IMG/VR virus record: IMGVR_UViG_3300021185_002720
Span: 1 to 64,000 of that record
Reading direction: 5' to 3' (one strand)
From: a virus
DNA length: 64,000 nucleotides
Shown here piece after piece: positions 1 through 64,000 of this stretch. Position 1 is the first letter of the stretch, and each line of letters starts with the position of its first letter. The notes beneath the pieces were generated by a model. It was given only the letters and a program-made list of their open reading frames with translations, was not told the DNA's origin and made no database searches. A program made the position numbers and the translations under genes.

Positions 1-431
1 ATGCGAATGGAAATGATACTGATATTGCTTTAGGAATACATGCAGGTGATCATGCTATTTATCCAGACTGTAGACAAGAGTTTAGAGATGCAGACGATAA
101 TGCCTTTAGATTAGGTAACTGGGAAGCTGATAAAGTAGGGTACTTTACTCCTTACTTAGATACAGACAAATTAGGAATCTTAAAAGATGGACAAAAACTC
201 ATTAAAGCATTGGAATTGGATTTTAACGAAGTATACAAAAGAACGAATACATCGTACAAACCATACCCATCAGGAAACTCTGACTACAAAAGCGCTTCAT
301 CAGTTGAACGTATTGAAGCATTCATTGATTTGGGTGTTAATGATCCCGTTCAATATGAAGACGAAACTGGACCAGTTGATTATGAAGTTGCGAAAACACA
401 TGTAGCAAAATTACTAGCGGAATATGCATAA
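1..431 (+). CDS. queC: 7-cyano-7-deazaguanine synthase QueC, 5'-truncated by the window edge
   Basis: Frame open from base 3: ...IALGIHAGDHAIYPDCRQEF...FTPYL...TNTSYKP...SSVERIEAF, matching the QueC YPDCR motif. ORF 210..431 is its C-terminal part. Confidence 0.9.
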   Translation, partial: ANGNDTDIALGIHAGDHAIYPDCRQEFRDADDNAFRLGNWEADKVGYFTPYLDTDKLGILKDGQKLIKALELDFNEVYKRTNTSYKPYPSGNSDYKSASSVERIEAFIDLGVNDPVQYEDETGPVDYEVAKTHVAKLLAEYA

Positions 432-570
432 TCGAGACCAATCAACCAATGGGAACACCCAGTTAAATTCTGAAAGATCAAATGTCAATCAGAGAATAAG
501 TAGATACGCTATGCTGGGTAGTTCTAAGAAAGCTAAGTGGGACGGAGTAAGAAGAAACCGCACTATTTAG
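424..570 (+). CDS. small hypothetical protein (48 aa)
   Basis: MHNRDQSTNGNTQLNSER...VRRNRTI; overlaps the queC stop; below the ORF-track cutoff. Confidence 0.5.
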   Translation: MHNRDQSTNGNTQLNSERSNVNQRISRYAMLGSSKKAKWDGVRRNRTI

Positions 571-576
571 TAGGTA

Positions 577-650
577 GGGGGATTAGCTCAGCTGGCTAGA
601 GCGCCTGCCTTGCACGCAGGAGGTCATCGGTTCGACTCCGATATTCTCCA
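577..650 (+). tRNA. tRNA-Ala (anticodon UGC)
   Basis: Cloverleaf GGGGGAT/ATTCTCC with G3:U70, D-arm GCTC/GAGC, anticodon arm CCTGC-CTTGCAC-GCAGG, T-loop GGTTCGACTCC; CCA not encoded. Confidence 0.97.
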
Positions 651-663
651 CAAAGACGTATGA

Positions 664-1317
664 ATGAGTATACTTATTATCACAACACCGAGAACAGGTT
701 CTACTGTGCTTACAACAGCATTAGCTAGAACGTTTAAATACAGACCTGTATATGAACCTTTTAACCCTATATGGAAAAGAGGTAAAAAGTTAAAAATTCT
801 ACCAATTGAAAAGGATTACAGTGATATTGATTTTGATAATATAGATCATAATTCCAAATTAGTAGTTAAATGTATGACTCATCAACATCCAGATAATTCT
901 GATACATTTGATTACTTTAGAGAATTTGCTAAGAAATTCAAACACGTAATTATTTTAGATAGAAGAAATGTTGAAGACCAAGCAACTAGCTACGCTATAG
1001 CAGCTGAAAGGACAGATAAAGAACACCTTAATCGTTTTGGTTCTCCATATAGTTCAGATTATCCTATCGACCCAGTATTAGTACATCATAAAATAAATTT
1101 CTATTTAAATGAAAAACCTAAATTAGAGCTTTTAGAACTAGATTTAGGAATTTATAGAGTTTGGTACGATGATTTATATAGTCATAATACGTCAAGAAGA
1201 GAAAATACTATTAAAAGAGCTTTAAATGGATTAGAATTTGATACTAGTTTGTATTTAAGTTACACTAATCCTAAAAGGAGGCTTAAACAAGATTCACAAA
1301 ATAGAAACTTAATATGA
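664..1317 (+). CDS. sulfotransferase-like P-loop protein
   Basis: N-terminal TTPRTGST (5'-PSB loop) followed by YEPFN; LDRRN...SY (3'-PB-like); WYDDL. Confidence 0.7.
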   Translation: MSILIITTPRTGSTVLTTALARTFKYRPVYEPFNPIWKRGKKLKILPIEKDYSDIDFDNIDHNSKLVVKCMTHQHPDNSDTFDYFREFAKKFKHVIILDRRNVEDQATSYAIAAERTDKEHLNRFGSPYSSDYPIDPVLVHHKINFYLNEKPKLELLELDLGIYRVWYDDLYSHNTSRRENTIKRALNGLEFDTSLYLSYTNPKRRLKQDSQNRNLI

Positions 1318-2972
1318 TTCAACTAGGTATATCAGCTTTTTATCACGATTCCGCTGCTTGTATAGTTGAAAACGGTAAAGTACTAGCGGCTGCTGAAGAA
1401 GAAAGATTTACAGAAATAAAACATGATAATTCTTTTCCTATAAACGCTATTAAATACTGTTTAGAAAGCACTCAGACAAGCATAGATGAAATAGCACAAG
1501 TATGCTGGTACGAAGATCCATCAATAAAAAAGAATAGGGTAGAGAAGATATTTAGCAAGCATCCAATAAAGACTTACTTTACTAAAAAGCGATTTAGAAA
1601 AGAGTTTGACAATAATAACCCAGAATTTTTACTCAAAGATTTAGGATATAAAGGGGAGATTACTTATACCCCTCATCATAAGTCTCATGCAGCATTTTCA
1701 TTTCTAACATCACCTTATAAAGCTGCTGATGTACTTGTAGTAGACGGAGTAGGAGAATGGGATACAGTAAGTTTTTGGAAAGCAAAAGGTAAAGAATTAG
1801 AACTTAAACATTCTTATAAATTTCCTAACTCATTAGGGATGTTTTACTCTACTATGACAGCTTTCTTAGGATTTAAACCAAATGAAGGAGAGTATAAAGT
1901 AATGGGATTAGCACCTTATGGTAATCCTGGTAAGTTTTACGATAAACTTGTGAATACGATTCAATTAGCAGGTTTTAGAGTAGACCAAAAATTCTATACT
2001 TGGGAATATACAGATAAAATAATGTTCAATTCCAAACTTGCTAAATTACTTGATTTACCCCCAAGATTACCAGAAGAAGAGTTTACTCAAGATCATAAAG
2101 ATTTAGCAGCAGCAACTCAAGCAGTATATGAATATTATTTTTTAGAGTTTGTTAATAAAATGAAGCTTATAGGTAAGAGTGATAACTTATGTATAGGTGG
2201 AGGATGTGCTTATAATGGTGTAGCAAATTACAAAGCATATAAACATTATAAAAATATATTTGTTCCTTACGCTCCTTCTGATGCTGGATCTGCTATCGGA
2301 GCTTGTTTATATAACTATAAAGGACCAAATAAAGAAAACATTTCTCCCTACTTAGGTAATAGCTATACAAAAGAGGAGTATGAAGACGCAATATTAGCTA
2401 ACGGAGATAAAGTAATCTACGTTGAATTTACAGAAGAAAAATTAATGAATAGAGTTGCTAAGTTATTAGTTTCTGATAAAATAGTTGCTTGGTTTCAAGA
2501 TCGTATGGAATTCGGTGCAAGAGCTTTAGGGAATAGGTCAATTTTAGCTTCTCCATTTAATGCTAAAATGAGAGAAAAGCTAAATTATGTTATAAAAAAA
2601 CGAGAAGGATTTAGACCATTTGCACCATCAGTACTTGAACAAGACGTAACTAAGTACTTTCTCGCTAAAGATGATATTCCGTATATGAACCAGGTAGTAA
2701 AAGTAAAAAATGCTTCTTTGAAAAGGTTCCCTGCCGCTACTCATATTGATGGAACTGCAAGAGTGCAATCAGTAAATAAGAAACAGAACGAAAGGTACTA
2801 TTTATTATTAGATGCATTTAAAAGGATTACAGGTCATGGAGTTTTACTCAATACTTCCTTTAATTTAAAAGACGAAACAATAACAAGAACTCCTAATCAA
2901 GCTATAGAAAGATTTTTAAATAGTGATATAGATTACTTAGTATTAGGAAACTATTTAGTATTAAAAAAATGA
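1314..2972 (+). CDS. carbamoyltransferase (NodU/CmcH family)
   Basis: LGISAFYHDSAA, EEERF, HHKSHAA, DGVGE, EYKVMGLAPYG, EFGARALGNRSILA, RPFAPS, NTSFN. Confidence 0.95.
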   Translation: MIQLGISAFYHDSAACIVENGKVLAAAEEERFTEIKHDNSFPINAIKYCLESTQTSIDEIAQVCWYEDPSIKKNRVEKIFSKHPIKTYFTKKRFRKEFDNNNPEFLLKDLGYKGEITYTPHHKSHAAFSFLTSPYKAADVLVVDGVGEWDTVSFWKAKGKELELKHSYKFPNSLGMFYSTMTAFLGFKPNEGEYKVMGLAPYGNPGKFYDKLVNTIQLAGFRVDQKFYTWEYTDKIMFNSKLAKLLDLPPRLPEEEFTQDHKDLAAATQAVYEYYFLEFVNKMKLIGKSDNLCIGGGCAYNGVANYKAYKHYKNIFVPYAPSDAGSAIGACLYNYKGPNKENISPYLGNSYTKEEYEDAILANGDKVIYVEFTEEKLMNRVAKLLVSDKIVAWFQDRMEFGARALGNRSILASPFNAKMREKLNYVIKKREGFRPFAPSVLEQDVTKYFLAKDDIPYMNQVVKVKNASLKRFPAATHIDGTARVQSVNKKQNERYYLLLDAFKRITGHGVLLNTSFNLKDETITRTPNQAIERFLNSDIDYLVLGNYLVLKK

Positions 2973-3085
2973 GATTATTCAACTACTTAAAGAACTTGTA
3001 CGTAAACTACAAAAAAAATAAACTTTATCAAAAAAAAATAAAGGAGTTGAAAAAAAGAGATCCGTTTAGTTATAAGAATTTCTAG
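2969..3085 (+). CDS. small basic protein (38 aa) ending KKRDPFSYKNF
   Basis: ATGA overlap with the carbamoyltransferase stop; MRLFNYLKNLYVNYKKNKLYQKKIKELKKRDPFSYKNF. Confidence 0.55.
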   Translation: MRLFNYLKNLYVNYKKNKLYQKKIKELKKRDPFSYKNF

Positions 3086-3088
3086 GAC

Positions 3089-3096
3089 TATTTATA
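3089..3096 (+). promoter_or_regulatory. TATTTATA box (putative late-type promoter)
   Basis: The same octamer recurs in intergenic gaps at 16088, 20159, 24333, 26533, 32842, 37202, 41574, 52833, 54846 (TATTTATT at 27209, 59315). Confidence 0.55.
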
Positions 3097-3111
3097 TAAT
3101 ATACTCTTACT

Positions 3112-4302
3112 ATGGCGAATTTTACGGACTCGAGAATAAATCAAACCTACCAACGAATTGTACAGGTAGACGGCGCAGTTATACAAGACGGTAAAGGAAA
3201 TGTACTTTCCGGATCAATGGGAGATCTTACAGTTAGTGGATCTTTAAACATTATAGGTCATACTAACGTTTCTGCATCACTTAGTAGATTAGATCACTTT
3301 AGTTCTTCCATAGACGATACATTTGCTACTGACGCCGATGTAACAGCAGTATCTTCAAGAGTAACTAATTTAGAAAACTTTTCTAGTTCGTTAGATGCTA
3401 CTTATGCTACTGACGCTCAATTAGATTTAGTTTCAAGTTCATTAGCTACAGAGACAGCACAACTTTTAAACTTTAGTGCTTCGTTAGATGCTACATTTGC
3501 AACAGATGCTCAATTAACAACAGCAGTAGAAGCTCTTAATGCATCAACTAGTTCTTTAGCACATAAAAATGCAATATCAGGAGCATTTGATATAACCTCA
3601 GCTTCTTTAGCAAACCAGATAGCTTCTTTAGATAGTGAATATGCATCAGATACACAATTAACAAGCTTATCATCTTCAGCAGCTGATACCTACTTATCTA
3701 AAGCAGGAAAAATTATTATAAGTAGTAGTGTTCAACTATTTAATGTTTGTGACCCTAGATACGGTTTTGACCCTTATGATGCTAGATATGCAAATAGCGG
3801 TTCTTACACAGCATTAAGTGGATCATTTTTACAATTAAGCGCATCACTTCAATCAGATTATGTTCTTAGTAGTTCTTTTGCTTTATTAAGTTCTTCTTTA
3901 CAAGATGACTTTTTAGGAGAAGTAGAATGGCAAATAGCATCAGCTTCATTAAGGAATGATATCTCTTATGATTCTTCTAGAGTAAGTTTATTAGAAAGTA
4001 AGAACTTAATTAGTAGTAGTACGCAAATATTTGATATAGCAGATTCTAGGTATGGGTTTATTCCTTATGATGCTAGGTATGCTAATATAAACAGTATTAC
4101 TGGATCATTTGCTTTAGAAGCTGCTAAAATAACAGCTTTACAATCAGTTGTTAGCGCTTCAGCTTTAATTAATTTAACTCCTAGTAACCCATTACCAAGT
4201 AATGTAAGTACAGGATCATTAGCTGTTACTGGAAGCACTTTAGCTTTCTATGACGGTAATAATTGGAAAGTAGTAATAACAGGATCAACTTTACCTTTAT
4301 AA
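3112..4302 (+). CDS. Ser/Ala-rich repetitive protein, probably virion fibre/structural
   Basis: Repeats FSSSLDATYATDAQL (3-4 copies) and ISSSxQxFxxxDxRYGFxPYDARYAN (2 copies); C-terminal LAFYDGNNWK typical of fibre ends; preceded by a TATTTATA box. Confidence 0.55.
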   Translation: MANFTDSRINQTYQRIVQVDGAVIQDGKGNVLSGSMGDLTVSGSLNIIGHTNVSASLSRLDHFSSSIDDTFATDADVTAVSSRVTNLENFSSSLDATYATDAQLDLVSSSLATETAQLLNFSASLDATFATDAQLTTAVEALNASTSSLAHKNAISGAFDITSASLANQIASLDSEYASDTQLTSLSSSAADTYLSKAGKIIISSSVQLFNVCDPRYGFDPYDARYANSGSYTALSGSFLQLSASLQSDYVLSSSFALLSSSLQDDFLGEVEWQIASASLRNDISYDSSRVSLLESKNLISSSTQIFDIADSRYGFIPYDARYANINSITGSFALEAAKITALQSVVSASALINLTPSNPLPSNVSTGSLAVTGSTLAFYDGNNWKVVITGSTLPL

Positions 4303-4336
4303 AGTTGCTTCTTAAATAAATTATTCTTATATTAGA
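4303..4336 (+). promoter_or_regulatory. Bacteroidota sigma-A-like promoter GTTG-N17-TCTTATATT
   Basis: AGTTGCTTCTTAAATAAATTATTCTTATATTAG; one of 14 copies with near-constant spacing, resembling the -33 TTTG / -7 TAnnTTTG consensus. Confidence 0.75.
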
Positions 4337-4349
4337 TATATATGACTAT

Positions 4350-4377
4350 AGTGTCGTAGCACCACTTTAAAAACACG
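4350..4377 (+). ncRNA. preQ1-I riboswitch-like aptamer upstream of the ORF4381-queD-queE unit
   Basis: AGTG-TCGTAGCAC-CACT-TTAAAAACACG: 4-bp stem, UCGUAG..AC loop, A-rich tail ending 3 nt before the ATG; resembles the T. tengcongensis preQ1-I aptamer; covarying copy at 6766. Confidence 0.75.
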
Positions 4378-4380
4378 AAT

Positions 4381-4623
4381 ATGGCAAAATTAGAAAAAAA
4401 GGTTATGGAAGAACTCTATAATAGAGACGAAAGAGAGAATACCTCTTCTCTTGAGATTAATGGTCAGAAAGTACCAGATCCAAAATTACACCAAACAATT
4501 TCATTTATTAAATCAGCTATTAGACTAGGAGCATGCGCTTTTGGTTTTTTTGGTTTTTATGAGATTGGCTTTATCAGTTTATTTTTAGCTGAAATAGTTG
4601 GAATAGGGGAAGAATTAGTTTAA
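4381..4623 (+). CDS. small membrane protein (C-terminal hydrophobic hairpin)
   Basis: ...PDPKLHQTISFIKSAIRLGACAFGFFGFYEIGFISLFLAEIVGIGEELV; first gene after the aptamer. Confidence 0.75.
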   Translation: MAKLEKKVMEELYNRDERENTSSLEINGQKVPDPKLHQTISFIKSAIRLGACAFGFFGFYEIGFISLFLAEIVGIGEELV

Positions 4624-4632
4624 ATTAAAGTT

Positions 4633-5103
4633 ATGGGAAAATTTCAATCAACAAAAGTATTTGACGGTTTTAGTACCTGTTTCCGTCAATGGAAAGCAGA
4701 AACTACTCATTGTAGGTTTCTACACGGCTATGGAGTCTCTTTTAAATTATGGTTTGAAGGAGAATTAGATCATAGAAACTGGGTATGGGACTTTGGCGGT
4801 ATGAAAAGAGCTCAAGCAAAAATAGACGGTATGTCACCTAAAGCTTGGTTCGATTATATGTTTGACCATACAGTTATTATCGCTAAAGATGATCCACAAT
4901 TAGCAGGATACTTTACTAAATTAGAAAGAAACGGAACTATCCAACTTAGAGTTATAGATGCAGTTGGAGCTGAAAAGTTCGCTGAGTTTCTGTATAATAA
5001 AATTAATCCATTTTTGGAAGAAGAAACAAAAGGTAGAGTAAAATTATCTAAAGTAGAATTCAGAGAACACGGTAAAAATTCAGCAATATATGAGCCTAGG
5101 TAG
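4633..5103 (+). CDS. queD: 6-carboxy-5,6,7,8-tetrahydropterin synthase QueD
   Basis: HCRFLHGY, WVWDFG, FDHT, GAEKFAE, E-x(4)-SA; T-fold PTPS family, adjacent to queE. Confidence 0.9.
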   Translation: MGKFQSTKVFDGFSTCFRQWKAETTHCRFLHGYGVSFKLWFEGELDHRNWVWDFGGMKRAQAKIDGMSPKAWFDYMFDHTVIIAKDDPQLAGYFTKLERNGTIQLRVIDAVGAEKFAEFLYNKINPFLEEETKGRVKLSKVEFREHGKNSAIYEPR

Positions 5104-5869
5104 AATAGAAGATTACGATAAAAACTTACCAATAGTAGAAATCTATACTGCTGTTCAATCTGAAGGTTCTAGAGCAGGGTATCCTACTGTAGTTATTAGA
5201 ACTACTGGGTGTACTCATAGGTGTTACTTTGGAGAAGGAGGATGGTGTGATAGCTGGTATACTTCTATACATCCAGAAAAAGGTAAGTTTACTTTTAACG
5301 ATATTATTAAAGCATATGATGATAATCCTCATATATCAGAAATGATGTTAACTGGAGGTAGCCCGTCAATGCATAAAAAGCTTGTTAACGAATTAACACA
5401 TTTAGCAAATGAAAGGAATATTTTCATTACTATGGAAAACGAAGGAAGCCATTTCCTCCCTACTGATTATCCTATCAATTTACTTAGTATTTCTCCTAAA
5501 TTTAGCAATAGCGTTCCCGTTCTGGGTGTTGTTACTCCTGAAGGAAAAATTACAGACGAGAAAATGATAAAGCAGCATAATAAGTTTAGACTTAATTACC
5601 CTGCTATAAAAGAAAGTATTGCATACCATTCAGATTTTCATTTAAAACCTGTATGGGATGGAAAAGACGAAAAAGCATTAGCAGAAATTATGGATTGTAT
5701 CGAGCAGTTAGATGCTCCTAAAGATAAGGTATGGTTTATGCCTGCTGGTGATGATAGAGAGTCATTATTTAAATCTTATCCAGTTATGTTTGATTGGGTT
5801 AGAGATAATGGTTATAGATTAACTTGGAGACCGCATATTATTGCGTTTGAAGATCAAAGAGAAGTTTAA
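5090..5869 (+). CDS. queE: 7-carboxy-7-deazaguanine synthase QueE (radical SAM)
   Basis: [10 protein letters not shown]...[40 protein letters not shown]. Confidence 0.92.
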
Positions 5870-6177
5870 TGAGTTTTATAATTGGATCACCTTGTGTTAG
5901 TACTTGCGATACAGCCTGTGTAGCAGTATGTCCTGTAGATTGTATACATGGACCTATAGACATTACAGGAGCAGGTGCAGAAGTAGCAAATATGTCTAAA
6001 GAAGAACTTGTTGGAAAAAGCTTGTATATAAACCCTGAAGAATGTATTGATTGTGGAGCTTGTGTTCCGGAATGCCCAGTAGAAGCAATATTCGATAGTG
6101 AAGAAGAAGCGATTGAAGCAGGAGAAAAAGAAGCAGTTATTAATAATTATAAATTTTTTGGATTAAATTATGAATGA
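5869..6177 (+). CDS. 4Fe-4S dicluster ferredoxin
   Basis: [18 protein letters not shown] and [21 protein letters not shown]. Confidence 0.93.
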
Positions 6178-6343
6178 GATAGAATTTGTACAGTGGTTAA
6201 GAGGATTTGCAGAAGGAGTACACCATTACAATATTACCCCTAAACAATGGGATCATATGAAAGAGGTTTTGAAAAAGGTAGGGACGTCTTCATCAGCAGA
6301 TTATACTACCGGTAATTGGACCTTAAATCACACATGGGAGTAA
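6170..6343 (+). CDS. small hypothetical protein (57 aa)
   Basis: [34 protein letters not shown]...; fills the gap with overlaps at both ends. Confidence 0.65.
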
Positions 6344-6738
6344 AAAAAGTTTATTATAGTTGGGAGGATGTTTATAAACTCCTCGATAACATTCACGCAC
6401 AAACAAAAGGAGAAATAGATTACGTAACAGGAATTCCTAGAGGAGGTACTATCTTAGCAATAATGTATTCACATCGTTTTGATATTCCTTACTTTGAATA
6501 TAAAAGTAATCACTACCCTAGATTGTTAATTATAGATGATATAGCAGATAGTGGAGAGACAATATTAAAATGGAGAGAAGAAATGTTTAATCCTAAGTTT
6601 GCTACTCTACATTACAAAACATCCTCGAAAGCAAAACCAGAATATTTCGCAAAAGAGATACCTGATGATTACGGTTGGGTTGTTTACCCTTGGGAAAAAG
6701 AAACTTCCAAAACTATTCAAGATTATTTGGATGTTTAA
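6334..6738 (+). CDS. purine phosphoribosyltransferase (Gpt/xanthine-guanine PRTase-like)
   Basis: YYSWEDV, GIPRGG, LLIIDDIADSGET (PRPP loop), WVVYPWE; ATG at 6334. Confidence 0.85.
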   Translation: MGVKKVYYSWEDVYKLLDNIHAQTKGEIDYVTGIPRGGTILAIMYSHRFDIPYFEYKSNHYPRLLIIDDIADSGETILKWREEMFNPKFATLHYKTSSKAKPEYFAKEIPDDYGWVVYPWEKETSKTIQDYLDV

Positions 6739-6757
6739 AATAAATTTCTTATCTTTA
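6726..6757 (+). promoter_or_regulatory. Bacteroidota-type promoter upstream of folE
   Basis: TTTG-N17-TCTTATCTTT with the same spacing as the other copies. Confidence 0.7.
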
Positions 6758-6765
6758 ATTAAGAA

Positions 6766-6793
6766 TGAGTCGTAGAACCTCAGTAAAAACAAA
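6766..6793 (+). ncRNA. preQ1-I riboswitch-like aptamer upstream of folE
   Basis: TGAG-TCGTAGAAC-CTCA-GTAAAAACAAA; same loop and tail as 4350-4377 with compensatory stem changes; 9 nt before the folE ATG. Confidence 0.78.
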
Positions 6794-6802
6794 TTATATA
6801 TT

Positions 6803-7516
6803 ATGCCTAAAAAGTTTATAGAAGGAACAGAATTAGTAAGAGCCGGATTCGCTAACGGTATTTCAACTCAACTAGCGGAAAAACAAAAGACAGAAGGACC
6901 AGAAGCTAGACTTACTGATCATGAAAAGCAAGTTATTATAGAAAGAGCAGCAGAAGCATATGCAAACTTTTTAACTGCATTAGGATGTGACTATAAAGAC
7001 GATCCTAACTCTGCAGATACTCCTTTCAGAGTAGCTAAAGCTTATGTTAATGATTTATGGGCTGGAAGATATAGCCCTTTAGACCGTATTACAGCATTTC
7101 CTTCTGATGGATATGATGGTATAGTACAAGAGAGTAACATACCAGTAACGTCTATGTGTTCGCATCACCATCAAGCTATTAGAGGTACAGTAAGTATAGC
7201 TTATATAGCATCAGAAGATGGTAAGGTAGTAGGGTTATCTAAACTAAATAGAATAGTAGAGCAATTCGGTAGAAGAGGAGCTATTCAAGAGCAGTTAACT
7301 GTTGCTATTCATAATGCAGTAGATAAGATATGCGAAGGTAATTTAGGAGTTGCTGTTCAGGTTAATGCAACTCATGCATGTGTATCATGTAGAGGTGTAA
7401 AGCATGGAGGAGCTTCTATGCAGACAGCTAAACTTACTGGAGCCTTTCTAAACGAAGATTCAGCAAAAGCAGAGTTTTACAAAAATATAGAATTAGCAGA
7501 GAAATGCAGTCATTAG
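6803..7516 (+). CDS. folE: GTP cyclohydrolase I
   Basis: DTPFRVAKAY, SMCSHH, VVGLSKLNR, RRGAIQEQLT, HACVSCRGV. Confidence 0.96.
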   Translation: MPKKFIEGTELVRAGFANGISTQLAEKQKTEGPEARLTDHEKQVIIERAAEAYANFLTALGCDYKDDPNSADTPFRVAKAYVNDLWAGRYSPLDRITAFPSDGYDGIVQESNIPVTSMCSHHHQAIRGTVSIAYIASEDGKVVGLSKLNRIVEQFGRRGAIQEQLTVAIHNAVDKICEGNLGVAVQVNATHACVSCRGVKHGGASMQTAKLTGAFLNEDSAKAEFYKNIELAEKCSH

Positions 7517-7986
7517 AACACGACGAAAGACCTTGGGGTTGTTACGATGTATTATTAGATACTGACTATACTAAAGTTAAGTTAATATCTGTATCTCCTG
7601 GTGAAAGATTATCCTACCAGTCTCATAAACATAGAAAAGAGCAATGGATATTAGTCAAAGGAGTTCTAACAGTTATTAGAGAAGGAGAAGAACATACATT
7701 AGATCACCCTGGTGATTCCATCACTATCCCTAGAGGGAATAAACATAGAGCATGGAATAAGACAGATAAAATTGCACAGTTTGTAGAAGTACAAATTGGA
7801 ACTTATTTCGGAGAAGATGATATAGTTAGATATGAAGATGATTATATGAGATCAGATGAAGTACAGGAGTTTTTAGAATTTGTAGATAAACCAGGCCCTT
7901 GGCCGGAAGAAGATGATAAAATCCATACTATTGGAGGTTTATCAATGCCGAAAGAAAACACAAATAAATTAAATAAAAATGGGTAA
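7504..7986 (+). CDS. cupin, mannose-6-phosphate isomerase type II C-terminal-like
   Basis: ERPWG, LSYQSHKHRKEQW, KHRAWN, EVQIGTYFGEDDIVRYED. Confidence 0.88.
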   Translation: MQSLEHDERPWGCYDVLLDTDYTKVKLISVSPGERLSYQSHKHRKEQWILVKGVLTVIREGEEHTLDHPGDSITIPRGNKHRAWNKTDKIAQFVEVQIGTYFGEDDIVRYEDDYMRSDEVQEFLEFVDKPGPWPEEDDKIHTIGGLSMPKENTNKLNKNG

Positions 7987-8506
7987 ACAACTATCACTAT
8001 TTCCAAACGATGCAGATAATTACTGGGTTAACGATTACGTACCCTTTGTTACTGAAGTAGAGACATTTAACGAAACATTTGGAAAACCAAACAATTATGA
8101 ACCGACTATACCAGAAAAAAAAGAGTGGCAATTCGTCTACGATTTTATCCTTGAAGAACTCGAAGAATATAGAGAAGCTTGCGAAAGGGGCGACATTGTG
8201 GAAGTTTTGGACGCTTTGTGCGACATTGCTTATGTTTCCCTTGGGAACGGTACTATGTTACACGGCCTTAAAGATAAGATATGGCCAGCATATCAAGAGG
8301 TACAAGCTTCTAATATGTCAAAAGCTTGTGAAACTGAAGAAGAAGCCATACAGAGTGTCAGCCAAAGAAGTAAGGAGCAAGGTGAGGCCTGTCATTTTGA
8401 GAAAGTTGCGGAGGGAAGGTATATTGTCTACCGATCCAGAGATATGAAAGTAATGAAATCTATTAATTACTTTAGACCGGACCTTAAACAGTTCTTTAAT
8501 GATTAA
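7979..8506 (+). CDS. MazG-like (all-alpha) nucleoside triphosphate pyrophosphohydrolase
   Basis: FILEELEEY...EVLDALCDIAYV...EVQASNMSK...KVMKS; N-terminal QLSLF. Confidence 0.85.
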   Translation: MGKQLSLFPNDADNYWVNDYVPFVTEVETFNETFGKPNNYEPTIPEKKEWQFVYDFILEELEEYREACERGDIVEVLDALCDIAYVSLGNGTMLHGLKDKIWPAYQEVQASNMSKACETEEEAIQSVSQRSKEQGEACHFEKVAEGRYIVYRSRDMKVMKSINYFRPDLKQFFND

Positions 8507-8714
8507 TTTAGAAAAACATAAAGTTACTATTGACGGCGAGGACTACTTACCGTATAATATAGTTAAAAAAGCATATTCTGAAATTTATGAATATGATAAG
8601 AATCAAAAGAAACTTGATCATGCATTAGAACTTATTGATAACTCAGTAAGAACTATGTCAACACTTTTAAATACTACAAATATAGATGATAAAGATAGCA
8701 CACGAGAGCCCTAA
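8499..8714 (+). CDS. hypothetical protein
   Basis: ORF overlapping both neighbours; no motif recognised. Confidence 0.6.
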   Translation: MINLEKHKVTIDGEDYLPYNIVKKAYSEIYEYDKNQKKLDHALELIDNSVRTMSTLLNTTNIDDKDSTREP

Positions 8715-9489
8715 AGGTATTTTTGAAGAAGTACAAAGATTTACAGATTACGATTATGCATTAGTACACTTGTTTGAAGAAGATGAAGAATACTTACGTC
8801 AATTTAAACAAGCAGCGCTAAAAGGTAGAGAAATAATTTTAGATAACTCTATTTTTGAATTAGAAGAGGCTTTCGATGCAGATAAATTTAACAAGTGGGT
8901 TAACGAACTTAAACCTACATGGTATATAGTTCCTGATGCTTTGGAAGATGCTACTAAAACTTGCGATCAAATGGAAGACTGGAATAATAAAGGTCTTGGT
9001 TATAAAGGTAGTGGTAAGATAGGAGTAGTTCAAGGTAAAACTTATGATGAAATAGTAGATTGTTATAACTATATGAATAAATCAGCAGATGTAGACATGA
9101 TTGCTATCTCTTTTGATTATTCGTATTATACACATTCTGTTCCTCATGCTAACAAGTATGTTAGCTGGATGCTAGGACGTGTTAAGCTACTAGGAGACTT
9201 ACTTAGAGACGGTGTAATAAATACTACAAAGCCTCATCACTTACTAGGTTGTAGTTTACCTCAAGAATTTAGTTTCTATAAGCATTCCGATTACGATTGG
9301 ATATATTCACTTGATACTTCAAATCCTGTTGTACACGGTATTAAAGGTATAACATATAGTTCAGATGGACTATGGTCTAAAGAAAGACAGAAGTTACATG
9401 AATTAATAAATTCAGATATTGACGAGCATCAGTTAGGAACTATTAGAAATAATATTCAAAAATTTAAATGGTACACAAATGGGAACTAA
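8686..9489 (+). CDS. dpdA: divergent DpdA / tRNA-guanine-transglycosylase-like TIM barrel (putative DNA 7-deazaguanine transglycosylase)
   Basis: IILDNSIFE, IVPD, GVVQG, HHLLGC, SLDTS align with TGT/DpdA motifs (DSG, QG, HxLG, DS); lies within the que cluster. Confidence 0.7.
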   Translation: MIKIAHESPKGIFEEVQRFTDYDYALVHLFEEDEEYLRQFKQAALKGREIILDNSIFELEEAFDADKFNKWVNELKPTWYIVPDALEDATKTCDQMEDWNNKGLGYKGSGKIGVVQGKTYDEIVDCYNYMNKSADVDMIAISFDYSYYTHSVPHANKYVSWMLGRVKLLGDLLRDGVINTTKPHHLLGCSLPQEFSFYKHSDYDWIYSLDTSNPVVHGIKGITYSSDGLWSKERQKLHELINSDIDEHQLGTIRNNIQKFKWYTNGN

Positions 9490-10015
9490 AGTATGGATAG
9501 CATTTTTTAGTCAGACAGGTGCTGAAATAGCTGATATAGCAGAATCACTAGGTAGATGGCCAGATAGGATAATTACTAATGATAGACCTGAACATCTTAG
9601 AACTATTGATGAAAGAATAGAAAAGAAAGGTTACTTCACTATGAGTAATAAACCCTCGTTAGATGAATATGAAGATACCTTAGTATACTTTCCAGAAGCA
9701 TTGGTCACTTTACATGGATGGCTTAGAATAATGCCTCCTGAGATTTGTGAAAGATTTAATATAATTAATGGTCACCCAGGCCTTATAACCGAGTATCCAG
9801 AGCTTAAAGGTAAAGATCCTCAAATAAGAGCTTTTGAAGGAAAGTACCCAGTTGTTGGCACAGTATTACATAGAGTAGTAGCAGGTGTAGATGAAGGAAA
9901 AGTAATTTCTGAAGAGAGATTTAATAATTTTAATTTGGAGCTTAATGATTTATTTCGTATCTTAAGAGATAGAGGGTTATATATGTGGTGTAACTTCCTA
10001 AAAACGGTTTTATGA
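9479..10015 (+). CDS. dpdN: PurN-like formyltransferase (putative preQ1 formyltransferase, DpdN-like)
   Basis: FFSQTG, LHGWLRIM, INGHPG, ELKGKDP, GTVLHRVVAGVDEG = GAR transformylase motifs; adjacent to the dpdA-like gene. Confidence 0.75.
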   Translation: MGTKVWIAFFSQTGAEIADIAESLGRWPDRIITNDRPEHLRTIDERIEKKGYFTMSNKPSLDEYEDTLVYFPEALVTLHGWLRIMPPEICERFNIINGHPGLITEYPELKGKDPQIRAFEGKYPVVGTVLHRVVAGVDEGKVISEERFNNFNLELNDLFRILRDRGLYMWCNFLKTVL

Positions 10016-10533
10016 TAAAAAGAATAGCATTAGTAGGAGCAAGTAGTACAGGTAAGACTACTGTTTATGAACTACTTAAAAATAAATTACCTAAGTATGA
10101 GTTTGTTAATGAATCTACTAGAACAGTAGGTAGTTACGGATTTCCTATTAATGAAGAAGGAACCGATGCTACTCAATTAGCTATTAGTAGTTTTCATTTG
10201 GAAGCTTTACTTCAACCTTATAACTTAGTATTAGATAGATGTTATATGGATGTTTTAGTTTACTCTAGATTTATGAAAGGAGTAACTACATATACGAACG
10301 ATTATATAGAAGATACTTGGAATAGAATAAAGAGCGAATATACTCATTATGTTTACTTCCCTATTGAATTCGATTCAGTAGACGATGGAGTTAGAAGTGT
10401 AGATGAACAATGGAGAAAGGAAATAGATAGTGAGTTTAAAGCTGTTCTTGAAGGTGTACGTCAACCTTATTTGACGATAACTGGTTCCCCTATGCAAAGG
10501 GTAGAACAAATTTTAGATTTTATAAATGTTTAG
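10012..10533 (+). CDS. P-loop nucleotide kinase-like ATPase (AAA_28/NadR-type)
   Basis: GASSTGKTT, VLDRCYMD, DDGVR. Confidence 0.8.
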   Translation: MIKRIALVGASSTGKTTVYELLKNKLPKYEFVNESTRTVGSYGFPINEEGTDATQLAISSFHLEALLQPYNLVLDRCYMDVLVYSRFMKGVTTYTNDYIEDTWNRIKSEYTHYVYFPIEFDSVDDGVRSVDEQWRKEIDSEFKAVLEGVRQPYLTITGSPMQRVEQILDFINV

Positions 10534-10897
10534 ATACGGAGCAAAATTATTAAGAGTAGTTGATGGTGACACAGCAGATGTTATGATCGACTTAGGATTC
10601 AGTACTTGGGTTAAAGCAAGGCTTAGATTCAAAGGTGTAGATACCTGGGAAAAGAGAACTAGAAATTTAGAAGAAAAAGCTAAAGGTATATTAGCTTCTG
10701 AATTTACAAAAAAACACTTAGAGCTAAATGATGGTAAGTTTATCATTCAGTCCTACGGTAAAGGTAAGTATGGAAGAGTACTTGCAGAGATTTTTATTGA
10801 TCTCGATGGAGAAGAAACCTCTTTAAATAAACTATTAGTAGAAAACGGTCACGCTTATGTTTACGAAGGTGGCAAAAAACAATTATTTAAAGGATAA
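10526..10897 (+). CDS. thermonuclease (SNase) family nuclease
   Basis: RVVDGDT, RLRFKGVDTWE, GKYGRVLA, LNKLLVENGHA. Confidence 0.9.
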   Translation: MFRYGAKLLRVVDGDTADVMIDLGFSTWVKARLRFKGVDTWEKRTRNLEEKAKGILASEFTKKHLELNDGKFIIQSYGKGKYGRVLAEIFIDLDGEETSLNKLLVENGHAYVYEGGKKQLFKG

Positions 10898-10901
10898 AAA
10901 T

Positions 10902-11813
10902 ATGGCAGAAGTTAAAAATTATCAAGAAGTAGTAGACATTGCGTCTAAACACTTAGGAAAAGTAGGCGGTGATGGGTATAAAGATACCTACGCACCAGAG
11001 TTATTAGTTAAAGTACCTCGTTATTTGAATAGAGAAGGATACGGATTAACTGATAAAGATTTTGTAGGAGTAGATACTTGGAACTGTTACGAAGTATCAG
11101 CTATTACTAAAAAAGGATTACCTGTAGCAGGTATGTTAAAAATTGTATGTCCTTCAGATTCTGAATATCACGTAGAATCTAAGTCTATTAAGTTGTACCT
11201 AAATTCTTTTAATATGACTAGATTAGGAGAAACTTCTGTAGATTGTATTTTAGAGATTGAAGAAAGAGTAAAAACTGATTTAGATAAGTTACTTGAAACT
11301 AATACTACTGTAAGCTTTTACACTGATTTAGACGACGGTAAAGAATTATCTTTTGAAGGATATGAAGATTTAGGAGATATAGTAGATTTAGATCAAATAG
11401 ATTTTACAGCTTTTCAGTCTGATGCTTCTCAATTACTTATAGAAGATACCTCAGAAACCCCTAAAGAAGTAAAATTAAGATCTAACTTATTAAGATCTAA
11501 CTGTAGAGTAACTAATCAACCAGATTGGGGTGATGTATTTATTAGAATGAACGGTAAAAATTTACCTGCAGTAGATTCGGTAGCAAAATATATCGTATCT
11601 CATAGAACCGTTAGTCACTTTCATGAAGAGATTTGCGAAATGGTATTTAAGCATTTAATGGATGCATATCAACCTGATGATTTAATGGTATCATGCTTAT
11701 ATACTAGAAGAGGAGGATTAGATATAAATCCTATTAGAGCAACTCACTCAAGGTTCATTCCTGACTTCTTTACTGATACAGATTATAGAATTCAAAAAAC
11801 ATTAAGACAGTAA
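10902..11813 (+). CDS. queF: NADPH-dependent preQ0 reductase QueF (bimodular type II)
   Basis: DTWNCYEVS, VESKSIKLYLNSF (QueF motif), LRSNCRVTNQPDWG (catalytic Cys), FHEEICE, YTRRGGLDINP; likely start ATG 10902. Confidence 0.95.
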   Translation: MAEVKNYQEVVDIASKHLGKVGGDGYKDTYAPELLVKVPRYLNREGYGLTDKDFVGVDTWNCYEVSAITKKGLPVAGMLKIVCPSDSEYHVESKSIKLYLNSFNMTRLGETSVDCILEIEERVKTDLDKLLETNTTVSFYTDLDDGKELSFEGYEDLGDIVDLDQIDFTAFQSDASQLLIEDTSETPKEVKLRSNLLRSNCRVTNQPDWGDVFIRMNGKNLPAVDSVAKYIVSHRTVSHFHEEICEMVFKHLMDAYQPDDLMVSCLYTRRGGLDINPIRATHSRFIPDFFTDTDYRIQKTLRQ

Positions 11814-12073
11814 TGGCTGAAATTATAATTGAAGAAGAAAAAGAGTTAATTGCTAAAAGAAAAGCACCCGGTGATAATTGGATTCTGGAAAGAGATCAAT
11901 CTACCGTTGTAGAGGGATTGGTTATGGCATTAACTATGTACATGAGAGCAACTAAATTCAAAGGTGAATACAGATTAGCTCCTTTAGACGGTAAACTTTA
12001 TGCTATTAAAAAACATGAAATTGAAATCGAAGAAGAAGAACCAATGAAATTTGACCTGTACGGGGAATACTAA
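11813..12073 (+). CDS. hypothetical protein
   Basis: Translationally coupled ORF; no motif recognised. Confidence 0.7.
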   Translation: MAEIIIEEEKELIAKRKAPGDNWILERDQSTVVEGLVMALTMYMRATKFKGEYRLAPLDGKLYAIKKHEIEIEEEEPMKFDLYGEY

Positions 12074-12651
12074 TGTCCAGACTGTTAAAGAAGTACTCAC
12101 TTAAATACCAATACTTACAACTTGAATTAGAAGATACTCAAGAAGAGTATGATTTACAAGAAGTAGAGTGGAAAGAGATATTTGGAAAGTACTTTAATAA
12201 CATTAAAACTGAAATGTGGGTTAATCAAGAAACTGGAGAGATGCGAGATAAACCTCCCGGTGAAGAAGAAAAAAAGAAGTCGAAAGAGAAAGCATCTAAA
12301 GTAAAGAAACTGTATCGTTCGGCTTCTAAAATAGCCCATCCAGACAGAGGAGGAAGTGAAGAGGAATTTAACAACTTAAAAAACTGTTATGAAAGTAACG
12401 ACTTATTAGGGCTCATATCCTATGCTTCTGAAAAAGATATTCCTTTTGAAGTTGAGGAAGAAGATAGAGAGTTATTAGAATTAAGTTGTAAATCTGTACA
12501 AGGAAATATTCGTAAACTTCGTACATCATTAATTTGGAATTTTTTTAACGGTGATACCCAAATGAAAACTAGGGTTATTGCTCAATTAGAATTAGAGCAT
12601 AAAATTAAGATAGACTCTGCAGAGATACTCAAGGAACTTTCTAACAAATAA
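12073..12651 (+). CDS. J-domain-containing protein
   Basis: VKKLYRSASKIAHPDRGGSEEEFNNL (HPD motif) after a coiled coil. Confidence 0.75.
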   Translation: MSRLLKKYSLKYQYLQLELEDTQEEYDLQEVEWKEIFGKYFNNIKTEMWVNQETGEMRDKPPGEEEKKKSKEKASKVKKLYRSASKIAHPDRGGSEEEFNNLKNCYESNDLLGLISYASEKDIPFEVEEEDRELLELSCKSVQGNIRKLRTSLIWNFFNGDTQMKTRVIAQLELEHKIKIDSAEILKELSNK

Positions 12652-12684
12652 GTTGCTTCCCTGCATATTTTTTCTTATATTTAG
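12651..12684 (+). promoter_or_regulatory. Bacteroidota-type promoter, TCCCTGC-spacer subtype
   Basis: AGTTGCTTCCCTGCATATTTTTTCTTATATTTAG; near-identical to 53803 and 62952. Confidence 0.8.
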
Positions 12685-12711
12685 TTATAAATAATTAGTA
12701 AAATAAAGGTT

Positions 12712-13188
12712 ATGGCGTATTACAATAATTACGAAGACGAGCGAAGACAGAAAGCTTGGTTGGTCGATTTCATTCTAAAGATTACCAATAGAGAAAATGA
12801 CGAAATACTTTCTAAAGTACTTTGGGATGTAGAAGTAGGAACATTAGCTGAAATGTTCTTTAAAAGAAAGTATAATTTACTTTCCAGCCTTACAGGTGAT
12901 TATGAAGATTTTGCAAATGGTGATGATTCTAAAACGGGTACTGATCAAGATTATCAGGAGACCCATAATATGTTCCCATCTTCATATAGAATATTTTTTA
13001 GAAAATGTGGGAAAAAACACGGTGATATCAGAGGATTAGCTTTTAATAGAAGAGCAAACAGAATTGATGAATTTCATGTACCAAAAGGTTGTTTTCCTGA
13101 TAATATTTCCATATCTTATAAGAAAGGAAGTAATGAAGTGTTTGGTAAATATAAAGATAATTTAGTAAGAAGTTATATATGGGAATAG
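12712..13188 (+). CDS. hypothetical protein (weak nuclease-like acidic/Lys motif)
   Basis: Own promoter and AAAATAAAGGTTATG start context; EDFANGDDSKT is only suggestive. Confidence 0.65.
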   Translation: MAYYNNYEDERRQKAWLVDFILKITNRENDEILSKVLWDVEVGTLAEMFFKRKYNLLSSLTGDYEDFANGDDSKTGTDQDYQETHNMFPSSYRIFFRKCGKKHGDIRGLAFNRRANRIDEFHVPKGCFPDNISISYKKGSNEVFGKYKDNLVRSYIWE

Positions 13189-15566
13189 AAAAAAAGTATT
13201 ATACAGTCCAAGACTCAGAGACTTTAAAGTTAATGTTTCAACACATACAAGAGTCAGAAGTGATAGCAGTCGATACTGAAACGACTGGACTTAATCCTAG
13301 GAAAGATAAAATTATTGGATGGTCTATATCCGGTGATGAAGGTATAGGTTTTTACCTACCTACTTTAGTATTTGATTATGAGAAAGATGAGTTAGTTCTT
13401 CAAACTATTGATGATACTTCTACAGAGCTTTTATCAAGAAACCTACTTAAAGGGTTACTAGGAAAAAAACTTGTATTCCATAACGCTTCGTTTGACGTTC
13501 AGTTTATTAAAAATTACTTCGGTGTAGACTTACTTCCTGACGTATGGGTTGATACTGGACTACTTGTTCATACTGTTTATGAAGAAGGTGCTTTTGGTTT
13601 CGGTAATCCTTTTGGACTAAAGTCCATAGCGATAATGAACCAAAAGGCTCTAGGGCTTGATGTAGAAAAAGCTGCTAATGAAGAACAAGTTGAACTAAAA
13701 GAAAGTATTAAAAAGAATGGAGGATCCGTCACTAAAGAAAGCTTTCAGATCTATAAAGCTGATCTGGATATTCTTAGTAAGTATGCTTCTGCTGATACCG
13801 ACCTTACTCTACGTATATGTAATTTATACTTGGGAAAACTTAAAGAGGAAGGATTAGAGAAGTTTTTCTTTGAAGATGAGGTTATGCCTATCTACAGAGA
13901 AGTAACTGTGCCTATGGAAGCACAGGGAGTAGATTTAGATGTAGAGTTAATTGAAAGGATACATACTGAAATTACTGAAGATCAAGCTAAAAATAAAGAG
14001 ATAGTAATGAAATCTTTACTTGACGTACCTGAGGTTAAAGCCTGGGTAGTAGATACTGCTACAGATGCTTATCCTCCGTCTCATAAAGGTAACTTTGCTC
14101 AACGACTAGTACAGCGTTATTCTCTTCCTTTACCTAAATCTGATAAAACTGGTAAGTACTCTCTTACTCAGAAGAATATAGAAGAGTTAGAGGATTCTAA
14201 GATTAAGGAATTCTTACTTACAGGTGATTTAGAGTTAATAAACGAAGTAGAGAGAGCTAGGATATCTATGTCGCTATGGAAAGAGTCTAATGACGGTGAA
14301 TACCTTAATATACAGTCTAAGAAACACTTAGGTGAGATTGTATTTAAGTACATGGGAATTAAACCTAAAGTATCAGGAGCTAATACTAAATCTGGTAGAG
14401 ATAAATTTGATATGTCTATGGTAGAAGAGCTAGCAAAGACGTACCCTTGGGCTGAGAACTTACGTATATATAATAAGTTACTTAAGATAAAATCTACTTA
14501 CGTAGACAGGTTTAGAGACCGTCAGGAAGACGGTAGATACTATTTCTACTTCAAGCAAAATGGTACTGTATCTGGTCGATACGGTTCTGATGCTCAACAG
14601 TTACCGAAGCCCCTAGAAGAAGGAGAAGATGCTCCTGTAATCATGAAGTATGTGAATATAGTTAGAGAGTTCTTAGTTGCCGGACCTGGTAGAAAGGTTA
14701 TTGATGCGGATTACGAATCTCTAGAACCTCACTGCTTTGCTAGCGTTACAGGAGATAAAGCTCTTCAAGAGATCTTTAATAAAGGATGGGACTTCTATTC
14801 TACTGTAGCTATAAAAACTGAGAAGCTAAACGAGCAAAGAGATAGATTCCCTAACGGAGTCTCAGCTGATAAAAAAGCTGATAACTACCTTAAGAAGTTA
14901 GAACCTGTTGCTCGTAATAAAGCTAAAGCTTACTCATTAGGTATTGCATACGGTATGGAAGCATATGCTCTTAAAATGACTTTAGATGTAGATCAAAAGA
15001 CTGCTGAAGGACTTATTAAAGGTTACTTAGATGGTTTTCCTGAACTAGCAGCATGGAGAGAAAGATCAAGAGAAATGGTTAAGGCTTACGGTAAGATAGA
15101 AAACTATGTAGGACGTGTACGTCACTTACCTAAAGTTAAACGTATATATGAGCAGGTTGGAGATCGTATGATGGATTGGAGATATAGAAAGCAACTAGAA
15201 ACTCAGATACCTACTAAAACTAATCCAAAGACTGGTAAAATAATATCTCCTAGAGATCAAGTAACTCAAGCGTATAGAGATTATCGTAACGGACTTAATA
15301 ACTGTCTTAACTTTCAATTGCAGTCATTAGCAGCTGCAGTAGTGAATAGAGCAGCTCTTGTTATTAACCGTAAAGCTAAAGAGTTAGGTATCGATGCTAT
15401 ATGCCAGGCACAGGTTCATGATCAATTGATAATTAACGTAGCTGAAAAAGATGCTGAAAGATTTGCTCCTTACGTTCAAGAGATAATGGAGAATACAACT
15501 AAACTACCTGGAGTAACTTTGAAAGCTCCACCAGAGATTGCTAATAATTGGTCAGAAGGACATTAA
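13179..15566 (+). CDS. polA: family A DNA polymerase (3'-5' exonuclease + polymerase, no 5'-3' exonuclease)
   Basis: Exo I VDTETTG, Exo II FHNASFD, Exo III YASADT; TVSGRYGS; motif A DADYESLE, motif B RNKAKAYSLGIAYG, motif C QVHDQL. Confidence 0.96.
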   Translation: MGIEKKYYTVQDSETLKLMFQHIQESEVIAVDTETTGLNPRKDKIIGWSISGDEGIGFYLPTLVFDYEKDELVLQTIDDTSTELLSRNLLKGLLGKKLVFHNASFDVQFIKNYFGVDLLPDVWVDTGLLVHTVYEEGAFGFGNPFGLKSIAIMNQKALGLDVEKAANEEQVELKESIKKNGGSVTKESFQIYKADLDILSKYASADTDLTLRICNLYLGKLKEEGLEKFFFEDEVMPIYREVTVPMEAQGVDLDVELIERIHTEITEDQAKNKEIVMKSLLDVPEVKAWVVDTATDAYPPSHKGNFAQRLVQRYSLPLPKSDKTGKYSLTQKNIEELEDSKIKEFLLTGDLELINEVERARISMSLWKESNDGEYLNIQSKKHLGEIVFKYMGIKPKVSGANTKSGRDKFDMSMVEELAKTYPWAENLRIYNKLLKIKSTYVDRFRDRQEDGRYYFYFKQNGTVSGRYGSDAQQLPKPLEEGEDAPVIMKYVNIVREFLVAGPGRKVIDADYESLEPHCFASVTGDKALQEIFNKGWDFYSTVAIKTEKLNEQRDRFPNGVSADKKADNYLKKLEPVARNKAKAYSLGIAYGMEAYALKMTLDVDQKTAEGLIKGYLDGFPELAAWRERSREMVKAYGKIENYVGRVRHLPKVKRIYEQVGDRMMDWRYRKQLETQIPTKTNPKTGKIISPRDQVTQAYRDYRNGLNNCLNFQLQSLAAAVVNRAALVINRKAKELGIDAICQAQVHDQLIINVAEKDAERFAPYVQEIMENTTKLPGVTLKAPPEIANNWSEGH

Positions 15567-16096
15567 TGGAAGGTATACTTATTATATCAGGTCCTAGAAC
15601 TGGCAGTACTTATCTCGGTAACGAATTAAGTAAAAATTATGACTTTAAGTTCATTAGTGAACCAAGAGAGATAAAACATTTAAAGAAGGCTAAATGTATT
15701 AAATTAATACCTTTCAAAACTGTTGATTATACGTTAGATGATATAGTAGATTTTAGTAAGCGGTTTAGTAATATTATTTTACTACAACGTAAAGATAAAA
15801 TTGCTCAAGCAGAATCTTGGCAAGCGCTACACGGAATGAAATACCTAAAACAAGGAGATCATTTGAAATGGCAAGCAGGAACTATAGAACCTAAATACCC
15901 TTTAGAGTTTTATGTTGATAAAGTAAAGTACTTAGATGAGAAAATAGAATGGTTATCGGAAAAACTAAATATTCCAATCTCATTTTATGAGGATATATTC
16001 TATAAAGGTAAAGTACCTTACGATTTAATTTTTAAACCAGATCTAAGTAAGAGACTTAGACAAGAACAGAAAAAGAAAAAACAACGATATTTATAA
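15566..16096 (+). CDS. sulfotransferase-like P-loop protein
   Basis: ISGPRTGSTYL, SEP, LQRKDKIAQAES, FYEDIF; paralogue of 664..1317; start ATG 15566. Confidence 0.7.
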   Translation: MEGILIISGPRTGSTYLGNELSKNYDFKFISEPREIKHLKKAKCIKLIPFKTVDYTLDDIVDFSKRFSNIILLQRKDKIAQAESWQALHGMKYLKQGDHLKWQAGTIEPKYPLEFYVDKVKYLDEKIEWLSEKLNIPISFYEDIFYKGKVPYDLIFKPDLSKRLRQEQKKKKQRYL

Positions 16097-16103
16097 TAAA
16101 TGA

Positions 16104-16617
16104 GAAACAGCCCAGAGCGTTTTAATTTTTTTTTAACCCGACGATCTTAGGACGTCACAAATTTAAATGATATGAGTACATTAAGAAATGTAATATATGA
16201 ACGTAATCCGTTCGACATCTTAGTCAGGAACTTCCTGCAAACAGCTAACAGGTACCAACCCTTAGCAGAATCCAAATTACCTCACCCAGTAGATATTTAC
16301 GAAAGAGACAACGGTCTAGGCCTCGATATAGCTTGTACCGGAATTTCTAAAGAAGATATCCAAATCCTCGTTGAGGGTAATATAATCAGAGTAAATTACG
16401 ATAAACCAAAAGAAGAAGACTTAGGCGAATATATCCATAGGGGTATTGCTAAAAGATCATTCAACTTAGGTTGGAAAATAGATAGTAAGTTTGATTTAGG
16501 CAAAGCTTCGGCTGAGTTTATAAACGGACTATTGCAAGTTACTATACCTTTTGCTAAAGGTTCAGAGCCAAAAACTTTGAAAATTAGCTAAATAAACCAG
16601 CTCTGGGTTTGTTTTTC
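16104..16617 (+). other. long-range inverted repeat bracketing hsp20
   Basis: GAAACAGCCCAGAGC (16104-16118) pairs with GCTCTGGGTTTGTTTTTC (16600-16617): 8 perfect bp plus a G:U/bulged extension. Confidence 0.55.
16172..16591 (+). CDS. small heat shock protein Hsp20
   Basis: PVDIYE, IACTGISKEDIQI, YIHRGIAKRSF, AEFINGLLQVTIP. Confidence 0.95.
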   Translation: MSTLRNVIYERNPFDILVRNFLQTANRYQPLAESKLPHPVDIYERDNGLGLDIACTGISKEDIQILVEGNIIRVNYDKPKEEDLGEYIHRGIAKRSFNLGWKIDSKFDLGKASAEFINGLLQVTIPFAKGSEPKTLKIS

Positions 16618-16638
16618 AAATAAAAGTTCTTATATTAA
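16608..16638 (+). promoter_or_regulatory. Bacteroidota-type promoter upstream of groES
   Basis: TTTG-N16-TCTTATATTA (spacing 1 nt shorter than the consensus). Confidence 0.55.
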
Positions 16639-16655
16639 TATAAATAAAAAGATTT

Positions 16656-16964
16656 ATGTCAAAACAGTTATTACCAACAAATGATAGAATACTCCTTAAG
16701 CCGATCGACGAAGGAGAACAAACTTACGGAAATATTGTCATACCGGATATGGGTAAAGAAAAACCTGAAATGGGTGAAGTATTGGCCATTGGTCCAGGAA
16801 GACAATCCGAATTAGATCCACAAAAAGTTATTAGCGTTAGATCCTGTAAAGTAGGTGACGTAGTTTTAGTACCTAAAATTGGTACATTACGTATTGACTT
16901 TGAAGGAGATGAATACTACATCGCACAAGATAGAGAAATTTTAGCAGTTATAAAAGAAGCATAA
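16656..16964 (+). CDS. groES: co-chaperonin GroES
   Basis: LLPTNDRILLK, GNIVIPD, GEVLAIGPG, KVGDVVL, REILAVI. Confidence 0.95.
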   Translation: MSKQLLPTNDRILLKPIDEGEQTYGNIVIPDMGKEKPEMGEVLAIGPGRQSELDPQKVISVRSCKVGDVVLVPKIGTLRIDFEGDEYYIAQDREILAVIKEA

Positions 16965-16965
16965 T

Positions 16966-18621
16966 ATGAGTAAAGATTTAGAATTTAATCACAAAGCTAG
17001 AGTAGGACTTTCAGAAGGTATCGAAAAATTAGCAAAGACTGTTGTATGTACTTTAGGTCCAGCAGGTAGGAATGTAATTATTGAACAAACAACAGGTAAT
17101 CCAATTTCTACTAAAGACGGAGTTACAGTTGCAAAGTCTATTGAATTAAAAGATCCATTAGAGAATATTGGAGCACAATTAGTTAAACAAGCATCTATTA
17201 AGACTGCAGAAGAAGCTGGTGATGGTACTACTACCTCTACACTACTAGCTAGAGAGATGTTTCAAAAAGGTTTAGGAACTATTGGAGATCATACTGCAGT
17301 ACAAGTTAAGAAAGGAATAGAACTCGCTACAGAAGACGTAGTTGAGTATTTAGAATCAGTAAGTAAAGATATAACGGACGAAGGACAGCTTAAACAGGTC
17401 GCTACTATCTCTGCCAATAACGATAATGAAGTTGGCGAATTGATTTCTACTGCTATGGAAAAAGTAGGACAGGATGGAGTTGTGTCAATCGAAGAATCAA
17501 AGACCGGAGAAACGTATTTAGAAACAGTTGAAGGAATGCAATTCAACAGAGGTTATAAGTCTCCATACTTCGTTACAGATAACAGCACCATGACTGCTGT
17601 TCTTCGTGATCCGTTTGTATTAATTACTGATAAAAGGTTGAACCAGGTGAAGGAGTTACTTCCTGTATTAGAAGCTGTTTCTCAACAAAATAAGTCTCTG
17701 TTAGTAATTGCAGACGATATCGATGGAGAAGCATTATCTACTATGGTAGTTAATAAGATGAGAGGTATTCTTCCTGTAGCTGCAGTTAAGGCTCCTGATT
17801 TTGGAGACAGAAAGAAAGCAACGTTAGAAGATATAGCAATCATAACAGGAGGTCAAGTAATCTCATCAGATAAAGGAATGAGATTGGATAAGTTTGATCC
17901 TGCTTGGTTAGGTAAAGCTGTTAAAGCTACTGTTTCAAAAGATACCTGTACTATTATTGATGCTAAAGGAGATGAAGAAAAGATTCAAGCTAGAGTAGAT
18001 GAGATCAGAACTCAGATAGACGAATCTAATTCACCTTTTGAGAAAGAAAATCTTCAAGACCGATTAGGTAAATTGATCGGCGGAGTTGCAGTGGTACACG
18101 TTGGTGGTCATACTGAAATAGAAATGAAAGAGAAGAAAGATAGAGTAGATGATGCTCTACATGCCACCAAGGCAGCTCTAGAAGAAGGTGTTTTACCTGG
18201 AGGAGGAGTAGCATTACTTAATGCTGCTAAAAAGATTAGAGATAAGAAAGATAAAGGTAGCTACAAAGATCTTACTGCTAGTGAGCAAGTAGGAATACAG
18301 ATACTTTTAGAATCAATAGAAAGACCATTCTATCAGATTCTTTTTAACGCTGGAATTGCTGAACCAGAAATCGATGAAATAAGAAAAGCGATTGAAAAGA
18401 AAACTAAAGATAAATGGTATGGTTATAACTCAAGAGTTGAAGACTTTGCTGATATGTTTAAAGAAGGTATTATCGATCCAACTAAAGTTACTAGGTTAGC
18501 ATTAGAGAATGCCGTATCAGTAGCTGGAACGATGTTAATCACTGAAGCAGTAGTATCGTTAGATAAAACTGAAGAAACAAAAGCACCATTAGACGCAGCT
18601 CAACAAATGTTACTAGGATAA
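16966..18621 (+). CDS. groEL: chaperonin GroEL
   Basis: [50 protein letters not shown]. Confidence 0.98.
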
Positions 18622-19370
18622 TGAAATATAAATTTATTACAGATTGGTTACGTAATTACAGTAAGGAAGCAAACGAAAAGACTTTTGTTGTTGGAGTAAG
18701 CGGCGGGATTGACTCCGCCGTTACCTCTACCTTATGTGCTCAAACAGGAGTACAGACATATGTAGTTTCACTTCCAATTGAGCAGAATAAAGAAGAACTT
18801 AGCAGAGCTGAAGCTCATATTGAGTGGCTCTGTAATAAGTACGATAACGTAGTTCCTTTACAGTTTAATTTAAATGAATTATTCTGGGCATTTAAAAATG
18901 TATTTGAAAAAGAAGATAAGTTAGCATTAGCTAATTCAAGATCTAGACTTAGGATGACTACATTGTATCATGCTGCTGCTATGGTTAATGGATTAGTAGT
19001 TGGTACAGGTAATAAGGTTGAAGACTTTGGAATAGGTTTCTATACAAAATATGGAGACGGAGGAGTTGATATTAGCCCAATAGCTGACCTAATGAAATCA
19101 GAAGTAAAAGAAGCAGCATGTGAATTAGGACTTCTTTTAGATATCATAGAAGCAAAACCTACAGATGGTCTATGGGACGACGGAAGAACAGATGAAGATC
19201 AAATCGGATGTACTTACGATGAATTAGAATGGGCAATGACTTTTGGAGGAGATAAAAGAAAGTTAACTAAAAGAAAAAAAGAAGTATTAAAAATATTCTA
19301 CGGTTTCCAACATAACAATAGGCATAAAATGGTTCCAATACCTATATGTCCAAATACTAAAGATGCATAA
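18621..19370 (+). CDS. nadE: NH3-dependent NAD+ synthetase
   Basis: GVSGGIDSAV, NSRSRLRM, GTGNKVE, GFYTKYGDGG, PTDGLW, DEDQIG. Confidence 0.95.
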   Translation: MKYKFITDWLRNYSKEANEKTFVVGVSGGIDSAVTSTLCAQTGVQTYVVSLPIEQNKEELSRAEAHIEWLCNKYDNVVPLQFNLNELFWAFKNVFEKEDKLALANSRSRLRMTTLYHAAAMVNGLVVGTGNKVEDFGIGFYTKYGDGGVDISPIADLMKSEVKEAACELGLLLDIIEAKPTDGLWDDGRTDEDQIGCTYDELEWAMTFGGDKRKLTKRKKEVLKIFYGFQHNNRHKMVPIPICPNTKDA

Positions 19371-19848
19371 CCGAAAAGAAATTTTAACTTTAATGTTTGT
19401 GCTGTTAGCAGTATTTGTTAGATTGGCTCCACACCCTCCTAATTTTACACCTATAACAGCCTTAGCTTTATTTGGAGCTACAACATTTAGTAACAGAGTG
19501 TTAGGAACACTACTACCATTAATTGCATTAGCAATATCAGATCTTTATTTAGGTTTCTATTCTATATCAATTTGGGTCTACAGTTCTTTCTTAGCCATCA
19601 GTTTACTAGGTCACTACTGGAAGACGATTAAGACTAAAAATATACTAATGAGCAGTTTACTATTTTTCATTGTTACTAACTTTGGAGTATGGTTAACTGG
19701 TTATCCTAAAACTATAGAAGGGTTTGTACTTTGTTATACTTTAGCAATTCCTTTCTTCATTAACGCAATAGCAGGAGATTTATTTTTCAGCTATATCTTA
19801 AAGTATAGTTATTCATTCACTAAATATAAATTAATTAAACAATTATGA
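19363..19848 (+). CDS. multi-pass membrane protein (DUF6580-like putative transporter component)
   Basis: RLAPHPPNFTPITALALFG, SDLYLG, FFIVTNFGVW, CYTLAIPFF. Confidence 0.75.
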   Translation: MHNRKEILTLMFVLLAVFVRLAPHPPNFTPITALALFGATTFSNRVLGTLLPLIALAISDLYLGFYSISIWVYSSFLAISLLGHYWKTIKTKNILMSSLLFFIVTNFGVWLTGYPKTIEGFVLCYTLAIPFFINAIAGDLFFSYILKYSYSFTKYKLIKQL

Positions 19849-20015
19849 ACAAAGAAGAATTATTCGATGAAATTGCAGAGCAATTTAACATCCTAGCTGA
19901 AAACAATAGCGGGACTACAAAAGCTTCTCAAGCAAGAGCTAGAAAAGCAGCAGGAGAGATTAAAAAGTTGATTACTCCTTACAAAAAAGCGAACATGGAG
20001 GCAACGAAGGCGTAG
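19845..20015 (+). CDS. histone H1-like (Hc1-type) small basic protein, 56 aa
   Basis: MNKEELFDEIAEQFNILAENNSGTTKASQARARKAAGEIKKLITPYKKAN..., carrying the KAxxxRARK pattern of the Bacteroidota/Chlamydia Hc1 family; not in the ORF track. Confidence 0.75.
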   Translation: MNKEELFDEIAEQFNILAENNSGTTKASQARARKAAGEIKKLITPYKKANMEATKA

Positions 20016-20062
20016 GGGGGCGTTTCTCTCTAACCGACGAAGTCGCCACGCGCGAATTTAAC

Positions 20063-20093
20063 AAACCCTGCCCTAACCGGTGGGGTTTTTTTT
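20063..20093 (+). terminator. intrinsic terminator
   Basis: AAACCCTGCC-CTAACC-GGTGGGGTTT followed by a T-run. Confidence 0.75.
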
Positions 20094-20151
20094 GTGAAAT
20101 AGTTGGTAAAGTAAGAAAAAGACTGTATAGGGGAACCTTCCGGAAAAGCAT

Positions 20152-20184
20152 AGTTGGATATTTATAATAAAAATCGTATATTGT
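20152..20184 (+). promoter_or_regulatory. Bacteroidota-type promoter with an embedded TATTTATA box
   Basis: AGTTGGATATTTATAATAAAAATCGTATATTG; consensus spacing. Confidence 0.6.
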
Positions 20185-20209
20185 AATATGGAATTTATTT
20201 ACTTTAGTG

Positions 20210-20365
20210 ATGAGTGGAACGAAAAAAGAAAAGACGGCGATAAAACTAGAGCAGGTGGTACTCACCCACCAAGAATGGCTCCATGCTCTGCGCATGCCTA
20301 CGCCAGTGAAGAACAAGAAGAAATATACCAGAAAAACAAAACACAGAAATGATAGAGCACTTTAG
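20210..20365 (+). CDS. small basic protein with KNKKKYTRKxKH tail (51 aa)
   Basis: MSGTKKEK...LRMPTPVKNKKKYTRKTKHRNDRAL; an overlapping alternative-frame ORF 20188..20352 also exists. Confidence 0.5.
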   Translation: MSGTKKEKTAIKLEQVVLTHQEWLHALRMPTPVKNKKKYTRKTKHRNDRAL

Positions 20366-20651
20366 AAATTATATAGGCTATTATTTTATTGCAGCAGCAA
20401 TTTTGCTTATAGTTGCAGGAGAATATTTTACAGGAGTCTTAATTGGGTTTGTAACCGTGTTAAAGGTACCGCCATTTGATTGGGTTGGAAGAGCAATGGA
20501 CTGGTCAGCAGGAATTGGGCATAGATATGGATTGAAGCTTAAAGCCTGGAAAGAAAAGCAATCAAAACCAGTTAGGATACTGGTAACAATAATTGCTGCA
20601 ATCCTGGTCTTTTTAATATGGTGGAATATGCCTGAATGTGAGTTATGTTAA
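20349..20651 (+). CDS. membrane protein
   Basis: Two to three hydrophobic segments. Confidence 0.7.
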   Translation: MIEHFRNYIGYYFIAAAILLIVAGEYFTGVLIGFVTVLKVPPFDWVGRAMDWSAGIGHRYGLKLKAWKEKQSKPVRILVTIIAAILVFLIWWNMPECELC

Positions 20652-21127
20652 AAGATTATATTAGAGAAGTGCCCGACTTTCCAAAAAAAGGGATTAACTA
20701 TAAAGACATACAACCTTTACTTGCAGACGATAATGCATTCTTCGATGCTCTATACGACTTAGGAGAATTAGTTGATATTGAAAAAGTAGATTACTTTGTA
20801 GGGATCGAGTCGCGTGGGTTTATATTCGCGTCCGCGCTTGCCGCTATGAATATGAAAGGCTTTAAAATGATCCGTAAAGCAGGAAAATTACCTCCTGCTA
20901 ATTTAGTATCTATAGAATATGGATTAGAGTACGGTAGAGATACCATAGAAATAGAAAAAGGTTTTGGAAATGTTGTAATTGTTGATGATGTATTCGCGAC
21001 CGGAGGAACAATGACAGCAGCCGAAATGATCTGCGAACTTGCAGGGTACCAAGTAGTAGATAGTATTTGCTTACTTGATATTGGAATCAACAAAAAACAT
21101 ACTACAAAATGCCTAATATCTTATTAG
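20645..21127 (+). CDS. apt: adenine phosphoribosyltransferase
   Basis: IREVPDFPKKGINYKDI, GIESRGF, RKAGKLP, YGLEYG, VVIVDDVFATGGT. Confidence 0.95.
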   Translation: MLKDYIREVPDFPKKGINYKDIQPLLADDNAFFDALYDLGELVDIEKVDYFVGIESRGFIFASALAAMNMKGFKMIRKAGKLPPANLVSIEYGLEYGRDTIEIEKGFGNVVIVDDVFATGGTMTAAEMICELAGYQVVDSICLLDIGINKKHTTKCLISY

Positions 21128-21642
21128 TATCAGCTACAAAGCTTGAACATCACGATACAGAAATAAATGGAGTGCCTATACATATAATTGGTATAGGAAA
21201 AGTTGAAGCAGCTCTCAATACCTATAAACTTATACAGAAGTATAAACCTGACCATGTAGTGAATTTTGGTTCATGTGGCAGTCTTTGTTCTGCTAGAATA
21301 GGAGAAGTTATTGAAGTTGGAGAAGTATACGATGACTTTTATGGATGTGTAGTACCAGAACATTCAAGTATAAAAGTAAGTAATACTAAAGTTAAATTAT
21401 TTACTACAGATATATTTTATGACTCTTCAGCAACCTATAGTAATTCGTATGTTGAAAATCTCCGTAAATGTGATTTAGTAGATATGGAGGGATATTCTAT
21501 AGCAAAAGTTTGTTTATCTGAAAATATTTCCGTATCTTTATTTAAATGGATTAGCGACTCTGGAGACAGTACAGATTGGAGAGCTAATGCTTCAATAGGA
21601 TATAATAATTTTAAAAAGGTTTTCAATGAGCGATTCAGTTAA
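21109..21642 (+). CDS. MTA/SAH nucleosidase-like (PNP/UDP phosphorylase family)
   Basis: GIGKVEAA, VNFGSCG, VDMEGYSIA, KWISD. Confidence 0.85.
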   Translation: MPNILLVSATKLEHHDTEINGVPIHIIGIGKVEAALNTYKLIQKYKPDHVVNFGSCGSLCSARIGEVIEVGEVYDDFYGCVVPEHSSIKVSNTKVKLFTTDIFYDSSATYSNSYVENLRKCDLVDMEGYSIAKVCLSENISVSLFKWISDSGDSTDWRANASIGYNNFKKVFNERFS

Positions 21643-21862
21643 GAAGTATCACGAATTAGTAGAAGAAGGAGTTTATGATAATAAACTATCTCCAGAAGAA
21701 CAAAGGGATAATAAAATAATGGAACTACTTGCTAAGGCAGCTAAAGCAAATAAATTAGCACAAGTCGAAATACGAGCAGAAGAAGTTAAAAAAGAATTTG
21801 GAACAACAAGCTTGCTACTTGGTTTAGAGATAGCAGTTGATGAATTAGTTAAAGATGAGTGA
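21626..21862 (+). CDS. hypothetical protein
   Basis: Coupled ORF; no motif recognised. Confidence 0.65.
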   Translation: MSDSVKKYHELVEEGVYDNKLSPEEQRDNKIMELLAKAAKANKLAQVEIRAEEVKKEFGTTSLLLGLEIAVDELVKDE

Positions 21863-22373
21863 TAGATATGAAATGCAGATTCATAAGAGTGAATTTAAGC
21901 CTCTGCGAATCGATAATTCATTTTCTATAAAAGTAATAGATAAATTTGAAGACGGAGAAGAACATTTCAAACAGTTTATTGAGTCAATAGATATTAACTT
22001 AAGTGATTGGGATGAAAGGCCAACTTTAAATGATGTTAAAGATAGATTAAACGGAGTATCAAAATGTACTTTATTTTTTCATGAAGATATAAAAGAGGCT
22101 ATCGGATGGGGGTGGTTCTCTAGTGTGTTTACATATGACTGGGTAAATGAAGTGCATCCTCTACCTACTGATAATTCAACATACTGGGGAGGAACATATA
22201 TACGTAAAGAATTAGACATACCAAAAACTACAGGCTTACAAATGTATAACCACGGGTTTGAATTATTTCTTAGCTTTAGTGATTATATGTACGGCTATAT
22301 GGATAGCTGGAATAAAGCACCTATCAAGATTTGTCATAAGATAGGCGGCCGTGAATTTAAATTTATACAATGA
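21855..22373 (+). CDS. GNAT-like acyltransferase
   Basis: AIGWGW strand, YIRK...G, DSWNKAPIKICHKIG (N-x-x-(A/S)-x-x-x-x-x-K-x-G GNAT motif). Confidence 0.55.
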   Translation: MSDRYEMQIHKSEFKPLRIDNSFSIKVIDKFEDGEEHFKQFIESIDINLSDWDERPTLNDVKDRLNGVSKCTLFFHEDIKEAIGWGWFSSVFTYDWVNEVHPLPTDNSTYWGGTYIRKELDIPKTTGLQMYNHGFELFLSFSDYMYGYMDSWNKAPIKICHKIGGREFKFIQ

Positions 22374-22879
22374 TATTAGAAATAGAACAAGACATAGTAA
22401 CATTACTAGAAGAGTTTCTCGATATAGTTCCTAAGGCTGGTGAAAAGCAAATGGATAGATTAGAGAAGATAGCTCCCGGTTTAGTTCATTTCAATAGATT
22501 TACAGAAGACTCTAATGAAACAGATATTGACTTCTATTCAGTAGATAATGAAAACTTTAATACAGCATTAGCCGCAGCTTTAAAAATAGACCTATACAAC
22601 CCAATTACAATCCATAGAGTAAATTATAACGTAGGAGGTAAAGCATTAGAACATAAAGATGAAAATTCTCTTCATACTTACGTAATAATGTTGGACGATA
22701 ATTTTGAAGGAGGAGATTTTTACCTTAGAGGTGAACTTACAGACTTTAGACGAAGAGGCCAAGTTGCATACTATATGGGTATGGATGCTGCTCATAGTGT
22801 ATCGGAAGTAACAAAAGGCTCAAGAAAAGTACTTGTAGTATGGTACAGAGGAACAAAACCAGAATTTAAAACATTATGA
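22370..22879 (+). CDS. 2OG-Fe(II) oxygenase
   Basis: HKD, LDDNFEGGDF, HSVSEVTKGSRKVLVVW. Confidence 0.88.
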   Translation: MILEIEQDIVTLLEEFLDIVPKAGEKQMDRLEKIAPGLVHFNRFTEDSNETDIDFYSVDNENFNTALAAALKIDLYNPITIHRVNYNVGGKALEHKDENSLHTYVIMLDDNFEGGDFYLRGELTDFRRRGQVAYYMGMDAAHSVSEVTKGSRKVLVVWYRGTKPEFKTL

Positions 22880-23586
22880 GTATAAAGCTCATCAGCTGCA
22901 TTGGATTAGACTACGATAGACCGTTGCTCTCCCACTTTCTCAAGCATTATAGAGCATTGGATATTGATAGTATTCATTTGATTATACACAAAAAATCTAA
23001 ATTTAATATTCAAGAGATTTATGATGAATTTGGAGATGATTTAATTTTAGAGAAATGGGTTGGACTATTTGACGGTGTTACTAAAACCAGCAAACTAAAT
23101 AAAATAATAGAGAACACAGAAGAAGATTATATCATGATGGCTGATGTAGATGAACACCAGATATGGGATACACCAGTTAATGAGTATTTAAATGTGAGTA
23201 ACTTTAGATGGGGTAAATTAATTGATAGAGAGTCTAAAGAAAAACAATTAATCGAAGTTACTGATGCCCCGTTGGATGAACAGTTTCCTTTAGTGACTAA
23301 TAGAACTATATGGACTGATTTATTTAAACCATGTTTATTTCCATCTACTGATAGATTAGCTAGTCCTCATCATTTAATTATTAATCATAACAATAACAAA
23401 GATATTATAGACATACATCATTACAGATGGGTTGCTGGACGATTAGAGAAAACAAAAGAAAGAAAAGATCATTATACTGAGTTAAATAAAACAGGATACC
23501 ACTTAGAAAAATCTCCATGGAAAACTATTCCTAACTGGGAAGGAGATTACATATTAAGAATGTATAAACCGGGTAAGTTAATATGA
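22876..23586 (+). CDS. glycosyltransferase (GT-A fold, GT2-like)
   Basis: LSHFLKHYRALDID, IMMADVDEH, IHHYRW. Confidence 0.65.
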   Translation: MSIKLISCIGLDYDRPLLSHFLKHYRALDIDSIHLIIHKKSKFNIQEIYDEFGDDLILEKWVGLFDGVTKTSKLNKIIENTEEDYIMMADVDEHQIWDTPVNEYLNVSNFRWGKLIDRESKEKQLIEVTDAPLDEQFPLVTNRTIWTDLFKPCLFPSTDRLASPHHLIINHNNNKDIIDIHHYRWVAGRLEKTKERKDHYTELNKTGYHLEKSPWKTIPNWEGDYILRMYKPGKLI

Positions 23587-24314
23587 AGCAAGTAACTACA
23601 GTCTTATCGGTTGTTAAGAGATTAGAGTATTTTAAATCTCAAATTGATGCGATAGAATCTCAAACTATAGATTCAGATATATTTGTAATATGGAGAAATG
23701 CCTCTGAGTATTCATTTCCTTATCCTAGTATTATATATAAAAATGAAACGCAACATTTCAATTCCCTATACGGTAGGTTCTATAACTCACTTCATATAAA
23801 AACACCATATACGTTTATAGTAGATGATGACATTTTACCTGGAGGAAAATATATAGAAAGATGTATTAATTTTAGTAAAGAACATAACGATAAAGTTGTA
23901 ATTGCTACATACGGGGTTAATTTTAAATCTAATACTTCTAAATATACTCCAAAAGAAAGAATAGGACCTGAGGTATTTTTAAAAGAACCTAAAAAAGTAG
24001 ATATGGGAGGTCAAGGATGGTTTATGAAAACTGAACTTTTACAGCATTTCCTTTACGATAGTATATTTAACGAAGGCTCAGGGGAAGATTTACATTATTC
24101 TTATTGTTTATTCAAGAATAAAGTACCTATTTATATAATAGATAAGGATGTTAACGACTCTAAAACTTGGCAAGACCTTACTTTAGGTAAAAGAGGGGAA
24201 GACGATCAAGCTCAATGGAAGCAAACTCAACATTTAGACATAAGAAATAAAGTTTTAAAACACTATACTACCAAAGGATGGCTTTCCGGAAGAGGAAATT
24301 CTACCTTAATTTAG
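23583..24314 (+). CDS. glycosyltransferase (GT-A fold)
   Basis: QIDAIESQT, GRF, FIVDDDILPG, SGEDLHYSY. Confidence 0.7.
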   Translation: MKQVTTVLSVVKRLEYFKSQIDAIESQTIDSDIFVIWRNASEYSFPYPSIIYKNETQHFNSLYGRFYNSLHIKTPYTFIVDDDILPGGKYIERCINFSKEHNDKVVIATYGVNFKSNTSKYTPKERIGPEVFLKEPKKVDMGGQGWFMKTELLQHFLYDSIFNEGSGEDLHYSYCLFKNKVPIYIIDKDVNDSKTWQDLTLGKRGEDDQAQWKQTQHLDIRNKVLKHYTTKGWLSGRGNSTLI

Positions 24315-24368
24315 TAAATGCAAATTTACCGATATTTATAAACATAAAGAGAATTATATAATACCATT

Positions 24369-25784
24369 ATGAAAGGAACACTATTATCATTCGATTACGT
24401 TAGATCACCGGAAGGAGATTTAAAGTTCATTGAGATGAACACTGATACGACGATCGCAGCCGATCAAATAGAACCATCTATTAATTGGGACGGTTTGTTC
24501 ACAGTTATGCAAGACATTAGCGCTACAAAGCTTGATGTTATTTACAAACCAGAAATACATCAACCAATTGTAAACCACTTATCTGCATCAGCAATGTCTC
24601 CGTCAGGGAGCTTTATTACTGATTTTACACATCATAAAGAAGATTACAGAAGTATCTTCCCAACTGCTGTAGAAGATGCAGCTGATAAATTTATTTTAAG
24701 ATTAGCTTACGATGATAATGCTATTTTAGATAACACATATTGTGCTACTGGACACGCACCACTTCAATTGCTTAATGAATATAATTCTTCAAGCTTAGCA
24801 GTTCCTTTCTTTTATAGTGGTAGTGAAGGAGAAGTAGATTTATTAACAACATCTTCTAACAGCCTTAACATTCCAGATCTTGCAGTTAAGACAAAAAGAG
24901 ATACTTGGGATGCATTAAAGTTTGTAAAGGTAAGAGACTGGAGTACAGTAAAAGGAGAATTAAAAGAAGATTACTTCTTAACTAATTACTTAATTCACCC
25001 TTCTTCTGAAGATACAGAAAATGCAGTTAGTTCTTATAGATCTTATGGTATTGCTTACGGCGGAGGATTGAACTATATGCCTCTTGGAGGTTTCCAACAG
25101 TACTCTCAATTTAGTATTCCAGAGGTTCTTGATCTTGCTGATGATGGAATGAATAAAGTACTAGATAACAAACACTACTATGAGTATTCAACTAGTACTA
25201 TAAAAAGTAAGCAAAATTATAACGGAGTATTCACTACAGAGAGACTTTTAGCAGCAGATAATGGAGCTTTACAAGCTAGTGAAATAAATACTGGACAGGC
25301 AATGAAAGGTTTTCACATACCTGGCTCACCTGACACAGAAGATAAAGCTACTTACATAGCATGGAGACATGTAGGGAAATCTTTACCTGCTAATTCTGGA
25401 GTTACTTCTTCGGTAGCAGTAGCAGCTTCAAAAGTATATCCAAATATTCATAATGATCTGTTTTCAATTCATCCTTCTGGATCTACGGAACCAGTTTATA
25501 TAGGAGTTGATGCTGCAATTATTACTTATAATTCAGGTTCAGATACATGGGCATATAGAGCACCACATCAAATCAATCAAGATTTAGATTACATCTTTAA
25601 CACAGATAGTGAATTAGTTCCAATCTCATCATCACAGCATATTATTCTTCATCAACCTACAGGAAGTTTCTTTACTGTCGATATTGAAACAAATGATAAC
25701 TTAGTTGTTGATACAGCAGATTCGAATAATGAAATTGTAATATCTTTTCACAATCCACCAGCAAAAATTGAACCACCAAAATAA
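24369..25784 (+). CDS. circularly permuted ATP-grasp-like domain fused to a C-terminal Hint-like domain
   Basis: N-terminal SFDYVRSPEGDLKFIEMNT, later AVK...NY...YRSY; C-terminal GVFTTERLLAADNGALQASEINTGQ...FFTVDIETNDNLVV...SFHN-PPAKIEPPK. Confidence 0.55.
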   Translation: MKGTLLSFDYVRSPEGDLKFIEMNTDTTIAADQIEPSINWDGLFTVMQDISATKLDVIYKPEIHQPIVNHLSASAMSPSGSFITDFTHHKEDYRSIFPTAVEDAADKFILRLAYDDNAILDNTYCATGHAPLQLLNEYNSSSLAVPFFYSGSEGEVDLLTTSSNSLNIPDLAVKTKRDTWDALKFVKVRDWSTVKGELKEDYFLTNYLIHPSSEDTENAVSSYRSYGIAYGGGLNYMPLGGFQQYSQFSIPEVLDLADDGMNKVLDNKHYYEYSTSTIKSKQNYNGVFTTERLLAADNGALQASEINTGQAMKGFHIPGSPDTEDKATYIAWRHVGKSLPANSGVTSSVAVAASKVYPNIHNDLFSIHPSGSTEPVYIGVDAAIITYNSGSDTWAYRAPHQINQDLDYIFNTDSELVPISSSQHIILHQPTGSFFTVDIETNDNLVVDTADSNNEIVISFHNPPAKIEPPK

Positions 25785-25793
25785 TAGTATAAT

Positions 25794-25961
25794 ATGAATA
25801 AGCCAATCGATCCTTCATTAATTTATAGATCTAAACAAACAGCTACATCACCAACGGGTGAAGTTGAATTAGGAACTTCAAAAGTTACTTATGAAGATAT
25901 ACAAGAAATGAATGTTATTTCTGAAAAGATCCTTTCTTTGATTGTACAAAAACATTCATAA
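25794..25961 (+). CDS. small hypothetical protein (55 aa)
   Basis: MNKPIDPSLIYRSKQTATSPTGEVELG...LIVQKHS directly after the ATP-grasp/Hint gene. Confidence 0.65.
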   Translation: MNKPIDPSLIYRSKQTATSPTGEVELGTSKVTYEDIQEMNVISEKILSLIVQKHS

Positions 25962-25975
25962 TTAACTAGTAAAAA

Positions 25976-26008
25976 AGTTGTTTTTATAAGATATATTTCT
26001 TATATTGT
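25976..26008 (+). promoter_or_regulatory. Bacteroidota-type promoter, probably leaderless transcript
   Basis: AGTTG-N17-TCTTATATTG then TAATATG (ATG 26012). Confidence 0.7.
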
Positions 26009-26011
26009 AAT

Positions 26012-26530
26012 ATGGTTACATCGTTAATATTACCCTATAAACCTTCGCATGAGCTGAAGTGGTTAGAGAAATTCTTTAAGAAAGACTACTACAAGAAACC
26101 GTATGATAGATTCATGTGGTGGAGAAGCTATACCCCTAAACAGAAACCTCTTACTAATCGTCATGATTTGAGAGAACGTATCCTTAATGGAGATTTCGAT
26201 GTGGCTCCCTATGCTTTCGAAGCACAGATAGTCGAACATAGAATGAATAAGATCTTTGAGGAGTGTAAGGGATATGAAGACGTTTACAGAGAGAAGACTC
26301 AAGTAGATAAAGCAAGACGTAAGAGGCTATTAGAAGACTATGAAAAAGAAGAAGCCAGACGATTAGATGAATTGAAAAAAGCATTTGTTCTTAAGTTTAA
26401 GATGACTAAAGAGCAATACGAAAAAGAGGTAGTTAATACTAGGGCTCGTAACCTTATTAGCTTTTACGATAAAATGGAAGCAAAATACGGTACGTACTGG
26501 AAGCCTCTTAGTTATCCAAAGAAAACTTAG
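26012..26530 (+). CDS. hypothetical protein
   Basis: 172-aa ORF with its own promoter. Confidence 0.75.
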   Translation: MVTSLILPYKPSHELKWLEKFFKKDYYKKPYDRFMWWRSYTPKQKPLTNRHDLRERILNGDFDVAPYAFEAQIVEHRMNKIFEECKGYEDVYREKTQVDKARRKRLLEDYEKEEARRLDELKKAFVLKFKMTKEQYEKEVVNTRARNLISFYDKMEAKYGTYWKPLSYPKKT

Positions 26531-26571
26531 TATATTTATATAAACACAGTGTTAATCAAAATCAAAAATTC

Positions 26572-26874
26572 ATGAAACTATTTTTTATTATTTTACTTGC
26601 TGTAGCAGTAGCTGCAGTAGTAGTATGGGTAGGAACGAAGTATTTCGGACTTGCACCAGACAAAGACAAAGACGGCATTCCAGACAAAGTTGAAGATGCA
26701 GCTGAGAAAGTAAAGGCTACAACTAAAACTGTTAAAAGAAGAGCCAAGAGAGTTAAAGAAGAAGTTAAAGATGTAGTAGAAGAGATCAAGGACGTGATTG
26801 ATCAAACTAAAGACATCAAAGGAGCAGTTCAAGGTAAGCCTCGTAGAGGTAGAAAGCCAAAAGCTAAAAAATAA
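26572..26874 (+). CDS. membrane-anchored Lys-rich protein
   Basis: N-terminal TM, DKDKDGIPD, basic tail. Confidence 0.75.
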   Translation: MKLFFIILLAVAVAAVVVWVGTKYFGLAPDKDKDGIPDKVEDAAEKVKATTKTVKRRAKRVKEEVKDVVEEIKDVIDQTKDIKGAVQGKPRRGRKPKAKK

Positions 26875-26877
26875 GCT

Positions 26878-27099
26878 ATGCAGCAGCAATTAAATGTTGA
26901 CTTTTCTCAAACAACTCCGGTCATATGTGAAGAATGTGCAAACCCGTTCTTTACACAAAACCTCGTCATCCGACAAGTCCCTGGACTTCTCTCAGGACAG
27001 CGAGAACCCTCATATATCCCTATCCCAGTCTTCAGCTGTACCAAATGTGGACACGTCAATGAAGCATTTCAGCCAAAAGAAGGAAAAACATTGGATTAA
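26878..27099 (+). CDS. small zinc-ribbon protein
   Basis: CEEC...CTKCGH. Confidence 0.75.
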   Translation: MQQQLNVDFSQTTPVICEECANPFFTQNLVIRQVPGLLSGQREPSYIPIPVFSCTKCGHVNEAFQPKEGKTLD

Positions 27100-27134
27100 A
27101 TATTCAGGTTTACAAGGAGAGATTTATGATACAG

Positions 27135-27162
27135 AAGGGCCCAAATAAGGGTCCTTTTTTTT
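27135..27162 (+). terminator. intrinsic terminator
   Basis: AAGGGCCC-AAATAA-GGGTCCTT plus a T-run. Confidence 0.8.
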
Positions 27163-27337
27163 ATGCCCTTTTCTCACTAATTTAGTATAGCTTTTACTCA
27201 AACCTGTATATTTATTATTAGAATGCCGGTTAAGTCGATAAAGGTAACCAAAAAGTCGATAAACCAATCTAATCGTTCTACATAAATTTTCTACGTTAAT
27301 CGTTTTATAATTGTTGCAGTCGCAAAGCAGTAATTAT

Positions 27338-27808
27338 ATGAGACTATTATTATTTTTATTAAGTCTCCTATTCAGTTTCTCAATCTTTGGACAAGAGATA
27401 AAAATAGGTGATGTAAGTAACAATATCGAATTAGGTAACCTAGCTGGTAACAGAGACTTAGCATTTGGTGTTAAGAATGTACTAGAAGAAGTCATCCAAG
27501 ACTACGGGTATGACCTAAACCCAAACTCAAATAATATACTGGAAGTAGAATTGCTTTACTTTGATGTTCAACAGAACAATTTTCAAATAGCAGCCTACGG
27601 AAAAAATATCGATATCTATCAGATCATCGCCAGAGGCGTATATTCTATAGACGGTAAAAAGAAGAAAAAAGCAGTAGCTAAAGGAACAGCAAAATCTATT
27701 TCTACAGCTACATTAATAATTGATAAGGGAGGTAAGTTTTCACAGGCTAACGTCTCGACAGCAATAAAAAAACTCTGTGAAGATTTAATACGTAAACTAA
27801 AACTATGA
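27338..27808 (+). CDS. secreted protein, CsgG/TolB-N-like fold
   Basis: Signal peptide MRLLLFLLSLLFSFSIFG-Q; GVKNVLEEVIQD...STAIKKLCEDLI; start ATG 27338. Confidence 0.55.
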   Translation: MRLLLFLLSLLFSFSIFGQEIKIGDVSNNIELGNLAGNRDLAFGVKNVLEEVIQDYGYDLNPNSNNILEVELLYFDVQQNNFQIAAYGKNIDIYQIIARGVYSIDGKKKKKAVAKGTAKSISTATLIIDKGGKFSQANVSTAIKKLCEDLIRKLKL

Positions 27809-29493
27809 TGAAAAAATTATTATTTTTATTATTATTATTGCCAACGATAGCTCTAGGACAGACCTTTGTAGTTGGTATGAACTCCGGTGCTGATGCAGAC
27901 GTGGGTGAAGAAATTGAACTTAAATTTGAATTGTTTCCTGAATCAGGACAATCAACTATGCCGGCTACATTTTTACGATTTGATGTTCAATGGAACAATA
28001 AATTACTTGAATATGTTAGCCATACATTAGATCCTTTAAATAAATTAACTAGCGAGCAATCAGCTAGAACTCATTGGGATGGGTATAAATTTAACCAGGA
28101 TATGGACTATAGTTCATCTAATTTATATAGACATTTCTTATGGTGGAACGGAGGAGCAGCTCAAGCTGGTTCAAGTTCATACCCTACAAATAGTGACTTC
28201 TCAGTTGATAGGTTTACTATTCAAGCATCAGAAGACATTAATTTATATGATGCTGTATTGCATATGAAATTTAAAGTATTAGATAGACAAGGTACTAACT
28301 ATCAAAACTATTCTGGAGCTTTTCAAATTAACTGGGCTCAATTGGAAGATAATAGAGATGGTACGGTACACCAACTTGGTTCTACTAATCACCAAATTGG
28401 ATTAGATCCAGGAGGAGTAGGAGCAGGAGATGTTACTTTAAACTTAACTATACCTACAGATTATAAAGCAGATTATAAATATAATATATATCTTGCAAGT
28501 CAAGTAGAGGAAACAGATTATGATGGTGATGGAACTAACGATGGATTAGAGCCTAAAGAAGGAGAGCAGCCTTTTGCTGTAGGTACCTTTAATGGCAATG
28601 GTACTGCTTCTCTTGCTACATTAACATTAGACGAGGAAGTATGGGTACACACTTATGTAGACGGTACTCCAGATTGGTTAGATGATGTAGTAACAGTAAC
28701 AGATGTTTATAAAGCATTTCAATTCGCATTAGGTTCTACTGGTGGACCTGGAGGAGGAGCTGCTAACTGGGAGCATGAAGTACAAGCTATATTAGGAGAA
28801 GTAACTAACGATAATGTAGTAAACTTTGATGATTCTTATGAACTACTTGCTCATGTAAATGGAGTAGAGACAAGTGCTAATGTATCTTCTAAAGCAAATG
28901 GAGCTTTTAACTTCTCATCATTGATGGATAAGTACGGAGATATATCTGAATTTATGAGTGCTCGTACTTTTACTGCTACAGATGATAATAAGACATTTAC
29001 TATAGGACATGGACTAAGAGGAGATTTAGATTTCTCTCACTCAACAGTTCCTACTTTTACCTCATCTGATGCTCAATCAACTTCAGCTAGAAATGCACAA
29101 GCATTTTCTATTATATCTAACAGATCAGTAGAAACAGAAACTATCGATTTAACATCATCACTTGTCGACGGTCAAGTAATCGTAGATGTAAATTTAGACA
29201 CAGCTGGACTAGTTGGATCTCAGTTTAAAATTGTATTTGATAATAACATACTAACTTTAGATGATATCATATACGATACAGGATCTAATATGACTAACTT
29301 TGGTACGGTAAAAGGTAACGTAGTATCATTTGGTTCATTAGATTACGCTGGTGATGTATCAGTAAATACAGGAAGACCTTATAGGTTAGTCTTTACACCA
29401 AACGAAAATATAACAAACACAGCAGGACTGGTAAGCTTTAAAATCATAGAAGGAGTTAAAGCAGACGGAACTAAAGTTAAATTCCAATACTAA
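27805..29493 (+). CDS. secreted protein with cohesin-like and dockerin/EF-hand-like regions
   Basis: Signal peptide; cohesin-like RFDVQWNNKLLEY and QFKIVFDNNILTL; dockerin-like VTVTDVY...GEVTNDNVVNFDDSYELL. Confidence 0.6.
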   Translation: MMKKLLFLLLLLPTIALGQTFVVGMNSGADADVGEEIELKFELFPESGQSTMPATFLRFDVQWNNKLLEYVSHTLDPLNKLTSEQSARTHWDGYKFNQDMDYSSSNLYRHFLWWNGGAAQAGSSSYPTNSDFSVDRFTIQASEDINLYDAVLHMKFKVLDRQGTNYQNYSGAFQINWAQLEDNRDGTVHQLGSTNHQIGLDPGGVGAGDVTLNLTIPTDYKADYKYNIYLASQVEETDYDGDGTNDGLEPKEGEQPFAVGTFNGNGTASLATLTLDEEVWVHTYVDGTPDWLDDVVTVTDVYKAFQFALGSTGGPGGGAANWEHEVQAILGEVTNDNVVNFDDSYELLAHVNGVETSANVSSKANGAFNFSSLMDKYGDISEFMSARTFTATDDNKTFTIGHGLRGDLDFSHSTVPTFTSSDAQSTSARNAQAFSIISNRSVETETIDLTSSLVDGQVIVDVNLDTAGLVGSQFKIVFDNNILTLDDIIYDTGSNMTNFGTVKGNVVSFGSLDYAGDVSVNTGRPYRLVFTPNENITNTAGLVSFKIIEGVKADGTKVKFQY

Positions 29494-29498
29494 ATAAT

Positions 29499-29873
29499 AT
29501 GAAAAAAATAACAACATTACTAGCATTACTTGTCCTATTAGGATGTGCTAAAGACGAATTAGAATTTGAAGCACCTTTTAACGAAGTACCAGATGCATTG
29601 CAAATATTAGATCCAATCGGTCTAAAATTAGAAAGCGCTATTGTAACTAACAAAGTAGCAATCAATGCTAAGTTTGACGTAGAAGGTAGCTATAGAATAA
29701 AGATAATTGATATAAGTGGTAAAGTAGTATCACAGGATAAAATTACAGCAACAGCTGGTGATAACTTACTTAACATTTATACTACAGCTCTTGATAAAAG
29801 TTCTTATCAAGTCTATATAACAGATAACTTTAATAATGTATTAGGAATAGAGTCCTTTACTATGATAGATTAA
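29499..29873 (+). CDS. lipoprotein with T9SS C-terminal-domain-like Ig fold
   Basis: Lipobox LLGC; YRIKIIDISGKVV...NIYTTALDKSSYQVYI resembles the Por secretion tail. Confidence 0.6.
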   Translation: MKKITTLLALLVLLGCAKDELEFEAPFNEVPDALQILDPIGLKLESAIVTNKVAINAKFDVEGSYRIKIIDISGKVVSQDKITATAGDNLLNIYTTALDKSSYQVYITDNFNNVLGIESFTMID

Positions 29874-29875
29874 CT

Positions 29876-30139
29876 ATGGCAGAAAAAGATAACACATTTG
29901 GAGAAATAAAAAAAGCAATAATAGGGGTCGTAACCCTAGCTATTACTACTGCAGGTGGACTTTTTATTGCTAATATGGAAAATATCTTCAAATCAGAAGA
30001 TAAGAAAGAAATTGTAACTGATGTAGATACTAACGAATCTACAAAAGATACGATTGTTGTATTCTCGCAGCAAAAAAAGGAACCTGAAGTTGTCGCAAAA
30101 CCTCAGGCTCCCGTAAAAGAGGAAAAATACGAGTGGTAA
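29876..30139 (+). CDS. single-TM protein
   Basis: AIIGVVTLAITTAGGLFIA. Confidence 0.7.
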   Translation: MAEKDNTFGEIKKAIIGVVTLAITTAGGLFIANMENIFKSEDKKEIVTDVDTNESTKDTIVVFSQQKKEPEVVAKPQAPVKEEKYEW

Positions 30140-30158
30140 CCTTTAAAAATTAAAAACT

Positions 30159-30386
30159 ATGATTAACGTAATTAACTTTTTCGCATCTCCCTTCATATCA
30201 ATATATGAAGAAATATTCGAACAGCCAACTTTATTATGGAAAATTTGGCATTCTTTTTTGCTACTATGGGTAAGTAGCTTATTTTTATTATTCGTTGTTG
30301 GATGGACTTTTTTGGTATTTAACTTAATAACCAATCCTAGTTCATTCGAAAACGCTACGTTCGGGGTCTTCGATACACTTGGTTAA
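30159..30386 (+). CDS. small membrane protein
   Basis: Long hydrophobic segment. Confidence 0.6.
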   Translation: MINVINFFASPFISIYEEIFEQPTLLWKIWHSFLLLWVSSLFLLFVVGWTFLVFNLITNPSSFENATFGVFDTLG

Positions 30387-31095
30387 GAAGATACTTCTTG
30401 TACTATTACTAAGTACAGGATTTATAAATGGACAAGTCGTAGGAAAGACCACTACTGAGGATTATCAGGCTGAATTCGAAAGACAGGCCTCGTTATTTTC
30501 GATACCAGAATACTTTGGTGATCCAGTACCAGTAGCTCTACTCAACGTAGGTATTACAGATGATATATTAATTCAGTATCCTGAACTAGGAGACTATAGA
30601 GTTGGACTAGGTTTAACAAATATAACTGTTGCTTTCTTAGATGAAACATTCAGATTTGAATTTGTTGAAACTAAAGATGCTATCAAAGAAAGAATGATAG
30701 TTCAATTCAAAGCTTCCCAGAAAGGGTTTACTGCTAATGAGATTGAGATTAGAGGAAAGATAACTCTTGCAGCATATTTTGCTTATGTAGAGATATATGA
30801 TTTTTCTATATCTGAAGATGAAACTATTAATTTAAAAGACGGAGTAAAAAATACTCTTGTGACCAGACTTGGACTTCAAGTTAAAATGGTCGATGCACAA
30901 ACCGGACTATATATGACAGGCTCCGGATTAGGACTCGCAACAACTACTAGAGAGGTAACTCTCCTTAATGATCAAAACTTAGATGAAGTTCAGTTTAATT
31001 CCTCATCAATTGGAATTAGTACTAGAAAGGCATTAGAGACAGCAGTTGCTAAAATAGTGAAGCGTATGATACGCAAGAAAATATTTGATCACTAA
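30379..31095 (+). CDS. CsgG/HfaB-like secreted protein
   Basis: Signal peptide; GLGLTNI...RFEFVE, AAYFAYVEIYDFS, LGLQVKMVDAQTG, STRKALETAV. Confidence 0.65.
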   Translation: MVKKILLVLLLSTGFINGQVVGKTTTEDYQAEFERQASLFSIPEYFGDPVPVALLNVGITDDILIQYPELGDYRVGLGLTNITVAFLDETFRFEFVETKDAIKERMIVQFKASQKGFTANEIEIRGKITLAAYFAYVEIYDFSISEDETINLKDGVKNTLVTRLGLQVKMVDAQTGLYMTGSGLGLATTTREVTLLNDQNLDEVQFNSSSIGISTRKALETAVAKIVKRMIRKKIFDH

Positions 31096-31100
31096 GGGTT

Positions 31101-32837
31101 ATGAGATGGTTACTATTCATAGTAATTGCTGCGATGGGGATGTTCGAGGGTCATAGTCAGACCCTCGTTCAAACCTATACTGATAGATGTACCGGAGAGG
31201 TAAAAGTATTCTCTGTTCAAATGGGAGGCCAAACAGTGGTCGCTTATTATAATAAATCGAGAGTATTTACTTCTACTGAATTTACTAACGGTACTTTACA
31301 AGCATGGCTAGAAGAAACTTATTCTTGGTTTCAAGCTTTATCACCATGCTCCTCTGGGAATGCTAATTCTCAAACAACTCAACAGACAACAAATCAAGCA
31401 ACAACAAATGCTACAAATGCAGCTAATAACGCTACATCTGGAGCAACTCAAAATACCGGAACAACAAATACCGGAACAACAAATACTAACACAGGCAATG
31501 GAAGCACAGGAAATACAGGATCAAGTGGAGGAACAGGAGGTTCTTCTGGATCAGGCAATTCAGGAAGCAGCGGAAGCAGCTCCGGTAATAACGGAGGAGG
31601 ATCAGGCTCTGGGGGCAGCGATGGCTCAGGAGGCAATTCAGGATCTTCTGACAACAGTGGCTCAGGAGGAAATGATTCCGGAAACGGTGGAGGAGGAGAC
31701 TCTTCTGGCGGCAGCGATTCAGGAGGGAGTGACGATTCAGGTGGGTCTGATAGCTCGGGTGATAACGGTGGTTCGTCAGATTCAGATAACTCTTCTGGGG
31801 ATGGAGATAGCAGCGATGATAATTCGTCAGGAGGAGAAGAAAGCGATTCAGGCGGTGAAGGAGAAGAAAATAAAGACGATTCGAAAAATGAGGAAAGTAA
31901 GGATGAAAAGTCTGATGAAAAGTCTGAAGAGAAATCTGAAGAAAAAGAAAAAGAAGAAGAAGTAGAAGAAGAAAAGAAAGAAGAAAAAGAAGAGGAAAAA
32001 GAAGAAGAAAAGAAAGAAGATAAAGAAGAAGAAGAGGAAGAGGAAAAAAAGGAAGATAGTAAAGAAGAGGAAGAGGAAGAAGAAGAGGAGGAGAAAGAAA
32101 AGACTTTAGCACCACCAATCGTAACTGCTAATTTAGTTACTATGCAAATGATGGATGGTGTATTGCAACAAGCAGCTTCATTTGGATACTCACAATCTTC
32201 TTTAACCGGAAGAGAAACATACTCAGCTAATGCTATGGTATGGTCTAACCTTAAGCAATTTAGTTTAAACCTTTCACAGAGTACTGTATACTTTAATTAC
32301 GATAGAGAAGTTCCTGTAATGGTACTGGATCCTGAAACAGGAAAGAAGTATAAATTTGGTAGCTATATGGACAAAGGATCCATAATGATGGTACAATCAG
32401 TCTCAGCTGGCTATATGAAGATGTTTTCAACTCATGTTGTTACAGCAGGTATAAGTAATGTATATTTAGGTCAGAAAGAAAATGGTTGGAAAGGATTCGT
32501 AGGTGGATTTGCTTTAACTAGTATGGGAGTATTTTTAGAAGGCGGTGAAAAAATAGCTACTATGTCAATTACTGGATTTGCTACTAAACCATTTAACGTT
32601 AAAGATAGAGTAGTAATATCCCCTATGGTAGCCTATTCTCATTCTCCTATGACTTATGCTGTAAAAGCTAAAACAGCAACTTGGACTGAATACGGTACAT
32701 ATATTTTAGGTAGTAACTTTGACTTTAAACTTTCTCAGAGGTTTAATGCAAATATAGGAGGAACAGTTATTGGAAATACTCAACCAGGTATACCAATGTC
32801 TTATGCTATAACCGTTGGATCACGATTTCAATTCTAA
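31101..32837 (+). CDS. putative outer-membrane beta-barrel protein with long low-complexity linker
   Basis: Signal peptide, Cys-bounded N-domain, T/N then G/S/D then E/K low-complexity tracts, amphipathic beta C-domain ending GSRFQF. Confidence 0.6.
   Translation: MRWLLFIVIAAMGMFEGHSQTLVQTYTDRCTGEVKVFSVQMGGQTVVAYYNKSRVFTSTEFTNGTLQAWLEETYSWFQALSPCSSGNANSQTTQQTTNQATTNATNAANNATSGATQNTGTTNTGTTNTNTGNGSTGNTGSSGGTGGSSGSGNSGSSGSSSGNNGGGSGSGGSDGSGGNSGSSDNSGSGGNDSGNGGGGDSSGGSDSGGSDDSGGSDSSGDNGGSSDSDNSSGDGDSSDDNSSGGEESDSGGEGEENKDDSKNEESKDEKSDEKSEEKSEEKEKEEEVEEEKKEEKEEEKEEEKKEDKEEEEEEEKKEDSKEEEEEEEEEEKEKTLAPPIVTANLVTMQMMDGVLQQAASFGYSQSSLTGRETYSANAMVWSNLKQFSLNLSQSTVYFNYDREVPVMVLDPETGKKYKFGSYMDKGSIMMVQSVSAGYMKMFSTHVVTAGISNVYLGQKENGWKGFVGGFALTSMGVFLEGGEKIATMSITGFATKPFNVKDRVVISPMVAYSHSPMTYAVKAKTATWTEYGTYILGSNFDFKLSQRFNANIGGTVIGNTQPGIPMSYAITVGSRFQF
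31370..32100 (+). repeat. low-complexity coding repeats (TNTGT, GGSD/GSSG, EEEK)
   Basis: ACAACAAATACCGGA tandem units near 31451-31490, then Gly/Ser and GAA-rich runs. Confidence 0.85.
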
Positions 32838-32879
32838 CAACTATTTATATAAAAGAACGTTTCACTTAAATTGTTATTT

Positions 32880-33137
32880 ATGTTTAAAAATTTAAAACGT
32901 AAATGGATGGCTTTTAAAGACATATTCAAAGATGAAAATGATATCAACGAAAAATCAGTAGTTGGTTTCGCAGCATTTGTAATAATGGTATTATTCGCAT
33001 GTGCTGATTTATTAACTGGTTATCTAGGTAAAGACCTAGTTATAAATGAATTTATCTATAACTCCTTTGTATGGGTAGTTTTAGGTGCTTTCGGAATTGC
33101 TGAAGCTGGTAAAGCATTCGGGCAAAGAAATAAATAA
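32880..33137 (+). CDS. holin-like two-TM protein
   Basis: Two TM helices, basic C-terminus, immediately upstream of a murein enzyme. Confidence 0.55.
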   Translation: MFKNLKRKWMAFKDIFKDENDINEKSVVGFAAFVIMVLFACADLLTGYLGKDLVINEFIYNSFVWVVLGAFGIAEAGKAFGQRNK

Positions 33138-33139
33138 GT

Positions 33140-33748
33140 ATGTATACATTAGAACAAATAAAAAAAGCAGTTAGATCAAAAGGATATGTTTGGTTTGACT
33201 CTACGAAAGGATACGATGTAAATATCGTAGGAGTAAGAAACTCATCAACTAATAATAGAATTACAAATAGATTTGACGATCATGTAACTATATCATTTGT
33301 TGATTTCGATGGTAACTGGCAGTTTAAATGCTATGAAGCAACTACTGATCCAGGAACACATTGGACAGAAAATTTACTAAACCCTGATGGAGTAGCTATT
33401 CTTAAACCTGGACAATATAGAGGTTCACATAAGATTAGATTACACGCAGGTAAGTATGAAGCATTAGGTCAGAAGAAACCATTAAAAGTATATAGAGATG
33501 GTGATAAAGATAATGAGTATGACTTAATTGAAGAGAATGTTAAGGAAGGTATCTACGGAATTAATATTCATAGAGCTACTGCTAAGGAAGGTGGTAAATC
33601 TATTAGAGTAGACAAATGGTCTGCTGGGTGTCAAGTAATTGCAGCTAATTCTGATTTCAAAGAATTTATGGAAATCTGTCATGAAGCTAAGAATATATGG
33701 GGGAACTCATTTACTTACACATTAATAGAATCGAAAGATATCGTCTAA
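33140..33748 (+). CDS. YkuD/L,D-transpeptidase-fold murein enzyme (putative endolysin)
   Basis: GINIHRA-x(9)-DKWSAGCQV matches the H-x(14-17)-S-x-G-C catalytic motif. Confidence 0.65.
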   Translation: MYTLEQIKKAVRSKGYVWFDSTKGYDVNIVGVRNSSTNNRITNRFDDHVTISFVDFDGNWQFKCYEATTDPGTHWTENLLNPDGVAILKPGQYRGSHKIRLHAGKYEALGQKKPLKVYRDGDKDNEYDLIEENVKEGIYGINIHRATAKEGGKSIRVDKWSAGCQVIAANSDFKEFMEICHEAKNIWGNSFTYTLIESKDIV

Positions 33749-33749
33749 T

Positions 33750-33782
33750 AGTTGCTCGTTTAAATTAAATTTCTTATATTGT
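33750..33782 (+). promoter_or_regulatory. Bacteroidota-type promoter, probably leaderless transcript
   Basis: AGTTG-N17-TCTTATATTG; ATG at 33787. Confidence 0.7.
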
Positions 33783-33786
33783 AGTT

Positions 33787-34158
33787 ATGAATGTACAACG
33801 ACCACAAGGTTTACAAGGTTATCTATTGTTTGCTATCCTAGGAGGATTTGTAGCTTGGATGGTTTGGGGACAACCTAAAATAGAAGTAGACGTTGAATCT
33901 TATCAGCTTAAAATTGAGCTGTTAGAGAGGAAGATAGATTCCATTAAGGTAGAGAACTCAGGATTAAAAGTAGAAGCTGACTCTCTTAACCTTAAGATAG
34001 GAGAATACGATAGTAAAATCAAAAAATTAAATTCAAGAATTTATGTTATTAAAAAGGAGACTAAGCAAAAGCTTGACGCTGTTGATAATCTTGTCGATGA
34101 TGAGCTTCAAAGCTTTTTCACAGAACGCTACCGACAGTACCAGGATTCAATTAACTAA
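33787..34158 (+). CDS. spanin-like protein (TM + coiled coil)
   Basis: N-terminal TM then heptad repeats; overlapped by the next gene. Confidence 0.55.
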   Translation: MNVQRPQGLQGYLLFAILGGFVAWMVWGQPKIEVDVESYQLKIELLERKIDSIKVENSGLKVEADSLNLKIGEYDSKIKKLNSRIYVIKKETKQKLDAVDNLVDDELQSFFTERYRQYQDSIN

Positions 34159-34471
34159 GCCTATAGCTAAGTTAGTTATTAAAGATCTTATACAGTTCGA
34201 TGGTTTGTCTACTGAAATGCAAACTATGCAAACTATTCTATCAGAGACTAACAATAAACTAGTAACGCAGAACCAATTAGTAGTTAATTTACAGCTACAA
34301 AACAATAATTTAGAGTCTGTAATTAGAGAATTAAACAAAAAATACGATACTCAATCTTCATTAACTAAAGATTTTGAAGTGGCTCTTAAGCGGCAAAAGA
34401 GACAATCAACTATTTATAAGATAGGAACTACTGTTGGAGCAGTAGCGACTCTTTTATTATTAGTGCAATGA
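34043..34471 (+). CDS. spanin-like partner (signal peptide + coiled coil + C-terminal hydrophobic segment)
   Basis: Overlaps the previous ORF by 116 nt in another frame, as spanin pairs often do. Confidence 0.5.
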   Translation: MLLKRRLSKSLTLLIILSMMSFKAFSQNATDSTRIQLTKPIAKLVIKDLIQFDGLSTEMQTMQTILSETNNKLVTQNQLVVNLQLQNNNLESVIRELNKKYDTQSSLTKDFEVALKRQKRQSTIYKIGTTVGAVATLLLLVQ

Positions 34472-35649
34472 TAAACAAAATCAGACGTAATTTTTTTCCG
34501 TCGATAATAGCATTATCTGCTTTATCGGTGTCTGCCTCTGCTGCCTTTTATTCGGTAAGTGGGCTAAGTAAACTATTTGCTGGAGCTACATTTGAGGTAA
34601 TAATTATGGCTGGTTCTTTAGAGGTGGCTAAACTAGTCACTGCTTCTCTTCTATATCAGCACTGGAATACTATAAATAAACTTCTTAGAACGTATCTCTC
34701 CATTGCTACTATTATATTAGTACTAATTACTAGTATGGGTATATACGGCTTTCTAAGTGCAGCATATCAAGAAACTTATCAAAAGTTAACTGTACAAGAG
34801 AATCAAATAGAATTCTTAGAAAACAAAGCTAAATTTTATGAAGATGATGTTACAAGGTATGATCAAGAACTTGAAAGAATCTCTAATAACATTTCTACTC
34901 TCAGTGGTGCTAAGGCAACCTCAATCCAGGTACGGGACACATCGGCTGTGGGCGGTGTTAGATCCACAGTATCCACAGCTGAGTTACGCTTGGCACAAAG
35001 TCGTATCAATGTTGAAGAAGAAAATAGGACGGCTGTTAATGTGAAAAGAACTGTAGCTGCTGACAGCTTACAGACAATTAAGTTAGAGATACTATCTTTA
35101 CAGAACAATGCGGATACAGTAGGAGAATTAGGTCCTTTACAGTATCTATCAGGTCTTACAGGTACTCCTATGGATAAGATCATTAACATCCTACTTCTTA
35201 TTATTATATTTGTCTTTGATCCTTTAGCTATATCCTTAGTTATAGCAGCTAACTTTGCATTCGATCAAGCTAATAGAAAGAATCTATATGATGAGTATGA
35301 AGATGAGATAGAAGATGACTTGTGGGACGATGATCCGTATGATGATATTAATGATATAGAGGTTGACACTGAAGAAGTACTTCCAGATGAAGCAAGAGGG
35401 GTTAAACCTCCTAAAGAAGATCCTTTATCAAATTACGATGAAGAAGCTGAAAGAAGAATGGACATAGTTGGGCAAAACGGTAATGAAGGAGAACATTATG
35501 ACGAGGAAGTTATCGTAGTCGATTCTAAAGACGGTCCTGCACAACCTGTTAAAATCTTACAGAAAGGTCCTTCAATACACAGAGTACTCTTTAGCGATGG
35601 CTCTGAAAAAAAAGTTAATAAAGATGATAATATTATTAGATACCTGTAG
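34468..35649 (+). CDS. multi-TM coiled-coil membrane protein
   Basis: SAAFYSVSGL, LEVAKLV, TSMGIYGFLS, coiled coil, GELGPLQY, IIFVFDPLAI, acidic tail. Confidence 0.75.
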   Translation: MINKIRRNFFPSIIALSALSVSASAAFYSVSGLSKLFAGATFEVIIMAGSLEVAKLVTASLLYQHWNTINKLLRTYLSIATIILVLITSMGIYGFLSAAYQETYQKLTVQENQIEFLENKAKFYEDDVTRYDQELERISNNISTLSGAKATSIQVRDTSAVGGVRSTVSTAELRLAQSRINVEEENRTAVNVKRTVAADSLQTIKLEILSLQNNADTVGELGPLQYLSGLTGTPMDKIINILLLIIIFVFDPLAISLVIAANFAFDQANRKNLYDEYEDEIEDDLWDDDPYDDINDIEVDTEEVLPDEARGVKPPKEDPLSNYDEEAERRMDIVGQNGNEGEHYDEEVIVVDSKDGPAQPVKILQKGPSIHRVLFSDGSEKKVNKDDNIIRYL

Positions 35650-35698
35650 GTTATCTTAAATATTTTTCTTATCTTTATATAAACACTAAATTTTTGTT

Positions 35699-35917
35699 AT
35701 GGCACAATACAGAGTTATTAAGATGCTTCGAAAGACCTTTGAAGCACAGAAAGAAAAGGCACTTATGACATTCGATCTTCTTACAGAAAGCCCAGCAGGG
35801 ATAGGAGATCATTCTACTACAGATTTTTATAACAACGCAGAAGAAGCAGCTAGAGCATTAGCTGAAGCTGATGACGTATTACAAACCCTTGAAAGATATT
35901 ACAGCAACAATGAGTGA
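35699..35917 (+). CDS. hypothetical protein
   Basis: AGIGDHS motif; preceded by a promoter variant at ~35646-35677. Confidence 0.7.
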   Translation: MAQYRVIKMLRKTFEAQKEKALMTFDLLTESPAGIGDHSTTDFYNNAEEAARALAEADDVLQTLERYYSNNE

Positions 35918-36281
35918 TAGAGAAATAATGAATGCTAAGAATCCTCCTTCAGCAAGAGAAATTCTAAAAGAAGAGTACCCTACAATCTATAACGGCTATC
36001 AGTCTATTATCGATGAACAGTTTGAACTATTTGCCAGAAAGCATCTAGACTATGGTATGCATAATGTAAGTGCAGGCACCAATCTAGATAACTCCGACGA
36101 AGTAGAATTTGCAATGACTGGTTTATGGTATAGACTTTCAGATAAGATTAACAGATGGAAGAATATGATCATTTCAGGTCGTAAAGCTCAAAACGAAACA
36201 CTAATAGATACTTTTCAAGACGTTACTAACTACGGTATCATAGCTCAGTTAGTTAAGAGAGGTATGTGGAAAAACGATTAA
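35910..36281 (+). CDS. nucleotide-modification-associated domain protein (DUF1599/Nmad1-like)
   Basis: FARKHLDYG, RLSDKINR, NETLIDTFQDVTNYGII. Confidence 0.75.
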   Translation: MSDREIMNAKNPPSAREILKEEYPTIYNGYQSIIDEQFELFARKHLDYGMHNVSAGTNLDNSDEVEFAMTGLWYRLSDKINRWKNMIISGRKAQNETLIDTFQDVTNYGIIAQLVKRGMWKND

Positions 36282-37196
36282 ATGGCGAAAAAGCTCAAAG
36301 GTCTTGTAAAAAAGGTATGGGAGAGTAAAATCAAACAAACACCTTCTAAATATACTCATGTATCCTATAGTTCGGTTAGTACTTATAATAAGTGCCCCAA
36401 GCTATGGGAGATGCAGTATCTTCGGAAAGAAATACCTTTTACTCAAAATATATATACATGCTTCGGTACTGCAATGCATGAAACTATGCAAGAGTGGTTA
36501 ACAGTAATGTATCATGATAAAGTTAAGACTGCTAATGAGATAGATTTAGGTCAACTGTTATACGTTAATATGGTCAAAGCATATAAGAGAGGAAGAGCTC
36601 AAATGGAAGGTCAACATTTCTCTAATATGGATGAAATGACTCAATTTTGGTTAGACGGAAAACATATATTAGAGTACCTAACTAAAAAGAGAGCAGCATA
36701 CTTTAGTACTAAAACAGCTATGCTTGCAGGAGTAGAAACATTACTCTATCAGGAAATTAAACCAGGAGTAGCATTTAAAGGATTAATTGATCTAGTATTC
36801 TATCACCCTACTACTGATAGATGGACTGTTGTAGATATTAAAACCTCTACCTCTGGATGGAGAGACCATCAAAAGAAGAACCCTAACCTTACTGCTCAGG
36901 TAGTAATGTATAAAGAGTACTTCTCTAAACAATTTGATATCGATAAAGATAAAATCGACGTACAGTACTTTATAGTTAAACGGAGAGTACCAGCAGAAGC
37001 AGAATTTGCTATTATGCAAAGAAGAGTTCAGGAATTTAGCCCTCCAGCTGGACCTAGAAAGACTAAGGAAGTTATGACGAAGATGAATAATTTTATAGAT
37101 AACGTACTTGATTCAACAGGAGCATACATTGATAAAGAACATAAATGTACTAATCCTTTTGGAAAATGTGAACATTGTTCTCCTTTTCTGAATTAA
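36282..37196 (+). CDS. PD-(D/E)xK exonuclease (RecB/Cas4-like)
   Basis: SYSS..YNKCP, FGTAMHE, GLIDLV, VDIKTS, QVVMY, C-terminal CxxxxxxCxxC. Confidence 0.85.
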   Translation: MAKKLKGLVKKVWESKIKQTPSKYTHVSYSSVSTYNKCPKLWEMQYLRKEIPFTQNIYTCFGTAMHETMQEWLTVMYHDKVKTANEIDLGQLLYVNMVKAYKRGRAQMEGQHFSNMDEMTQFWLDGKHILEYLTKKRAAYFSTKTAMLAGVETLLYQEIKPGVAFKGLIDLVFYHPTTDRWTVVDIKTSTSGWRDHQKKNPNLTAQVVMYKEYFSKQFDIDKDKIDVQYFIVKRRVPAEAEFAIMQRRVQEFSPPAGPRKTKEVMTKMNNFIDNVLDSTGAYIDKEHKCTNPFGKCEHCSPFLN

Positions 37197-37227
37197 GTAT
37201 ATATTTATATAAAGATATATTAAAGTT

Positions 37228-37413
37228 ATGAAACACGATGAACACCTTACTTCGGTAAAAATTACAAAACCATTATTCGATAAATTTAAGCATGCATGTT
37301 TAGAAGATAATTTTTCTTTTAAAAAGCTTGCTGATAGAGCAATTTTTCTCTATCTTACTAATAATGAGTTTAGAGAAAAAATACATAAGATTAACAACAT
37401 AAAAATTAAATAA
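37228..37413 (+). CDS. small ribbon-helix-helix-like DNA-binding protein
   Basis: LTSVKI-x4-FDKFK...SFKKLADRAIFLY. Confidence 0.5.
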   Translation: MKHDEHLTSVKITKPLFDKFKHACLEDNFSFKKLADRAIFLYLTNNEFREKIHKINNIKIK

Positions 37414-37418
37414 GGTTG

Positions 37419-38855
37419 ATGGAAGGTTATATTAAAAAAGAAGATAGGAAAAAGATACTCCTACTATGTGATGATATTCGAATGCATTCTGGAATAGCTA
37501 CAATGGCTAGAGAGTTTGTAGTCAATAATGGTCATCGATACAATTGGTTTAACGTAGGTGCTGCAGTCAATCATGCAGATAAAGGTAAGGTATTAGATCT
37601 ATCAGCCGATATTAATAAACAATTAAATATAGAAGATGCAGATGTAAGGATACTCCCTTACAATGGATACGGAGATGCTCAGTTAGTTAGAGACATTATG
37701 AAGAGAGAAAAGCCAGATGCTATTTTTATCTTTACTGATCCAAGATATTGGACTTGGCTATTCGAAATTGAAAGAGAAGTAAGAAGTCAAGTTCCAATCA
37801 TCTGGTTAAATATTTGGGATGAATTTCCTTCACCTAAATACAATGAACATTTTTACGATTCAGTAGATGCTTTGTTAAGTATCTCTAAACAAACTAAACT
37901 GATAAACGAATTAGTATTAGGGAATAAAGCTGATGATAAGGTATTAAAGTATATTCCTCATGGAATAGATAACGATATATTTAGACCTATAGAAGATCCT
38001 GAGAATAATAAAGAGTTCCAAGGATTTAAAAAAGGAGTATTTAACAATAAAGATTATGAATTCGTCGCTTTCTTTAACTCTAGAAACATTCAACGTAAAA
38101 GACCAGCAGATGTTATGCTAGCTTTTAAGCTCTTCTGTGATAGTATAGGTAAAGAGAAAGCTAAGAAATGTGCTTTAGTAATGCATACTGCTCCTGTAGA
38201 CCAACACGGAACTGATCTAAATGCAGTTAAGAATGCAATATGTGATCCTGAATATGTAAACGTATTTTTCTCTACTACTAAAATTAATCCTATTCAAATG
38301 AACGGGATGTATAATTTAGCAGATGTAACTATGTTGATATCGTCTAACGAAGGATGGGGATTATCATTAACTGAGTCTATGTTAGCAGGTACAATGACAA
38401 TCTCAAACGTAACAGGAGGAATGCAAGACCAAAGTAGATTTGTAGATGAAAACGGAGAATGGTTTACTCCATCAGCTGATATACCTTCTAACCATAGAGG
38501 TACATATAAAGAACATGGTGAATGGAACCTACCGGTATTCCCATCTAATATTTCTTTAGCAGGTTCAGTACCTACTCCTTATATTTTTGACGATAGATGT
38601 TCACCAGAAGAAGTAGCTCAAGCGTTAGAGGTAATCTACGACATGAGTCCTGAGGAAAGAAATGAAAGAGGTTTAAAAGGAAGAGAATGGGCTATGTCTG
38701 AAGAAGCAGGACTTACAGCTAAAATAATGAGTGATAGAATAGCAGAAGCTATTGATGAAACTTTAGAGAGCTTTGTTCCAAGACCTAGATACGATCTTTT
38801 AAAAGTAGAAGATAAACCAAGTAAATTAATTGAACACAAATTAACAGGTTATTAA
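37419..38855 (+). CDS. glycosyltransferase GT4 (GT-B)
   Basis: HSGIATMA, IPHGID, RNIQRKR, SNEGWGLSLTESM, TGGMQDQ. Confidence 0.9.
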   Translation: MEGYIKKEDRKKILLLCDDIRMHSGIATMAREFVVNNGHRYNWFNVGAAVNHADKGKVLDLSADINKQLNIEDADVRILPYNGYGDAQLVRDIMKREKPDAIFIFTDPRYWTWLFEIEREVRSQVPIIWLNIWDEFPSPKYNEHFYDSVDALLSISKQTKLINELVLGNKADDKVLKYIPHGIDNDIFRPIEDPENNKEFQGFKKGVFNNKDYEFVAFFNSRNIQRKRPADVMLAFKLFCDSIGKEKAKKCALVMHTAPVDQHGTDLNAVKNAICDPEYVNVFFSTTKINPIQMNGMYNLADVTMLISSNEGWGLSLTESMLAGTMTISNVTGGMQDQSRFVDENGEWFTPSADIPSNHRGTYKEHGEWNLPVFPSNISLAGSVPTPYIFDDRCSPEEVAQALEVIYDMSPEERNERGLKGREWAMSEEAGLTAKIMSDRIAEAIDETLESFVPRPRYDLLKVEDKPSKLIEHKLTGY

Positions 38856-38856
38856 T

Positions 38857-40137
38857 ATGAGTAAATCAACATTAGTTATTAGCTGCCCTATTGATACTTA
38901 TTCAGGATATGGAGCAAGATCAAGAGACCTAGTAAAAGCTATCATAGCAACAGGTAAATATAACGTAAACATAATTGGACAACGATGGGGTAATACTAGA
39001 TTCGGTTACTTAGATGATCATAAAGAAACTGATCTCAAAAGCCTAATCATACCTGGACTACAGACTCAACCTGATATATGGATACAAGTTACTGTACCTA
39101 ACGAATTTCAAAAGGTAGGTAAATATAATATCGGTGTTACAGCTGGAATAGAGACTGACCAATGTCACGGTAGTTGGATAGAGGGTTGTAATAGAATGGA
39201 CCTTATACTAACCTCATCAGAGCACTCTAAAAAGGTATTCGTTAATACTATAGTAGATGCTATGGATCAAAAGACCGGTCAGAAAATTAAAGAAATTAAA
39301 CTAGAAAAACCAGTCGAAGTATTATTTGAAGGGGTAGATACAACTAAGTACTTTCAAACTAAAACATCAGCTAAGACAGAGTTTACTTTAGACATCAACA
39401 CTATACCAGAATCATTTTGCTACCTTAGTGTAGGACATTGGATGCAAGGAGATTTTGGACACGATAGAAAGAATATAGGGTATACTGTTAAGACATTTTT
39501 AGAGACTTTTAAAACTAAGAAAAATCCTCCTGCTTTAATACTTAAATGTAGTACAGCTTCTACATCTATTTTAGATAGAGAAAGGATTTTAGATAAGATA
39601 GATGCTATTAGAAAGACCATTAAAGGTGGTAGGTTAGCTAATATCTATTTGCTTCATGGAGAGATAACAGATGGAGAAATGAATGATCTATATAACCATC
39701 CTAAAGTTAAAGTAATGGTTAGTCATACTAAAGGAGAAGGATATGGAAGACCCCTTGCTGAGTTTGCTGTTACAGGAAAGCCTATCATTGCATCAGGATG
39801 GTCCGGTCATACAGACTTTTTAGATAAAGATCTTTCTATACTACTCGGTGGTACAATAGATAGAGTTCATCCATCGTCTGTTCTCAAAGATATGATCATT
39901 ACAGAAGCTAGTTGGTTTACACCTAGTGATCCAGATACTTCTAAAGCATATAAGAAAACATTTAAACATTACAAGGACTGTATACCTGGAGCTAGAAAAC
40001 AGAGAAGAGTTATATTAGACAACTTTACATACGAAGATATGTGCAAGAGAGTTGATAACATATTAGAGAGTAATATTCCAGACTTTCCTAAGCAAATACA
40101 ATTAACATTACCTAAATTAGATTTACCAAAATTATAA
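38857..40137 (+). CDS. glycosyltransferase GT4 (GT-B)
   Basis: SGYGARSRD, DRKNIG, KGEGYGRPLAE, SGWSGHTDF. Confidence 0.9.
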   Translation: MSKSTLVISCPIDTYSGYGARSRDLVKAIIATGKYNVNIIGQRWGNTRFGYLDDHKETDLKSLIIPGLQTQPDIWIQVTVPNEFQKVGKYNIGVTAGIETDQCHGSWIEGCNRMDLILTSSEHSKKVFVNTIVDAMDQKTGQKIKEIKLEKPVEVLFEGVDTTKYFQTKTSAKTEFTLDINTIPESFCYLSVGHWMQGDFGHDRKNIGYTVKTFLETFKTKKNPPALILKCSTASTSILDRERILDKIDAIRKTIKGGRLANIYLLHGEITDGEMNDLYNHPKVKVMVSHTKGEGYGRPLAEFAVTGKPIIASGWSGHTDFLDKDLSILLGGTIDRVHPSSVLKDMIITEASWFTPSDPDTSKAYKKTFKHYKDCIPGARKQRRVILDNFTYEDMCKRVDNILESNIPDFPKQIQLTLPKLDLPKL

Positions 40138-40140
40138 GTT

Positions 40141-40611
40141 ATGATAGATAAAGATTCATTAGTAGAGGGACCATTTGGAAGTGATGCATGTTATGAAACA
40201 TCATTTGAACAAGAAGGAAAAACAATAACAACGTGGCTATGTTTCGGTAGTGGCTTTACTACTTCAACAATAATGACTGAAGGTTCATCAGCAGTAAGTA
40301 ATTTACTAGAAACAGCTCCTTCGTTGTATAAAGATTTACTCCATACAGATAAAGATAAAAAAGTATGGTTACCTGCTACGATTACTTTACCAGAAAAAGG
40401 TATGGTATTTTTAGACGGTACTAATACTGATAACTGGAACTGGACTGCTGTAAAAGCAGCAAGGTTAACAAAAGAAGATAAAGAGTCTGGTAAGTTTCCT
40501 GAAGGTAATGAATGGAAAATGGAGATGAAAAATAAGAAAGTATTTGGTCAAACCGATTTCATGGATGCTATGGATCATATTGGCTTCTTTGCTTTAGAAC
40601 CTCAAGTATGA
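40141..40611 (+). CDS. hypothetical protein
   Basis: Intact ORF within the GT operon. Confidence 0.75.
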   Translation: MIDKDSLVEGPFGSDACYETSFEQEGKTITTWLCFGSGFTTSTIMTEGSSAVSNLLETAPSLYKDLLHTDKDKKVWLPATITLPEKGMVFLDGTNTDNWNWTAVKAARLTKEDKESGKFPEGNEWKMEMKNKKVFGQTDFMDAMDHIGFFALEPQV

Positions 40612-41231
40612 AAATAAGCTATGCCATAACGGTTTGTAATGAATTCGAAGAGATTCAAAAACTTGTATCTACACTAATGTTAAATATTAGAGAAGAAGAT
40701 GAAGTTATAATTCTATTCGATAAACGTAACGGCACAGCAGAGGTATGGGACTACCTAGTAGGTCTACAGAGCCAAAACCTAGTACTTACATTTCCTGAAA
40801 CGTTTAAAGGGCACTTTGCTGATTGGAAAAATAAACTTACCTCTTTATGTGGCGGGGATTATATCTTTCAGATAGATGCAGATGAAGTACCTAACGAAGC
40901 TTTGATAGCTAATCTTCCAGGCATATTAGAATCTAATCCTGATAATGAAGTTTACTTAGTTCCTAGAGTTAACACTGTTGATGGATTAACAGATGAACAT
41001 ATTAATAAATGGGGTTGGAATATAAATGATTCAGGTTGGGTTAACTGGCCTGATTATCAATGGAGAATCTATAAAAACTCAGATGATATAAGCTGGGTTA
41101 ATAAGGTGCATGAAAGGCTTGAAGGGTTCAAGACGTATGCTCCATTGCCTCAAATAGAATCTATGGCACTTTACCACCCTAAAGACATAGAGAGGCAAGA
41201 AAAGCAAAACCAATATTACGAAACATTATGA
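40608..41231 (+). CDS. glycosyltransferase GT2
   Basis: ISYAITVCNE, IFQIDADE, PDYQWRIYK, VHE. Confidence 0.9.
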   Translation: MKISYAITVCNEFEEIQKLVSTLMLNIREEDEVIILFDKRNGTAEVWDYLVGLQSQNLVLTFPETFKGHFADWKNKLTSLCGGDYIFQIDADEVPNEALIANLPGILESNPDNEVYLVPRVNTVDGLTDEHINKWGWNINDSGWVNWPDYQWRIYKNSDDISWVNKVHERLEGFKTYAPLPQIESMALYHPKDIERQEKQNQYYETL

Positions 41232-41410
41232 AAAAGAAACTAATATCAATAGCTTTAGTTAGTACATTATTAATCGGCTGTGGCTCTTCAAAGGCATCAG
41301 CTAATACTACTACACAGACAGAAGTTATTAGTCAAGAAAATGATCCTCTGATGAAATTATTAATATCAGGATTAATTATATATACAGTTCAATTACTATT
41401 TGCAAGATAA
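41228..41410 (+). CDS. small lipoprotein
   Basis: Lipobox LIGC; C-terminal hydrophobic segment. Confidence 0.6.
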   Translation: MKKKLISIALVSTLLIGCGSSKASANTTTQTEVISQENDPLMKLLISGLIIYTVQLLFAR

Positions 41411-41411
41411 C

Positions 41412-41570
41412 ATGATTAAGATAGATGTCAAAGTAGGAGATACTATCATGGTTGGTAGATTTAAAAATAAAAGAGTTAAGGTTAAGACTATAGAGTATGA
41501 TGAATTTGGAATGCCGATGATAAATGGAAAGCCTGGCTGTAATTTTAGATTGGTACCTAATCCAAGATAA
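41412..41570 (+). CDS. small hypothetical protein (52 aa)
   Basis: MIKIDVKVGDTIMVGRFKNKRVKVKTIEYDEFGMPMINGK... Confidence 0.65.
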   Translation: MIKIDVKVGDTIMVGRFKNKRVKVKTIEYDEFGMPMINGKPGCNFRLVPNPR

Positions 41571-41584
41571 ACCTATTTATAAAT

Positions 41585-42172
41585 ATGGAATATAAAGACG
41601 CACTTAAATTAGCAGATGCAGTACCTGGATCTCTGATAGAATTAGGATTTGGTAGAGGTAATAGTTTGAAAGAATTTATTTCCTATATGAATAATATTGA
41701 AATAAATAAAAGGAACATATGGATATATGAATCCTTTGACGGTTATAATAACCCTACCCCTGAAGATAATAAAGCGTTTAAGAAAGGAGACTTTAAAAGA
41801 CCTCCACAACCAGCTTATGATATTAGAAATACTATCAACACTAAAGTTGAGTTAGTTAAAGGCTACATAGAAGAGACATTACCAGCTAAGTATGATAAGT
41901 CTCCAGTTTCTATTGTGCACTCACATTTAATAAGCTATTCAAGTACTTTACATGGGTTAGAGAATTTCGAAAAATACATGCCTCCTGGTAGTGTAATTAT
42001 AGTTACCGACTATCAAGCATTCGAAGGAACCAAACAAGCAGTAGATGAGTTTTTAATTAAGTTTGCTCCTAAATTTAAAACTATAGAAGTAAACGATACA
42101 TTTATAGTTCTACAGACACAAAAGGTTCAAACATTAACTAATAAAGTATTAAGAACTAGATCAGAATTTTAG
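41585..42172 (+). CDS. TylF/MycF-like O-methyltransferase
   Basis: PGSLIELGFGRGNS, ESFDG, VKGYIEETLP, Y.ST, GTKQAVDEF; some acidic metal ligands appear altered. Confidence 0.75.
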   Translation: MEYKDALKLADAVPGSLIELGFGRGNSLKEFISYMNNIEINKRNIWIYESFDGYNNPTPEDNKAFKKGDFKRPPQPAYDIRNTINTKVELVKGYIEETLPAKYDKSPVSIVHSHLISYSSTLHGLENFEKYMPPGSVIIVTDYQAFEGTKQAVDEFLIKFAPKFKTIEVNDTFIVLQTQKVQTLTNKVLRTRSEF

Positions 42173-42175
42173 TTA

Positions 42176-42646
42176 ATGCATAGTATTCCAGAGCATTTAG
42201 AATATCATCTTAAAACTATTCTTTATCATACGGAAGATGCTTACATAGGAGGAAGTATAGAAGATTATTTCCTTTTAGGTTTCTCTGATAAGGTAATTAA
42301 CGATGTAGATGTATTTACATATGACCATAAAGACCTTGAGAGACTTATGGATTATTATGGAGAACCATTAGAAGTAGTTAAGAATAAAAAGAGAGCAGCT
42401 TTGATAGGAGATGTTTCTCATTTATATAAGTATAAAGATGTAGACATACATTATATTGAGAGTTCAACATACCCTCATGAATTTATGACTACCAGATATA
42501 AAGATATGGTAATCACTCATCATACCTTAAAAAGTAAAAAAGGTATAGCAAAAATAGAAAGTGATTGGTTCCTGAAAAATGGAATAGAACTAGAGAAAGG
42601 AAAATCAATAGAAAGGATTTTAAAAACACAAAATAAGTTGCTTTAA
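42176..42646 (+). CDS. nucleotidyltransferase-like protein
   Basis: YIGGS...INDVDVF (GS/DxD Pol-beta motif). Confidence 0.55.
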   Translation: MHSIPEHLEYHLKTILYHTEDAYIGGSIEDYFLLGFSDKVINDVDVFTYDHKDLERLMDYYGEPLEVVKNKKRAALIGDVSHLYKYKDVDIHYIESSTYPHEFMTTRYKDMVITHHTLKSKKGIAKIESDWFLKNGIELEKGKSIERILKTQNKLL

Positions 42647-42668
42647 CAAGTTATTTTTCTTATATTTA
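42636..42668 (+). promoter_or_regulatory. Bacteroidota-type promoter, probably leaderless transcript
   Basis: AGTTG-N17-TCTTATATTTA; ATG at 42672. Confidence 0.7.
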
Positions 42669-42671
42669 ATT

Positions 42672-42983
42672 ATGGTTATATATGTAGATATCGATGATAC
42701 GATTGCTGATTACGATGTAAATGACAGCAGTACTGATTATTATAAAGCACGTCCTATATCAATTAATATAGATAAGATTAATAATCTCTACGACGAAGGT
42801 AATACCATAATTTACTATACAGCTAGAGGTTCTCTCAATACTCATAGAAAAGAAGAGTATACTGAGTTAACTAAAAGACAGCTTAAAGAATGGGGCGCTA
42901 AATACCATGAAGTAAGTGTAGGTGATAAACCTGCTTATGATTTATTAATTTGTGATAAAAGTAAAAGAATAGAAGAGTTATGA
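42672..42983 (+). CDS. capless HAD-superfamily phosphatase
   Basis: YVDIDDTI, YTARG, GDKPAYDLLICDK. Confidence 0.8.
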   Translation: MVIYVDIDDTIADYDVNDSSTDYYKARPISINIDKINNLYDEGNTIIYYTARGSLNTHRKEEYTELTKRQLKEWGAKYHEVSVGDKPAYDLLICDKSKRIEEL

Positions 42984-43831
42984 AAAAAACGTACATTATT
43001 GGAGAGATTGGAATAAATCATCAAGGAAATTTAGAGATTGCAAAAAAGTTAATTGATATTGCAGCCGCAGCAGGCTGTGATGCAGTAAAGTTTCAAAAGA
43101 GAAACCCAGACGTTTGTGTTCCAGAAGCACAAAAAAACAAACCGAGAAGCTGGCAAGGAGTAGATATGACTTATCTTGAATACAAACATAAAGTTGAGTT
43201 TGGTAAAGAAGAGTATGATGAGATAGATCGTTACTGCAAGCAACAGAAGATTGCCTGGTCAGCTTCACCCTGGGATATGGATTCAGTAGAGTTTTTGAGA
43301 CAGTACAACATACCATTCATTAAACTACCTTCTGCATCTTTAACTGACGATGAGTTACTTACTGCTTGTGTGGAGAAATTTCCAAGGGTTATTTTTTCAA
43401 CTGGTATGTCTACCGAAGATGAAGTCGATCATGCAGTAGACACATTAAGAATAGCTAAGGCATATTATAATAAGAAAGAGCCTATAGGGTTACTACATTG
43501 CAATTCTACTTACCCAGCTCCTGTTAATGAGTTAAATCTATCAGCTATCAAAACCTTAGCAAATAAGTATCCTGATTTTGAAATAGGATATTCAGGACAT
43601 GAAATGTTGTTAGGTACTACAGTAGCATCAGTCTTATTAGGAGCAAGTATTATTGAGAGACATATTACATTAGACAGAACTATGGAAGGTTCAGATCATA
43701 GTGCTTCAGTTACACCTCATGGATTATTTAAATTAGTATCTGGCATTAGAGAGTTAGAACAAGCATACGGTGACGGTAACATAGTTGTTACTGAGTCAGA
43801 AAAGCCTGTTAGAGAAAAACTAAGAGGTTAA
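42980..43831 (+). CDS. neuB: nonulosonate (sialic acid/KDN-type) synthase, NeuB family, lacking the C-terminal SAF domain
   Basis: IGEIGINHQG, DAVKFQKR, LLHCNSTYP, GYSGHE, IERHITLDR, GSDH. Confidence 0.92.
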   Translation: MKKTYIIGEIGINHQGNLEIAKKLIDIAAAAGCDAVKFQKRNPDVCVPEAQKNKPRSWQGVDMTYLEYKHKVEFGKEEYDEIDRYCKQQKIAWSASPWDMDSVEFLRQYNIPFIKLPSASLTDDELLTACVEKFPRVIFSTGMSTEDEVDHAVDTLRIAKAYYNKKEPIGLLHCNSTYPAPVNELNLSAIKTLANKYPDFEIGYSGHEMLLGTTVASVLLGASIIERHITLDRTMEGSDHSASVTPHGLFKLVSGIRELEQAYGDGNIVVTESEKPVREKLRG

Positions 43832-44928
43832 TGCATAGCATATTAGTACTTAATGATACAATAAGGAGCAAAAACTTTGGTTGTCAACTAGTAAGCCATT
43901 CCCTCAGAAAGACTTTAAATGAAGTTTACCCAGACAGTAACGTAACTTTTGTTCCAGTAAACGATAAAGGATTCAGACCTGAACTAGGATACGATTTGGT
44001 AATTGTAAATGGAGAAGGAAGCTTTGGTCACCATTATAAAATGCCTGACGGCTTTCCAAACAATGGTCCAATAATGAGATGGTATATGGATCGAGGAGTA
44101 GATGTTTATTTAGTAAACCTATCTATTCAATGTAGCTTAGATATGTTAAAAGCTCATGAGGAGTTTTTATCTAGATGTAAGTTGGTAACATTACGAGAGC
44201 CAATATCATATCTATTTCTGTTAAAGAATACTTCACTTACTAATATTAAACTTTACCCTGATTTAGGTACTAATTACTTTGAAGATGAAAAAGTAGAAAA
44301 GGATTTAGATTTCTGTTTCGGCTTTGGAGCATTAGCTAAAGAACATGAATCAATAGGACCTCAAATAAATGCTTACTTTAAAGCAATCAATGTTATAAAA
44401 GAAGAAGGATACTCAGCAAAGTATTTAGGCTTCCCTGGTAATCCTTTTAGTGATGGAGAACTAGCTACCGATAAACTAGACGATATAGTAATCGAAGAAG
44501 GCACTTTTGAACAGTATTATCATTCAGTTAAGAGAGCTAAAATTAACGTTACAGGTAGGCACCATGGGGCAATAATGTCCTTCCTAGGTAAGACTCCATT
44601 TTTTACTTTTAATGCTAATATGTGGAAAACAGAAGGAGATCAAATACTATATGGTCCTTATGATTACTTTAATTTTAGACATTTAAACACAGGACAGCTT
44701 GTAGACTATCTAAAAAATTCGTATATTAATTATAATAAACAATCAGCTTTTTTAGAAAAGAGATATGAGGAACTAGCTCCAATGTTTGATGCTCATATAA
44801 GATGTACTAAAGAAGATGTAAAAGACGTAATTGAAAGAGGAATTCTTACTCCTGAATATATCAGTAGATGTGTACAAGAGTTAAGCTATATAGATTTAAA
44901 CAAATATGGACTTTCAGAAAAAGTATAA
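43831..44928 (+). CDS. polysaccharide pyruvyl transferase family protein
   Basis: NFGC, VNGEGS, LREPIS, PDL, VTGRHHG. Confidence 0.75.
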   Translation: MHSILVLNDTIRSKNFGCQLVSHSLRKTLNEVYPDSNVTFVPVNDKGFRPELGYDLVIVNGEGSFGHHYKMPDGFPNNGPIMRWYMDRGVDVYLVNLSIQCSLDMLKAHEEFLSRCKLVTLREPISYLFLLKNTSLTNIKLYPDLGTNYFEDEKVEKDLDFCFGFGALAKEHESIGPQINAYFKAINVIKEEGYSAKYLGFPGNPFSDGELATDKLDDIVIEEGTFEQYYHSVKRAKINVTGRHHGAIMSFLGKTPFFTFNANMWKTEGDQILYGPYDYFNFRHLNTGQLVDYLKNSYINYNKQSAFLEKRYEELAPMFDAHIRCTKEDVKDVIERGILTPEYISRCVQELSYIDLNKYGLSEKV

Positions 44929-45652
44929 CAATAAAGAGATATTAGTTATTGGAGGAGGAACATCTACCTTGGATGTTAAATGGGAAGGCGTTATTAATCC
45001 AGATACTTACATATGGACCTGTAATGACTTTTATAGGAATGAAAGAGTTAGATCACAGAACATAGATCTATACCAATTAGGTTATCAAACAGACTTAACT
45101 AATATCATACTAAAAGATAAACTAAGAACTAATAAACCTTTTGCTTATTTTGAACCTGAGCATTATAGAGGTAAACAAAACTCACAGGAGTTTAAAAAGT
45201 TTGTTGAAGATATAGGGTACGGAGTCTATAATATGGATATTGATTATAGTAATTTATTTGAAACAAAAAGCAGATATACTCTCGATGGATATAAATATAG
45301 TTATAGACCAGCACAAAAGTCTGGAGCTATACTTAGATTGATTATACTTGCTTTATCTACAAGAGCACGTAAAGTATACTTTGTAGGTTTTGATGGATTC
45401 AATAAAGACTTTTCTAATAAACATGCATTTACTGGCCATGTAGGATTAAAAGACTCAGATCAAAGAAGAGACTGGGATAAGACTCCTATGTCGTATGTAG
45501 GTGTATTTGAAGATGCTTATAGACTTCTAGCAAGCAGAGAAGATAATAAAAGATTACAGAACTTAGGTGAAGGTTTTGATTATAACTTAGGCACTAGACT
45601 AAGTAAAGAGTATTTTAAACTAACAGACGAAACTTATGAAGCCATTAGATAG
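44906..45652 (+). CDS. sialyltransferase-like protein (GT42/Maf-type)
   Basis: LVIGGGTS, WTCNDF, SGA...LAL...KVYFVGFDG. Confidence 0.65.
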   Translation: MDFQKKYNNKEILVIGGGTSTLDVKWEGVINPDTYIWTCNDFYRNERVRSQNIDLYQLGYQTDLTNIILKDKLRTNKPFAYFEPEHYRGKQNSQEFKKFVEDIGYGVYNMDIDYSNLFETKSRYTLDGYKYSYRPAQKSGAILRLIILALSTRARKVYFVGFDGFNKDFSNKHAFTGHVGLKDSDQRRDWDKTPMSYVGVFEDAYRLLASREDNKRLQNLGEGFDYNLGTRLSKEYFKLTDETYEAIR

Positions 45653-46322
45653 CGTAGCAATTATAGTTCAAGCAAGACTGAACAGTCAAAGAGTTCCACA
45701 GAAAATGATCAGACCTTTTTATGGGACTACATTATTTGATTTAGTATTAGAAAAAATTAAAGAAGCCTTGCCAAGTAAACAAGACAATATATGGGCTTCA
45801 GTATACGAACCTGAGTTAGTTGATATAGCTAAAAAGCAAGGAGTAAATATATTCAATAGAAGTAGAGCATCAGCTAATAATGATAACTCTCTTCAAATGA
45901 TATACGAATGGCATGATAAGCTTCCGGAAAATTATAAGTATGTTATGTTAGTATCAGGGTGTAATCCTTTATTAGAACCTAAAACTATAAGAGACTTCTA
46001 CAATACCTTTAACATGCAAGAAGAAGAAAACCTATTTGCAGTAATGGAGAAGAAACAATACTATTGGAATAAAGAAGGTTCTTTAGTTACCCCTTGGCCT
46101 GAAGGTCAAACTATTATGAATACAAAAGCAGTAGAGCCTACTTATGAAGCAGCTCATGTTCTGTATGCCTCAAGATTAGATCTCATTAAACAAGATAAGT
46201 TTATGGGAGACTTTGAAGCACCAGGAGGAATAAAACTATTCCAAATGCCTGAGTTAGAAGCATTCGATATTGATTACGAATGGCAATTTAAAGTAGCAGA
46301 AAAATTATTTGAAACATTATGA
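45636..46322 (+). CDS. neuA: acylneuraminate cytidylyltransferase
   Basis: IVQARLNSQRVPQKMIRPF, CNPLL, FDIDYEWQF. Confidence 0.9.
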   Translation: MKPLDSVAIIVQARLNSQRVPQKMIRPFYGTTLFDLVLEKIKEALPSKQDNIWASVYEPELVDIAKKQGVNIFNRSRASANNDNSLQMIYEWHDKLPENYKYVMLVSGCNPLLEPKTIRDFYNTFNMQEEENLFAVMEKKQYYWNKEGSLVTPWPEGQTIMNTKAVEPTYEAAHVLYASRLDLIKQDKFMGDFEAPGGIKLFQMPELEAFDIDYEWQFKVAEKLFETL

Positions 46323-46756
46323 TATATTGGTTTACAGGCCAGCCAGGAGCTGGTAAGACAACATTAGCAAAGATGCTAAAGAAAGCATTACCTCATTCAT
46401 TCCATATAGATGGAGATGATTTAAGAGCATTAACTACAAATAAAGACTATTCTATTAACGGTAGAGTTAACAACGTAAACACAGCACAAAAGATAGCACA
46501 CTACTTACATAATCAGGGGAGTGTTGTTATAGTTTCCGTAGTAGCTCCTTACATAGATCAGAGAGAAGAATTTAAAAAATTGATAGGGGATGATATTAGA
46601 GAGTTCTATGTTCATACAACTCAAGAAAGAGAAAGAGATCATTTTAAAACTGATGCTTATGTTCCTCCTAAGGAGAATTTTATTGATATAGATACAACAT
46701 ACGAGAGTCCAGAGGGAACATATAACATAATAGAACATTTAGTATTTGGTATATGA
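46319..46756 (+). CDS. cysC: adenylyl-sulfate kinase
   Basis: IYWFTGQPGAGKTTLA, IDGDDLR, YSINGR, VSVVAPY. Confidence 0.88.
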   Translation: MIYWFTGQPGAGKTTLAKMLKKALPHSFHIDGDDLRALTTNKDYSINGRVNNVNTAQKIAHYLHNQGSVVIVSVVAPYIDQREEFKKLIGDDIREFYVHTTQERERDHFKTDAYVPPKENFIDIDTTYESPEGTYNIIEHLVFGI

Positions 46757-47091
46757 TTAAAAAGAAAACATTTTTTTGTGATATAGATGGTACATTAATA
46801 AAGTATCGTGAATTTGTAACGTATCAGACTAATCCTGCAGTTCCAATTGAAAGTACTATAAACTATATTACTGAGCAGTTTAATGATGGTCATATGATTA
46901 TACTAACTACAGCTAGACCTGAAGAGTTAAGAAGGCATACAGAATTAGAATTAGAGATGAATCATATTCCTTTTCATAGATTGATAATGGGAATAGAAAG
47001 AGGACCTAGATACTTAATAAATGATATGTCTCCTAATGAACCAGGTGAAAGAGCAATAGGTATTAATTTAGTAAGAGATCAAGGCATATGA
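46753..47091 (+). CDS. capless HAD-superfamily phosphatase
   Basis: FCDIDGTL, LTTAR, RYLIND. Confidence 0.8.
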   Translation: MIKKKTFFCDIDGTLIKYREFVTYQTNPAVPIESTINYITEQFNDGHMIILTTARPEELRRHTELELEMNHIPFHRLIMGIERGPRYLINDMSPNEPGERAIGINLVRDQGI

Positions 47092-47486
47092 AAAAGTATT
47101 TAGCACAAGCAGCTTTCCAGTCATCATACAATCCAAATAAATTCTCTATGTATATAGGAAGGTGGCAGCCTTGGCATGGAGGTCATAGATGGTTAATAGA
47201 CCAGAGGTTAGAAGAAGGTAAGAATGTATGGATCGCTATTAGAGATATTCCACCTGATGAGAAGAATCCTTGGACAGCTCAAGAGGTTTTAGTTAACTTA
47301 GGACATGAGCTTAAAGAGTTAATTGAACAAGGAAGAGTAAAATGTACTATTGTTCCTGATATCGAATCAATTAATATAGGTAGAGGAGTAGGTTATGACG
47401 TCATAGAGCATTGCCCTCCTGATGATGTTAAGAATATATCAGCTACTAAAATTAGGGAACAGATGAAAAAAGACGGTAAATTATAA
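47088..47486 (+). CDS. HxGH nucleotidyltransferase (cytidylyltransferase/NMNAT-like)
   Basis: IGRWQPWHGGH, ISATKIR. Confidence 0.8.
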   Translation: MKKYLAQAAFQSSYNPNKFSMYIGRWQPWHGGHRWLIDQRLEEGKNVWIAIRDIPPDEKNPWTAQEVLVNLGHELKELIEQGRVKCTIVPDIESINIGRGVGYDVIEHCPPDDVKNISATKIREQMKKDGKL

Positions 47487-47487
47487 A

Positions 47488-48069
47488 ATGAAGACTTTAA
47501 TTATCAACGCTTGTAGAACAGGTTCAACTACTCTGTATAACAATTTGCTAAAGGAAAGAAATTGCAAAGGGTATTTTAACCCATGGGCTACAGGTAAGGA
47601 AGATGATATACTTTGGTCTTTAGAGTCATTTGTTTTAAAGTGTGGAGTAATGTATAATCCTATTAGGCTTACTGAAGGTGGAAGTAAGGTTTACTTTCTA
47701 CAGCAACAAGTTAATTGGTTTAAAGAATTAGCTGAAAAGTTTGATGAAGTAATATTACTCTCAAGAAAAAATACTACAGCTCATATTGAAAGCTTTATGC
47801 ATTTGATTACTCACAGCACTCCAGACCAATATGAAGCAGCAGTAAAAGGAGATCCTTTAGCTCATACCTCTACGAGTCAATGGGTATATAATAAAGATGA
47901 CTATGATAAAGATACTATAAGTAGAGCTCATGTAGATATATCAGATCAAAATAAAGTATTAAGAATGTTATCTAAGCAATTAGATATTCCTCTTAGTTAC
48001 TATGAAGATTACTTTGACCCTAATGGTCCAAATAGATATAGGAAAATAAAAGGTAAGACCTTAATATAA
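47488..48069 (+). CDS. sulfotransferase-like P-loop protein
   Basis: NACRTGSTTL, FNPW, LSRKN...ES, YYED; third paralogue. Confidence 0.65.
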   Translation: MKTLIINACRTGSTTLYNNLLKERNCKGYFNPWATGKEDDILWSLESFVLKCGVMYNPIRLTEGGSKVYFLQQQVNWFKELAEKFDEVILLSRKNTTAHIESFMHLITHSTPDQYEAAVKGDPLAHTSTSQWVYNKDDYDKDTISRAHVDISDQNKVLRMLSKQLDIPLSYYEDYFDPNGPNRYRKIKGKTLI

Positions 48070-48293
48070 TGGTAAGTAGAAAAAGACATATACTTAAAAC
48101 AGTTAGTTGGAGAATAATAGGAACAGTTGATACAATTGTTCTCTCTGGTTTTATAACAGGTTCGTGGAAATTTGGACTTGCTATAGGAGGAGTAGAAGTT
48201 ATAACAAAAATGGTTCTTTATTATTTTCATGAAAGAGCCTGGTATAAATTTAGTCGTTATGGAGTTAAAGGAAAAAATAAGTCAAGTAACTGA
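48069..48293 (+). CDS. DUF2061-like small membrane protein
   Basis: RHILKTVSWRIIGTVDT...LYYFHERAW. Confidence 0.85.
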   Translation: MVSRKRHILKTVSWRIIGTVDTIVLSGFITGSWKFGLAIGGVEVITKMVLYYFHERAWYKFSRYGVKGKNKSSN

Positions 48294-49050
48294 TAGTTAC
48301 GAAAGAATTAAACTGTTAAAAGATGCTTGTAAAGGTGAAACAATTTACCTAGTTACTTGTGGACCTTCTTTAACTACTCACAATAGAGAAAAACTTTTAG
48401 AAAAGCTAGACGGTAAGATAGTATTAGCAGCAAAGCAAGCTTACGAATATGTAAAAGAAGTAGCTACATTTCATTTGATGTCTGCATATTCATACCAACC
48501 TTACGAATACTATTCAGAAGATACAATCGTTCATTGGCAGCTAACAGCTATGAATATACCTGGTGAGTTAGAGAGAATAAATAATGAATGGAAACATAAA
48601 ATGGATATTGCTATTCCTTGTTACTCTACTCCTTGGGTTGATATGAATAATACAACAGCGTTTAGCAGAAGAATAGATCAGTTTGAAAAGTATAGCGAAG
48701 GACAGATTATTTGGGGTCCTGGTATAATGTATGAGTCTGGATTTCCTTTGGCTATGCATCTTGGTGCTAAAGAAATTGTTACTATAGGATGGGACATAGG
48801 AGATATATCTAAGTTTGAAAAGAAACATGGATACAAATTAGGGGATGATAACTGGATAAAAGAACATGCAGATTCTTTATACAAAACTCATGCTGGATCT
48901 GGTCCTGATTATACTGAGTTGAGAGAAACTATAGACTGTACGAAAGAAATGTATGATTATTTCTTGGATAAGAACATAAAAGTTCGTATCTTATCTAATA
49001 GTAACCCAGCTGATAAACGCTTTGAACGTATAACTTTAGATGAATTATAA
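48259..49050 (+). CDS. Maf/DUF115-like nonulosonate transferase-like protein
   Basis: LVTCGPSL, AMHLGAKEIVTIGWD; likely start ATG 48259. Confidence 0.65.
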   Translation: MELKEKISQVTDSYERIKLLKDACKGETIYLVTCGPSLTTHNREKLLEKLDGKIVLAAKQAYEYVKEVATFHLMSAYSYQPYEYYSEDTIVHWQLTAMNIPGELERINNEWKHKMDIAIPCYSTPWVDMNNTTAFSRRIDQFEKYSEGQIIWGPGIMYESGFPLAMHLGAKEIVTIGWDIGDISKFEKKHGYKLGDDNWIKEHADSLYKTHAGSGPDYTELRETIDCTKEMYDYFLDKNIKVRILSNSNPADKRFERITLDEL

Positions 49051-49855
49051 ACTAGCATTATATTGTAAAACATACCCAGGCGATTTTGATAGAGTCGCAG
49101 TGCTTATAGAGAGTATCAATAAACACAATGTAGATAATATACCTCTATTTATTTCCTGTGAAGGTAAATTTAAAGATTTATTAGAAGCTAAGATAGGTAC
49201 TGAAGCATATACCTTTATTGCTGATGAAGATTTATATATTCCTTCTAGACAGATGGCAGGATGGGAACATCAAATGCTTGTTAAACTTAATGCATTCGAA
49301 GGTATAGCAACTGATAACCTATTAATATTAGATTCAGATGCATACTTTATTAGAGACTTTTATGAAGCTGATTTTATAGCTTACGATAGTATCCCTTATA
49401 CTATCATTCACGAAAACGTACAAGTATCAGAATATGAAGCTCTTTTAAAAGGAGGAGATTATTCTAAGACTGGATACGCAAAAGCTGTTCAAGCCTATAG
49501 GAGTATTTTTGGAGGTAAGTCAAATAGAGTTTATGACTATGGACCTAATCCTCATTTATGGAATAGAAAAGTAATAGAAGACTTTAAAGTAAACTACTTA
49601 CAACATAATAATTTATCTTTAGATGATTTTTGCTTTGGTATTAAACAGCAATTTGGTATACATTTTAGAGAGACTCTTACTTATGGAGAATATTTACTTG
49701 CTACTAAGGTAATAGATATAGTCCCTTGTGGTCCTTTATTTAAAGTTTACCATTGGAAAGAGTTATATGATTTTGAATCTAAATTAGATTGGGTTAAAGA
49801 AGAAGAAATAAAGAAAACTTACTTAGGAATAATTAAACAAAGTAACTGGTCATGA
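49040..49855 (+). CDS. GT-A-like protein (DUF6492-like)
   Basis: CKTYPGD, GWEHQMLVKL, LILDSDAYF. Confidence 0.6.
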   Translation: MNYKLALYCKTYPGDFDRVAVLIESINKHNVDNIPLFISCEGKFKDLLEAKIGTEAYTFIADEDLYIPSRQMAGWEHQMLVKLNAFEGIATDNLLILDSDAYFIRDFYEADFIAYDSIPYTIIHENVQVSEYEALLKGGDYSKTGYAKAVQAYRSIFGGKSNRVYDYGPNPHLWNRKVIEDFKVNYLQHNNLSLDDFCFGIKQQFGIHFRETLTYGEYLLATKVIDIVPCGPLFKVYHWKELYDFESKLDWVKEEEIKKTYLGIIKQSNWS

Positions 49856-50730
49856 TAGTATATCAAGTACACCATATGTGGTATGAGTCTAACATGATTG
49901 ATGAGTGTTGGCATTCACTACTAAATGCATTAAGAGCAGCACCAGACGTTGAAGTAAAGATAAAGATATGTTTTAACTTCCAAACTTATATAGAAGAACC
50001 TGAGGTAGAAGAGTTTGAATATATGCTTAAGAAGCATACTACACATCCTTTGTTTAGAGATTATAAACCTGAAGTTACAATTAAGACTAATGATGATCCA
50101 TTTTACAATATAGCGGATTGGAGAAGAGAAGTATACGATACTAATGCTAAGTATACAGTATGGGGAGAAACAGATACAATATTACCTAGAGATATATTTG
50201 CAATACTAAACTCAGTTAATATAGATCAACCTCATGCTTTAACATTTGCTGGAAGACCAATGTGGGATGATAGTTGGGATGTAGTTACTCATGAAAAGTT
50301 AAGAGGGTATAGTAAACCTTGCCAATGTAATCCTCATAAAGATGATTGTATAGAATTATTAGAATCACCATGGAAGTATAAAGACTATATAACTCAAGAG
50401 GAGCTAGATAAATTTAACGATGAATCTGGTGATATAAAAATACAACAAGTACCTCACAAGTTAGACGGTAGCACTGTATGTCTATCAGGAGGAATAGAAA
50501 CACCTTTTATAGCTCCTGGAATGCATTTTGTTAGAGAAGATACTTGTTTAGAGTATTTTTTAAGAGCTAAAGGTATCCCTCAAGTATGTATCACGACAAG
50601 ACTTAAGGGGCATAATTACAAACACCCTCATAAAAGAGTTGGAACAAATGCTACTAGAAACGATGAGGTATTTAAAAAGTACGCTGATGAATCAATAAAA
50701 GCGATGAATAAATTTTTAAGTGAACTATGA
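49852..50730 (+). CDS. putative glycosyltransferase-like protein
   Basis: VWGETD, REDT; embedded in the GT operon. Confidence 0.5.
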   Translation: MIVYQVHHMWYESNMIDECWHSLLNALRAAPDVEVKIKICFNFQTYIEEPEVEEFEYMLKKHTTHPLFRDYKPEVTIKTNDDPFYNIADWRREVYDTNAKYTVWGETDTILPRDIFAILNSVNIDQPHALTFAGRPMWDDSWDVVTHEKLRGYSKPCQCNPHKDDCIELLESPWKYKDYITQEELDKFNDESGDIKIQQVPHKLDGSTVCLSGGIETPFIAPGMHFVREDTCLEYFLRAKGIPQVCITTRLKGHNYKHPHKRVGTNATRNDEVFKKYADESIKAMNKFLSEL

Positions 50731-51560
50731 TAACATTTTGTATAAGTACATATAATAATCTACCATACCTTAAACTAGCAGTACAGTCTGTTAGAGCTCA
50801 TTCATATTGGAAAGATGCTCCATTTATTATTCATGCTGAAAACTGTACTGACGGTACTAATGAATGGTTAAGAGCTATGGCCGATCAATACAATTTAACT
50901 TACTATGTAGATGAGAATGATAATCCTAAAGGTATAGGAGGAGGAATGAACTTCTGTGCTGAGAAAGTTAAGACAGAATACATAATGTTTCTTCATTCAG
51001 ACTTCTATGTTACTCCTAATTGGGATTTAGAGCTGATGAAAGTTCATGAAAAGTATGATGATGAAAAGCTATGGGTTAATTCATTTAGGATTGAACCTAA
51101 TATGTTTAACGACTCAGATAGACCGGGTACTCATTTCGTACCTAAAGAAGCATTTGGAGCTTACCATGATGAGTTTAAAGATAAAGAATTAATAGAGTAT
51201 GCTAGACAAATTGCAGAAGCTAATGACTTTGAAATCGCTAAAGGAGAAGGTGTTTCCGGACTTGTTAGAAAGTCTTGGTGGGATCATATTGGTGGCAACG
51301 ATCCTTTATTTGCTCCTACTTCATGGGATGACTATGATTTGTTCCTCAGGATGTTAAACGAAGGAGGTAGGTTCTTAATGCCTACTAAATCTATAGTATG
51401 GCACTTTGGTGCTAGAGGTTCTCATAGGTTAGAAGAAAATAATAATAAATCATCTGATAGGCAGCAAAAAGCTGAAGCAGCAAATGCTCAAAAGTTCTAC
51501 AACAAATGGGGTGGAATGCCTAAAAAAGATATAAACGGAATGATATGCGGCATACAGTAA
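50727..51560 (+). CDS. glycosyltransferase GT2
   Basis: ISTYNN, CTDGT, LHSD, IGGND, DDYDLF, VWHF. Confidence 0.9.
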   Translation: MITFCISTYNNLPYLKLAVQSVRAHSYWKDAPFIIHAENCTDGTNEWLRAMADQYNLTYYVDENDNPKGIGGGMNFCAEKVKTEYIMFLHSDFYVTPNWDLELMKVHEKYDDEKLWVNSFRIEPNMFNDSDRPGTHFVPKEAFGAYHDEFKDKELIEYARQIAEANDFEIAKGEGVSGLVRKSWWDHIGGNDPLFAPTSWDDYDLFLRMLNEGGRFLMPTKSIVWHFGARGSHRLEENNNKSSDRQQKAEAANAQKFYNKWGGMPKKDINGMICGIQ

Positions 51561-52678
51561 TTATACCTTCATATAATACATTACCTCATCTTAAAAATAC
51601 TTACGAAAGTATCAAGCTTTGGGGTAAAGACGCAACTATAATTATTATAGATGATGCATCAGAGGATGGTACTGCTGAATGGTTAGGTACCTTAAGAGAT
51701 AAAATGCTTAAGATTATCATTAGCAAAGAGAGAAAAGGACATACATATTGGTACGATGAAGGAATGAGGTTAGCTGAAACAGATATAGTTTCTATACTTC
51801 ATTCAGATATGATTATAGGTCCAAATTACTTTGAGAACTTATTCAAACATTTAGAGAGAGGTAAAGTAGTATGTGCTACTAGAATAGAACCTCCTATTCA
51901 TCCTGCTGGTAGAGAAAAGATAGTAAGAAACTTTGGTGATGAAGCTCATAACTTTATGTGGGATGCTTTTAAGAAGTTTGTTATTCAGGAAAAAGCTGAT
52001 AGTGTTAATGATACTACAAGAGGTATATTTGCTCCTTGGATGCTATATAAAGAAGATCATTTATCAATAGGAGGACATGATCAAAGGTTCGCCCCATTTG
52101 GATACGAAGACTCAGACATTTTTAATAGATGGATTAATAATGGATATGAAATGATTCAATCTAGAGACTCATTAGTCTATCATATGACTTGTAGAGGACA
52201 TAAATGGAACGCAGGAGTAGGAATAGAGAATCATGACTATAGAGAGATAATGACTCGTTGTGAAAGAGAGTACCAACGTAAGTGGGGTGATTGGATACAA
52301 AATGATAATTACCAATACCCTATCATTTATCCAAAATATGATAAAGGAATTATAATAAAGAATTGTAAACCAGAACTGATAGGACAGTTGGAACCTTGGG
52401 CGGATAATTTATATGTTGATATAGATTATAAATCTTATATAGAAACAGAGCAAACACGCACAGTCACAGACTTATACGATAGAATAAAGCCTTTCGATAA
52501 TGAGAAACAAAACCATATATTAATCGAAGTAGACGGTAATACATTTACGCAGCAGGATTATATTTATATTAGACAGTTAAGTGCTATTCTAAAACAAAAT
52601 CAACCTAAGCCTGGAAGTGTTACATTAGGAAACCTTAACATTAACATTATTAATTATGAAGAAAAAATACTTAGTTGA
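51545..52678 (+). CDS. glycosyltransferase GT2
   Basis: IIPSYN, IDDASEDGT, LHSD, IGGHD, YEDSDIF, VYH. Confidence 0.9.
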   Translation: MRHTVIIPSYNTLPHLKNTYESIKLWGKDATIIIIDDASEDGTAEWLGTLRDKMLKIIISKERKGHTYWYDEGMRLAETDIVSILHSDMIIGPNYFENLFKHLERGKVVCATRIEPPIHPAGREKIVRNFGDEAHNFMWDAFKKFVIQEKADSVNDTTRGIFAPWMLYKEDHLSIGGHDQRFAPFGYEDSDIFNRWINNGYEMIQSRDSLVYHMTCRGHKWNAGVGIENHDYREIMTRCEREYQRKWGDWIQNDNYQYPIIYPKYDKGIIIKNCKPELIGQLEPWADNLYVDIDYKSYIETEQTRTVTDLYDRIKPFDNEKQNHILIEVDGNTFTQQDYIYIRQLSAILKQNQPKPGSVTLGNLNINIINYEEKILS

Positions 52679-52832
52679 GTTTACGTACGCAAGCGGAGAC
52701 GTAGAAAAAATTGAATTAGAGACTGATAACATCGAATGGAGTATCAATCAATTTACTCGAAACAGACATATTGTCAAGCATGAAATTATTAACGAAGGTA
52801 GTGCCAATAGTAAACAAATGCTATTCGGTTGA
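52656..52832 (+). CDS. small hypothetical protein (58 aa)
   Basis: MKKKYLVEFTYASGDVEKIELETDNIEWSINQFTRNR...KQMLFG. Confidence 0.65.
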   Translation: MKKKYLVEFTYASGDVEKIELETDNIEWSINQFTRNRHIVKHEIINEGSANSKQMLFG

Positions 52833-52855
52833 TATTTATATAAAAGACTATAACA

Positions 52856-53233
52856 ATGAAAAAAATTGAAAAGTATATTAAGTCTCTTCTTTCTGAAGCA
52901 GCAAAGATTAATTTTGCAGGACATACATTTGTTCTTAAAATAGATACTAATGAAGATCCTCAAAAGAAAGGAGTAAAAGTACAATTTCTTCCTACCAAAT
53001 TTGGCTCAATCACTTCTACAGAGCAGAATGATATTGCAATTGAGCTAGAAAAAAGACTAGAAGCTGGATTAGCAGAGTATGAACTTAGAGTAGAAAGAGA
53101 TAGAAATTTAAAAGATAAAACAATTATAGGTTTTTTCATCTACATAGAGTATTTTGATAAGATAATTAGAAAAGCATTATCAGGTCAAAACCCAAGAACA
53201 GATATAGAAGAAACTCCAGGATCAGAAATCTAA
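52856..53233 (+). CDS. hypothetical protein
   Basis: Preceded by TATTTATA at 52833. Confidence 0.75.
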   Translation: MKKIEKYIKSLLSEAAKINFAGHTFVLKIDTNEDPQKKGVKVQFLPTKFGSITSTEQNDIAIELEKRLEAGLAEYELRVERDRNLKDKTIIGFFIYIEYFDKIIRKALSGQNPRTDIEETPGSEI

Positions 53234-53240
53234 AAAATAT

Positions 53241-53399
53241 ATGGCAGGTTATAAATTTTATGTTAAGAACGATATTAAGAAAGAAGCTATTACCTCTTGG
53301 CCAGCAGAAAGTAAAGAACATGCAATAGCTAACTTTGCTAAAATGAAACAGATGTCAATTGAAAGCTTCAATAAAATTTTTGAAGTAGAAAAGATATGA
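53241..53399 (+). CDS. small hypothetical protein (52 aa)
   Basis: MAGYKFYVKNDIKKEAI...FAKMKQMSIESFNKIFEVEKI; ATGA overlap with the next gene. Confidence 0.65.
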   Translation: MAGYKFYVKNDIKKEAITSWPAESKEHAIANFAKMKQMSIESFNKIFEVEKI

Positions 53400-53800
53400 A
53401 GGAACCAAAAAAAGTATTACGAGCAACTTTATATTCAATACATAAACTAGGATATAGAATTAAAACTATAACTCCAGACAAAGTTACTATGACTAAATTA
53501 GCATTTATTAGAATAATGAGACATCTGAAAGATATCGAGGATAGGAGAGATTTTATGAGTGCAGAAATAGGAATGGATATGACTACATACGAAGATAAAT
53601 TCTTTTCAGTTATAGAAGACCTATTGAAATTAGTATTCAATAAAGAGCAATTAGGACTTATCCAAATGTATCTATTCCAATTGCATCCTGATAAAGATTG
53701 GGATGGTACTATTACTATACAAAAAGGAAAACAAGAGAAGGTTGTTGCCTTTAAAACACCTGAACAAGTATGGGATGTTATTAGCGAAATAGCTAGTTAA
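53396..53800 (+). CDS. hypothetical protein
   Basis: Intact ORF. Confidence 0.75.
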   Translation: MKEPKKVLRATLYSIHKLGYRIKTITPDKVTMTKLAFIRIMRHLKDIEDRRDFMSAEIGMDMTTYEDKFFSVIEDLLKLVFNKEQLGLIQMYLFQLHPDKDWDGTITIQKGKQEKVVAFKTPEQVWDVISEIAS

Positions 53801-53802
53801 AA

Positions 53803-53836
53803 AGTTGCCTCCCTGCGTATTTTTTCTTATATTTAG
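53803..53836 (+). promoter_or_regulatory. Bacteroidota-type promoter, TCCCTGC-spacer subtype
   Basis: AGTTGCCTCCCTGCGTATTTTTTCTTATATTTAG. Confidence 0.8.
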
Positions 53837-53857
53837 TATAAATAAAATAAAAGTTAT

Positions 53858-54214
53858 ATGAATCTACAAAATCTAAAAATGATTCCATGCCCGAAGTGTG
53901 GAGATCCCTACCCTGAGTTAAGGAAAACTAAATACGGATACAACTTCTGTGTTAATTGTTCAACAGTAGAATCTGTTGTTGGTATTACTACTGTCGAAGG
54001 TACAGGGGATCATACCTATAATGATATAATCATTATGGATGCAGCAAAAGCTAGAAGAATAGCCGCTGCAGAAGCTGAAATGAAAGGAGATAAAAAAGGT
54101 CTGCTTGAAATTTTAGACTATGATGAAGTAGATAGAGATGAGAATGCTGTCTCACAATCAATTAAAGACAACGTAGCTGCAAATCAAGACCCCGACTTAG
54201 GCGAAAACTTCTAA
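53858..54214 (+). CDS. TraR/DksA-like C4 zinc-finger protein
   Basis: CPKCGDPYPELRKTKYGYNFCVNCS. Confidence 0.55.
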   Translation: MNLQNLKMIPCPKCGDPYPELRKTKYGYNFCVNCSTVESVVGITTVEGTGDHTYNDIIIMDAAKARRIAAAEAEMKGDKKGLLEILDYDEVDRDENAVSQSIKDNVAANQDPDLGENF

Positions 54215-54844
54215 ATGGCTAGACCTTCCAAGATAATAACAAAGGAAGATATCCTTAGAGCTCAGAAGATGACTCGATCTAATATGGCAGCAGCCAGGTA
54301 CCTTCATGTATCTTATAATCATTATAAGAAGTACGCAAAAATGTACAAGAATGAAGAAGGAGTTAATCTTCTGGAAGCTCATAAGAATCAAGCTGGTGAA
54401 GGTATTCCTAAATTTGCTTTAGCTGGTAAGGATAAAATTCCTTTAATGGATTTGTTAGAAGGTAGAGTTCCAATAGAACATTTTGATGCTAGAAAGATAA
54501 AACAGAGACTAATCTTTGAAGGTCTTATAGAAGAGAAATGTAATAGATGTGGATTCTCAGAAAGAAGAGTTACAGACTTAAAAGTACCAATTATACTTAA
54601 TTTTAAAGATAAAAATAAAAAAAATTGGAATCTTGATAACATTGAGTTTCTCTGTTACAATTGCTCCTTCCTATATGGCGAATCGCCTATCGAAGAGAAA
54701 CAAGCAGAGGCAATGGAAGACTACGTCAAAACTAAGAAAGATGAACCTGATTGGGAGATGAATCAAGCTCATATAGATCACTTAAAAGATTTAGGGTTAT
54801 ATGACGAAGAAGAAGACGGAAGTGAATATATCTCAAGGCTTTAA
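54215..54844 (+). CDS. HTH + degenerate HNH-like protein
   Basis: SNMAAARYLHVSY (HTH); CNRCG...LNFKDKNKKNWNLDNIEFLCYNC. Confidence 0.65.
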   Translation: MARPSKIITKEDILRAQKMTRSNMAAARYLHVSYNHYKKYAKMYKNEEGVNLLEAHKNQAGEGIPKFALAGKDKIPLMDLLEGRVPIEHFDARKIKQRLIFEGLIEEKCNRCGFSERRVTDLKVPIILNFKDKNKKNWNLDNIEFLCYNCSFLYGESPIEEKQAEAMEDYVKTKKDEPDWEMNQAHIDHLKDLGLYDEEEDGSEYISRL

Positions 54845-54856
54845 CTATTTATAATC

Positions 54857-55009
54857 ATGGCTAAGAAAAAAAATAATAAATTTTCTACCTGGAAAAAGAA
54901 GAAACCCCTCGAAAGAAAAGTTGCTGATGACCTTGTAAAGCAACATGAACGTAATGAAAAGTTACGAGAAAAAAGGATAGGAACTAGCTTCCTCGATATG
55001 TTTAACTAA
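54857..55009 (+). CDS. small basic protein (50 aa)
   Basis: MAKKKNNKFSTWKKKKP...; directly after a TATTTATA box. Confidence 0.55.
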   Translation: MAKKKNNKFSTWKKKKPLERKVADDLVKQHERNEKLREKRIGTSFLDMFN

Positions 55010-55018
55010 AACTATTAT

Positions 55019-55612
55019 ATGAATAAATTTCGAACAATTATTTTGTGTGCTATAACTATGTTTAGTGTTATGGCTTTCACTACAGTAAAGAAGCGATTTG
55101 CAATCATCAAACCAATAGAATTAGAACCACAACCTGCAATCATAATAGAAAATAAAATCCCAGAAGTAGAACTAGAAATAGTCATCAAAGGACATGAAGA
55201 GTTCCTTGAAGCTATTGGTCATAGAGAATCTGGTAATAGATATACTATTGTAAATAAGTATGGGTATATGGGTAGGTATCAATTTGGTAAATCGACTCTA
55301 AAAGGACTAGGATTTAAAGTAACGAAGGATGAATTCCTTAACAGTCCGTACATACAGGAAAAGGCTATGCAAAAACTTTTGTTGCATAATCGAAAAAGAC
55401 TTCGTAAATTAATAGATGAACACTGTGGAACTGTAGTACATGGAGTGTACATAACAGAATCAGGGTTACTTGCTGCAGCTCATTTAGGAGGAGCAGGAAG
55501 TGTTAGAAAATGGTTTAGAACTGGAAAAGTTAGAAAAGATGGATTTGGTACAAAGATTACCTCTTACATGATCCAGTTCAACGGTTATACATTAGATTTA
55601 AATGGAGTATAA
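55019..55612 (+). CDS. lysozyme-like/lytic transglycosylase with N-terminal signal anchor
   Basis: RESGNRY...N.YGYMGRYQF, LAAAHLGGAG. Confidence 0.8.
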   Translation: MNKFRTIILCAITMFSVMAFTTVKKRFAIIKPIELEPQPAIIIENKIPEVELEIVIKGHEEFLEAIGHRESGNRYTIVNKYGYMGRYQFGKSTLKGLGFKVTKDEFLNSPYIQEKAMQKLLLHNRKRLRKLIDEHCGTVVHGVYITESGLLAAAHLGGAGSVRKWFRTGKVRKDGFGTKITSYMIQFNGYTLDLNGV

Positions 55613-56339
55613 AAGAGTAATAATTTTAGGAGACTCACATGCTAGAGGAGATGGAGCTGAATGGCCAGGAATATATGGTCATTTAGGTCCTATTCCTCAT
55701 GAGTATAGAGCAAATACATGGAAATTAAAAGTAAAAACAGCTAAACCAGAGGAGTACCCTAAACTTCATCAAGAGTTTTACGGTGCTCTGTATGAAAAGT
55801 TAGTAAAGAATAGTGAAGAAGTACTTAAGTTACGTAAGACTCAATCGTGGGGAGCACATTTTGCTAAGCTTATACCTAATTGTAAGTATGAAAATTACAG
55901 TACTAAAGATAATGAAATAGAATCAGTACTTCCTTTCTTCAAAGGCAACTGTGAAGATATGGACTTGAGAGATAGTTTAGTTATTTTAGGAGTTGGTAAC
56001 TCTGGTGCTAACATAACATTCAGACAAAATGGAACTAAACTAAAAAATATAAGTGTAGTACATATTGCTCAATCGATTATGCTTATAAAGGAGTTTGTAG
56101 AAAATAGAGGAGGTCATTTAGTTGTAATACATCCAGAAGAGTTTCCAGAAAGCTTATATGACCCAGAACTTAATCCCTATTGGATAGACTTAAGTCCTTT
56201 ACTAATACATGAGGGTAATTTTGAATCGATGTTAGGTACAGGTTTGTATTGGAGAAGATTTGATGGAAGACATTATGATGCAGGAGTACAGAAAGTTTTA
56301 GGGCAGAATATCTTCAATTTAGTTGCAGATATGCATTAA
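55602..56339 (+). CDS. SGNH/GDSL hydrolase-like protein
   Basis: ILGDSHARG...DGRHY. Confidence 0.6.
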   Translation: MEYKRVIILGDSHARGDGAEWPGIYGHLGPIPHEYRANTWKLKVKTAKPEEYPKLHQEFYGALYEKLVKNSEEVLKLRKTQSWGAHFAKLIPNCKYENYSTKDNEIESVLPFFKGNCEDMDLRDSLVILGVGNSGANITFRQNGTKLKNISVVHIAQSIMLIKEFVENRGGHLVVIHPEEFPESLYDPELNPYWIDLSPLLIHEGNFESMLGTGLYWRRFDGRHYDAGVQKVLGQNIFNLVADMH

Positions 56340-56354
56340 TTTTCTTATATTTAG
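56321..56354 (+). promoter_or_regulatory. Bacteroidota-type promoter
   Basis: AGTTG-N17-TCTTATATTTAG then AAAATAAAGGTTATG. Confidence 0.75.
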
Positions 56355-56370
56355 ATATAAAATAAAGGTT

Positions 56371-56700
56371 ATGGCAGAAAAAAGAGGACATTTAGAAAAG
56401 ATGCGATATGACTTTCCTACTGAAGCAGTACTGGAAGTTAAGATTAAAGATAAATGGTATAGAACTACCTCTAGAGAATTTAGATCTTTCGATGGTCATA
56501 GACGATACACTAAACCAGAACGTCAACCAGGTTTAGGTATGAAAGATATGAAAGATATTAAATGGATAACTGTTGACTGTGATAATCTTCCGCTCTATAT
56601 GTTCGGTACTAATATTGCAGTAGAGAGAGAATGGAATGAAAAGATAGTTAACAGTCCATATTACGAAGAAACTAACGCAACATCAGCAAGCAGAGGGTAA
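56371..56700 (+). CDS. hypothetical protein
   Basis: Start ATG 56371 after the promoter; WYRTTSREFRSFDG. Confidence 0.75.
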   Translation: MAEKRGHLEKMRYDFPTEAVLEVKIKDKWYRTTSREFRSFDGHRRYTKPERQPGLGMKDMKDIKWITVDCDNLPLYMFGTNIAVEREWNEKIVNSPYYEETNATSASRG

Positions 56701-56999
56701 TGAAAAAGATACAATTTGAAAACGCAGCAGAGTTTGAAACATTATTCAAAAGAAAAACTGAAGAAGTAACAGATGCTATAGTAGAGTCTATTGAACAAGC
56801 TATTACAGATAGAAAAAAAGTAGCTGATTTGTTTGAAGTAAGCTTCGTTAACGTTGAAGAGGCATTTATTATTTCACTTAACCGCTCGCAATGGGTTACA
56901 GCTTTAAATTCCTGCTTAGATCACTACCATGAAAACTCTAGTGATCCAGACAAAGCTATTGATACATGGAAGTTATTAGAAATAGCTAAGGTATATTAA
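56700..56999 (+). CDS. hypothetical protein
   Basis: Translationally coupled ORF. Confidence 0.75.
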   Translation: MKKIQFENAAEFETLFKRKTEEVTDAIVESIEQAITDRKKVADLFEVSFVNVEEAFIISLNRSQWVTALNSCLDHYHENSSDPDKAIDTWKLLEIAKVY

Positions 57000-58201
57000 T
57001 GAGTGGAATAAAAGCCATACAGAGCTTCGTTAACTTCGGTACTCCGAATAGTACTTTTCCTTTAAATAAAGACTATGCTTATATTGCTAAGCTAAGTAGT
57101 CTACTCTTAAAAGAACATTATGGAGAGGTTACCCTTTATACAAACAAGTATCATAAGAGTGCCTTTGAACTAATGAACTTCCCATATGAATACGATACTA
57201 ATGTACTTTCAAAAGAGAAAGCAAAGATATTTTCTGAGGTAAAGCTACAAGCATTTGCAGCACAAGATAAACCTTATATACATTTTGATTTAGATACTAT
57301 AGTTGGTACGAAGCTAGACATTTATAGTAAGACATCTCCTTTTATATTCTCTCATCCTGATAAAAATAGAATAGGATTTAGAAAAGATGGAAAGATCAAA
57401 GGAGGAAAGAAGCATAAAGTTCTGCACTCTTTTCTAAACGATAGATGGTTTCATGATATATTCTCTACGTACTTTAAGTATCTTTGGACCTTAAAACTAC
57501 CTAAAGACTGGCCTACTCATCTTATATTTCCAGAATTAATTCCTAATATGAATATCGTTGGAGTTAAAGATCCTACTACGTTTAATAAAGCTGTAGAGAA
57601 AGCATTATGGATTGCTAATAACAATAGAGATAAGCTTACAGATTGGGAATCAGCCTGCTTTATAGAACAATTAGTTATACCTCTTTACCTTTCGTTTATT
57701 AGCCCTGAGTATAGAGAAGCACAGAAAGCTCATAAGAATAAAATAGGTATAGATTCTTTCTTACTAGCTAACTATGAGCTTAATGAAGTCCCTTCGATAA
57801 ATTTAAAAGGTGATTACGATGAGAGTATATACCATACAACTCCTCTGAAGTTTCCTTATAAGTATATTAATAATTATTCTTGCTCTGAATGCTCAGACTT
57901 CCATAAAAGAGAGTATGAGATAAACTCTGATGAAGATTTAGTTAAAATTTTAGACTTAAAAGATTATAAGTTAACACACATTGGTGGGTTTAATAAATCA
58001 GTTATAATCTATCAGGTAATGGTTCTTTACACACTTAAGAAATACTTTGGTGATGATGCAATTTTGGATGTAACGAAAGCTTATTTAGGTAAGAGAAAGA
58101 AAGCTAGACTGTCGCCTGGTGAAGCAGAATATGAAAGACTAACAGGTGATTATTTATTTACAGATTTTTATGGTTTTCCAAGAAAAAAACTGTTACTTTA
58201 G
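56999..58201 (+). CDS. DUF6734-like GT-A-type protein
   Basis: VTLYTN, KLQAF..QDKPYIHFDLD, PNMNIVG, FIEQ. Confidence 0.6.
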   Translation: MSGIKAIQSFVNFGTPNSTFPLNKDYAYIAKLSSLLLKEHYGEVTLYTNKYHKSAFELMNFPYEYDTNVLSKEKAKIFSEVKLQAFAAQDKPYIHFDLDTIVGTKLDIYSKTSPFIFSHPDKNRIGFRKDGKIKGGKKHKVLHSFLNDRWFHDIFSTYFKYLWTLKLPKDWPTHLIFPELIPNMNIVGVKDPTTFNKAVEKALWIANNNRDKLTDWESACFIEQLVIPLYLSFISPEYREAQKAHKNKIGIDSFLLANYELNEVPSINLKGDYDESIYHTTPLKFPYKYINNYSCSECSDFHKREYEINSDEDLVKILDLKDYKLTHIGGFNKSVIIYQVMVLYTLKKYFGDDAILDVTKAYLGKRKKARLSPGEAEYERLTGDYLFTDFYGFPRKKLLL

Positions 58202-58233
58202 TTGCCTAGGAACTTAATTTTTCTTATATTTAA
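58200..58233 (+). promoter_or_regulatory. Bacteroidota-type promoter
   Basis: AGTTG-N17-TCTTATATTTAAG. Confidence 0.75.
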
Positions 58234-58274
58234 GTATAAATAAGTTACTAATATAAATTAAAAAGGTTATTATT

Positions 58275-59117
58275 ATGTCAGATGTAATGTTAAATTTTCA
58301 AGGTGAGCAAACTTATATGAATAAGGAACAGCTCAAAGAAGTATGCCCTTTGGCATTCGCAACAGAAGCTACTAATCCAAAAGTTAGTGGTAGGTATTTA
58401 TTCGTTAATACGGAAACGATTATTGACGATTTAGATAAGTTAGGCTGGAAGCCAGTTCAAGCTGCTCAAAGAAAAGGTAGAGGTAAGTCTACTATATTCA
58501 GTAAGCATATGATTGCTTTCCAAAATCCTGAATTAAAGATTAAAGGTAAAGATGGAGACGATTCTTTTCCTAGAATTATCATGACTAACTCTCATGACGG
58601 TATGCAAGCGTTTAAGTTTAGCGTTGGTATCTTTAGATTAGTTTGTTCTAATGGTTTAGTTGTTGCTGATGAGCAGTTTTCTGATTTTAAGATCAAACAT
58701 AAAGGTTATACTTTCGAAGAGCTTAGAGGAGTTGTTAATCAAGCTGTTGAAGATCTTCCGAATAAAGTTGAGGTTCTTAATCAAATGAAGAATAGAATCT
58801 TAACTCAAGAAGAGAAGAATAAGTTAGCTTTAGATGCTATGTTAGTAAGAGCTGGTATAACTCCAGGTTCAGATAAGGCTAAGAAGTTCAACTACGATGA
58901 TGAAACTATTATCGACATCTTAGATCCTAAAAGGAAAGAAGATGAAGGAAGTGATCTATGGAAAGTTTTTAACGTTATCCAGGAGAAGATTACTCAAGGA
59001 GACTTTCATGCTGCTTTAACTGGAGCTAAAGTTAGAAAGGTTAGAAAGATTAAGTCTTTTGAAAAAGATCTTAAGGTCAATAAAGAGTTATTTAAACTAG
59101 CAACTGCTTTAGTATAA
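58275..59117 (+). CDS. DUF932/DUF945 family phage/plasmid protein
   Basis: NSHDG, GIFRLVCSNGLV, LWKVFNVIQEK, NKELF. Confidence 0.88.
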   Translation: MSDVMLNFQGEQTYMNKEQLKEVCPLAFATEATNPKVSGRYLFVNTETIIDDLDKLGWKPVQAAQRKGRGKSTIFSKHMIAFQNPELKIKGKDGDDSFPRIIMTNSHDGMQAFKFSVGIFRLVCSNGLVVADEQFSDFKIKHKGYTFEELRGVVNQAVEDLPNKVEVLNQMKNRILTQEEKNKLALDAMLVRAGITPGSDKAKKFNYDDETIIDILDPKRKEDEGSDLWKVFNVIQEKITQGDFHAALTGAKVRKVRKIKSFEKDLKVNKELFKLATALV

Positions 59118-59314
59118 TGGAGCTTTATAACGTACCTAGAAATAGTAGGATTAAAGTAGTGGGGGACATAAAAGTCCCTCCTGCTTCCCCTATGGTAGAG
59201 GGAGGAGAAATTCTGAACTTTAGAAGTATAGACGGAATGTACAGTTACTGTACTAGAGATGATGGTGAAGTAGTTCACTTAGCTGCTTGGACTGAAGTTG
59301 AGGTAATCGATTGA
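59117..59314 (+). CDS. hypothetical protein
   Basis: IDGMYSYC...VVHLAAWTEVE. Confidence 0.7.
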   Translation: MELYNVPRNSRIKVVGDIKVPPASPMVEGGEILNFRSIDGMYSYCTRDDGEVVHLAAWTEVEVID

Positions 59315-59327
59315 TATTTATTATTCT

Positions 59328-59495
59328 ATGATTGAAGTAATTAAACACACACTTGGATTCTGTGGAGAACACTGGCATCCTAATATATGGACAGCAATGG
59401 CAGGATCGCCATTGATAGCAACAACTGCTTATTGGATTAAATGTAAATGTGGCGGTTGGTTTAACAAACACGATAAAAACTGTAAGCATGACTAG
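59328..59495 (+). CDS. small Cys/His-rich protein (55 aa)
   Basis: MIEVIKHTLGFCGEHWHPNI...CKCGGWFNKHDKNCKHD after TATTTATT. Confidence 0.6.
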   Translation: MIEVIKHTLGFCGEHWHPNIWTAMAGSPLIATTAYWIKCKCGGWFNKHDKNCKHD

Positions 59496-59757
59496 AGCAA
59501 AAAAATGGTGGAGATCAGTCCTCAAGCAAATGGTTAGAGATAAAAGACTAACCCCTGCTCAAAGACTAGGAACTAGGATAGGTTATATGGGAGTAGGATT
59601 CTTAATTGCTGGTCAATGGACATTAGAACCAGCTCTTTATATGCTAGGCTTTGGATGCGTACTCATTCAAGTATCAGTCCGAAGACAATGGAATCTAGTA
59701 GCCTTACAGCTTAACGGTCTAGTAGCTTGGACAATACATTTCTTTACTAATGGTTAA
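59488..59757 (+). CDS. small multi-TM protein
   Basis: Three hydrophobic segments; likely start ATG 59488. Confidence 0.7.
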   Translation: MTRAKKWWRSVLKQMVRDKRLTPAQRLGTRIGYMGVGFLIAGQWTLEPALYMLGFGCVLIQVSVRRQWNLVALQLNGLVAWTIHFFTNG

Positions 59758-60157
59758 AGGAGTTATTGCAGGAAACTTTGACGTATTACATCCAGGTTAT
59801 ATTGAGATGTTTAAGGAAATGAAGGAAAACTGTACTTGCTTAATAGTATTATTACATACAGATCCTTCAATTGAAAGACCTCATAAACTTAGACCTATCC
59901 TTTCTTCTAAAGAAAGAAAAGAGATGTTAGAAAGTATTAGATATGTAGATGATGTGATCAGATATACCTATGAAGAACAATTGCTGGATTTACTTAAAGT
60001 AGGTGAGTTTGATATTAGATTCTTAGGTGATGATTACATCAATAAGCCATTCACTGGTGATAACTTAAAGATACCTATTCACTATATGAGTAGAGATCAT
60101 GGTTGGTCTACAACTAAATTTAAAAGATTAATAGCAGAAAGTTTGACTTCTGCATAA
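59750..60157 (+). CDS. cytidylyltransferase (TagD/glycerol-3-phosphate cytidylyltransferase-like)
   Basis: AGNFDVLHPGY, IRYVDDV, LGDDY, WSTT. Confidence 0.85.
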   Translation: MVKGVIAGNFDVLHPGYIEMFKEMKENCTCLIVLLHTDPSIERPHKLRPILSSKERKEMLESIRYVDDVIRYTYEEQLLDLLKVGEFDIRFLGDDYINKPFTGDNLKIPIHYMSRDHGWSTTKFKRLIAESLTSA

Positions 60158-60198
60158 ATTTTCTTATCTTTATTATTAATAAATTAAACAAATGTTAT

Positions 60199-60387
60199 AT
60201 GATTGAAAAGTATTTTTTATCCCGATTAAAGATCAACGCAAAAACTTCTGAGTTAGTAATTCCTGGTGAACATATCAACATGGATGGCTATACCTATGAA
60301 CAACTATCAAGACGACCAAAAGGTAGAACTATCTTTAGAAAGTTAATCAACGAAAAAACTAACGAAAGATTTACCGTGTATGCTTAA
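60199..60387 (+). CDS. hypothetical protein
   Basis: Preceded by a promoter copy at ~60142-60172. Confidence 0.6.
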   Translation: MIEKYFLSRLKINAKTSELVIPGEHINMDGYTYEQLSRRPKGRTIFRKLINEKTNERFTVYA

Positions 60388-60748
60388 ACTTACTGACTTA
60401 GCATTTGGATGCCTAGCGTTCTTAGGTGCTCATTTGCTCACTTTCTACCAACTGAATGGACAGTTTTTAAAATCAACAGATTGGTTTAGAAAGAATGAAT
60501 TTTGGGTAGCAGCAGCAGGAATACTTCTATCGTATTTTTACATTTATGGAACTAAGTATACCGTTTCCGGAATGGGAGGATTGTTGTGGCCAGCTAGATT
60601 TATAGGGTTTAGTATTGGAATGTTTCTTTATGCTCTGATGGTTAATTATCACTTTGCTGAAGGAATGAATGCTAAAACTTGGGTTAGCTTAGCTTTATGT
60701 ATGCTTCTAATCTGCATTCAGGTATTTTGGAAAACAACAACAGCATAA
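60380..60748 (+). CDS. four-TM membrane protein (DMT/SMR-like)
   Basis: Four hydrophobic helices; WPARFIGF. Confidence 0.7.
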   Translation: MLKLTDLAFGCLAFLGAHLLTFYQLNGQFLKSTDWFRKNEFWVAAAGILLSYFYIYGTKYTVSGMGGLLWPARFIGFSIGMFLYALMVNYHFAEGMNAKTWVSLALCMLLICIQVFWKTTTA

Positions 60749-60751
60749 TAT

Positions 60752-61513
60752 ATGACTATATACGGGTACGGAGATAGCTTTACAGCAGGAGATGGAACTA
60801 GAGTTCCCTTAACAATAGATAAAAAGGATTATGACCTTCCAAACCCTAAGGGGTATAAGTTCTGGCTAGATGCTTTAGGTGATAATTTTAAAGCTGATAA
60901 AGTAGTTAATGAAGGAGTAGGAGGATTGTCTAATGATGTAGTTCTATATAAACTACTAGCAGATTTAGGTAAGTTTGAAAAAGGAGATATGGTTATCGTA
61001 AGTGTAGGTTTTATTGAACGTACAGACTTCGTTTATGACGATGCTTCCAGAGAAACTCTAACCTCAGTAAAAGAAGTATCTGGCTGTGATGGCAGTCCTA
61101 CATACTGTTGCACTACTAGTGTTCCTACCTACTATCCACAAGATTCACCTGGACCTCAATATTTTCAAATATTTCAAGACACAGAACAATTAAATAAGTT
61201 CCGTGAAGAAATGCTTCACAATCATGGTAGAACACCAGAAGATATGTTGACTGCTGTGTACAATTATAATGCTAATTATAAAGCACCTAACAATAAGTAC
61301 ATTAGAGCTGAACATACCTTCAGAGTTAAATTAGTAACGGAGTATCTAGAATCAAAAGGAGTGAAGTGTTTGGTATGGGACTTACCTTCTATTGCTTTTA
61401 AGTATGAGACAATTGATACTGCAACGAGAGGTAAGGTAAAAGATTATCATTGGAGCTGGAAAGGTAATAATCAATTTGCTCAATATTTAACTAAAAAACT
61501 AAAAAGTCTATGA
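60752..61513 (+). CDS. SGNH/GDSL hydrolase-like protein
   Basis: GYGDSFTAG, NEGVGGLSN, DYHWSWKGN. Confidence 0.7.
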   Translation: MTIYGYGDSFTAGDGTRVPLTIDKKDYDLPNPKGYKFWLDALGDNFKADKVVNEGVGGLSNDVVLYKLLADLGKFEKGDMVIVSVGFIERTDFVYDDASRETLTSVKEVSGCDGSPTYCCTTSVPTYYPQDSPGPQYFQIFQDTEQLNKFREEMLHNHGRTPEDMLTAVYNYNANYKAPNNKYIRAEHTFRVKLVTEYLESKGVKCLVWDLPSIAFKYETIDTATRGKVKDYHWSWKGNNQFAQYLTKKLKSL

Positions 61514-61710
61514 TTTATATTATATCTAAAATATTAATATACATTCTGATTGGAATGGTATGGAAGGATTGGTTAGAGTATTATACCAATAAACATTTTG
61601 AAGGTAGAATGGGTGAGAGGTTTACACTTCGTGAAACTTTAACACAAGTTTTCCTCTGGCCTGTATTCGTATTAATATTTATCACAGAATTCATAAGAAA
61701 CATTTTATAA
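61510..61710 (+). CDS. small membrane protein
   Basis: Two TM segments, LWP motif. Confidence 0.65.
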   Translation: MIYIISKILIYILIGMVWKDWLEYYTNKHFEGRMGERFTLRETLTQVFLWPVFVLIFITEFIRNIL

Positions 61711-62435
61711 TGAACGTAGCTGTATTAGTAGACATAATTAAAGAAACAAAAATGAATTGGAGGTTTATATTTGAATCTCCTCTTTATGATAATATCAATT
61801 TCATACCTGGTCAATTAGTACAGATAGGTATTCCCTGGAATGAAAAATGGGGCTCTGGAGGAGATTGGCTTACTAGAAATTACTCTGTAGCTTCCTACCC
61901 TGACAATACTAATAAGTTTGAACTTATAGTGACTTATCTTCCTGGAGGTAAAATGTCAGATTACTTATTTAATGAAGCTAAGATTGGAGACGAAATTATT
62001 TATAGAGGTCCTATGGGAGTATTTACTCTGCCTGATAATCTACTAGAGAGAGATATATTTTTAGTATCAACAGGTTCAGGAGTTAGTCCTTTTCGTTCTA
62101 TGATTAATAATATTTACAATAAGAACATACCTTTTAAGAAAATTAATCTTTATTTTGGTACTAGAAAAGAATCTGATTTACTGTATCGACAAGAGTTTGA
62201 AAAGATAGCTAAAGAGTTACCTAACTTTAACTATAGACCTACTCTGTCACAAGAAGATAAACTAGGTTTTAGGAAAGGACACGTTCACGAACATTACCTA
62301 AATGATATCAATACTGATGATAAACCATTAGTCTACTTCTGTGGATGGGATCGAATGATTACTGAGGGAAGGATAAAATTAGATGCAATGGGATTCAAAA
62401 TGCAAAAAGATATTAGAGTAGAAATATTCGGTTAA
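61710..62435 (+). CDS. ferredoxin-NAD(P)+ reductase-family FAD-binding oxidoreductase
   Basis: FIPGQ, RNYSVAS, GGKMSDYL, GPMG, STGSGVSPFRSM, YFCG. Confidence 0.9.
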   Translation: MNVAVLVDIIKETKMNWRFIFESPLYDNINFIPGQLVQIGIPWNEKWGSGGDWLTRNYSVASYPDNTNKFELIVTYLPGGKMSDYLFNEAKIGDEIIYRGPMGVFTLPDNLLERDIFLVSTGSGVSPFRSMINNIYNKNIPFKKINLYFGTRKESDLLYRQEFEKIAKELPNFNYRPTLSQEDKLGFRKGHVHEHYLNDINTDDKPLVYFCGWDRMITEGRIKLDAMGFKMQKDIRVEIFG

Positions 62436-62953
62436 TGGAAGAGCAATTATTATTTACAGAAGAAGAATGTAATTGGTTATTAGATCATGCTACTGATTAC
62501 CACGATAGTACTGTTTCTTATGATTGGAATAGAACACCTGAGCTGCAAAGGATAAAGAACGATAAAGAGAGAATATCAGAGCAATGTGAACTAGGTCAAC
62601 CAGAAGGTCCATTAAAAGACTTTCTATTAGAGAAATTAAAACCTTTAGGATTTCAAAACTTAGATGGAGCATTCTTAAACTACGTAAGGTATTTCAAAGG
62701 AGGGTTTTTTACCAAACATATAGATGGTCCTGAAAGACATAAGACTTGTATTATTCAATTAACTCCTGAAGAAGTTTATAAAGGAGGTGATTTAATCGTT
62801 AGAGATAAAATAGTAAGTAAAGAAGTTGGTACAACTGTAATATTCGGTTCTAATGTTCCTCATGAGCTAACTCTAGTAGAAGAAGGTTATAGAAACTGCT
62901 TAGTTGTATGGACGAAAAAAGGTAATTTAATTGAAAAAAATACATTGATTTAG
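62435..62953 (+). CDS. 2OG-Fe(II) oxygenase (prolyl-hydroxylase-like)
   Basis: LFTEEEC, HID, YKGGDL, PHELTLVEEGYRNCLVVW. Confidence 0.88.
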   Translation: MEEQLLFTEEECNWLLDHATDYHDSTVSYDWNRTPELQRIKNDKERISEQCELGQPEGPLKDFLLEKLKPLGFQNLDGAFLNYVRYFKGGFFTKHIDGPERHKTCIIQLTPEEVYKGGDLIVRDKIVSKEVGTTVIFGSNVPHELTLVEEGYRNCLVVWTKKGNLIEKNTLI

Positions 62954-62985
62954 TTGCCTCCCTGCGTTATTCTTCTTATATTAAG
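62952..62985 (+). promoter_or_regulatory. Bacteroidota-type promoter, TCCCTGC-spacer subtype
   Basis: AGTTGCCTCCCTGCGTTATTCTTCTTATATTAAG then AAAATAAAGGTTATG. Confidence 0.8.
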
Positions 62986-63013
62986 GTATAATTAAAAAGG
63001 TAAAATAAAGGTT

Positions 63014-63781
63014 ATGACAAAAGCACAGATTTTAGATCAAATTATTGAAAAGAAGAGCCAAGAGCTCAAAGAGCTTACTAAGACTTATGTTGAAGTAGAA
63101 AAGAAGAGAGACTCTAAGTACTTCGAAATTATTCAAGAGTATTTCGGAGGAGAGTTTACTCTAGATGATGTATACTTTCATCATGATTACAGTACTAGCT
63201 TTGTAGTTAAACGTCCTCATAAGGAATATAACTATGACAAAGAAATGATTACTCTTAGGTTTAGAGATGATTGGAAGACTGGAGAGTTTACTGACATCGA
63301 AACTAGTATGTACTCTACTAATGATAATTCTCAGTGGGAACTAGAAAGATTATTTACTGCTGGTGAGGTAGCTAAAGTATTATTGGATCATGGAGATGAT
63401 ATTCTTGCTAAGTTTAATACTTATAAAGAGACTTTTGCTAATGAGTATAAAGATGCTAGAGATGCTAAGTGGAAGTGTGAAAGTGAGATTCAAAAGTTAA
63501 AAGATGAGAAAAATGAAACTTATTTATCTCAAGCTGAAACTTTACTTGAAGGAGAAGGATTAACGTTTGAAGGAAAGGATAAAGGTTCTATCGATCTTAG
63601 ATGGGATTGGACGTTGAGAGGTATTACTTCTGCTAAGATTCTTTCTAAAACTGCTTCCGGAAAGTCTGCTGATATAGAGATTAGTACTTACGGAGAAACT
63701 CCTAGAGTATACGAAAAAGTAAGAATGAGTAATATCGATGTCCTTAAATGGCAGTATAGAGATTACGTTATTAAAGCATAA
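63014..63781 (+). CDS. hypothetical coiled-coil protein
   Basis: 255-aa ORF with its own promoter. Confidence 0.8.
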   Translation: MTKAQILDQIIEKKSQELKELTKTYVEVEKKRDSKYFEIIQEYFGGEFTLDDVYFHHDYSTSFVVKRPHKEYNYDKEMITLRFRDDWKTGEFTDIETSMYSTNDNSQWELERLFTAGEVAKVLLDHGDDILAKFNTYKETFANEYKDARDAKWKCESEIQKLKDEKNETYLSQAETLLEGEGLTFEGKDKGSIDLRWDWTLRGITSAKILSKTASGKSADIEISTYGETPRVYEKVRMSNIDVLKWQYRDYVIKA

Positions 63782-63794
63782 AGATTCATAACCT

Positions 63795-63823
63795 GGAGAT
63801 GGGGGCGTCCTGCCCCCTGATCC
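63795..63823 (+). other. GC-rich hairpin (RNA-stabilising or terminator-like, no U-tract)
   Basis: GGA-GAT-GGGGGC-GTCCT-GCCCCC-TGA-TCC. Confidence 0.5.
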
Positions 63824-63842
63824 TAACCTTAATTCAAAAGCA

Positions 63843-64000
63843 ATGAGAATAAAAAATATAGGTTTTATACAACACCCAACTATTAAAAAAGCTATTATGG
63901 CTCATGTGATTACTGACGAAGGTAAACGCATTTCCATAGTATGTGGAGAGGGTATGTACAGTTCATCAAGAGCTGGGAATCGAGCAGAGTGTACAAGCAT
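63843..64000 (+). CDS. hypothetical protein, 3'-truncated by the window edge
   Basis: MRIKNIGFIQHPTIKKAIMAHVITDEGKRISIVCGEGMYS... open to the end. Confidence 0.6.
   Translation, partial: MRIKNIGFIQHPTIKKAIMAHVITDEGKRISIVCGEGMYSSSRAGNRAECTS

Follow-up and report, generated by a model that had tools for sequence, protein, structure and literature searches.

Two operons of queuosine-precursor and DNA-modification genes lie near the start of a viral genome sequence, and each begins with the same short, hairpin-like element just before its first start codon. Do these elements sense a product of the pathway that they precede? We addressed this in a window of 64,000 nucleotides, which comprises positions 1 to 64,000 of the 72,148-nt IMG/VR record IMGVR_UViG_3300021185_002720. 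The features that matter here are listed below; all lie on the + strand.

Leader elements and operons

18-326, +: QueC, C-terminal part, cut by the contig start (PF06508, 38.5 bits, profile positions 114-207)
4305-4333, +: promoter-like element before aptamer 1, read from sequence; TTG (4305-4307), 20 nt, TATATT (4328-4333)
4350-4377, +: candidate aptamer 1, AGTG-TCGTAGCAC-CACT-TTAAAAA-CACG, read from sequence; ATG at 4381
4350-4353 with 4363-4366, +: P1 of aptamer 1, mapped onto the T. tengcongensis (Tte) aptamer sequence (PMC10639078)
4354-4359, +: L1 and putative P2 5' strand of aptamer 1, UCGUAG
4360-4362, +: L2 of aptamer 1, CAC; putative specificity C at 4362
4367-4373, +: A-rich L3 of aptamer 1
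4374-4377, +: putative P2 3' strand of aptamer 1, CACG
4381-6738, +: operon 1 (ORF list, Pfam, PHROGs)
4381-4623, +: orf80 (80 aa), operon 1, first gene after aptamer 1
4633-5103, +: QueD, operon 1 (PF01242)
5090-5869, +: QueE, operon 1 (radical SAM)
5869-6177, +: 4Fe-4S ferredoxin, operon 1
6170-6343, +: orf57, operon 1
6316-6738, +: phosphoribosyltransferase, operon 1
6727-6755, +: promoter-like element before aptamer 2, read from sequence; TTG (6727-6729), 20 nt, TATCTT (6750-6755)
6766-6793, +: candidate aptamer 2, TGAG-TCGTAGAAC-CTCA-GTAAAAA-CAAA, read from sequence; ATG at 6803
6766-6769 with 6779-6782, +: P1 of aptamer 2
6770-6775, +: UCGUAG of aptamer 2
6776-6778, +: L2 of aptamer 2, AAC; putative specificity C at 6778
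6783-6789, +: L3 of aptamer 2
6790-6793, +: tail of aptamer 2, CAAA
6803-11813, +: operon 2 (ORF list, Pfam, PHROGs, synteny with phage immuto)
6803-7516, +: FolE, operon 2, first gene after aptamer 2 (PF01227)
7504-7986, +: cupin, operon 2
7979-8506, +: MazG-like pyrophosphohydrolase, operon 2
8499-8714, +: orf71, operon 2
8686-9489, +: DpdA, operon 2 (75% identity to the annotated DpdA of Flavobacterium phage immuto)
9479-10015, +: DpdN-like formyltransferase, operon 2
10012-10533, +: kinase, operon 2
10526-10897, +: SNase, operon 2
10857-11813, +: QueF, operon 2

An earlier note on this DNA had described two 28-nt elements at 4350-4377 and 6766-6793, and both are present as it described them. 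It had placed one copy at the head of ORF4381-queD-queE and the other before folE and the dpdA, dpdN and queF genes; Pfam and PHROGs agree with this. The predicted partial QueC completes the phage preQ0 pathway. The two compensatory stem changes and the G-C closure that it had claimed can be read directly in both copies, where one A-U pair is swapped for U-A and one U-A pair for A-U. The elements end 3 nt (copy 1) and 9 nt (copy 2) before the start codon. Its claim that there is no further full copy in the window also stands. Two sites in the window fit the exact pattern TCGTAGNACN5TAAAAACA, there is no fit in any of 100 dinucleotide shuffles, and a covariance model made from relatives matches only the same two sites, at 57.6 bits for copy 1 and 46.3 bits for copy 2. 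When this model was applied to the whole record, the next-best match reached 14.7 bits (E 0.69), so that the record holds two copies only.

Both aptamers begin 10-16 nt downstream of a TTG-N20-TAnnTT box. We take this geometry to be the -33/-7 promoter type of Bacteroidota, and infer that the box before each copy acts as a promoter. Among 76 related leaders there is likewise an enrichment of a TTG placed about 21-23 nt before a TAnnTT box. In four metatranscriptome runs, RNA-library contigs were found on both leaders but not on 4134-4267. Their starts at 4358, 4359 and 4374 fall inside or after aptamer 1; the contigs that match exactly start at 4359 and 4374, with one further contig over 6705-6838. 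A contig end does not equate to a transcript end, and these starts are at most a weak hint that transcription could possibly begin inside aptamer 1.

Recurrence and conserved structure

The exact loop and tail pattern is found in at least 118 IMG/VR stretches. Conservation upstream of homologous phage queD and folE genes had been proposed as a check, and it is borne out: of the 106 unique instances, 97 stand before orf80/QueD/QueE or FolE. One further instance precedes FolE2, which is not homologous to FolE (PF02649, 90.6 bits). The association also holds when the search does not start from the motif. FolE homology alone was used to fetch 80 loci, and the motif is present in 58 of them: in 56 it lies at the folE leader, in 23 on the queD side and in 21 at both. 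The flanks are too short in 18 of the 58 to decide on the relation between motif and pathway type. Since 11 FolE loci without the motif keep a formyltransferase or QueF homolog, the motif is dispensable. In 95 phage contexts the ATG follows the tail C at a distance of 3-14 nt, most often 7. Taken over all these sequences, the recurrence of the motif is not chance.

Two relatives are of particular interest. Flavobacterium phage immuto has the same gene order with DNA that is 70-74% identical, and it carries the aptamer before folE only (50.4 bits). In its published DNA analysis guanine is fully replaced by formyl-preQ1, at 345,000 per million nucleotides. Lacking both QueC and QueF, phage phiST makes 7-deazaguanine, and the covariance model finds the motif in neither of its leaders, a pattern that speaks for the preQ1 reading favored below. 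The phage que clusters of BSP19, BCD7, phi38:2, VH7D, VpKK5, 9g, Ssp-JY38 and Typha gave no match to Rfam or to the covariance model. Streptococcus phage Dp-1, tried as a precedent, gave no Rfam match in 50 kb, and blastn of the 34-nt core against phage isolates returned chance similarities only (a T4-like gene 32 leader and Streptococcus satellite elements). Loop variants with a base other than U at position 8 were found in 116 stretches; nearly all were chance matches in coding DNA, and the one real instance was already known.

The stem is the best supported part of the structure. In 82 unique contexts, gathered without constraint on the 5' arm, 71 have P1 fully paired at 4 of 4 positions, compared with 0.54% by chance. 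The covariation in relatives that had been proposed earlier is seen at three of the four P1 pairs (AU50/UA15/CG14/GC14, GC78/CG14/AU1 and UA74/AU19), while the closing pair is GC in 93 of 93 contexts. RNAalifold independently predicts the same helix. P1 is thermodynamically marginal, with four pairs, -1.5 to -2.4 kcal/mol and z-scores that are not significant, and minimum-free-energy folding is uninformative for a pseudoknot so small. Folding also predicted that 4352-4358 might pair with the start-codon region instead, but this needs bases after the AUG that are not conserved, and the pairing was dropped.

Within the loop, the A and C that precede the P1 3' strand are invariant in alignment A2 and are present in all loop variants from the covariance model and in the homology-fetched loci, though the invariance is partly by construction because the fetching patterns required AC. 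The loop U, the loop G and the tail C are invariant, and the C after the U is at least 90% conserved, being U in two TTGAAG variants; the conserved U and C correspond to Tte U6 and C7, and the loop G and tail C to the G11-C30 pair. The length of L3 is 5-9 nt, of which 4-8 form a run of A, and UUAAAAA is its commonest form (58 of 95 phage contexts). For the thinly supported P2, 91 of 112 contexts could pair in a Tte-like register, where loop position 8 meets the third base downstream of the tail C. Here the UCACAG loop variant places C with G in 10 of 10 contexts, which reflect few independent changes. A G at position 8 faces C or U in 2 of 2 contexts, and an A at this position is pairable in 0 of 3. 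The G-C and A positions of P2 are invariant and its covariation amounts to about three independent changes. The alternative register U8-A26/G7-C27/C6-G28 shows no covariation.

The same loop and tail are found in bacteria. With the stem CCUG/CAGG, they lie 10-17 nt before queC in 26 genomes of the Thalassospira type. In four Vibrio and two Marinomonas genomes they are followed by a hairpin, with a U-run in some, and then by queD-queE. The covariance model matched 6 of 81 sampled Vibrionaceae, in all cases before queD-queE. The bacterial stems are invariant; six stem types were seen in phages and one in bacteria, and there are no DNA-modification genes near the bacterial queC and queD-queE copies. 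Among 151 sampled Bacteroidota genomes no convincing copy was found; the single covariance-model match was without the AC-C core, had no gene after it and was judged unrelated. The same aptamer would be used with two platforms, a translational one in the phages and Thalassospira and a terminator-type one in Vibrio and Marinomonas. The combination of one aptamer with two kinds of expression platform is a hallmark of riboswitches, and it supports such a function here.

Relation to preQ1 riboswitches and other explanations

The preQ1-I aptamers of type II, known from T. tengcongensis and B. subtilis (Bsu), have much in common with the phage motif. The known aptamers are H-type pseudoknots, as the phage motif is predicted to be, and both have a G-C closing P1, a U-C after the 5' strand, an 'AC' that holds the specificity C, an A-rich L3 and a tail C that can pair with a loop G. 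Both precede queuosine-precursor genes, and the 3' end of both overlaps the initiation region. Tte G5-C16, U6, C7, G11, A14-C15, A29 and C30 all have identical counterparts in the phage motif (Tte aptamer sequence, PMC10639078; ligand-contact roles, PMC8222354, PMC11625349), and an 'AC' before the P1 3' strand is the hallmark of type II (PMC11625349). The differences are of size and setting. P1 has 4 pairs in the phage compared with 5 in Tte and Bsu, L2 is one base shorter than in Tte and without the counterpart of Tte U12, L3 has 7 bases rather than the 9 of Tte, and the core is about 28 nt instead of 33-34. Unlike type II, the phage copies have no Shine-Dalgarno sequence to bury, and they precede genes for DNA modification, whereas the known type II elements serve tRNA modification. 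The E. coli type III element, the smallest and most stringent class I model, shares the 'AC' at the specificity base with the phage motif. Its P1 5' strand is, however, followed by UU, its stem-loop is rich in pyrimidines and its AAGG is occluded (PMC11625349), whereas the phage motif has UC, a purine-rich GUAG loop and no AAGG.

The Rfam scan that the earlier note proposed did not recover the elements. RF00522 was run on slices of 141 and 41 nt and matched neither copy there at E<=10. At the gathering threshold (39 bits) it had no match, and its best matches in the record lie elsewhere, at 11.9 bits. Since the model also leaves the bacterial queC- and queD-leader counterparts unscored, and passes only B. 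subtilis among 14 control genomes, this failure reflects the reach of the model more than the fold. The suggestion of a minimal variant with a shorter stem and tail holds and extends to the bacteria. We favor the reading that each element is a compact form of the class I type II preQ1 aptamer, either a member or a variant of it, and that the two exert feedback on both operons; we give this reading a probability of about 0.74. Judged by sequence, the element is a compact variant of a known riboswitch class in a new biological setting.

A reading close to this one keeps the fold and the riboswitch function and changes the ligand, to preQ0, formyl-preQ1, 7-carboxy-7-deazaguanine or 7-deazaguanine, with a pocket retuned by the shortened L2, P1 and L3. 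The lack of one P1 pair and of the Tte U12 counterpart fits with it, as does a review that reports variant riboswitches with a changed ligand. The DNA of the related isolate contains formyl-preQ1 and not preQ1, and the affinity of this class for preQ0 is 17-fold below that for preQ1 (PMC8222354). However, all published preQ1 contacts are kept, among them that of the closing G, which reads the aminomethyl group through its O6, and the identical loop stands before ordinary queC and queD-queE in bacteria where DNA-modification genes are not nearby. We consider a different ligand unlikely.

The elements could also bind a protein. Phages use RNA operators for proteins, with examples in T4, and a small stem-loop with an A-rich tail could serve a translational repressor or a stabilising factor with no metabolite involved. 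It is difficult to reconcile this with the presence of the element in Alpha- and Gammaproteobacteria before queC or queD-queE, together with terminator-like hairpins, or with conserved bases that are those of preQ1-I ligand contact. Moreover, since the element precedes both FolE and FolE2, it tracks function and not gene family. We regard a protein operator as quite improbable. Recognition at the level of DNA, by a transcription factor or a phage RNA polymerase at a promoter-proximal site, would explain the position 10-16 nt downstream of the promoter-like box and a stem that is an inverted repeat. Yet the arms vary and stay complementary in the six phage stem types and the bacterial one, the loop is asymmetric and strand-specific, and the spacing is tied to the start codon, with bacterial copies before terminators. 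We give this explanation hardly any weight.

A possible feedback on guanine replacement

For the preQ1 riboswitch that we favor, we propose the following mechanism. The element would span about 28 nt and fold as an H-type pseudoknot in which a G-C pair closes a 4-bp P1. Its loop would provide the 5' U and C, a stacking G and, after an A, the Watson-Crick specificity C; the A-rich L3 would lie in the P1 groove, and the tail C would pair with the loop G to start P2. When free preQ1, and possibly preQ0, accumulates, the pseudoknot would be stabilised. Low structure, together with adenines at -3, -6, -12 and -13, favors translation initiation in F. johnsoniae (PMC6847099). Bacteroidota ribosomes that work without a Shine-Dalgarno sequence would use such upstream adenines in the phage leaders. 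Of these, copy 1 has A-6 and A-12 within its aptamer and copy 2 has A-12, and L3 and the P2 strand would hold them in a pseudoknot that ends 3 and 9 nt from the start codons. Because the initiation adenines would be inside the pseudoknot, translation of the first gene of each operon, orf80-queD-queE and folE-...-dpdA-dpdN-queF, would be blocked. The outcome would be feedback control of the diversion of GTP into the 7-deazaguanine base that replaces guanine. The ligand, the off-switch polarity and the occlusion mechanism are all inferred. It is probable that the phage gauges how much modified base it has and limits further synthesis accordingly.

The literature that we searched describes no riboswitch in the 7-deazaguanine DNA-modification clusters of phages, which agrees with the novelty claim made earlier. 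A broader set of claims can be made. With about 28 nt and a 4-bp P1, this would be the smallest riboswitch aptamer seen in nature so far and a distinct compact subtype that current models miss, common to marine Flavobacteriia phages and a few marine Proteobacteria. It would work without a Shine-Dalgarno sequence by folding away adenines, exert feedback on genome-wide guanine replacement as the first riboswitch over DNA modification, and possibly be tuned to another intermediate. That all of these hold jointly is doubtful.

The idea is cheaply testable, since the RNAs are shorter than 40 nt and one copy is present in immuto, a relative that is cultured on Flavobacterium sp. LMO8. If it is true, it would add a shorter preQ1-I scaffold that the Rfam model misses and provide natural examples of an expression platform in Bacteroidota that lack Shine-Dalgarno sequences. 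Phages of this group exchange all guanine of their DNA for a 7-deazaguanine derivative, and this demands a very large diversion of GTP. The control of this flux is not addressed in the published description of immuto, where neither 'riboswitch' nor 'regulat' appears. A metabolite-sensing RNA on both biosynthetic operons would directly answer how it is achieved.

Two leader elements ahead of 7-deazaguanine synthesis genes

The window contains two copies of a preQ1-I-like leader element, and its sequence carries both as the earlier note had written them.

4350-4377, + strand: copy 1; stem AGUG/CACU, loop UCGUAGCAC, linker UUAAAAA, then CACG; ATG at 4381
6766-6793, + strand: copy 2; stem UGAG/CUCA, loop UCGUAGAAC, linker GUAAAAA, then CAAA; ATG at 6803

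The window has two occurrences of the pattern TCGTAGNACN5TAAAAACA, and 100 dinucleotide-preserving shuffles have none. The absence of another full copy in the window, also claimed earlier, is upheld. Scans allowing up to one or up to three mismatches gave no further full-copy lookalikes there, and R1, a covariance model that we built from relatives, matched copies 1 and 2 alone (57.6 and 46.3 bits). Over the 72,148-nt record, the next-best match to R1 had 14.7 bits (E 0.69). The stem by itself is thermodynamically marginal.

Pfam searches and ORFs agree with the operon heads proposed for the two copies, i.e., the 80-aa ORF-QueD-QueE for copy 1 and FolE through to QueF for copy 2.

Behind copy 1, in order: 80-aa ORF, QueD (PF01242), QueE (radical SAM), 4Fe-4S ferredoxin, 57-aa ORF, phosphoribosyltransferase
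Behind copy 2, in order: FolE (PF01227, 142.9 bits), cupin, MazG-like pyrophosphohydrolase, 71-aa ORF, 267-aa protein, formyltransferase (PF00551), AAA_28 kinase, SNase-like nuclease, two-domain QueF
About 1.4 kb past the copy-2 cluster, with three small ORFs between: family A DNA polymerase
Contig start: QueC fragment

The nearest isolates are the immuto phages of Flavobacterium (74% DNA identity across 62% of the query), together with the Cellulophaga phages phiST, phi13:1 and phi19:2. According to PMC10516641, immuto DNA has 7-(formylamino)methyl-7-deazaguanine in place of all guanine, and DpdN is the proposed identity of the immuto formyltransferase. From this chemistry and the gene set of the window, we therefore conclude that an immuto-type pathway is encoded here.

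The first gene after aptamer 1, orf80 (4381-4623), is small, has a hydrophobic C-terminal half and belongs to no family in Pfam or PHROG; a homolog lies upstream of QueD in most related contigs. A tRNA gene (577-650; Rfam RF00005, 66.8 bits) follows the QueC fragment and precedes the next ORFs. The phosphoribosyltransferase (6316-6738), the MazG-like pyrophosphohydrolase (7979-8506) and the nucleotide kinase (10012-10533) are conserved within the cluster, which hints that some pathway steps act on nucleotides and not solely on the free base.

Recurrence and stem covariation in related phages

A search of IMG/VR for exact matches to the loop and tail, with the 5' stem arm left unconstrained, gave at least 118 stretches. 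Among the matches listed there are 82 unique 90-nt contexts, with all four stem pairs complementary in 71, three in 3 and two or fewer in 8; 4-mers drawn at random from these loci pair fully in 0.54% of cases. We also aligned 93 distinct instances, pre-selected for a full stem, so that the percentage paired is circular and the pair types are not. The covariation suggested by the two copies holds in this alignment, since pair types change in three of the four P1 pairs (AU 50, UA 15, CG 14, GC 14; GC 78, CG 14, AU 1; UA 74, AU 19) and the fourth is GC in 93/93. RNAalifold recovers the P1 helix unaided.

The element is conserved before homologous phage queD and folE genes, as the reading in the earlier note implied: it is found in 58 of 80 loci fetched by FolE homology (70-100% amino-acid identity), in the folE leader of 56, on the queD side of 23 and at both in 21. 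Of 106 unique instances whose stem keeps three or more pairs, 97 have an orf80, QueD, QueE or FolE homolog downstream. For five the locus ends within 170 nt, and three inside unrelated coding DNA look like chance. The remaining instance (locus L063, position 8332) lies upstream of FolE2, the non-homologous type IB GTP cyclohydrolase (PF02649, 90.6 bits). At L063:8332-8942 the aptamer copy has an outer A.G mismatch, and the FolE2-type gene stands where others have FolE. Because FolE2 has the same leader and is not homologous to FolE, the element tracks the enzymatic step rather than the gene lineage.

Across 95 phage contexts, the distance from the tail C to the A of ATG is 3-14 nt, with a mode of 7 nt (37/95). 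The loop is UCGUAG(C/A/U)AC in 78 of these, UCACAG(C/U)AC in 12, UUGAAGCAC in 2, UCGGAGCAC in 2 and UCGAAGAAC in 1. The loop G, tail C and tail A are invariant.

Comparison with the type II preQ1-I aptamer

RF00522, the Rfam preQ1-I model that the earlier note had proposed as a check, scored neither phage copy. It left the bacterial counterparts unscored and found nothing in 81 Vibrionaceae; among 14 control genomes, B. subtilis alone passed. Since RF00522 leaves both phage and bacterial copies unscored, we compared the two phage copies residue by residue with the type II aptamer of Thermoanaerobacter tengcongensis (Tte), taking its sequence from PMC10639078 and the residue roles from PMC8222354 and PMC11625349. 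In Tte, the ligand pairs with C15, is contacted by A29, U6 and O6 of G5 (within the conserved G5-C16 pair), and stacks under G11, part of the C7-G11-C30 triple; an 'AC' before the P1 3' strand marks type II (PMC8222354, PMC11625349). Both phage copies have an identical counterpart for each of these contact residues and the 'AC' mark. Relative to Tte, both lack one P1 pair and any counterpart of U12 in L2, and their L3 is shorter by two bases. P1 and L3 are shortened together, as a groove-spanning L3 would presumably require. Because the curated model does not score the copies and the P1 length differs, we file the element as a compact type II variant and not as a plain member.

For P2, we asked in 112 contexts whether loop position 8 can pair with the third base that follows the tail C, taken here as equivalent to the Tte C9-G33 pair. 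Opposite a U at position 8 stand 49 A, 30 G, 5 C and 13 U; C faces G in 10/10, and G faces C and U. Where position 8 is A, the partners (A, A, G) do not fit a Tte-like P2. This register is pairable in 91/112 contexts, versus 26 and 55 of 112 at the neighbouring offsets; the counts lean toward a Tte-like P2, with few independent changes behind them.

Bacterial counterparts, proposed mode of action and precedent

A stricter 18-base pattern matched 36 stretches in 185,579 species genomes: 26 Thalassospira-type, 4 Vibrio, 2 Marinomonas, 1 Verrucomicrobiales-binned and 3 stemless. The 26 Thalassospira-type Alphaproteobacteria combine a CCUG/CAGG stem with the phage loop and tail; an ORF starts 10-17 nt downstream that shares its N-terminus with the L318 ORF, which Pfam assigns to QueC (203 bits), and QueD is next. 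In Vibrio and Marinomonas, two hairpins, the first of them G+C-rich with a U-run in some, separate the same element from QueD and QueE.

L318:3043-3086, L333:3327-3430 and L342:7203-7291 (bacterial loci, own coordinates): element before queC (Thalassospira) or before a terminator-like hairpin and queD-queE (Vibrio, Marinomonas)

The second hairpin of the Gammaproteobacteria (GUGCUGCAUUGUU...ACAAUGCAC) is conserved and lies just 5' of the queD start. The Verrucomicrobiales-binned match, a 5.9-kb MAG contig (L335), has both phage-type copies, accompanied by FolE and orf80-like genes arranged as in the phages, and is probably a phage contig misplaced in a bacterial bin. R1 matched 6 of 81 sampled Vibrionaceae genomes, all before queD-queE (by N-terminal similarity), and gave no convincing match in 151 sampled Bacteroidota genomes. 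One aptamer whose partner is a start codon in certain lineages and a terminator-like hairpin in the rest is a pattern typical of riboswitches. That the partner depends on lineage is hard to reconcile with the element being the operator of a phage protein.

Upstream of both copies is a TTG-N20-TAnnTT box, presumably of the Bacteroidota -33/-7 promoter type. If so, transcription would begin a few bases 5' of the stem. RNA-library contigs span both leaders, and three begin inside or just past aptamer 1, contig ends not being transcript ends. Contigs of two RNA-library runs join window positions 4602 and 7868, skipping 3265 nt, with a shorter side of only 22 letters; this may be a relative with another gene order, or a repeat.

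Ribosomes of Bacteroidota make no use of Shine-Dalgarno sequences. What favours initiation in F. johnsoniae is an absence of structure together with adenines at -3, -6, -12 and -13 (PMC6847099). In copy 1, A-6 (4375) is within the P2 strand, A-12 (4369) opens the L3 A-run and the last aptamer base is at -4. In copy 2, A-12 (6791) is within the P2 strand and the A-run spans -18 to -14. If a ligand locked the pseudoknot, these upstream adenines would no longer be available as determinants, and a folded block would stand where the initiation site is entered. The element would be an off switch if it behaves like all known preQ1 switches.

The putative ligand is most likely preQ1, and preQ0 is possible. 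Both would be made by the phage, since QueC and QueF are present; the position of the bacterial copies upstream of ordinary queuosine genes counts toward preQ1. phiST makes 7-deazaguanine without QueC or QueF, as described in PMC10516641, and the element is absent from both phiST leaders and from a phiST-like IMG/VR locus. The correlation of the element with pathway type is weak. Eleven formyltransferase- or QueF-bearing loci are without it, and 18 other loci have flanks too short to judge.

Neither an Rfam family nor an R1 match was found in the que clusters of eight other phage isolates, and 50 kb of Streptococcus phage Dp-1 gave no Rfam match. Full-text searches of open-licence PMC papers and bioRxiv returned no account of riboswitches in the 7-deazaguanine clusters of phages, in agreement with the novelty claimed earlier; an earlier mention may exist elsewhere. 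The words 'phage' and 'viral' do not occur in a 2024 preQ1 review (PMC11625349), nor 'riboswitch' or 'regulat' in PMC10516641.

The leader element is real, conserved, structured and specific to 7-deazaguanine synthesis genes. On sequence evidence, the best explanation is a compact, preQ1-I type II-like putative riboswitch that this phage uses twice. Control of phage 7-deazaguanine synthesis genes would be a new biological role for a preQ1-I-type element.
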